Source: Eledone cirrhosa (taxonomy: Eukaryota). Taken from it: 64,000 bases of DNA. The stretch is taken from contig CAXHJY010000133.1 of assembly GCA_964016885.1 (NCBI GenBank), positions 1-64,000 of the forward strand, read 5' to 3'. Below, piece after piece: positions 1 through 64,000 of the stretch; position 1 is the first letter of the stretch; the number at the start of each line of letters is the position of its first letter. The notes under the pieces are model-generated. The model had not been told where the DNA came from and searched no databases. It saw nothing but the letters and a program-made list of their open reading frames with translations. The position numbers and the translations under genes were made by a program.

Positions 1-15402: not shown

Positions 15403-16099
15403 AGAATGATATAGAAATGACTTCTACTGGACTAGAACTTTCATTTCAAGGAAATCGGGGCTTTCCTGATGATTTCCTTCGAATGAAATATTTCTAGTCC
15501 TGTAGAAGCTATTTCTATATTATATTTTGTATATACTCTACTAATGTATTGAGTACTTTACCCCCTCTATTGAACCCGAGACTCACTCACACACACATAA
15601 TATATATATATATATATATAATATCACCATTTAATGTCCATTTTTCTACGCTAGCATGGGTTAGACGAGTTGTCCTATTGTGGGCAATGCCAGGTCAGGT
15701 GACCATATCTTGCTTATACAGAACTGATCTTGGCTTCGCTTTAACAGCTGGAAGCCTTTCCAAACGCTAACCTCATTTACAGTGAGTACTGTTTATTTTG
15801 TATGTCGTGACCCCCACACCTTGGTCGGAGCAGTGATCGCTACTTTTCTTTCAAACTATTTTTTTTTTCTTAAATTTAATTAAAATAAATTTTATTAGAT
15901 TTAGTTTCGGATAATTCTGTTTACATAAATAGCAAATCTTTTGAAAATTTATGTAAAGTAAATATTGTATATACTTGTATATATGTCGAGAAATGTGACA
16001 AAATATTGATGGTAAAAGAGGGGGGAGGACTTGTCTTCGAGGTCAATATTTTGATTTCACCAACTTAAAAATTATATGTAAATGAGGTGCTAAAATATT

Positions 16100-16628
16100 T
16101 TCGCTTTGGAGATGAATGTTGCACCAGTTTCACTTTGGAGGTGAATATTACACCAGTTTCACTTTGGAATATTACACCAGTTTACACTTTGGAGGTGAAT
16201 ATTACACCAGTTTCACTTTGGAATATTACACCAGTTTCACTTTGGAGGTGAATATTACATCAGTTTCACTTTGGAGGTGAATATTACATCAGTTTCACTT
16301 TGGAGGTGAATATTACATCAGTTTCACTTTGGAATATTACACGAGTTTCACTTTGGACTATTACACCAGTTTCACTTTGTAGGTGAATATTGCACCAGTT
16401 TCACTTTGTAGGTGAATATTGCACCAGTTTTTCACTTTGGAGGTGAATATATTACATCAGTTTCACTTTGGAGGTGAATATATTACATCAGTTTCACTTT
16501 GGAGGTGAATATATTACACCAGTTTCACTTTGGAATATTAAAACCAGTTTCACTTTGGAGGTGAATATTGCACCAGTTTCACTTTGGTGGTGGATATATT
16601 ACACCAGTTTCACTTTGGAGGTGAAATT
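16100..16628. repeat. 29-bp (23-31 bp variants) minisatellite
   Basis: About 18-19 copies of tttcactttggaggtgaatattacaccag. Confidence 0.93.
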
Positions 16629-17280
16629 TATAGTTGCTATTATATTTGATGTTTTTATTGAATATGACCTTGAAAACAATCAGAAAATGGTAACTCATTA
16701 CATAAAGAAGTGAAATAAAAACTATACTCTAAATGACACTTAAAACATTTTAAATATCAAAATATTAAAACTTCATAAATATATTCTCTACTCATGAGAA
16801 TTTCAAAACTGTCATCTGTTGATTAGCCACCATGGCTTATAAATGGGGTTTGGATTCTGTCCTATTTCTCAAATAAAAAAGGGATCGGCTTATAATTGAG
16901 TATATATAGTAATTAGGGTAAGTTAATTTAGGGTCTTTTAAAGATTGTGTGACTCCTTTTTACTCCAGTCCACTCATTAACACACCACATTAAACACTCA
17001 CACATACACACAATTACACCACACCCTCACTACACACCACATACTCCACACATGTACTCACACACCATGTGCACACACCACGCCATACACATCACTCACC
17101 ACACACCACACATCACACATTATACTCAACACACTACACAACACGCTTTACATTCTACACACCACACCACACACATCACCACACTACACCGTCGGACGCC
17201 ATGCTTTGACGCATAGAATTACGCCCCTTTCCATTCTGAGTTCAAATCCAACCGAGGTTAACTGTGGCTCATGGGGTCGA

Positions 17281-18848
17281 TAAAATAAATTACCAGTAAT
17301 ACACTGGTTAATTGCTTGACTTGTGCCAAAAGTAGAAACAATTATATTAGTTTCTATATATTTTCTATCTTGTGGAGTTATCATGTCGAGTCATTCCTAT
17401 AATTGTAAAATCTAAGAGTACTGTAAAACTTTATTTGACATCACAAATGGGTAAGTCTTACATGTTTTTCTCTTTCTCATCTCTCTTCGTCTTTCTCTAG
17501 CACATTCTCTCTCTTGTTGCTCTCATATCTCTCTCTCTCTCTCTCTTGTTTCTCTCATCACCCTCTCTTGTTTCTCTCATCTCCCTCTCTCTTGTTTCTC
17601 ATTTCCCTCTCTCTTGTTTCTCTCATTTCCCTCTCTCTTGTTTCTCTCATCTCTCTCTTGTTTCTCTCATCTCTCTCATCTCTCTCTTGTTTCTCTCATC
17701 TCTCTCATCTCTCTCATCTCTCTCATCTCTCTCATCTCTCTCTTGTTTCTCTCACCTCTCCCTCTCTCTCACCCTCATCTCTCGTTTCTCTCACCTCTCT
17801 CTCTCTCCTTTCTCTCACCTCATCTCTCTCCCCTCTCACCTCTCTCTCTCGTTTCTCTCTCACCTCTCTCTCTCATCTCTCCTCTTTGTCTCATCTCTCT
17901 TGTTTCTCTCCTCTCTCTCTCTCTCTCTCACCTCTCTTGTTTCTCACCTCTCTCTCCCTCTCATCTCTCCTCTGTACCGATACTCCCAATCCACCGGTAA
18001 ATTAATTGTTTCTACTATTGGCACAAGGCCAGAAATTAACCAGTACATTACTGGTACTTTATTTTAGTAAAATAAATTACCAGTAATACACTGGTTAATT
18101 GCTTGACTTGTGCCAAAAGTAGAAACAATTATATTAGTTTCTATATATTTTCTATCTTGTGGAGTTATCATGTCGAGTCATTCCTATAATTGTAAAATCT
18201 AAGAGTACTGTAAAACTTTATTTGACATCACAAATGGGTAAGTCTTACATGTTTTTCTCTTTCTCATCTCTCTTCGTCTTTCTCTAGCACATTCTCTCTC
18301 TTGTTGCTCTCATATCTCTCTCTCTCTCTTGTTTCTCTCATCACCCTCTCTTGTTTCTCTCATCTCCCTCTCTCTTGTTTCTCATTTCCCTCTCTCTTGT
18401 TTCTCTCATCTCCCTCTCTCTTGTTTCTCTCATCTCTCTCTTGTTTCTCTCATCTCTCTCATCTCTCTCTTGTTTCTCTCATCTCTCTCATCTCTCTCAT
18501 CTCTCTCATCTCTCTCATCTCTCTCTTGTTTCTCTCACCTCTCCCTCTCTCACCCTCATCTCTCGTTTCTCTCACCTCTCTCTCTCTCCTTTCTCTCACC
18601 TCATCTCTCTCCCCTCTCACCTCTCTCTCTCGTTTCTCTCTCACCTCTCTCTCTCTCATCTCTCCTCTTTGTCTCATCTCTCTTGTTTCTCTCCTCTCTC
18701 TCTCTCTCTCTCACCTCTCTTGTTTCTCACCTCTCTCTCCCTCTCATCTCTCCTCTGTACCGATACTCCCAATCCACCGGTAAATTAATTGTTTCTACTA
18801 TTGGCACAAGGCCAGAAATTAACCAGTACATTACTGGTACTTTATTTT
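17281..18848 (+). repeat. Near-identical ~787-bp tandem duplication containing a CT-rich low-complexity block
   Basis: 17281-18067 matches 18068-18848. Both copies begin taaaataaattaccagtaatacactgg. Confidence 0.9.
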
Positions 18849-18955
18849 ATCGCCCCCCCCCCCCCCCCCCGTAAGGATGAAAGGCAAAGTTAAACTCGGT
18901 AGTTCTAAATTATAAAATTAAATCAAATTGTTTAGAACTACAAGTCAAGTCATTC

Positions 18956-18956
<1 letters not shown>

Positions 18957-19035
<79 letters not shown>
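18957..19035. repeat. (TG)n microsatellite
   Basis: Pure TG run of ~78 bp. Confidence 0.95.
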
Positions 19036-19036
<1 letters not shown>

Positions 19037-20984
19037 GGAAAGAGGTGAGTATTATAACTTTTATAAGAAATAGAAATCTAAAGACGAGTGAAAACTTTCA
19101 TCAACGAAATCGTAATGTACACCAACGAAAATATATGTCTACAGATTAGTAAAATAAATGAGAGGACACTTAACTTTACTTATTTAGTTTTATTTATATC
19201 GTGAAAAATGTTGATCTTCAGATATTAAATTGTGGATGTCTTTGTCTTTACGTGTTTGTTGGAAATCCTGTTTTAATGTTTGTCTTTTTTTTAAAATTAA
19301 TTTTAGATTATTCGTACCTCATCGCTGTGGTCTCTTTTGATGGAGTCTACCTGTGCTGTTTATTGGTTTTATTTTAAGTGATCCATTGAAACATCAGATA
19401 TTAAATGAAATGTTTATTCCAGGTATTTAGAGAGATGTCCCAATGTCAACAAAATAATACAATAAGGAAATGCCATCATCCAGTCGCCATTTACAGTAAA
19501 CAATGGTAAGAACAAACAAAAACAAGAGAACTATTCAGCAGTTAATGAAGTGATTACATAAAATAAATAAAAAAACATTACTTTACTGAATAAAATAAAT
19601 TTTTTTACTTTCATTAAATTGTTTCTTTACTTTCTTTTATGAAACACACTTATTAATAGAAATTAAGCACAGCATTCTAGGTACAAATCTTACTTGAATG
19701 TATATATAGAAATCACGTTTAACAATTTACGGGTACGACGTACTAAGCTGGAATGACGTATGACATTATTGCAGACGAAGTTGTTGTAGGTTCAAATCAA
19801 GCCTAGATTTACTTTATGAATTCCCTTCCGGTTTCTGTATTTTTCATTTAAAAAAAAACAATAAATATGCTAGAACTAGCAATCAAAGCAACGAATATAT
19901 ATGTATACACACATAAATAAATATTTATGTGTGTATATTTATATATTTCATCAAAACTCCAGAAAATTAAATCCCATGTCTATGGTTATAAGGTCCCCCT
20001 ATGTGTATATATATGTCGATGTCTATTTCCACATGGCATCTCTGGTCATCGATTATGTCACTGCCTGCTTTACGTAGCATCTGAACTATCTAATATTTAT
20101 TCAGAGAGCTTCTCCCTTCAAATCGCAAATATTCCACTCTGACACACTCTTGCATCATCAAGTAAAAGGGTTCTAACTAGGGGTTTTGTCTGATGTTGCT
20201 ATGTATGTTTGTAGGGATCCATAACTTGTGAGGGAGTCCTAGGGGCGCCACATTGACATTCGGGTGTCATCTAGGGCATTTATTAAAAGCTGACAGATGC
20301 CATCTCCTCTCCAGGTTTGAATACAACAGATTTCTTCCAGAGAAAGATAGAGAGTGACAGATAGACGGTGGAGAACCTGGTCTGGGTTCAATCTCGGGCA
20401 AGGTCTATAGACAGAGCTTATTACAAAACATTTCGTTTTTTATTTTACAAGAGGAAAAGAATCGACCCCAACACAAAACTGGTACATTTTATATCTACGT
20501 CAAATGATGCTATAGTGGAACATAAACTTTGATGTACCTATATAAGGCATACCCGCTCTGTATGTGTGTAAAGATGTGTGTCTATGTATGTGTATGTGAG
20601 GTGGCTTGCTCAGATTTCGTATGTGTATCTGTGAAAATTTTCACACGAGCAAGCACGAATCCTGATGTCTAGTCTATCGTTATAGTGTTGGTGTATAGTA
20701 TTTGTTTTTATTATATATGTATGTGTATTTACACATATGTGACGTGTAATATATATATATATATATGTGTACTTGTATGTATCTATATATTATATTTTTT
20801 GGAGACCTTTTTCAGACCTGCTACACCATACGATTCCTATGAATAACATCTTTTTTAAACTAAATCTAACTCTGCGATCGTCATATCAAAGACGAAATAC
20901 TTCAAATGTGGAAGATGAAGAACTGAAGAACTATGACATATAACTAGGAGGCTTGTTCCCAGAACATTTAGTAAGGTGTAAGCG

Positions 20985-21544
20985 TCTCTGGCAGGTTTTT
21001 TTTTTACAGCTGGATGCCCTTCCTAACACCAACCACATTTACAGTGTGTACTGTTGTGTCATCGACACAGTGGACGGGACGGGAGTGGGGTAGTGTGTGG
21101 CGGTGGGGTGTACATTGAGTTAAGAGGTGCCTACTGACTGTAGGTCTGTATGCAATGGTAGTCGGGTCTTCTGTACAACTGCATGGCGCCAAAGGTCTCG
21201 ATCCAGTGTCATTGTCTTAGAGAGGTGTAGGTGGGCAAGGTCAGTTTTTATCATCTCGTCCCAGGTTTTTCTTGGTCTACCCACTCCGTAGCTTCCATCA
21301 ATTTTCATTGCGCTGCACTTTTTTATATAGCTGTCGTCCTTCATACGCATCACATGTCCATACCAACGCAATCTCCTCTCCAGAACACAACATTTGATAC
21401 CTCTTATGCTTAGTTTCCCCTCTTAGTTCGTTTATGCTTCACCTTTCGCACACGTTTCTATTACACATCCATCGGAGCATGCAACCTTCATTTCTTTCTA
21501 ATCTTCGCAGGTCTTCAGAACACAATGCCCAAGTCTCACTACCG

Positions 21545-21545
<1 letters not shown>
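20985..21545 (-). mobile_element. RTE-clade LINE 3' fragment with 3' UTR
   Basis: Minus translation SETWALCSEDLRRLERNE...RLRWYGHVMRM...GVGRPRKTWDEMIKTDL. The UTR carries tggttggtgttaggaagggcatccagctgta, shared with SINE family 2. Confidence 0.85.
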
Positions 21546-21591
<46 letters not shown>

Positions 21592-22111
21592 TACGTGTGT
21601 GTTTAGGGATTGTAACGTCCAGTTGGGGTTATCATATACATATATATAATTTAATTTAATTTAATTTTGTAATCATTAATAAATAATAATCATATATAAT
21701 TATTTAAATTATTTTTAACCGATTTTTTTTTTTTTAGAGATCGTCCTGAAAATTTCATATAGCCTAGAGCCTCAGCGGGTAAACGTCAGGCCCTGTATAT
21801 AGCTATTTGCATTCCTCTCGTATACAGGTTAGATTTGATTCTACTGGAACACCAGACATTAAAAGACACACATTATATTAGTCGTTGCAGTTTCTTTTGA
21901 TACGACTTCCCGTGATATGACGATCGCATTTTGAAACTATAATTCTCCCAGAATTCATGTAGAAAACGATAAATTTTACAATTACATCCGTCTCACGTTA
22001 GAGGTGAAATTTACAGACCTGTCAACTCTCCCCTTCCGACGGGAACATCTCCCACCCACTTCGGGGTGAGTGAGATGTCTTCTTTTGTGAGATGTCTTCA
22101 TTATGTAAAAT

Positions 22112-22298
22112 GATGGCGGTGGATTGGCAGTATCGGTAGAGGGTCGGACGCCATGCTTTCCAGCATAGTTACGTCCCTTTACGATCTGAGTTCAAATCCC
22201 GCTGAGGTTGACTTTGCCTTTCATCCTTACGGGGTCGATAAAATAAAGTACCAGTAATGCACTGGGTTATTGCTGGCCATGTACCTAAAGTAGAAACA
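22112..22298 (+). mobile_element. Full-length tRNA-derived SINE family 1 with 12-bp TSD
   Basis: A-box-like tggcagtatcgg, B-box gagttcaaatccc, conserved core gcctttcatccttacggggtcgataaaat, tail gaaacaatt. TSD attatgtaaaat at 22100-22111 and 22299-22310. Confidence 0.9.
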
Positions 22299-22899
22299 AT
22301 TATGTAAAATCTCCCCATTTTGCCTCATTTCTCTCCGATTTGGGCACCTTTTTCATGCTAAACCGTTTAGGTTTTTAGAGGTTGGCAGGTCGGGATTTAT
22401 GTTTTTTTTTATGATTTGTACAGTTACACCCATTTTTTGTTATAGGTGAAATTTACAGGGTGGGGGAGATCTATGGTAATTTTTTTATAATTACATCCGT
22501 CTAACGTTAGAGGTGAATATAATTTTTTTCTCTTTTTTCTGGTAAAATTTTATAACCAAAGGGGTTGTTATAACATTCATGAGGTCAGTTGGTCACGCTT
22601 GGGGATCTAGCTGGATCAATAAGTGGGCGAGGAAGAAGAAAGGTTTTACAATTACACTGGTCTCACTTTAGTACTGACATTTATGGGTGGGGGTGGGGGA
22701 GTCTGGCAAATGTTTACAATCATAGCCAATTGGCAAGAGACACAGGGGTAGACTTCAAAACAAGATGGTTGGATAACATCCATGAGCTTAGCTGGTCATG
22801 CTTGGGGATCCAGCCGGATCAGTTGCTTCTGACAGGGCCCACTCGAAGCATAAGGAAAGTATATACTTTCAGACGTTCAATCATCTGGTAGGAAGGTAT

Positions 22900-22942
22900 A
22901 CATTGCTGACGATAGCTAATAAGCTTGAAACTAGTACAGCGT
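22900..22942 (+). ncRNA. Minimal type-I hammerhead ribozyme motif (family B1, copy 1)
   Basis: acattg-CTGACGA-tAGCTaataAGCTt-GAAA-ctag-TA-cagcgt. Confidence 0.7.
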
Positions 22943-23334
22943 TCCTTTGTCAGTGTTGAACAAACGAGCAACGATGGTTGCTGGACACTACGGCTTAATA
23001 TGGGATGTTTGTTTACAAACACACCGAGCATTATAATAAATGTTCGGTGAATCCATACGTACATATACATATGTGTGTATGTATGTATATATATATATAC
23101 ATACTACTGTACGTCTGTATACATATATGTATGTACGTATACATACTTATATTTAAGTAACAGCCGTACTAAGAGTGAGAAATGAAATTTCGTTTCATTT
23201 TTTCCGTTTATCGTTTTCGGTACCCCGGCCGATTAACTCACCCGATATGCAAATTAGGCTGCTCAGCCGTTAATATGCATATGCATAAGGAAAGTATATA
23301 CTTTCAGACGTTCAATCATCTGGCAGGAAGGTAT

Positions 23335-23377
23335 ACGTTGCTGACGATAGCTAATAAGCTTGAAACTAGTACAGCGT
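23335..23377 (+). ncRNA. Minimal type-I hammerhead ribozyme motif (family B1, copy 2)
   Basis: Stem I ACGTTG/CAGCGT, core CUGACGA, stem II AGCT/AGCT, GAAA, palindromic stem III ACTAGT, GUA cleavage triplet. Confidence 0.8.
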
Positions 23378-23714
23378 TCCTTTGTCAGTTGACAAACCCA
23401 ACGACTCTCTCGGGAATAAGTGGGCAAAGAAGAAAGTTTTTTATAATTACACTGGTCTCGCTTTAGAAGTGAAATTTATGGGTGGGGGGTGGGGGAGTTT
23501 CTGGTAAAATTTTACAATCATATCCATAGATCTCCCATTTGAGAACTCCGTGGGTGAATGTCCTGCACTCCCATCCAATTAACAAAAACAGAAAAATAAT
23601 AATTTCCGGTGAATTTGAATGTCAGATTCATTAAAAACACATCAAACACCATATGAAAAAAACATATTTCATGGTTTAAAGCCAAACAGGTGTAATTATA
23701 ATGGATTCTGATTT

Positions 23715-24320
23715 AGATACAAGTCCAACAATTTGGTGCGGAAGGGAAAGTCAATTAAATCGACCTCAGTACATTACTGGTACTTTATTTTATCAACCCC
23801 GTAAGGATGAAAGGCAAAGTTAACCTCGGCGGGATTTGAACTGAGAACGTAAACAGCCATGACTCTATGCCACTCAGCATATTGTCCAATGCTCTACCAA
23901 TGTTGCCAATCCACCACCCTAATAATAATTGTTTCTACTTTTGGCACAAGGCCAGCAATTACCCCAGTACATTACTGGTACTTGATTTTATCGACCCCCC
24001 TGTAAGGATGAAAGGCAAAGTTAACCTCGACGGGATTTGAACTCAGAATGTAAAGGGACGTAACTATGCTGGAAAGCATGGCATCCAACCCTCCACCGAT
24101 ACCGCCAATTCACCGCCCTTTGTTTTTACTTTAGTCACAAGGCCAACAATTTTTTGGGGAAGGGGAACGTTGATTAAATCAACCCTAGTGCATTACTGGT
24201 ACTTCATTTTATCGACCCCGTAAGAAACCTCGGCAGGATTTGAACTGTCAATGTAAAGAGCCATGACTCTATACCACTAAGCATATTGTCCGACACTCTC
24301 CCGATTCTGCCAATCCACTC
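23715..24320 (-). mobile_element. Three tandem SINE family 1 copies
   Basis: Consecutive reverse-complement copies at ~23715-23920, 23925-24118 and 24120-24320. Confidence 0.85.
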
Positions 24321-24566
24321 TAATGAAAACTGTAATGGTGCCCTCACTCTAGTTAATTAAAAAGACTAACATTCCATTGGTGAATGAATGGGGCTGGTGG
24401 CATCAAAGATTGAGAAGAGAATGGCCAGTCTTGAGTTCTTCATTTTGTTTCTAGATCCAATTCTCACTGGTATCTCTAAAAATAAAACATTTAAATAAAA
24501 AAATAAAAACAATAAAATGAAGATATATATATATATACACACACACATATATAAATATATATATAT

Positions 24567-24915
24567 GGAGGCACATGGCTTAGTGGTTAGAGCATTGGCC
24601 TTGCAATCGAAAGGTTGTGAGTTCAATTCTCAGACCGGGTGATGTGTTGTTTCCTTGAGCAAGACACTTTATTTCACATTGCTCCAGTTTACTCAGCTGT
24701 AGAAATGAGATGATAGGGACTGGGGTCCATATCATTTCACTGCAAAGTGGTCGTGGAGGCGCCACGGAAAAAAAAAAGCACCCAGCACTCACTGTAAATG
24801 AGGTTGGTGTTAGGAAGAGCATCCAGCTGTAGAAATCAAGCCAGAATCAGTTCCCGTCCCACCCTTGGAAGCAGGGGAAAAGCGGACGTAAAATGGAATG
24901 ATGAAATGAATGATG
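24567..24915 (+). mobile_element. tRNA-derived SINE family 2 (RTE-like tail)
   Basis: A-box tggcttagtgg, B-box gagttcaattc, central tccttgagcaagacactttatttcacattgctccag, 3' part shared with the RTE UTR, (ATG/AATG)n tail. Copies at 44267-44602 (+), 47769-48117 (+) and 48722-49050 (-). Confidence 0.88.
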
Positions 24916-24974
24916 ATATATATATATACACAGTAAAATAAACAAAACAAACAACATTGTAAGCAGTTTTGACT

Positions 24975-25470
24975 CTTTATATTTTATATATATATTTATA
25001 TTCATATATATATATACATATATATATATATTTATTTATGTATGTATATATATATATACATACATATATATTTATATCTGTACAGACTTATTCACTTATA
25101 TCTATATCTGTACACATGTATATCTATATCGGTACGTATACATCTATATCTGTACATATATATATATTTATACACACACATATGTATATATATATGTGCA
25201 TATATACATATTATATATATATATACATTCACACACATATATATACATGTGTATATATGTATATATATATATATACATTCACACACATATATATACATGT
25301 GTATGTATATATATATATACATACATTCACACACATATATAAACATATATATACATGAGTATATATATATATATATATATATATACATTCACACACATAT
25401 ATAAACATATATATACATGTGTGTATATATATATATATATATACATGTATATATAAGTATATATATGTAG
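24975..25470. repeat. (TA)/(CA) compound microsatellite
   Basis: Low-complexity TA/CA tract. Confidence 0.9.
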
Positions 25471-25995
25471 GTGTGAGATGTTAACAGTTTCATTCACTCG
25501 AGGTTGATTTAGGAAACTATAAAAAAAGAAATATCTATGAGAGAGAACCTAGTGAAGTGACACACAGACAGACACCAAATTTGGTCTTATTTATCACTCC
25601 TTCTGCTCCTCCACATCATCATCATTACCATGTCATCATCATCACCATGATCAACATCAAATTTGGTCTTTTTTTTTTTATATACCTTCTCTCTCTTTTC
25701 CTTCCTCCTTCTCCTCACCATCATCAAGATTATGATCATCATCAACATCAATACCCTCATGATGATCATCATCATAAACATCAACATCATCATTCAATCC
25801 AAATTACTTTTATTTAAATATTCAGTTATCTTTTCTTTGTTTTTTTTTTCATTTATTTTTAATTTTTTTCAGGGAGGGTGGGGGGTCATTTCCTCATTTT
25901 CTTTCTTTTTCACCATTATTTCATTATAGTTTATTATTCATCATTTTTCTTCTTTCTCTCTCATTTTTTCTCACAGGAAAAGCCATCTGGCTATG

Positions 25996-26027
<32 letters not shown>

Positions 26028-26231
26028 CAGCTATATATGTATATAATTATATATAGCAACAGCAGAAATGTGCACAGAGAAAAACAACAGCTGCATGTCT
26101 ACCTTTTCAACCACCTTCTGGCATGCAATTTCATGCATTACGGTGTATATATATACATATGTTTGTGTGTGTGTGCATGTGTACAGTTACATATATGTAT
26201 ATATATACATTTATAATATTTATATGAATAC

Positions 26232-26262
<31 letters not shown>

Positions 26263-26357
26263 CGCGCGCCTGTGTGTGTGTGTGTGTGCGCCTGTGTGTG
26301 TTTGTGTTTGAAACAGCAAAGATTTTTGTCTTTGGAACCAGATAAAAATATATAGAT

Positions 26358-26550
26358 AATTGTTTCTACTTTTGGCACAAGGTCAGCAATTATCCCCAGT
26401 GTATTACTGGTACTTTATTTTATCGACCCCGTAAGGATGAAAGGCAAAGTTAACCTCGGCGGGATTTGAACTCAGACTATAAAGGGCCGTAACTCTTTGC
26501 TGCAAAGCATGGCGCCCAACCCTCTACCGATACTGCCAATCCACTGCCCT
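26358..26550 (-). mobile_element. SINE family 1
   Basis: Reverse complement of the family 1 consensus. Confidence 0.87.
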
Positions 26551-27483
26551 ATATATAAATAATAATGAAAAAACCGCCTCTTCCCTCAATATACCATACT
26601 GCTACCCCTCACTCCCTAGCATCAAACCATATTATACCACACCACAGTCTGTAAATGAGGTGGGGTAAGGACCACATTAAATTATTTAGTCTGAGCTTTA
26701 ACCCCTTTGTTATGAACATAGGCCCTACTCATTTGGTAGCGGTGTGTGTGTGTAAGGGGCAGATATGGGAGGGGAGAATAGATGGTGCCCTTTGTTAAAA
26801 TAGGCCCTACACATTTGGTAATGGTGGTGGTGGAGCAGAGATAGAGGATAGGAGATTACGTGCGACCCTTTGTTAAAAGATAGGTACCACACATTTAGTG
26901 GTGGAGATAGATGGGGTAGGGCACAAATAAAAGAGGGGAGACCAGGTGGAGGTAGAGCGAAAGATAATTGGAACAGCTGTCTAATTGGACTCTGAGTATG
27001 TTGTTGATGATGTACCTTTGGTCATTCCTAATGTCCAGTAGTTTTTCCAGTGGATTTGAACAGCCAGCTTCTGAACTTAATTAAACATGCAAACCTTAAA
27101 CACAATTTCAGGGAGATTCAGTATGAAGTACAACTTACTTGCAATCTTTTTGCTAATGGAGTGGACTGGAGCAATGTGAAATAAAGTGTCTTGCTCAAGG
27201 ACATAATGAGATCTCTGGAATAAAACTCACAACTTTTAAATTGTATGTTTATATATATATATATAAACAAATAGTAAAAAGGAAATAATACAGTATAAAA
27301 TGCTAGAGGGATTTTTTCAGCATTTGGTGGGTATTTCCGCATTAAATGCGGAAATACCCACTTTATAGATAAATGTTTTGATATTATACTGAAAAATTCC
27401 CTCCAGCATTTTCTACTGTATTTTTTTCCCTTTTACTATTTGTTTATATATATATCAACTTGTGTGTCACTTTTCTACATTCC

Positions 27484-27516
<33 letters not shown>

Positions 27517-28005
27517 TATATAAATATATATACACACATACATATATATAGAGAGAGAGTGTTGTGTGTGTGTAAGAAGGATAGATAGTTATATACAAAT
27601 ATATATACATAAACTTACCCCATTCCCTGAACACTGGGGTGAGCTTAGGGTAACAGACACGACAACAACAGGTGGAGGCAAGAACAAAGCAATAGGCTAA
27701 CATTTGATTGAAGAGCAAATATTATAGGGGAGATAACTAGGAAGGATAACTGAGAGAGAGTGAGCAACAGTTAAAAGGGGCATAACTGAGAGAAAGAGAG
27801 CAAGTGTGGAATAACAATACAGCAGTAACAAGATAGAGTGAATTGGGAAGGAAAAGATCTTGTCCACCCTCCCCCAGCTTGGGTTTCGAGTGGGGTGAAG
27901 GTACGAAGAGACCTTAATGGAGGTTTAGGGGTGTAGAGATTTAGGGATAAAGCACCATAGGATCAATAAAGGGGGAATTCAGAACAGCAACAATAATAGA
28001 GATAT

Positions 28006-28560
28006 ATAAGGGTTGGCTAAGAAGTTCATAGGCTGACCAAGATACTCTCATGGAATGACCAAATGAGGTTCATTTTTCAACACACACGCACACACATATA
28101 TATATTTATACACGAGGGTCGGCTGACCAAATGAGGCTTATTTTCCAACTCATACAGACACACACACATATATACACACGAGTGTTGGCTAAAAGATTCA
28201 TAGGCTGACCAAGATACCCTCATGGAATGATCAAAGGAGGTTTATTTTTCAACATTCACGCACACATATATACAGGGCGTCTCTCAAAAATATATACACA
28301 CTTTGATGAGAATACTGTTGAGTCTGTGTACATTTTTTGGGGACACCCTGTATATACACAAGGGTCAGCTGAAAGGTTCATAGGCTGACCAAGATACTCT
28401 CATGGAATGACCAAATGAGGTTCATTTTTCAACATAGTCCCTGGAAAGAAACAATGTAGTTATTAATGAGAAGAGTTGACATTAACGCATGTAAGATTTC
28501 ACAGCTCTAGCACCACTCCTTCAGAGTCAGCCTAATAACTTTTCAGCTTACCCTCATATA
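28006..28560. mobile_element. Mariner-derived MITE with tandemly reiterated terminus
   Basis: Repeated cgagggtcggctgaaaagttcataggctgaccaagatactctcatggaatgaccaaatgagg...ttttcaacatagtccc. The minus strand encodes a GDYVEK-like mariner C-terminus. A similar cluster lies at 41429-41882. Confidence 0.7.
28273..28350. mobile_element. Short Tc1/mariner-type MITE
   Basis: TA-cagggcgtctctcaaaaa...ttttttggggacaccctg-TA. Relatives at 47367-47464 and a half copy at ~14590-14630. Confidence 0.7.
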
Positions 28561-42464: not shown

Positions 42465-43975
42465 GCGAGAGAGATAGAGATAGAGAGGCAGTGAGAGATA
42501 GGGAGAGAAAGAAGGAGAGAGAAGAGGAAGGGATGAGAGAAGAAAGAGAAGATAGGGAGAAAAAGTGAGAGAGAAGAGGGACGGGAGAAGAGAGATGGGC
42601 AGAGAGAGAGAGAAAGAAAGAAACAGAGAGAGAAGAAGGAGAGATAAGAGAGATGGAGAGAGAGGAAGATAGTAAGAGAAAAAGAGAGAAACAGACAAGA
42701 AGAGAGATAGGGAGAGAAAAAGAGAGAGAGAGAGACAGAGACAGAGAGATAAAAGATTGAGAGAGAGAAACAAGAGAGAGAAAGATAGTGACAGTGTTGA
42801 TGAAGACTATCTCTCTCTCTTTCTTTCTATATATATATATATATATATGTAGAAGTTCTATTTAAATTGTTGGGATACAACAAGCAAATATTTTTATAAC
42901 TGATATAAAGCACTCAACAAATATTTGGAGTAAAAATACGATATTAACAAATGGAAACTATATTTATAAAACCATATTTATTTCATTATACATATTTCAA
43001 GGACACCAAGTTAAATTATCTTAACCCTGCGTTGAAGGATAGAGAGAGAAGGCTATATATATATATATATATATATATTCACCTTAAACTTAATGCTGCA
43101 ATGTATTTTAAGGATAGAGAGAGACAAGAGAGAGACAGTGAGAAAAGATAGAGAGAGAGAAGACTACATACAGAGATTCACCTTTAACTTAAGCCCACAA
43201 TGTGTTTTAAGGATAGAGAGAGGGATATAGACACAAGAGTGAGAAGATAGAGAGACAGAGATACAAGAGAGAGAGACAAGAGTGAGAGAGACAACAGAGA
43301 GAGAGGCAAGACTGAGAGAAACAACAGAGAGAGAGACAAGATGGAGACAGAGAAGACTACACATATATCTTACTCACCTTTAACTTATGCCCACAATGTG
43401 TTTTAAAGATAGAGAGGGAAGAGGGACAGACATAGATACAAGTGAGAGAGACAAGATAGAGATAGAAGAGAGAGAGACATAGATACAAGTGAGAGAGACA
43501 AGATAGAGATAGAAGAGAGAGAGACATAGATACAAGTGAGAGAGACAACAGAGAGAGAGAGGGAGAGATAGATACAAGTGTGAGGGACAAGATAGAGAGA
43601 GAAGAGTGAGAAACATAGATACAAGACTGAGAGAGACAACAGAGAGACAACAAGAATGAGAGATAGATACAAGTGAGAGAGACGACAGAGAGAGAGCAAT
43701 ACATAGATACAAGACTGAGAGAGAGACAACAGAGAGACAACAAGAGTGAGAGATAGATACAAGTGAGAGAGACATAGATACAAGACTGAGAGAGACAACA
43801 AGAGTGAGAGATAGATACAAGTGAGAGAGACAACAGAGAGAGAGACATAGATACAAGACTGAGAGAGACAACAGAGAGACAACAAGAGTGAGAGATAGAT
43901 ACAAGTGAGAGAGACAACAGAGAGAGAGACATAGATACAAGACTGAGAGAGAGAGACAGACAGAGTGCCAATGAA
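42465..43975. repeat. Intronic GA-rich low-complexity/minisatellite with embedded copies of the exon end and donor site
   Basis: Reiterated gagatagatacaagtgagagagacaacag. Exon-tail copies at ~43077-43114, 43176-43213 and 43369-43410. Confidence 0.8.
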
Positions 43976-44004
43976 GACTATATATATATATATATCTTAC
44001 TCAC

Positions 44005-44176
44005 CTTTAACTTAACCCCGCGATGTGTTTTAAGGATAAGATAATGAGAAATGCCAGACATATTTTCATATTTCGGCACCTTAACCGATAAGGCGTAACA
44101 TCCTGGGTGGGTGGTGCTGTCTCGTACAATGAAAGAGCCAACTTCTTCTTGTTGTAAGATTTCAAGAGCAATTTCT
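44005..44176 (-). CDS. SH2 core exon of the adaptor gene
   Basis: Acceptor ccttgctccaacag, donor gtgagtaag. Translates (R)EIALEILQQEEVGSFIVRDSTTHPGCYALSVKVPKYENMSGISHYLILKTHRGVKLK, containing the FLVRES-type signature FIVRDS. Phases join both neighbouring exons. Confidence 0.92.
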
Positions 44177-44266
44177 CTGTTGGAGCAAGGAGAGATGAAG
44201 AAGAATAATTAGAAGACAATAATTAAGTTCATACATTGTTAGTGGATGGTAAATATATATATATAT

Positions 44267-44602
44267 TGGCTTAGTGGTTAGAGCATTGGCCTTGCAATCG
44301 AAAGGTTGTCATTTCAATTCTCAGACAGGGTGATGTGTTGTTTCCTTGAGCAAGACACTTTATTTCACATTGCTCCAGTTTACTCAGCTGTAGAAATGAG
44401 ATGATAGGACTGGTGTCCCTATCATTCCACTGCAAAGTGGTCGTGGAGGTGCCACGGCAAAAAAGCACCCAGCACTCACTGTAAATGAGGTTGGTGTTAG
44501 GAAGGGCATCCAGCTGTAGAAATCAAGCCAGAATCAGTTCCCGTCACACCCCTTGCAAGCAGGGAAAAGCAGACATGAAATGATGATGATGATGATGATG
44601 AT
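44267..44602 (+). mobile_element. SINE family 2 (intronic)
   Basis: Near-identical to 24567-24915, with a (GAT)n tail. Confidence 0.88.
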
Positions 44603-44607
44603 ATATA

Positions 44608-45163
44608 CGAGGGGGCTTAATGGAAAAAGTACATAACTAAAAATCATAAGCAGGGATTTTGGTCTCAATGTATCTGTACGTTCTCATACTAACGTGTCGT
44701 AACATGTCCTAACATGAACCCTTAAATATATGTTGTAATGCGGCGCCACCAGTCTGTAGTCAGCACCTGCTCAAGCAACATGGCCTCCATCAAAATTGAG
44801 GCCAGGACAAACATCAAATTCATGGTGAAGCTAGGGTGGAAGAACAGCCAAATCATTGACTCCCTGGAGCAAGTTTTTGGGGACAATGCCCCAAAGAAAT
44901 CAACAACTTACAAATGGATGAGTCATTTTAGAAGTGGAAGAGATGAGGTTGAAGATGATCCCCAGTTGAAGATGTAAAAAAAACTGTTTTGACATGGTGT
45001 AAATCACATGGCCCTCAGTGTTACACAGATAGACCTAAAGACTTGTATCAACACTTACAGAAGTGTATTGGCCTAGCTGGAGCATATGTTGAAAAATAAA
45101 CATCATAACTTAAACCCTTTTTTTGCAACTGTCCTTTTCCACAAACTTTTTGAAGCCCCCTCG
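44608..45163 (+). mobile_element. Internally deleted mariner (irritans/Hsmar2-like), 556 bp
   Basis: TA TSDs and TIR cgagggggct.../...ccacaaactttttgaagccccctcg. Transposase N-terminus from ATG 44780: MASIKIEARTNIKFMVKLGWKNSQIIDSLEQVFGDNAPKKSTTYKW. It is fused at ~44965 to the C-terminus VEDVKKTVLTW...HLQKCIGLAGAYVEK*. Confidence 0.88.
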
Positions 45164-45708
45164 TATGTTTGTGTATTTAAATATAACATCATCATCAGCA
45201 TCATTGTTTAACATCAGCTTTCCCTGCTAGCAAGGGTTGAATGGGTCTACATAGACCAAGTCAGTACTGAAGCGGGGCTACTGACATCCCAGCAGACAGG
45301 CCGGGGATTTGTGTCTCACATACATACGTATAACAGTTATTACATAATAAATAAAATGTGATGAAGTATATCCTTATTGCCTTCTACTTCATTATAAAAT
45401 ATATATATACATACACACACACATATATATATACACGTGTGCGTGCATGTGTGTAGTTTAAAGGAAATCGTTTTCAAATAAGAAAACAAAAAAAGGTAGG
45501 TGAAGAAGTTAAAATATTAGATTTATTACAGTAAACTTTTGTCTATATAATTAAGTAATAATTGATTATGTGTCTGCTTAAGATGTGGAAGAAATATGTG
45601 TTAATTAGAATATAATATAATATAATTAACAGTCTTTGGTCTTTTTTTCAATGTTATATATATATACATATATATATTTAGAGAGAGAGAGAGAGATATT
45701 ATAGAAAT

Positions 45709-45759
45709 GGCTTCTACAGGACTAGAACTGCTTCATTCGGGAGAAATCATCAGGAAGCC
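45709..45759 (-). ncRNA. Hammerhead family A motif with GAAA>GAAG core change (probably inactive)
   Basis: GGCTTC-CTGATGA-tTTCtcccGAAt-GAAG-CAGttctagtcCTG-TA-GAAGCC. Confidence 0.55.
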
Positions 45760-46559
45760 CTTGGTTAAGAGGGGCACAGTAAGTGCTAAAAGATAAGTTT
45801 ATCCCAGGTTCAATCGGGGGTAACCACAGTAAGTAAGGTACTCAATACAGGGTTTCTGATGATTTCAAGACTGATGATTTCTACAAGACTAGAACTGAAT
45901 GAAACAGTTCTAGTCTTGTAGAAGCCGTTTCTATATTAAATATTTATACTCTGCTATGTATTGAGCACCTTACTTACAGTGATTACCCCGATTGAACCCG
46001 GGATAAACTTATATATATATATATATATCTGCTCTACGGTTCTTATATATTTGATATATATTTATCCTTATCGAGCCCTCTTTGGATTTTAGTCTTCAAA
46101 TTTATTATTATTATTACTATATATATATATATATATATATGGGATAACATGTTATCGTTATAGGTAATCCAGTTAGAGGTTGTGAGTACTCTGCGTCGTG
46201 GATAGTTTTAACGTACGGCTTTGTTTGACTCAACAAGATGCTTCCATAGTTATGCAGCGAGCTCGCGGTAATTCCTATGCAGGTTATACTTGGAGTGATA
46301 ATAGTGAAAGAATGAAGAGTAACATGGTTGACTGTACAATAAGGGGCTTTATTTCAAGTACTGACAATTGTTTCGTTGATCATCGTTGATCAGGTCGCTA
46401 ATCGCTTGAAGTTGCGTCACTCAATCTCCAATACATTATTTACCTCTGGTCAACACATGAGAGTACGTAGATATAAAAATAATTCACTTGAGGCAAGACA
46501 TATATAGTATTATCAAATATACTATACATACATTTATATATACATACATTTATATATAC

Positions 46560-47105
46560 ATCATCATCATCGTTTAACGTCCATGTTCCACGCTGGCATG
46601 GGTTTGGACGGGAGTTTTCCCACTTGAGGCAAGAGTGGTTGTCTTGCTTGCATAGGACTGTCTGGCGGGTTTTCTACAGCTGGATGCCCTTCCGAACACC
46701 AACCACATTTACAGTGTGGGACTGGGAGGTTTTTACCGTGTTGCCTACACGGCCACATTACAGCGTGGACTGTGTGTTTTTTTGTCGTGACACCTACACG
46801 ATCTCATTTGTTTCGGCCTGGATGTTGTGGCACCAACATAACTTTACATTGAAAGGGGCGGTGTGGATGGAGTGGGGGTAGTGGGACGGGGGTGTATTTT
46901 GTTAGAGATGCCTACTGACTAGTAGGTTTTACTTTGTATTTAGGTAAGGTGTGTCTTCTCTATTACTGAGTGCCGCCAAAGATCTCGGTCCAGTGACATT
47001 GTCTTGGAGAGGTGTAAGTGTGTGAGGTCGGAGTTTATCAGGTCGTCCCAGGTTTTTCTGGGTCTGCCTACTCCGTGGCTACCGTCTATCTTTATTGCCC
47101 TGCAC
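46560..47105 (-). mobile_element. RTE LINE 3' fragment
   Basis: Homologous to 20985-21310 (DGSHGVGRPRKTWDDLI), with a (GAT)n tail. A shorter copy lies at 50192-50461. Confidence 0.82.
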
Positions 47106-47207
47106 TATATATATATATATGCAATAAGTAAACAGAAATAACAAAGCAAATGACAGAGTACAATGAAGAAATATATTAGTTTAACACTTGATATAGCAGG
47201 AAAAGAG

Positions 47208-47243
47208 TCTCAATGTTTCGGATACTAGTCCTTCGTCAGAAGA
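47208..47243 (-). ncRNA. Minimal hammerhead motif (family E), intronic, sense to the SH2 gene
   Basis: TCTT-CTGACGA-a-GGActagtaTCC-GAAA-ca-TT-GAGA. Confidence 0.6.
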
Positions 47244-47366
47244 TAGAATGAGAAATAAAGATGAAATAGAGACAGAGTGAGAAGAGGAAAGAACGGAAAC
47301 ATTTTTTGGCAAAAAAACGTGTGTATTCAGTCAACCATTATATATGTGTGTGTGTGTGTGTGTATA

Positions 47367-47464
47367 CAGGGTGTTCCCAAAAATGTATACACACTTTGAT
47401 AACCTGTAAAGGCAATATTTCTTAGAATGCTGTGTGATGCGTATACATTTTTGGGGATACCCTG
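47367..47464. mobile_element. Short Tc1/mariner-type MITE
   Basis: TA-cagggtgttcccaaaaatgtatac...gtatacatttttggggataccctg-TA. Confidence 0.78.
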
Positions 47465-47768
47465 TATATATACATACATATATATATCTAGGGAGTGTAA
47501 CTTGGAGTTACTACAGGTTCACCTGGGTGAGCACTCGATGTTTAGGTTCACTTCTGTGTTGAGGTGTAGAGCTATACAGAGTGTAATATATTGAAAGGAT
47601 AACAAGGACGATTGATTACTCCTTCATTACATTTATTGGTAGGTGACGCGCGTTTCACCACTGATCAGCTCAAGGTTCGATCTGTATCGATCTTACCCGA
47701 CTCTATAATCGGCAGCTCGACGAACCCTTTAAAATGCTAGTAGAAAATGTATATATATATATATATAT

Positions 47769-48117
47769 GGAGGCACATGGCTTAGTGGTTAGAGCATTGG
47801 CCTTGCAATCGAAAGGTTGTGAGTTCAATTCTCAGACCGGGTGATGTGTTGTTTCCTTGAGCAAGACACTTTATTTCACATTGCTCCAGTGTACTCAGCT
47901 GTAGAAATGAGATGATAGGGAATGGGGTCCCTATCATTCCACTGCAAAGTGGTCGTGGAGGTGCCACGGCAAAAAAGCACCCAGCACTCACTGTAAATGA
48001 GGTTGGTGTTAGGAAGGGCATCCAGCTGTAGAAATCGAGCCAGAATCAGTTCCCATCCCACCCTTGAAAGCAGGGAAAAAGCGGACGTAAAATGAAATGA
48101 AATGAAAATGAAATGAA
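47769..48117 (+). mobile_element. SINE family 2 (intronic)
   Basis: Full-length match to 24567-24915. Confidence 0.88.
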
Positions 48118-48721
48118 ATATATATATTCTGCAGTGGATATGGCGCATGTCTCTCAGACATGACAACCCTTAAATTAATTTTGGATATATATATACGACC
48201 CCTTAATTGTAGAGCTAACTCAGTTGAATGGACTCGGCTGCTATTTCTAGCTGTCGATAATCCTATTCACGCCACTGGGATGATGCTGTGCAATGTGTGT
48301 ATTTTTTTTTTTTTTTTAAATGCAACACATGGTACGAGTCATTCACATATTTGCATTTGCTGTGTAAACACAGATGGTTGGATCTTCTCCTTTGGTGACC
48401 ATCCGGGATTTGACTACTGTGATTTACCGATTAATTGGTGAAATATATTTTTTATTTAAAGAAATATATACAAAGGAGATTAATCATTTTAAAAGGTATT
48501 TAATTAGTTACCTACCTAGCTATGTGTGCTTACATACTTTACAAATTATTCCCTGTGATTGTTCCATATGTTTATTTTTTATATATATATGTCAATCTAT
48601 TTCTAGTTGATATAAAATGCTCGGATCTATTCATTGGAATCTTTGAGCTTATTCTGCAGTGGATATGGCGCATGTCTCTCAGACATGACAACTCTTAATT
48701 TAATTTTGGATATATATATAT

Positions 48722-49048
48722 ATCATCATCATCATCATTTTACGTCCTGCTTGCAAGGGTGGGACGGGAACTGATTCTGGCTTGATTTCTAAAGCTGGAT
48801 GCCCTTCCTAACACCAACCTCATTTACAGTGAGAGCTGGGTGCTTTTTTGCCGTGTCACCTCCACGACCACTTTACACTGGAATGATAGGGACCCAGTCC
48901 CTATCATCTCATTTCTACAGCTGAGTAAACTGGAGCAATGTGAAATAAAGTGTTTTGCTCAAGGAAACAACACATCACCCGGTCTGAGAATTTAACTCAC
49001 AACCTTTCGATTGCAAGACCAATGCTCTAACCACTAAGCCATGTGCCT

Positions 49049-49050
<2 letters not shown>
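48722..49050 (-). mobile_element. SINE family 2 (intronic, inverted relative to 47769-48117)
   Basis: Reverse complement of the family 2 consensus. Confidence 0.88.
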
Positions 49051-49138
<88 letters not shown>

Positions 49139-49199
49139 TGTGTGTGTGTATAGAATGAAAGAAACAAGAAGACTCGAGCCCCCCTAATCTTTCATTTAC

Positions 49200-49286
49200 C
49201 TTGGAATGCCAGCCTGGTACCATGAAGCATGCCGCAATGCTTCGTCTTCAATGTGACTTCGGTCAAGACCCATTAGAGATTCTAAT
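49200..49286 (-). CDS. Exon encoding the linker and SH2 N-terminus of the adaptor gene
   Basis: Acceptor ttttctctttaattgcag, donor gtaaat. Translates LESLMGLDRSHIEDEALRHASWYQAGIP(R). The split Arg codon AG|A joins 44176 in frame. Confidence 0.9.
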
Positions 49287-49360
49287 CTGCAATTAAAGAG
49301 AAAAGGAGAGAAAAAGAATGAGTGAGAGAAAGTTTAATGCTTGAAATAGCAGTAAGAGAG

Positions 49361-49396
49361 TCTTAACGTTTCGGATACTAGCCCTCCATCAGAAGA
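49361..49396 (-). ncRNA. Minimal hammerhead motif (family E) with CUGAUGG core variant
   Basis: TCTT-CTGATGG-a-GGGctagtaTCC-GAAA-cg-TT-AAGA, palindromic stem III ACGT. Confidence 0.5.
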
Positions 49397-49736
49397 TAAA
49401 GTTAAAAAGAGAAGATAAATAGACGGTAAAGAGTGATGAGAGGAAGGAACAGGGTGGGGTGTGTGTGTGTGTGTGTGGGGGGGTTTAAGGAGAAATAAAA
49501 CCACACGTTCGTATTCAGTCGGCCATCTTTTGGATTCCCGATGTATATCAGGAGGCAACCACAGTTAAAGAGGGTACTCAATACATTAGTAGAGTATAGA
49601 CGTATATATTTTAATATAGAAATGACTCCTAGAGGACTAGAACTGTCTCATTCGTAAGAAATCATCTGACTAGTTGTCTGCTGGGGCTCTTGGACATTTC
49701 GACGCATTAAAGACAATATATACCAAGATAATAATT

Positions 49737-49922
49737 GTTTCTTACATAGGCACAAGGCCAGCAATTACCCAGTGTATTACTGGTACTTTATTTTATCGAC
49801 CCCGTAAGGATGAAAGGCAAAGTTAACCTTGGCGGGATTTAAACTCAGACCGTAAAGGGACGTAACTATGCTGGAAAGCATGCCGTCCGACTCTCTAACG
49901 ATACTGACAATCCACCAACCCT
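49737..49922 (-). mobile_element. SINE family 1 with TSD
   Basis: Flanked by tatataccaagataataat on both sides. Confidence 0.87.
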
Positions 49923-50873
49923 ATATACCAAGATAATAATAAATGGAAACTATATTTATAAAACCATATTTAGTTTATTATATATATTTCAAGGGCAACC
50001 AAGCAAATCTTGGTGCGCTTTCATCAGATAAAATACAAAATTTGTTTTATAAATAATGACATACCCATGGAAATCACACCTTAACAGTCCGAAAATTCGC
50101 TGGATAGTGATATAGTGCTTTATATCAGTTATAAACATTTATGTTTGTCGGAATTCCAACATTAAATACAACTCCTATATATATATATATATCATCATCA
50201 TCATCATCGTTTAACGTCCGTGTTCCACGCTTGCATGGGTTTGGACGGGGGGGTTTTCCCACTTGAGGCAAGAGTGATTGTCTTGCTCGCATAGGACTGT
50301 CTGGCAGGTTTTCTACAGTTGGATGCCCTTCCTAACACCAACCACATTTACAGTGTGGGTCTGGGAGGTTTTTACCGTGTTGCCTACACGGCCACATTAC
50401 AGCGTGGACTGTGTGTTTTTTTGTCGTGACACCTACACGATCTCATTTGTTTCGGCCTGGATATATATATATATATAGAGATAGATAGGTAAAGAGGCGA
50501 GGCTGCGTGGTTACTAAAAACGAAGTGTTAGAAGGTAATCGGGACGTAAATAAGAGAAGAAAAGTTTCCCTTCGGCAGCTCTTTACTAGGATCTTAGATG
50601 TTTCCGCGCTTAAAACAGAACATCGATCCGTAGTGCGCCCATAGCCTTTTATCTATCAAAACACCATGAGGGAACGAAGTGATATATATATATATATAAA
50701 TATATATATAACAAAGGAAATGTGGTAAGGAACCAGGTGGACCATAACGCATCAAAGTACTCAATACTTAGGGTAGTAGAGTGGGTAATAGGAACGAGTA
50801 GGACCCCGACGGCTGAGCTCAAGCCGTTTCAACGGCTAATTCTGGACTGATAGCCGTCGGGGTCCTACTAGTT

Positions 50874-50950
<77 letters not shown>

Positions 50951-50996
50951 AGTGACGAAACATAAGTCAATTGCATGAACTCATAATCCTTTATTT

Positions 50997-51052
50997 ACTG
51001 CTATATATATTTCGATGATAGCCATTGAATGGCTATGACCTCATCAGGCAGT
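50997..51052 (-). ncRNA. Type-I hammerhead motif (family F)
   Basis: ACTGC-CTGATGA-ggtcATAGCCATtcaATGGCTATcatc-GAAA-tatata-TA-GCAGT. Confidence 0.72.
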
Positions 51053-51472
51053 CAGTTCTTAGATATGCCAGCTCTGTGTGTATAGTGTTGATGGTATCAG
51101 AGCCTTGGGACATATGAGCTTGTTAGGAATACTTTGATGTTGTCAGCAGGAATGGTCTGGATTCTCATTGGTCAGTTTGTAGATGGTAGTAGGGTTGGTA
51201 TTTGACCTCAAAGAGGCAGGTGGTTCTGTGAGGTTCAAACCATCAGGCAAGATGGCAATAGTTCCACATGACTGATTTTCACAAAAGGCATTCTTGGTCA
51301 GATATATTTTCAAATAAGGTTAATAGTATGAAATAGATACTACAGGTCACCCTTATATATAAATATATATATGTGTGTATGTATGTAAAAGGTTAACAGA
51401 AATAACAACAGAATCGTTACAATATATGGAAGGAATATATTAGGTTAACGCTTGAAATATATATATATATAT

Positions 51473-51529
51473 ATGAGATTCCTGATGATTTCTAAAGAAT
51501 GAAACAGTTCTAGTCCTGTAGAATCTCAT
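51473..51529 (+). ncRNA. Type-I hammerhead motif (family A)
   Basis: ATGAGATTC-CTGATGA-tTTCtaaaGAAt-GAAA-CAGttctagtcCTG-TA-GAATCTCAT: 9-bp stem I, closed stem III, GUA site. Confidence 0.82.
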
Positions 51530-51608
51530 CTATATTAAAACTTTTATACTCTGCAATGTATTGAGTACCTTACTTACTGTGGTTACCTCCGATTCAACCC
51601 GGAATAAC

Positions 51609-51665
<57 letters not shown>

Positions 51666-51730
51666 TTAGTAAACTAATAATTTTATCAGAAGGGTTAGAT
51701 GGAGAGCCTACCACTTCGATAGAAAATCTA

Positions 51731-51764
<34 letters not shown>

Positions 51765-51959
51765 CAAGGAAACAACCAAACAGAGGTACAAAAAGTCTTA
51801 TTAGTTTCACGCTTTATATGGAAAAGAGGAAAGAAAGTTTGACGTATTGGGCTTTAGCCCTTCTTCAGGAGTACAAAACTAGAGACAGGCTGACAAAGGA
51901 TAGATAGATAGAGACAATAAAAGGTAGCACAAATAAAAAAAGAAAAAAAAAAAGAAAAT

Positions 51960-52140
51960 AATTGTTTCTACAATAGGCACAAGACTAGCAATTATCCCAC
52001 AGTGTATTACTGGTACTTTATTTTATCGACCCCTGTTAGGATGAAAGGCAAAGTTAACCTCAACGGGATTTGAACTCAGAATGGCAAGGGCCGTAACTCT
52101 ATGCGTCAAAGCATGGCGTCCGACCCTCTACCGATACTGC
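51960..52140 (-). mobile_element. SINE family 1
   Basis: Reverse complement of the consensus. Confidence 0.85.
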
Positions 52141-52751
52141 TAATTGAGAGTAAACAAGACATGTAAATATGTATATATTATATAGGGCAAAAAAAGGGTG
52201 AAACCCCCCCCCCCCGTCACAAATGAGCATAGGTTTTGCAGTTACATAGTTCCCCTGTGAGGCACAAGCTTGGGCAAGGTATTTCTGTGGAAGACCAGCA
52301 GTCACCCATGCATACCAGTCCCCTCTCCAAACAGCAACAACAACAACAACAACAACAACAACAGCAGTAGCAGCACTACACCATTACCACCAATACCACT
52401 ACCAACACCAACCAAAAATATACCCCATCCACCACCACCATTACAATGGTTAGTTGTAAAGAAAGAAAAGCAGGTTAACCCCAACCCCCAACCCCTCCAG
52501 TAATTGTTAAGTGCTGTCAACAGAACAACAGTCACATTTTGGCAGTGGGCCAATTGGAAATTATAGAGTAGAGGGTCTTGTTTAAGGTCAACATTTAATT
52601 GGTGTTGGTGGAGTGGTGGTGAAGATGATTGTGGTGTGGTGGTGGTGTGATGGTGGAGTAGAGGAGTGGACACTAATTGAATTTGGGTGGTGAAGGACAG
52701 TTGACAAGTCTGTGTGTGTGTAAATGCGTATGTGTATGTATGTATGTGTAA

Positions 52752-52812
<61 letters not shown>

Positions 52813-52886
52813 GTTATTCCGGGTTGAATCGGAGGTAACCATAGTAAGTAAGGTACTCAATACATAGCAGAGTATATATATATATG

Positions 52887-52953
<67 letters not shown>

Positions 52954-52982
52954 ATATGTATATATATGTGTATATATATATA

Positions 52983-53045
<63 letters not shown>

Positions 53046-53302
53046 GTGTGTGTGTATGTATGTATATGTGTGTATATTTTTATATATATGTATATATTTG
53101 AGTGTATGTACGTATATATATGTATACATATATATATGTGTATGTGTGTGTATGTATGTGTGTATATATATATATATATGTATATGTGTGGGTGTGTGTA
53201 TATATGTGTGTATATATATATATATATATGTGTATATGTATGTATATATACGTATATATATATATATATATATGTGTATGTGTGTGTATATGTGTATGTA
53301 TG

Positions 53303-53346
<44 letters not shown>

Positions 53347-53409
53347 TATGTATGGTGCTTTTTCCTTATATATGTGTATGTATGTGTATGTGTGTGTATA
53401 TATGTATGT

Positions 53410-53441
<32 letters not shown>

Positions 53442-53484
53442 GTATGTATGTGTGTGTGTGTGTTTGTATGTGTATATATCTGTT

Positions 53485-53531
<47 letters not shown>

Positions 53532-53665
53532 ATGTGTATGTATGTATATATGTGTGTGGTTATATATATGAATGTGTATATATATATATGTATATGTGTA
53601 TATATATGTGTGTGTATTTGTGTGTATATATGTGTGTATATGTATATATATGTGTGTATGGGTTT

Positions 53666-53709
<44 letters not shown>

Positions 53710-53787
53710 GTGTGTGCATGTATGTGTGTGTATATATATATATATATATATGTGTATATGTGTGTATGTGTGTATGTATGTATGTGT

Positions 53788-53876
<89 letters not shown>

Positions 53877-53943
53877 CGTTATTCCGGGTTGAATCGGAGG
53901 TAACCACAGTAAGTAAGGTACTCAATACATAGCAGAGTATAAC

Positions 53944-54076
53944 AGTTTTAATATAGATGAGATTCTACAGGACTAGAACTGTTTCATTCATTAGAAATCA
54001 TCAGGAATCTGATTCCTGATGATTTCTAATGAATGAAACAGTTCTAGTCCTGTAGAATCTCATCTATATTAAAACT
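53944..54076. ncRNA. Perfect palindrome of two head-to-head family A hammerheads (minus 53961-54009; plus 54011-54059)
   Basis: GATTC-CTGATGA-tttctaatgaat-GAAA-CAGttctagtcCTG-TA-GAATC on both strands, 1-nt centre at 54010. Confidence 0.8.
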
Positions 54077-54260
54077 ATATATATATATATATGTAGATAA
54101 ATCTACCAAGAGTTTACGGTAGTAAACACATATATATATAACACATATATATCCTAGAAACGATCGTTAAATAATGAACTTTTTTTGTTTAATATAAGGA
54201 ACTGTTTCATTGTTTTATTCATTATTTTTTTAATATTTTATATATATATATATATATATA

Positions 54261-54307
<47 letters not shown>

Positions 54308-54464
54308 ATATGTGTCTGTGTATGTGTATGTATATATGTCTATATGTATTTGTGTGTATATGTATACACATGTATATTTGTGTTTGTATGTAGGCGTGTG
54401 AGTGTATTTATTTGTGTATATATGTGTGTGTGTGTGTATGTATGTGTATGTGTGTGTGTATGTG

Positions 54465-54495
<31 letters not shown>

Positions 54496-54552
54496 ATGTG
54501 TATATATATATATATATGTGTGTGTGTATGTGTGTGTATATGCTTATATATA

Positions 54553-54607
<55 letters not shown>

Positions 54608-55201
54608 GTATGTGTGTATGTATATGTGTGTGTACATGAATATATTTTTATATATGTGTGTGTGTTTTTATGTGTGTATATGTGTTTGTGTGTGTGTTTA
54701 TGGTTGTGCGTAAGTGTGTGAGTGAGTATGGGTCTTTGTTTTTTTGTGAATGTGTCTGTTGATTTTTTGGCATATAGTTGATTAGTTTAAGAGAAGTTCG
54801 AAGATAATAGTAAGATATGCACTCAGTATTTTGAATCTGTCTGCAGAATTCTCTAGACCTTTGTCACTTAGTAGAACCTTAATGATTTTAGCTTTTAAAG
54901 AATCTCCCTTTTCTTTAATTCTATCGACCATGACTGACCCCCCACTGATTTTATAGACATCTGTTAGCTTAAGAGAAACTTAATGACAAGGAATGGTATG
55001 CCATCCGGAACCTGTTTATAGAAATCTGTCTGCCCTTGTTACTCTAAAAACATAAATAAATAAAAATAAACTATAGCTTTGTAGAATTAGCTTTTAATGA
55101 ATTCCCTTTTCTATCAACCAATGACCTGCACCCATCCCACTCCCCACCCTCTCCTACCACTTGTAGAGACCTATAAATACCATATTTATTTTTTGATACC
55201 C

Positions 55202-55252
55202 AGATTCCTGATGATTTCTAATGAATGAAACAGTTCTAGTCCTGTAGAATCT
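55202..55252 (+). ncRNA. Type-I hammerhead motif (family A)
   Basis: AGATTC-CTGATGA-tttctaatgaat-GAAA-CAGttctagtcCTG-TA-GAATCT. Confidence 0.8.
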
Positions 55253-55264
55253 CTTCTATATTAA

Positions 55265-55301
<37 letters not shown>

Positions 55302-55468
55302 CTGTGTGTCTGCATGTGTATATGTAAGTATGTGTGTATGTAAATGTGTGTGTGTGTGTATGCAAGTATGTGTATGTATTTGTGTAAGTATATGTATGTG
55401 TGCATATGTATGGGTAAGTATATGTATATGTGCAAGTATATGTATTCAGGTGTTTATGTGTGTGTGTG

Positions 55469-55516
<48 letters not shown>

Positions 55517-55867
55517 TACATGTGTGTATGTAAGTTTGTGTGTATGTATATGAGTATTTATGATTATGTATGAATGTATATGTATGTGCAAGTATATGTA
55601 TGCAGGTGTTTTTGTGTGTGTATATATATATGTCTACATGTGTGTATGTAAGTTTGCGTGTATGTATATGAGTATGTATGTATATGTATGGGTGTGTATA
55701 TGTATGGGTAAGTATGTATGTGCAAGAGTATATATGTGTATGTATGTATATATGCATGTGTTTAGGTGTGTGTGTGTATCTATGTATGTGTGTATATATA
55801 TATATATGCATGAGTATATGTTGTTGTTGTTGCTGTTGTTTAGCCCTATTTTTATTTAATAATAATA

Positions 55868-56755
55868 ATTGTTTCTTATTTAGGCACAAGGCCAGCAACT
55901 CTGAGGGAGGGAAAAGTCGATTAAATCAACACCAGTGCGTTACTGGTACTTTATTTTATTGACCCTGTAAAGATGAAAAGCAAAGTTCACCTTGGCGGAA
56001 TTTGAACTCAGAATGTAAAGGTGTGAAACTCTATGCTGCAAGGCATGTTGTCTGACACTCTACCGACACTGCCAAACCACTGTCCTAAAGCTAAAATAAC
56101 AGCAGCTATCAGACCACAGCATTTATAAACAAAATATATATGAATTAACCCTTTAGCATTTAAACCAGCTGTAACCAGCCAGAATTCTCTCACCTCTTTC
56201 TGTTCAAACTAGCCAAAACTGGCTGTTCATACTGATGTTAAGGTATTTTTCTCAAAATAAATATCAAAATGTCATAGATTTGATATTATGTGAGATAATT
56301 ATGAAAGATAAAGAAAGCCTTTACCATGAAATTACAATAGTGAATATAGAGTATTTTAACTACTAAAGAGTTAAAACGACCCCCAGTGCATGACTGGTAC
56401 TTTATTTTATCGACCCTGGCTGGATGAAATGCAAAGCTAACCTTGGCGGGATTTGAACTCAAAATGTAAAAGTACAAAACTCTATGCCGCAACGCATCTT
56501 GTCCGACGCTCTACCAATTCTGCCAACCCACTGCCCTAAAAGTAAAATAATTGCTTCTACTTTAGGCACAAGGCCAGCAATTTGAAGGCAACTGGGGAAG
56601 TCGATTAAATCTGGTACTTTATTTTATCGACCCTGTAAGGATGACAGCCAAAGCTAACTGCGGTGGGATTTGAACTCAGAATGTAAAGGTACGAAACTCT
56701 ATGCTGCAAAGCATGTTGTCCAATGCTCTACCGATTCTGTCCAATGCTCTACCGA
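55868..56755 (-). mobile_element. Cluster of three older SINE family 1 copies
   Basis: Copies at ~55868-56085, 56375-56536 and 56548-56755. Confidence 0.8.
56149..56370 (-). mobile_element. piggyBac-like MITE, single-unit diverged copy
   Basis: TTAA at 56145-56148 and 56371-56374. Reverse complement of 13941-14159 with one decayed TIR (tactaaagag). Confidence 0.78.
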
Positions 56756-57140
56756 TTAAAAGTAAAATAATAACAACAGCTACTAGAGCCTCAGAGTTTA
56801 TTATAAACAAAAAATATACGAATTAAGTTAAGTTTATTCTAAATTCAACGAAAGATTTCTGACTTTGAATCTTATCTGAAACAACTCCAGTGCTCGGGTC
56901 AAGGGTCAAGGCTTTTATTTTTAAAAACAAGATTGCAGATTTGATAAGATTCATCATCGACATTATCATCATCATCATCAACATTGTCATTGTCATCATC
57001 ATCATCATCATCATCAACATTATCATTGTCATCGTCATGATCATCATCATCGTTAATTTAACTTGTGGTAGGAGGGTTCGCTATCTGGGTGGTTGTCTGT
57101 TCCTACGAATGCTGTGGTTTCACCCTTTAGCATTTACATT

Positions 57141-57856
57141 ACTCTATATATACTATTGTATTTTCACAGTAAACGCTTTATTTCACATAATATCTCACAT
57201 AACATTTACATTACTCTATATATACTATTGTATTTTCACAGTAAAGACTTTATCTTACATAATATCTCACATAACATTTACATTACTCTATATATACTAT
57301 TGTATTTTCACAGTAAAGACTTTACCTCACATAATATCTCACATATCATTTACATTACTTTATATATACTATTGTATTTTTACAGTAAAGGTTTTATCTT
57401 ACATAATTATCTCACATAACATTTACATTACTCTATATATACTATTGTATTTTCACAGTAAAGGCTTTATTTCACATAATATCTCACATAACATTTACAT
57501 TACTCTATATATACTATTGTATTTTCACATTAAACACTATATTTCACATAATATCTCACATAACATTTACATTACTCTATATATACTATTGTATTTTCAC
57601 TGTAAATGCTTTATTTCACATAATTATCTCACATAACATTTACATTACTCTATATATACTATTGTATTTTCACAGTAAAGACTTTATCTTACATAATATC
57701 TCACATAACATTTACATTACTCTATATATACTATTGTATTTTCACTGTAAAAGCTTTATTTCACATAATTATCTCACATAACATTTACATTACTCTATAT
57801 ATACTATTGTATTTTCACAGTAAACGCTTTACCTCACATAATATCTCACATAACAT
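57141..57856 (+). repeat. 72-bp tandem array, 10 units left of the LINE
   Basis: Unit starts (actctatata) at 57141, 57213, 57285, 57357, 57430, 57502, 57574, 57647, 57719 and 57792. Confidence 0.95.
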
Positions 57857-58065
57857 CTCGTATACGAGAGATGTGTGTTGACGTGTGTGAACAAGCTCGG
57901 ATACCGAGTCGGATTTACTTACTCAAAAGTGAGTTTTGATTAATTTTTTATACTGTAATATACGTTAACCCCTTGCCTTGGTCGTCAAACTTTGAGTTTA
58001 TTTATTTTCGCCCCCTTTTGGGGCGAATTTTCCAGTTAAAAATTTATTACGGCAAACTAATAGAA

Positions 58066-59788
58066 ATGGACGGAATTTTCACATCTCATCCTAACGTGAA
58101 AGCCACGCCCCCTAAGAAAGGTGATACAGAGAAGCTAGAAGCACAAGGCTCTAAGTCTTCCCTCCTCACTTCTGCAAAAGAAACATGGAACACAGAATTA
58201 AAAGAAAAATTTGTAAAAATGGGTGAAAACCCAGAAAGTCACATAAACGCAGACAAAAACAACAATGACAATAACAGCAATAGTCACAACACCAACCAAG
58301 GAAAAAATAACGATAACACCAAACAAAGCGAACCCACTACTGGTGCCTCCTTTGCACAGGCGGTCCGGAAAACACAAACCTGCAAGCAACTGGACATTAC
58401 AACTCTGAGAGAAAAGATGAAGGAAGCGAAACAGTATGTAACTTTCAAAGAAGGAGGAGACTTCACAATCACCTCCCCACAAGAAATCAAAAGAGACACG
58501 ACGCTAAGAACGATATCTTTCAGAACAATTTCCAACATAACAAGGAAACCAGCTCAATTATCCCAAAAAGAGATTGAGCTGGTCCTAAAAAATGTGTGGA
58601 GTGATATATCGTTCATACAAAAAGGGCCACTCTATGGGAATATAACGGTCCTAATGAAGGATCAATTGACGGCCAGGAAATACTCTGTGGCGCCAATTGT
58701 TTCCAAGCTACATACATTTTTCCCCACATATTTAGGGAAAAGAACGCAGAAAATAAGGGTCTCCGGAATCCGGCCAAATGCATGCATTTCCTGGGTACTA
58801 ACAGGATTTTTAGAAGACGAGGACAGAATCCTCTCAGTAGGAGAAGTCACCACAGACGTTTTCGGCGTTTTGTGCGTGGAGGTTCTGGTCCAAATGAGAC
58901 CAGAACGAATAGCTAGAATACCACAGAGGGTGTCCCTCGATGGAGAAACATTTATATACATTTCAGCCGAGGGTAGGAGGCCCATATGTTACTACTGTTC
59001 AAGCAGGGGTCATCTAAGGGCTGCTTGTCCTCAATTGACAAAAAAAAAGGCTCTTTTACCTACACCCCACACACCACCACCGCCACCACCACCACCTCCA
59101 CCACCACCACCACAACAACAACAAAAACAACACGGAAAAATAACACAAGACACGGCCCCACCCAAAACAACTCCCAAAACACACACAAATACAACAAAAC
59201 CCCAAAATACACCACTACCCGACAGCACGGACGAGGACCCAGCTGAAACGGCACCTAGTGACGAAGAGGGGGAACCCTTCCAACCTGTAAAAAGGAAAAA
59301 AAGAAAGCACCACTCGAACATAAACGAAACAAACACACAACCACCAACAAAAACAAAACAAACAGAACAAACAAAATCCGCCCCACCCCAAAACATAACA
59401 CATACAACAAAACGTAAGCATACACAAGAACAACAAACAAACACAACACAAATAAAACAGTATACATACATTAACACAAATAACAAAGAACTAGTAAAAA
59501 CAATACACGGTGGAAACTGAAGGGCAATTCTTTGCAAGCGCGGCCAACAAACTGCATTTAAAAATGATAAGACTCCCAATGGACACCTATGCAAAACTAA
59601 GAGAGAACTTTCCTGAGGACATGGGGAAAACATGTACTCAACCCTATAACCGCGTCCTCTTGAAACGTTTCCCCACCCACACCTCACCAAACACCCCCAC
59701 TCCACCACAGAACAACACCCCACCAAACAACCCCTCCAATACGCCCATGGATATTGTGCAACCTGCTCTTCAGGAGCCGAACAGGTAG
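58066..59788 (+). pseudogene. LINE ORF1 (gag-like, CCHC zinc knuckle); main frame ends 59520, probable frameshifted C-terminus to 59788
   Basis: SFAQAV motif, CYYCSSRGHLRAAC (CX2CX4HX4C), basic FQPVKRKKRK segment. First ATG at 58066. The overlapping frame 59510-59788 ends 21 bp before ORF2. Confidence 0.8.
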
Positions 59789-59809
59789 GTCCTTCCTCTT
59801 TTAACCAAC

Positions 59810-62800
59810 ATGGCTGATATAAGAGTTGGGTGTCTGAATGTACGCGGCCTGGGACTGTCTTGGAAACAAGGCAAACTTTTAAACGATCTCAGGTCGCATA
59901 GAATGGATGTAATGGCTATTTGCGAGTCCAGGATCAGCAGCGAGCACCAACTGGCGCCCCTCTTCGACGACTTTGAGATCTTCGCATCTCTCTGTCAACC
60001 GGGGGGTGGAGGTGGAGTTGTCGTTCTGCTGCGAAAACACCTGGGCCTCGCCATACAGAAGGTGCACCTGGACCCGGAGGGTCGACTGGTGGTTTTAGAC
60101 GTCGGCAGTTGTGAAAGTGGAGCCCTTAGACTAATAGCTGTGTACGCCCCTTTTTGGGCAGCGCGGCGGAATACTTCCAACGTCTGGAAACTTTTCTGGG
60201 AACGTCCCGCTCCTTGCTTTTAGTGGGGGACTGGAATGGTATCCTGGATGCACGTTGGGACTATGTAGGGGCATGTGCCAATAGAGGGTGGTGTAAAAGC
60301 CTCAAAAGGTTAATCGGCCGATTTGACCTGGCCGATAGATATCGACTAGATTTTCCGACTGTACCACTATGGACGTGGACCAATCGCAGCGGAACATCTA
60401 GGTCGTACCTAGATAGGGTCCTAGTTAGAGAGAAGGATAGGGACACATTTAGCTGTCCAAAAATGTTCATGGTTGACTATTCGGATCACAAGTTAGTGAC
60501 CTGCATAGCCAACCTTGATAGAACCCATAGACAGGGACCCGGTTACTGGAAGCTGAACTTGTCCTTACCGAGAAGCAAAGCTTACAGTAAACGGATTAGC
60601 ACGTTAGTTAAGCAGAGTTTGACAGGGGCAATTGTCAACAACAGGTGGTGGAGCTCTCTTAAGAGAGCAATTAGAATAGAATCGATAGGTTTTAGTCAGG
60701 AATTAGCAAGGGATAGGAACAAGACGGAAAGGGAATTAGTAGATAGAGTAGAAGAGGCGATTAGGAGTGGCAATGTAGCCGGCGTGCTGGCATCAAGAAT
60801 GGCCTTAGACCAGTTCTTTGAGGTGAAGCATGAAGGCTGCGTTGTCAGGAGTAAAATACGTGCTCTGGGTAATGAGGGAGCCAAAGCTGTGAGCTGGGCC
60901 CGAGTGACAGAGGCAAAAAGTGGGAACAAGTCCACAATTCGGTCTTTGAAGGACCAGGATGGGCGTGTGATCCTTGAACCTGGGCAGATGTGTGCGGCCT
61001 TTCAGCGGCACTTTGCACGACTGTTCGAGAGGGGCAGCGCGCCGGGTGAGACTATGGATTTCAATCCATACCTCGACGGTCTGCCGCGCCTCTCGGATGC
61101 GGAGGCGAAGTCCTGCGAAAGGACGATTTCAGGTGCTGAGATAGGGGCGGCAAACGCAAATCCCCGGGTCTCGATGGTCTACCATACGAGCTATATGTAG
61201 CGATGCCGGACTTGTTCTCCGATATCCTCGAAACGGTCTACTGCAACTGGCAGCAGAACGGGAGAATTCCCAGTTCTGTGACCAAGGGCGTAGTTACGCT
61301 GGTGAGGAAGGATGAGAACAAGGGGGATGACATAAGTAACTTCAGGCCCATAACTCTGCTAAATACAGAGTTAAAGATTTTGGCCAAGGTGTTAGCGAAA
61401 AGGTTGGCGCTTGTCGTTGGAAACCTGGTGGGAGAAGCGCAGACATGCGCAATCCCGTCCAGGTCCATTCACGACAATCTCCACCTTATGCGATACATCA
61501 TAGAGAGGGTAGGGAATGAACCCGGCTTTGGTGGGGCCCTGATCAACTTGGATCAATCTAAAGCTTTCGATAGGGTTGACCATCGTTACCTGGATGCGGT
61601 GCTCGCGGCAGCAGGCTTCGGACCTGTTTTCAGGGGTTGGATTGCTGCGATGCACAGCAGCAACGTCTGCTCAAGGGTCAAGGTGAACGGCCACCTCTCG
61701 GAGCCGTTCCAAATCATGCGATCCATCCGACAGAGATGCCCTCTCTCCTCCCTACTGTATGTGCTGGCTCTTGAGCCACTACTGCGGAAGTTGGAGCGGT
61801 TGCAGGGCATCCCTTTGGAACCGGGATTGCAGAAAGCGGCGTCGGCCTACGCCGATGACGTGACAGTAATGGTGTCGAAAACCTCGCAAATCGGCACCTT
61901 ACTGGAGGAATATGAAAGGTTTACAGGAGCCAAGCTGAACCGGGACAAGTCCGTCGGTTTGCAACTCGGAACATGGAGAGGCAAACCGATGCCCTCCAAC
62001 GACGTCGTCGGACGCTGGACGGAGGGCCCGGTGAAGCTGCTTGGGGTCTGGTTCGGACCAGACCTCCAGGTGGAGAAAAACTGGAACGAGGTAATGGCCA
62101 GGGTGTTTGCACTCACCCAGAAGTGGGCCCAGTGCAAACTATCCCTGAAAGGTCGAGCGGAGGTGGCGAATACTTATATAGCATCCGTCATCTACTACCG
62201 CTTGACCGTCGTGCCATGCCCAGTGAAAAGACTCGCCAAAATGGAGTGCGCGCTGTTCCAATTTCTTTGGAACAAGCGGACCCCTTTGGTGAGGAGATCC
62301 ATCTGCTGTCAACACCCTTCGAAAGGAGGGCTGGGGATGCCGTGGCTACAGATGCGTAAACACGCATTAAGGCTACGGCACCTCCAGGTATTCCTCACCG
62401 GTCAACCGGTGTGGACCCCGTTTGTGAGGCGAGCCTTCCCCAGACTCGTCTCGCTCACCGAGCTGCAATCCTGGGTCAAGCAAAGACCGAGAAAAGTGGG
62501 CGACTGGCACATTGAATGTGCCCAGGCGCTCACGGCCCTCTGGAAAGCGGACCCGGCAATCAGTGGAGACTCCACCTCGACATTCTATAGAGGGTTGGTA
62601 CGCAGCAGGTGCGACGATGCTCTCGGAGAAGCTCTAGGCATGGAGGAAGATGAACTGGCCAGTCTGTTCGGTAGGACGTTTGGCCCTGGACCGATGGACA
62701 ACTTCCAAAAGTCCCTGGCTTGGCAGTGCTACCGAGGGGCTCTACCCGTTCGAGACAAGCTCCACAGGCATGGGAGCCTGGGTAGAGATCCTTTGAATAA

Positions 62801-63221
62801 GATCTGTCCGAGATGCGTGCATGATGACGAAACCGTTGCGCACGCATTCGTACACTGCCCAGGCATTGCTGACCTGTGGGGCTATGTGGAACGACTACTG
62901 TCGAGGGTGGGACCAATCCGGTTGACCACCGAGTCCATTGTCACGATCAAACCGCCTCCCCCTTTCAAAAACGAAGGAGAGGCGGTTTTTCTCTGTGTGA
63001 TAGCCATGGCTAAAGAAGTTGTATGGTGGACGAGGCTGAAAGGGCTGAGGTCAGACACCTTTCTCTCCGGCCAACAACTGGTCCCCTTTTTCAAATACCA
63101 TTTTAAAAGAAGGATCAGAATGGAGAGAGAGGTGCTCTACCCCAGCAAGTTTTATGAAAGGTGGGTGAAAGTAGGGAGAATGGCCAGAGTGAATGGGTCT
63201 TCTCTCTATATCAGCCTGTAG
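59810..63221 (+). pseudogene. LINE ORF2: APE endonuclease, reverse transcriptase and C-terminal zinc motif; frameshifts near 60150 and 61150
   Basis: GCLNVRGL, VYAP, GDWN, SYLDR, SDH, GYWKLN, KSPGLDGLPYELY (frame of 61203), FRPITLLNTELKILAK, DQSKAFDRVDH, RQRCPLS, YADD, CPRC...ETVAHAFVHC. Confidence 0.93.
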
Positions 63222-63458
63222 GTGAAAGAAGAGGAAAAAGAGGAGACGAGGGAAGCACCTACTCTTTGTGTTCCTGAGGAGAAGGGTTGCACATTTTTTC
63301 CGGGGTGTGTGCGACCCATGTTAATGCCCCCTCCCTATTGAGGACTTCGTTTGTTGTTGTTATTTCATTGTTATATTTTTGTACTCGTTAATTATATGTA
63401 AACTTCCCCCCTTGTATCTGTCCCTACCTTTTGTGCCCTAGTGGCAAATAAAGAAACC

Positions 63459-63599
63459 ACTCTATATATATACTATTGTATTTTCACAGTAAACGCTTTA
63501 TTTTACATAATATCTCACATAACATTTACATTACTCTATATATACTATTGTATTTTCACAGTAAAGGCTTTATTTCACATAATTATCTCACATAACATT
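63459..63599 (+). repeat. 72-bp tandem array, 2 units right of the LINE
   Basis: Unit starts at 63459 and 63533. Confidence 0.93.
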
Positions 63600-63747
63600 G
63601 AATCTATGAGATTTTGATATTATTTATTTTTAAAACAATACCTTAACATCAGTATGAGTGACCAGTTACGGCTGGTTTTAACAGAAAGATGTGAGAGAAT
63701 TCTGGCCGGATATGGTTGGTTTAAATGCTAAAGGGTTAATACCATCT

Positions 63748-64000
63748 ATCATTTGTCACCATACTCATCATCATCCTCATCTCCATCATCATCATTATTA
63801 TCCCCGTCGTCATTATCACCATCGTCGGCATGTCATCATCATCATCATCACCATCATCATCAATTATCATCATTAGCACATCATTGTCATCAGCATTATC
63901 ATTGTCAATTTCGTCATCATCATCATCATCATCACTAACATTGTCATCATCATCACTATCATGATCTTTATCATCATAAGCATTATCGTTGTCATAATCC
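63748..64000. repeat. Imperfect (CAT)n tract
   Basis: (ATC)n-rich. A similar tract lies left of the composite at 56950-57052. Confidence 0.9.

Follow-up and report, generated by a model that had tools for sequence, protein, structure and literature searches.

The Locus and Its Surroundings

The window considered here, that is, the whole stretch of 64,000 nucleotides from the octopus Eledone cirrhosa that we analyzed, carries a short insertion in which two near-identical direct repeats each hold a hammerhead ribozyme motif (Table 1). The only gene found nearby is a tensin-like SH2 gene, whose SH2 exon is 98% identical to the tensin-like protein of Octopus sinensis; the insertion lies about 19 kb past the stop of this gene and is antisense to it. 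An L1/Tx1-type LINE and a fragment of a Mariner transposase are likewise listed in Table 1, and positions 1-2000 of the window form a pure AT repeat tract with not a single G or C. When 231 frames of the window were scanned against Pfam (227 stop-to-stop frames of at least 55 aa that passed a complexity filter, plus four LINE frames), neither a Penelope reverse transcriptase (RT) nor a GIY-YIG domain was found, and the only RT detected was an unrelated one of the L1/Tx1 type.

The boundaries of the insertion could be read off from a paralog of the interrupted host repeat that is located about 200 nt upstream. The left flank (22758-22821) aligns with 22554-22618 and the right flank (23415-23526) with 22618-22728, and these two stretches of the paralog adjoin without a gap. 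Since the flank matches are contiguous in the upstream paralog, the block 22822-23414 is a single insertion with at most 1 nt of the target duplicated; judged by these alignments, its flanks are part of an old local duplication. With a neighboring paralog that serves as the empty site, and with both ends mapped, the insertion is unusually readable. Its target site has ATT on the bottom strand, the cut motif of the anole Penelope element (PMC11167929), a 3-mer that carries no weight in AT-rich DNA. We also considered the left junction filler as an inverted copy of the element tail, in the style of Penelope insertions, and rejected this idea because the match is not significant (933 of 5000 random and 855 of 5000 shuffled controls).

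An earlier description of this DNA, made from its letters and hereafter called the sequence-only reading, had claimed near-identical direct repeats 435 nt apart. This claim held: the repeats 22848-22954 and 23283-23389 agree, ungapped, at 105 of 107 positions with an offset of 435 (blastn E 1e-48), the two differences being 22889T/23324C and 22902A/23337G. When gaps are permitted, the similarity carries on as far as 22974/23404, with a score that was equaled by 4 of 1500 random window segments, and the degenerate stretch 23390..23404 sets the 3' end of the insertion about 33 nt beyond the second predicted cut site. The hammerhead pair at 435-nt spacing is the sole close direct pair in the window and is without relatives there. 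Tandem Repeats Finder gives no 435 period at the locus, which holds about 1.3 units with two complete motifs and no array. The two copies diverge by 1.9%, compared with about 15% between the host paralogs, and the insertion is therefore young.

Table 1. Features of the insertion and of its surroundings, with positions in the window.
Feature	Position	Strand	Evidence
Intact older paralog of the interrupted host repeat, empty-site stand-in, outside the element	22554..22728	+	84-86% blastn identity to both flanks
Whole insertion, 593 nt; about 1.3 units plus short junction fillers; target duplication of at most 1 nt	22822..23414	+	Flanks contiguous in the intact paralog
Left junction filler, 26 nt, absent from both the unit and the empty site	22822..22847	.	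Junction alignment
Repeat copy 1, partial extra unit at the 5' end	22848..22954	+	105/107 positions same as copy 2
Hammerhead 1, type I, predicted cut after 22936, helix I broken by A22902 x C22940	22900..22942	+	Descriptor, 5/6 helix I pairs
Predicted monomer, 435 nt cut to cut, 36.8% GC	22937..23371	+	Folded as a circle
Hairpin of 11 bp in the spacer, AAUAAA (23035-23040) overlapping its loop	23022..23049	+	z -6.35, 0/200 shuffles; motif scan
TA/CA microsatellite-like tract in the unit, long hairpin, no better than composition	23055..23159	+	Tandem Repeats Finder; z -0.76 for 23056-23150
Three predicted hairpins (23170-23210, 23213-23237, 23245-23282), 3' part of the spacer	23170..23282	+	z -2.5 for 23151-23282, 1/100 shuffles
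Repeat copy 2	23283..23389	+	blastn
Hammerhead 2, type I, intact 6-bp helix I, predicted cut after 23371	23335..23377	+	Descriptor, 6/6 pairs; HH9 alignment below gathering score
Degenerate unit continuation, matching 22955-22974 with small deletions	23390..23404	+	4/1500 random segments of equal score
Right junction filler, 10 nt	23405..23414	.	Junction alignment
Tensin-like SH2 gene, last three coding exons, 98-100% identical to Octopus sinensis	49288-49199, 44178-44005, 42290-42087	-	Protein comparison
Mariner (Mos1-type HTH) transposase fragment, in an intron of the tensin-like gene	44726-44974	+	Pfam
L1/Tx1-type LINE; ORF1 zinc knuckle; ORF2 endonuclease, RT and zf-RVT over three frames	57940-63221	+	63% to an Argonauta protein

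The Hammerhead Motifs in the Two Repeats

In each repeat a CUGACGA core, at 22906 and 23341, respectively, is accompanied by helix II, GAAA, the palindrome ACUAGU and the helix I partner CAGCGU, with the CUGANGA ... GAAA ... UH core and an open-ended helix I present in both copies. Helix II consists in both of a U.U pair plus AGC/GCU and is capped by the loop UAAUAA. Position N17 is an A at 22936 and at 23371, in agreement with the cuts that the sequence-only reading had predicted after these two nucleotides, and the triplet at the site is GUA. This is a permitted hammerhead cut triplet, generally slower than GUC.

A hammerhead descriptor, composed after the motif had been seen and permitting U.U at the base of helix II, matched 12 loci in the 64-kb window (both copies and 10 others), where locally shuffled windows average 0.04 (a locus turned up in 8 of 200 shuffles), so that the motif is not a product of chance, and the claim of a hammerhead with CUGACGA, GAAA, ACUAGU and a GUA site in each repeat stands. 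Rfam, applied to the whole window at gathering score, gave no matches. An E-value search of 1 kb returned 39 matches, none of them a hammerhead; these were mostly miRNA models lying on the microsatellite tract, and we dismissed them as composition matches. With the query confined to 23300-23410, the best match was Hammerhead_HH9, aligned over its full length with 19.6 bits (E 0.0069), which falls short of the cut-off of 52, and relative to its consensus the loops are partly kept (loop 1, GUAU/UCC vs. UUAC/UAC; loop 2, UAAUAA vs. CAAAAA). In this alignment, helix I has 6 bp and an internal loop, helix II has 4 bp and a 6-nt loop, and helix III has 2 bp.

Canonical metazoan type I hammerheads have a helix I of 6 bp, a helix II of 4 bp and a helix III of 1-2 bp with a palindromic 2-4-nt loop, whereas the minimal form known from Penelope elements (min-HHR) is without helix III and has a long helix II (7-8 bp) and a short helix I (PMC4209133). 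Copy 2 displays the canonical geometry, with U.U as the first pair of helix II, and copy 1 has five of the six helix I pairs. Neither copy corresponds to the min-HHR definition, since helix III is present, helix II has 4 bp and helix I has 6 bp. On these structural grounds the motif is a canonical metazoan type I hammerhead and not the minimal Penelope form; the label "minimal" used in the sequence-only reading disagrees with both the HH9 alignment and the published definitions (PMC4209133) and has to be dropped.

Two departures from the standard structure had also been overlooked. One of them is the first pair of helix II, which is U.U where G-C is usual (G10.1-C11.1). It need not necessarily be read as decay, because the axolotl ribozyme HHR_Amex2, which cuts efficiently as a dimer, has the same U.U at the base of helix II (PMC7229834), and because 9 of the 12 descriptor matches in the window, representing three sequence families, have it as well. 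The other is an A x C mismatch that interrupts helix I in copy 1 and goes back to a CpG-type change at 22902. As the second inter-copy difference converts a G-C pair into G.U at 22889, both differences weaken copy 1; the helix I pairs of hammerhead 1 have probabilities of at most 0.04 in the folding prediction.

The Spacer, Its Coding Content and the Predicted Circle

The interior between the repeats measures 328 nt. The sequence-only reading had placed a hairpin there, which we recovered at 23022-23049 (Table 1), and had stated that the spacer is without an ORF. The latter was borne out insofar as ATG ORFs overlapping the element do not exceed 94 aa, a Pfam match was obtained for none of the five longer frames tested, and the two frames used as protein queries retrieved no close homologue. 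An 83-aa minus frame gave no matches at all; a 94-aa plus frame gave a single weak one (E 5e-4, 44% identity, to an unnamed protein of 2563 aa), which we disregarded, since near identity would be expected of a true DNA copy. No ORF for an RT plus GIY-YIG protein, the mark of an autonomous Penelope-like element, is present in the element interior.

The best-folding part of the spacer, 22955-23055, reaches a z of about -5, which is matched by 7 of 153 background windows of 101 nt, and the 3' parts are unremarkable against the window background (71 and 25 of 153). A perfect octamer, ATGCAAAT, is found at 23247-23254 inside the last spacer hairpin (23245-23282), possibly by chance. The base right after this same hairpin corresponds to the insertion's 5' end; an RT could have stalled at this point, and the correspondence may also be fortuitous.

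Folded as a circle, the predicted monomer has an MFE of -138.7 kcal/mol (z -7.9, 0 of 60 shuffles), strong folding being common here, with 2 of 40 other 221-nt windows at z -7.9 or lower. The predicted circle branches, and helix I together with its extension (22937-22961 with 23310-23340) closes it. Helix I re-forms over the circle junction and is extended to 24 pairs, of which the last seven use spacer-specific bases (43 of 3000 random tails do equally well).

This extension bears on whether the repeats and the spacer form one element. The locus could be a one-off chimera in which two truncated hammerhead-bearing ends, or a repair-born local duplication, enclose unrelated captured DNA, with neither a family nor an RNA product behind it. 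Such an origin would agree with the plain TA/CA microsatellite tract in the spacer, with the unexplained fillers at both junctions, and with the fact that no other copy of the unit was found in the window (blastn, nhmmer), through the two translated queries, or in plasmids and prokaryote genomes, the last two being collections that were not expected to contain copies of it. However, the spacer is missing from the empty site, its first bases lengthen the repeat's own stem, and the sequence after copy 2 still resembles the start of the spacer, which is what one expects if copy 2 begins a second round of the 435-nt unit. We consider a chimera very improbable; the spacer probably belongs to the element.

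Two near-identical direct repeats that flank a short non-coding interior also bring to mind a miniature LTR element (a TRIM or a plant-type LTR retrozyme) with 107-bp LTRs. Yet, on inspection by eye, neither strand shows TG...CA ends, a primer-binding site behind repeat 1 or a purine tract in front of repeat 2; a 4-bp target duplication is lacking, and the ribozyme is of type I and not of type III. An LTR element is, in our view, extremely improbable.

Interpretation of the Insertion as a Probable Non-LTR Retrozyme

We regard the insertion as probably a young, partly decayed copy of a non-LTR retrozyme, that is, a non-autonomous derivative of Penelope-like elements. Two hammerhead motifs in a single insertion, the lack of a coding frame and of LTR signals, and the overrun of both cut sites detailed below support this reading. 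Membership among the non-LTR retrozymes is likely on sequence features: a head-to-tail pair of type I hammerheads, a non-coding unit of 435 nt that lies in the 150-450 range and has a GC content under 50% (37%), no PBS or PPT, and a stable, self-paired predicted circle with helix I re-formed at its junction. The retrozyme-like interpretation put forward in the sequence-only reading is thereby sustained.

The element would be cut from a read-through transcript as a 435-nt RNA and then circularized, and the 435-nt circle would likely be copied back into the genome by a Penelope-like RT. For ligation we assume RtcB and for copying a Penelope RT, both taken over from PMC7229834, where they are likewise proposals. 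Retrozymes have no reported promoter in the accessible part of PMC7761336, and none was recognized here; the unit has an AAUAAA at 23035. We discarded an internal Pol III promoter (there is no more than a loose A-box-like match, the B-box lies on the minus strand alone, and the unit contains a T6 run at 23198) and also read-through from the tensin-like gene, which lies on the wrong strand and whose coding sequence ends about 19 kb away; no sense-strand host transcript was evident for the insertion in the window.

In the predicted monomer fold, CUG of the core is paired with UAG of the palindrome at probabilities of 0.9, 0.89, and 0.7, and the A15.1-U16.1 pair has a probability of 0.0. Because of this pairing and the unformed A15.1-U16.1 pair, the single ribozyme and the circle are both predicted to be inactive. 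Helix III would be too short to work singly, and cutting would need two copies that pair their ACUAGU palindromes into a 6-bp helix III; a unit-length circle would thus be protected from re-cutting. The double hammerhead fold is 4.5 kcal/mol better than two monomeric folds; in a model without tertiary contacts, opening the cores by force places both active folds 14-19 kcal/mol above the free ensemble. If only the helices are enforced, helix III of the dimer costs 6.2 kcal/mol, helix I of site 1 adds 0.3 kcal/mol and helix I of site 2, which in the dimer draws on the mutated arm of copy 1, adds 7.1 kcal/mol. Given these last two values, cleavage of the locus would be easier after 22936 than after 23371. 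Double cleavage of the present locus is doubtful in these models because of the A x C break in helix I of copy 1; two later transitions would have weakened this copy, and the locus may yield little monomer. Among the Xenopus retrozymes studied in vitro, one of nine predicted dimers cleaved and eight did not (10.64898/2026.07.22.740005).

The order of the parts within the insertion is informative about its template. A 26-nt filler is followed by 89 nt before the first cut site, the full 435-nt unit, 18 exactly matching (33 loosely matching) nucleotides after the second cut site, and a 10-nt filler. Both cut sites are overrun, and a linear cut-to-cut RNA could template neither overrun without strand jumps; the template was thus not a simple linear cut-to-cut monomer, and we infer from the arrangement of the sequence that it was either an uncut multimer or a circle traversed about 1.3 times. 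Reverse transcription would start 18-33 nt beyond the cut site on circular or uncut multimeric RNA and would stop after about 1.3 rounds, with a Penelope-type RT/GIY-YIG protein presumably acting in trans. A start of a Penelope RT at a fixed tail on retrozyme RNA is so far a proposal of published work.

An uncut template leads to a different account, in which an ORF-less, non-autonomous Penelope-like element was copied from an uncut linear tandem transcript, the hammerheads being passengers, and cutting and circles being irrelevant to movement. The ancestry would be the same as in the retrozyme interpretation, the only difference being whether a circular RNA exists. Hammerhead mutants of the anole Penelope element insert normally, uncleaved RNA is its main template, and its RT starts internally downstream of the ribozyme, leaving a tail of 30-40 bp (PMC11167929); the 3' end of the insertion studied here, 18-33 nt beyond the cut site, fits such a start. 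The ten other hammerheads in the window, moreover, are solo or fold-back, as is typical of truncated Penelope ends (PMC4209133). Passenger hammerheads are harder to reconcile with the canonical geometry with loops 1 and 2, which is tied to circle-forming retrozymes rather than to Penelope pLTRs (PMC7229834), and with the pairing of the unit ends with each other, as a circle would need. We hold the uncut-transcript account to be rather unlikely and keep to the retrozyme interpretation in the comparisons that follow.

Comparison with Known Retrozymes and Penelope-Like Elements

Metazoan non-LTR retrozymes have been described from Mytilus galloprovincialis (350-390 bp), Acropora millepora (220-245 bp) and the axolotl (Rtz_331 and Rtz_353), and the retrozyme circles of the mussel come from its 350-390-bp repeats (PMC7229834). 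The octopus element resembles them in its head-to-tail type I hammerheads, its non-coding unit of under 50% GC without LTR, PBS or PPT, its weak helix III and its self-paired predicted circle; it also has the U.U at the base of helix II in common with HHR_Amex2, and a mollusc as host in common with the Mytilus element (PMC7229834). In contrast to the metazoan retrozymes, its 435-nt unit is at the top of the 150-450 bp range, the locus consists of about 1.3 units rather than an array, the unit contains an internal TA/CA microsatellite hairpin, and the circle is predicted to block its own ribozyme core, unlike most predicted metazoan circles, in which the core is free (PMC7229834).

With Penelope-like elements and their pLTRs, the insertion shares a partial-tandem layout, a type I hammerhead in both repeats, a palindromic helix III, a 3' end a few tens of bases beyond the cut site and the lack of a clear target duplication (PMC4209133; PMC11167929; 10.1101/2021.04.23.441226). 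Unlike those elements, it has no RT or GIY-YIG frame, and its hammerheads have 6-bp and 4-bp helices with both loops instead of the minimal form. Plant LTR retrozymes, like the octopus insertion, have two hammerheads in direct repeats and a non-coding circle (the latter predicted here), but their type III ribozyme, LTRs of 300-400 bp, PBS, PPT and 4-bp target duplication are all absent from it (PMC5680766).

The vertebrate non-LTR retrozymes derive, as non-autonomous elements, from Penelope-like elements, and those of Xenopus are homologous to Penelope pLTRs (10.64898/2026.07.22.740005). The octopus element agrees with them in a unit within the range of 51-972 bp, in two complete hammerheads and in a Penelope-rich host (10.64898/2026.07.22.740005); in O. 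vulgaris, 6.83% of the genome consists of Penelope-like elements (PMC13282606 supplement), with 30 Penelope families described as recently active. The pipeline used for the vertebrate retrozymes requires a Tandem Repeats Finder array of at least two consecutive hammerhead-bearing units, an array not obtained at the octopus locus, and the species set of that work comprises 31 vertebrates, 3 insects and 1 anthozoan, and no mollusc (10.64898/2026.07.22.740005).

For cephalopods, 235 Rfam Hammerhead_1 loci have been counted in the giant squid (PMC6962438), and the accessible part of a study of Penelope-like elements names Octopus only for the hammerhead-less Naiad elements (10.1101/2021.04.23.441226). 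A published example of a cephalopod retrozyme was not found among the titles listed in our literature search, within whose reach most subscription papers did not fall. The element class, the dimer mechanism and the U.U variant are already described, so that the surprise for a specialist is modest; if real, the locus would extend hammerhead circRNA elements to the cephalopods.

A more far-reaching proposal is that the insertion represents a first cephalopod retrozyme family whose 435-nt circular RNA is active, whose U10.1-U11.1 hammerhead is locked as a monomer and unlocked only as a dimer, and whose genomic copies all end 18-38 nt past the cut site, this being the fixed tail that a Penelope RT leaves when it primes internally. 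We put this forward tentatively and think it unlikely in this full form. If it were true, it would provide direct sequence evidence for the still unproven mobilization of animal retrozymes by Penelope proteins, and octopus cells would contain an abundant, A/U-rich hairpin circle as a possible substrate of A-to-I editing. Such editing is strong in octopus cells.

Other Hammerhead Motifs in the Window

A second, multi-copy family of type I hammerheads was noticed among the descriptor matches (45856+, 51482+, 54004-, 54016+, and 55208+), with relatives near 3961-4157, 15466, 45712-45756, and 49551-49666. Its members have a 4-bp helix III, a helix I of 5-8 bp and U.U at the base of helix II, and several copies are fold-back palindromes. 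The longer helix III suggests that ribozymes of this family could cut as monomers.

Two more fold-back palindromes, 33018-33451 (hammerheads at 33169- and 33298+) and 36701-37210 (36897- and 37013+), are 92% and 97% self-complementary, respectively, and carry a hammerhead motif in each arm, as is typical of truncated, inverted Penelope ends. The hammerheads at 51047- and 50027-, with a relative near 34696+, combine a long helix II with an AU-only palindromic helix III and are followed by an A-rich sequence resembling a polyA signal. If the frequency of U.U at the base of helix II seen in the window (9 of the 12 matches) holds genome-wide, this variant would dominate the octopus hammerheads, and standard Rfam scans would miss them.

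Follow-up and report, generated by a model that had tools for sequence, protein, structure and literature searches.

Background

In Xenopus, the insertion site of Tx1L lies within the internal tandem repeats of Tx1D, where the unit is about 400 bp and the TSD 23 bp, compared with a unit of 72 bp and a loss of 7 bp in the window (the whole 64-kb stretch of DNA that was analysed). Tx1L in Tx1D of Xenopus laevis, and also Tx2L in Tx2D, represent a Tx1-type LINE at a fixed site of a non-autonomous piggyBac-type DNA transposon (PMC4494074, PMC6719617, PMC1950540). In the window, too, the LINE occupied one fixed position of a tandem repeat inside a non-autonomous TTAA transposon. The preference of the Tx1 clade for DNA transposons as targets is established (PMC4494074), and the Tx1L endonuclease cuts its own site almost exclusively (PMC1950540).

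The crocodilian Tx1 families with transposon targets are Tx1-Mar (Mariner-N4_AMi), Tx1-9_AMi (Harbinger), and Tx1-8_Crp and Tx1-4_AMi (LTR elements), and they prefer another transposon as target, as the window LINE likely does (PMC4494074). They differ in being old vertebrate elements in other host superfamilies, and the sections of that source on these families describe no internal tandem array (PMC4494074). For the host, piggyBac/TTAA MITEs are defined by a TTAA target and a TIR of 12-19 bp starting with CC[C/T]T (PMC2872659). Coral CMITEs and Xenopus MITEs with internal tandem repeats share this target, this TIR and the tandem arrays with the MITE of the window; unlike it, they have no resident target-specific LINE in the descriptions given there (PMC2872659).

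Repeat annotation of Octopus vulgaris listed 13 recently active L1-Tx1 families with 421 insertions, and 6 piggyBac families (PMC13282606); division of its figures gave about 5.4 kb for each L1-Tx1 insertion. The window LINE family may be among these L1-Tx1 families. In the available text of that paper, Tx1 occurred once in the main text (a table row) and once in the supplement, and no target site or nesting was found there. A literature search, with Repbase outside its scope, found no cephalopod Tx1 element targeting a DNA transposon.

Structure of the composite element

Direct reading showed a composite at 57123..63735, in which a Tx1-like LINE breaks a 12-unit array of 72-bp units in a piggyBac-like MITE (Table 1). 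The first-pass annotation had proposed a LINE nested in the array of a TTAA MITE, and the anatomy it gave (10 units, a 5.6-kb LINE, 2 units, the right end and TTAA) was confirmed, except that the left site read TTCA. The two TIRs of the composite (CCCTTTAGCATTTA) matched at 14 of 14 positions, and TRF reported 10.0 copies of the 72-bp unit at 57131-57856, with 92% matches and a score of 1236. The MITE, at 23% GC, had three copies and 14 units in the window. Two of the three copies, the LINE-free single-unit MITEs that the same annotation had placed at 13941 and 56149, had TTAA on both sides, and the composite had TTCA/TTAA. The TTAA target-site duplication and the 14-bp TIR with its CCCT start are those of a piggyBac/TTAA MITE. 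Among window ORFs of at least 150 codons, no long coding frame was evident besides those of the LINE.

Table 1. Features of the composite element and of the related MITE copies in the window
Feature	Position	Strand	Remarks
MITE left target site	57119..57122	+	TTCA, a degenerate TTAA; from sequence
Left TIR, 14 bp, CCCT start	57123..57136	+	Overlaps first array unit
Ten internal 72/73-bp MITE units	57131..57856	+	Tenth unit interrupted after CACATAACAT
Full-length, inactive Tx1-like non-LTR retrotransposon	57857..63458	+	About 0.7% from its family
LINE 5' UTR	57857..58065	+	12-bp palindrome at its start, 57857-57868
ORF1	58066..59788	+	Frame broken near 59507; tail rich in Pro/Thr; CCHC knuckle around residues 307-323
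ORF2	59810..63221	+	Encodes APE endonuclease, RT and, at the C terminus, a zinc finger (zf-RVT); frame shifted near 60166 and 61150
LINE 3' UTR	63222..63458	+	AATAAA at 63447-63452; no poly(A) tail
Two more MITE units 3' of LINE	63459..63598	+	First begins at ACTC, 7 bp short, private extra TA
MITE unique right part	63599..63721	+	83-84% to MITE copies at 13941 and 56149
Right TIR, 14 bp	63722..63735	-	Complementary to left TIR
Right target site TTAA	63736..63739	+	From sequence
Single-unit MITE without LINE	13941..14159	+	TTAA both sides; 84% identity over 226 columns
Older single-unit MITE without LINE	56149..56370	-	TTAA both sides; 83% to composite right part; left TIR decayed

Coding capacity and age of the LINE

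The domain search on ORF1 returned zf-CCHC at E 0.006 (below Pfam's cut-off), and Atlas neighbours of ORF1 at 0.90-0.92 carried zf-CCHC, with ZCCHC3-type RBDs too in one cluster. ORF2 produced Exo_endo_phos on both EN pieces, RVT_1 (1.6e-23) and zf-RVT (1.5e-6), and the motifs N, E, GDxN, YLD and SDH were found. An RNA-binding/CCHC ORF1 together with an ORF2 containing an N-terminal APE domain, an RT and a C-terminal zinc finger is the architecture of the Tx1 clade.

The window copy is dead, with three frame-breaking deletions, one in ORF1 and two in ORF2. At 59507, organisms A and B (defined below) had 11 additional bases, and in view of this deletion ORF1 probably extended originally to 59788; at 60166, one additional base was present in runs X2 and X5 and in 22 of 22 reads of X16. 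The window LINE differed from its family at 18 of 2,649 letters covered by five organism-B contigs (about 0.7%), and the family is young. Its sibling families showed 63-78% protein identity. On few, preselected rows, window-private changes in ORF1 were 2 synonymous and 6 non-synonymous (neutral decay), ORF1 differences specific to organism D (n=6) were 1 synonymous and 5 non-synonymous with no sign of purifying selection, and mixed ORF2 rows gave 11 synonymous and 12 non-synonymous changes.

Insertion junctions

At the LINE ends, the interrupted unit broke off after CACATAACAT and resumed at ACTC, and 7 bp of the unit, TTACATT, were absent at the insertion point. One additional TA 3' of the LINE was private to the window copy when compared with other copies. 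The window LINE had neither a short TSD nor a poly(A) tail; AATAAA at 63447 was followed by 6 bases and then by the MITE unit. A reading with a 65-bp TSD was disfavoured; such a TSD would contain a slip as well as 3 substitutions, for which P is about 0.06 given the age of the copy.

A ribozyme was sought at the 5' end. The Rfam matches were 3 weak ones to snoRNAs, located in flanks of microsatellites and taken as chance, and an HDV-like ribozyme descriptor of unmeasured power gave 0 hits, with 0 of 50 shuffles matching also. A hairpin formed by the upstream unit and the LINE 5' end (-18.6 kcal/mol, z -2.0, 7/200 shuffles, 1 of 6 folded stretches) was set aside, and it was not relied on because the letter of other copies at 57872 disrupts one pair.

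Copies in public sequencing runs

Four of 18 public runs (X2, X5, X7 and X16) were compared with the window, leaving out X9-X14 (small shares) and 8 others; X2 represents organism A and X5 organism B. Rare variants are lost from contigs, which end about 30 bases inside a repeat; minority flanks and the count of distinct loci are therefore not visible in them, and depth gives only a rough copy number. The listing of individual pieces covered 24 of 166,598.

In organism B, single contigs crossed both LINE joins into the same unit sites as in the window. Record 9 lay entirely on 57827-58427; it included 30 bases of flanking unit, and all 4 of its differences fell within the LINE. Record 16 lay entirely on 63143-63482, spanning the 3' join. 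This organism could contain just one to three LINE copies. In organism A, one contig carried all the depth at 57872 and 57901 (1,883.5); its extent, inferred from end distances (43, 41), was about 57830-57941, with 27 bases on the unit side of the join. In X2, interior contigs specific to the family had depths of about 1,500-2,700 (1,507-2,696) against about 10-12 for single-locus contigs. Judged by contig ends and depths, about 150-250 LINE copies in organism A likely have the common 5' join.

The 3' join was followed through a 2-base gap at 63463, which requires sequence on both sides, and it was present in three organisms. The gap was carried by 5 contigs in X2 (depth 5,693 vs 2,696 in the 3' UTR), by 12.2 of 12.2 depth in X5, by 1 contig in X7 (depth 245 vs 324 at 63387) and by 4 raw reads from 3 starts in X16. 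Past this join, other copies read ACTC, four TA and the remainder of the unit, with no long TA run. Junction contigs held approximately the whole family depth at both ends in X2 and X5 and at the 3' end in X7. Flanks of one kind exceeded 20%, the threshold for target preference (PMC4494074), when measured by depth and not by counted loci. The flanks predicted by the first-pass annotation for other copies, CACATAACAT at 5' and ACTCTATATATAC at 3', were thereby recovered, in organism B directly and in A and D as deduced from depth and from where contigs end.

No loose end was found at 57857 or 63458 among the 24 listed of 5,668 loose ends, and the 15 listed of 1,183 joints included none from the unit into interior LINE sequence, as a 5'-truncated copy inserted at this site would give. 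Pattern scans gave 0 matches for the LINE 3' end in metagenome contigs, and 0 in bacterial genomes and 0 in viral contigs for the 72-bp unit. The related-locus search with a 7-row RT alignment gave 181, 35 and 21 pattern hits in three collections, with 0 confirmed.

Relationships of the reverse transcriptase

The window RT scored 219 bits with Tx1L, 127 with human L1 and 74 with R2, and was closest to Tx1L of the three. In a 28-row tree, built without mammalian L1 and without named Keno, Kibi, Koshi and Dewa rows, it joined Argonauta and Acanthosepion proteins in a separate cephalopod lineage of 8 rows (100/100). Tx1L, with which it was 35% identical, stood in a different 6-row group (99/99), and the two did not share descent within the Tx1L subclade. 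A wider 23-row group including Tx1L, apart from a fungal L1-like set, had 89/87 only and was unresolved inside. This tree replaced a first one of 48 rows made by a quick method, in which one row was omitted for short coverage; long branches, among them the plant L1 and Periplaneta rows, were removed. The endonuclease hairpin loop also differed, with 9 residues in the window LINE and 11 in Tx1L.

Because the RT belongs to a cephalopod lineage apart from the Xenopus Tx1L subclade, the likeness to Tx1L/Tx1D is likely convergent, and the suggestion of an independent invertebrate origin fits this separate lineage. From these comparisons, the window system appears to function like Tx1L/Tx1D and to be no member of it.

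Proposed mechanism and alternative explanations

The data are probably best explained by a young, multi-copy Tx1-like LINE family that inserts sequence-specifically, by retrotransposition, in the 72-bp unit of a TTAA piggyBac-like MITE. The fixed site is likely due to a site-specific endonuclease of the LINE itself. The APE domain would nick the bottom strand at the TTACATT/ACTC boundary, a predicted position, and the RT would copy the RNA from that nick by target-primed reverse transcription, without a poly(A) tail. A top-strand cut 7 bases upstream would account for the loss of TTACATT. The very uniform 5' join would be explained most simply by a LINE RNA that begins in the upstream unit, and the unit piece may anneal to the target, which is a conjecture. 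The MITE would be mobilised by an unseen piggyBac transposase and its array extended by unit slippage, giving a growing stock of redundant sites. The LINE copies presumably inserted independently, and most of those in organism A presumably have the common junctions.

If this reading is true, transposon-targeting Tx1 elements extend beyond vertebrates to a mollusc whose RT lineage is separate, one niche (the repeats inside a non-autonomous TTAA transposon) was found on two occasions, and the short, defined, AT-rich target of the APE endonuclease offers a new specificity for site-directed retrotransposon work. The crocodilian cases are old, whereas this family is young (0.7%) and likely has 150-250 copies. 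It is a doubtful further step that a cephalopod LINE lineage independently evolved the full Xenopus-type two-tier cycle, with the upstream unit as a promoter or RNA leader rewritten at each insertion, and with the composite also jumping between TTAA sites by transposase, so that spread occurs through both RNA and DNA.

It is unlikely that one or a few insertions of the LINE were followed by multiplication of the whole 6.6-kb MITE-LINE composite by a piggyBac transposase. Whole-composite copying would be compatible with the identical joins and the mostly full-length copies (in X2 the depth at the 5' end is about 70-85% of that at the 3' end, and in X5 the depth is flat), with both intact TIRs, and with the 27-30 upstream bases, which seem invariant across the window, X5 and, probably, X2. 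The left site of the window composite is TTCA, however, and the upstream unit variant is common in empty MITEs too according to the loose-end consensus. Depth in X2 climbs mildly from 5' to 3' (1,884 to 2,696), as expected from 5' truncation. In organism D, the family has diverged but its 3' join is that of the window; no 5' join was seen, with nothing at 57872-57901, and the family-level indels listed (59797, 63387) fall outside the ORFs. Such hitchhiking was also examined and rejected in the crocodilian precedent (PMC4494074).

Sequence-specific insertion also has to be weighed against local amplification of one composite: if tandem arrays or segmental duplications of it (LINE-unit-LINE) held many of the copies, few insertions would produce the high junction depth. 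The number of loci is not visible in contigs, and head-to-tail Tx1-driven insertions around a TSD are on record (PMC4494074). This is nevertheless highly improbable, as the window copy is solitary and 0.7% diverged, the 3' join is common to three organisms, and the host MITE is dispersed over 410 (X2) to 609 (X7) contigs with unrelated outer flanks and a loose-end consensus of TTAA ahead of the left TIR; tandem insertion would in itself mean target specificity. That an unspecific or (TA)n-preferring LINE landed by chance, once, in an AT-rich MITE is scarcely credible. The MITE is abundant (3 copies and 14 units in 64 kb, 23% GC) and a short TA run adjoins the 3' join, but the X2 junction contig holds nearly the entire family depth, and the other copies continue from ACTC and four TA into the rest of the unit and do not lie in generic (TA)n.

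Structure of the composite and its insertion site

The nesting of a LINE inside a MITE, proposed by the first-pass annotation, was borne out by the unit array, the insert, the TIRs and the right-hand TTAA (see table). Two further units came after the insert, and between them and the matching TIR with its TTAA lay 123 bp of unique sequence. The left target site of the composite was TTCA. The MITE showed the piggyBac/TTAA hallmarks set out in the available sections of PMC2872659.

Coordinates of the composite, its LINE and related MITEs in the window
Feature	Position	Details
Left TIR, 14 bp	57123-57136	Opens the array
Ten 72/73-bp units	57131-57856	TRF, 92% matches
LINE insert, 5,602 bp	57857-63458	
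ORF1	start 58066	Weak CCHC knuckle
ORF2	59810-63221	APE, RT and zf-RVT domains spread over three frames
Right TIR	63722-63735	Matches left TIR; then TTAA
LINE-free single-unit MITE relative	13941-14159	TTAA both sides
LINE-free single-unit MITE relative	56149-56370	TTAA both sides

The uninterrupted unit junction was CACATAACAT-TTACATT-ACTCTATA, with TTACATT replaced by the insert. Neither a short TSD nor a poly(A) at the LINE 3' end was found at this locus. A 65-bp TSD would require three substitutions (P ~0.06 at the element's age) and one slip between its two copies, so a 7-bp truncation of the unit is the preferred reading of the sequence. The composite lay between (CAT)n-rich tracts at 56951-57051 and 63760-64000 and therefore likely split one microsatellite region.

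LINE proteins and phylogeny

The Atlas neighbours of ORF1 carried zf-CCHC and ZCCHC3-type RBDs. The nearest solved structures to ORF2 were human L1 ORF2p (127 bits) and R2 (74 bits), while Xenopus Tx1L ORF2 (P14381) scored 219 bits with 35% identity. The closest named protein relatives, in Argonauta hians (63%) and Acanthosepion pharaonis (53%), point to a likely octopod host. Another relative with 63% identity (P0126), encoded on a contig of 1.8 kb, was labelled as a protein from a metagenome-assembled genome of Herbaspirillum, and is likely host DNA within a bacterial assembly.

In the RT tree of 28 rows, the window RT fell in an 8-row lineage (100/100) with both named species and Tx1L in a separate 6-row group (99/99), both within a 23-row group (89/87) whose inner branching was unsettled. 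Tx1 clade membership, judged on this alignment, is likely rather than firm because the tree held no rows for mammalian L1 or for named Keno, Kibi, Koshi and Dewa. The endonuclease hairpin loop, which helps in target reading according to the portions of PMC1950540 consulted, had 9 residues in the window LINE versus 11 in Tx1L.

Joins in other copies

The public run search listed 18 runs, 14 of which held part of the stretch, from 10 studies. Four runs were compared with 57785-63780 at 88% likeness, three as contigs (X2 of organism A, X5 of organism B and X7 of organism D) and one, X16, as raw RAD reads of organism A, on the top rows for substitutions (40 of 1,334), indels (12 of 35), joints (15 of 1,183), loose ends (24 of 5,668) and pieces (24 of 166,598). 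Scans of metagenome contigs, bacterial genomes and viral contigs for the LINE 3' end, unit or RT gave no confirmed copies. The flanks predicted by the first-pass annotation were shared by other copies, with both joins present in organism B and the 3' join in three organisms.

For the 3' join, X5 record 16 was placed entirely on 63143-63482. Other copies had a 2-base gap at 63463, corresponding to an extra TA in the window copy, and such a gap requires letters to either side of the join. It was found in X2 in 5 contigs (summed depth 5,693 versus 2,696 for the 3' UTR contig, overlapping contigs possibly being counted twice), in X5 (12.2/12.2), in X7 (245 versus 324 at 63387) and in X16 (4 reads, 3 starts). 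Within about 63400-63440, depth at 63406 reached 131,885 (X2) and 18,450 (X7) against 2,696 and 324 at 63387, reflecting a 3' UTR motif that is common either to far more abundant sibling LINEs or to a SINE, which may use the LINE machinery.

For the 5' join, X5 record 9 was placed entirely on 57827-58427 and its 4 differences were all within the LINE, so its 30 bases of unit flank were exact. Contigs running into a repeat are expected to overlap it by 30 bases, so the flank likely continues as unit. One X2 contig accounted for all depth at 57872 and 57901 (1,883.5), and its end distances of 43 and 41, with X5 as calibration, placed it at about 57830-57941; judged by these distances rather than by flank letters, it would reach 27 bases into the unit flank. 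Unrelated flanks would have put the contig start at 57857. Among the X7 joints listed, 57858 to 63518 represented a unit variant continuing CATCT, which could explain the 3-base shift of the X2 contig start. X7 had no pieces over 57872-57901. Both joins appear common to most organism A copies.

Copy number, age and MITE dispersal

Family-specific X2 contigs had depths of 1,507-2,696 versus ~10-12 for single tandem-MITE loci, which suggests roughly 150-250 LINE copies, and about 14-20 in X7; both are rough, as depth is no copy number. At 58781-59036, 36,960 X16 RAD molecules started and finished within ORF1, and this multi-copy LINE would look like one very deep locus in such data. The family is young: over 2,649 letters the window copy showed 18 differences (0.7%) from five X5 contigs. 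Two of its three breaks, at 59507 and 60166, were missing from other copies, the listed rows covering these two. Window-private ORF1 changes (6 non-synonymous, 2 synonymous) were as for a dead copy, and those of organism D (5 and 1) did not support selection.

The host MITE was dispersed: from each TIR, 410-609 contigs ran on into AT-rich sequence of unrelated kinds, and the left TIR was preceded by TTAA. Head-to-tail MITE dimers with a single common TTAA (63739 back to 63520/63523) occurred among the joints listed in 28 X2 and 39 X7 contigs, as likewise described for coral CMITEs. Three related tandem segments made up 55861-56830 (74% and 83% to the first); the MITE at 56149 linked the terminal TTAA of the first to a TTAA within the repeat of the second, which was without its first ~70 bases, possibly because the sequence between two TTAA sites was deleted or because two MITEs recombined. 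In Table 1 of PMC13282606, piggyBac coverage is given as 3,666,023 bp, which is more than the subtotal for TIR elements; a hand sum fits 366,023, or ~770 bp per recent piggyBac insertion, which matches in size a multi-unit MITE such as the composite's host.

Mechanism of insertion

Established Tx1 biology, in which target choice is mainly endonuclease-determined and site truncation as well as duplication occurs (PMC4494074, portions consulted), makes a site-specific APE nick with target-primed reverse transcription and a second cut the probable cause. The APE would nick the unit specifically at TTACATT/ACTC, reverse transcription would be primed from this nick, and the second cut would fall 7 bases upstream. 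The main rival, in which a transposase multiplied the entire composite, would account for mostly full-length copies and constant joins. It agrees less well with the identical 3' join in the diverged family of organism D, with indels lying outside the ORFs and with the mild gradient in depth, and is considered unlikely. The standard test against such hitchhiking is 5'-truncated copies at a common site (PMC4494074, section 14). Local amplification of the composite is weaker still and quite improbable, and chance nesting is the least probable of all. That the unit serves the LINE as leader, with the composite moving by both RNA and DNA routes, is a doubtful proposition. Examination of the LINE 5' end supported neither a ribozyme nor a hairpin spanning the join.

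Comparison with known systems

The Xenopus Tx1L/Tx1D pair is a close analogue, the window LINE working likewise. However, the window LINE lies outside the Tx1L subclade and lacks the short TSD of Tx1L, which is 23 bp. In the portions of PMC4494074, PMC6719617 and PMC1950540 consulted, Tx1 resides in Tx1D, a non-autonomous piggyBac family, and among crocodilian Tx1 families the targets are Mariner, Harbinger and LTR elements (PMC4494074, section 15). No target-specific cephalopod Tx1 was found in the literature covered, in which subscription papers were poorly represented. L1-Tx1 families were counted, without targets, in the examined portions of PMC8967140, PMC11203168 and a study of Octopus vulgaris repeats with its supplement (PMC13282606); a Repbase or Dfam entry for the window LINE possibly exists. 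The nested arrangement reported by the first-pass annotation is real and has support beyond one locus, and this invertebrate case is likely convergent with Tx1L/Tx1D.

Other repeats in the window

An abundant SINE-like dispersed repeat occupied 55932-56100 and recurred at more than twelve further sites (e.g. 9683, 11427, 22119, 23694, 26388, 33924, 40607, 49769 and 52000), its copies being 73-83% alike. A minisatellite at 16099-16625 contained 18.6 copies of 29-bp units (85% matches), and 17439-18871 held a tandem pair of similar TC-rich low-complexity blocks (17505-17973 and 18255-18756).
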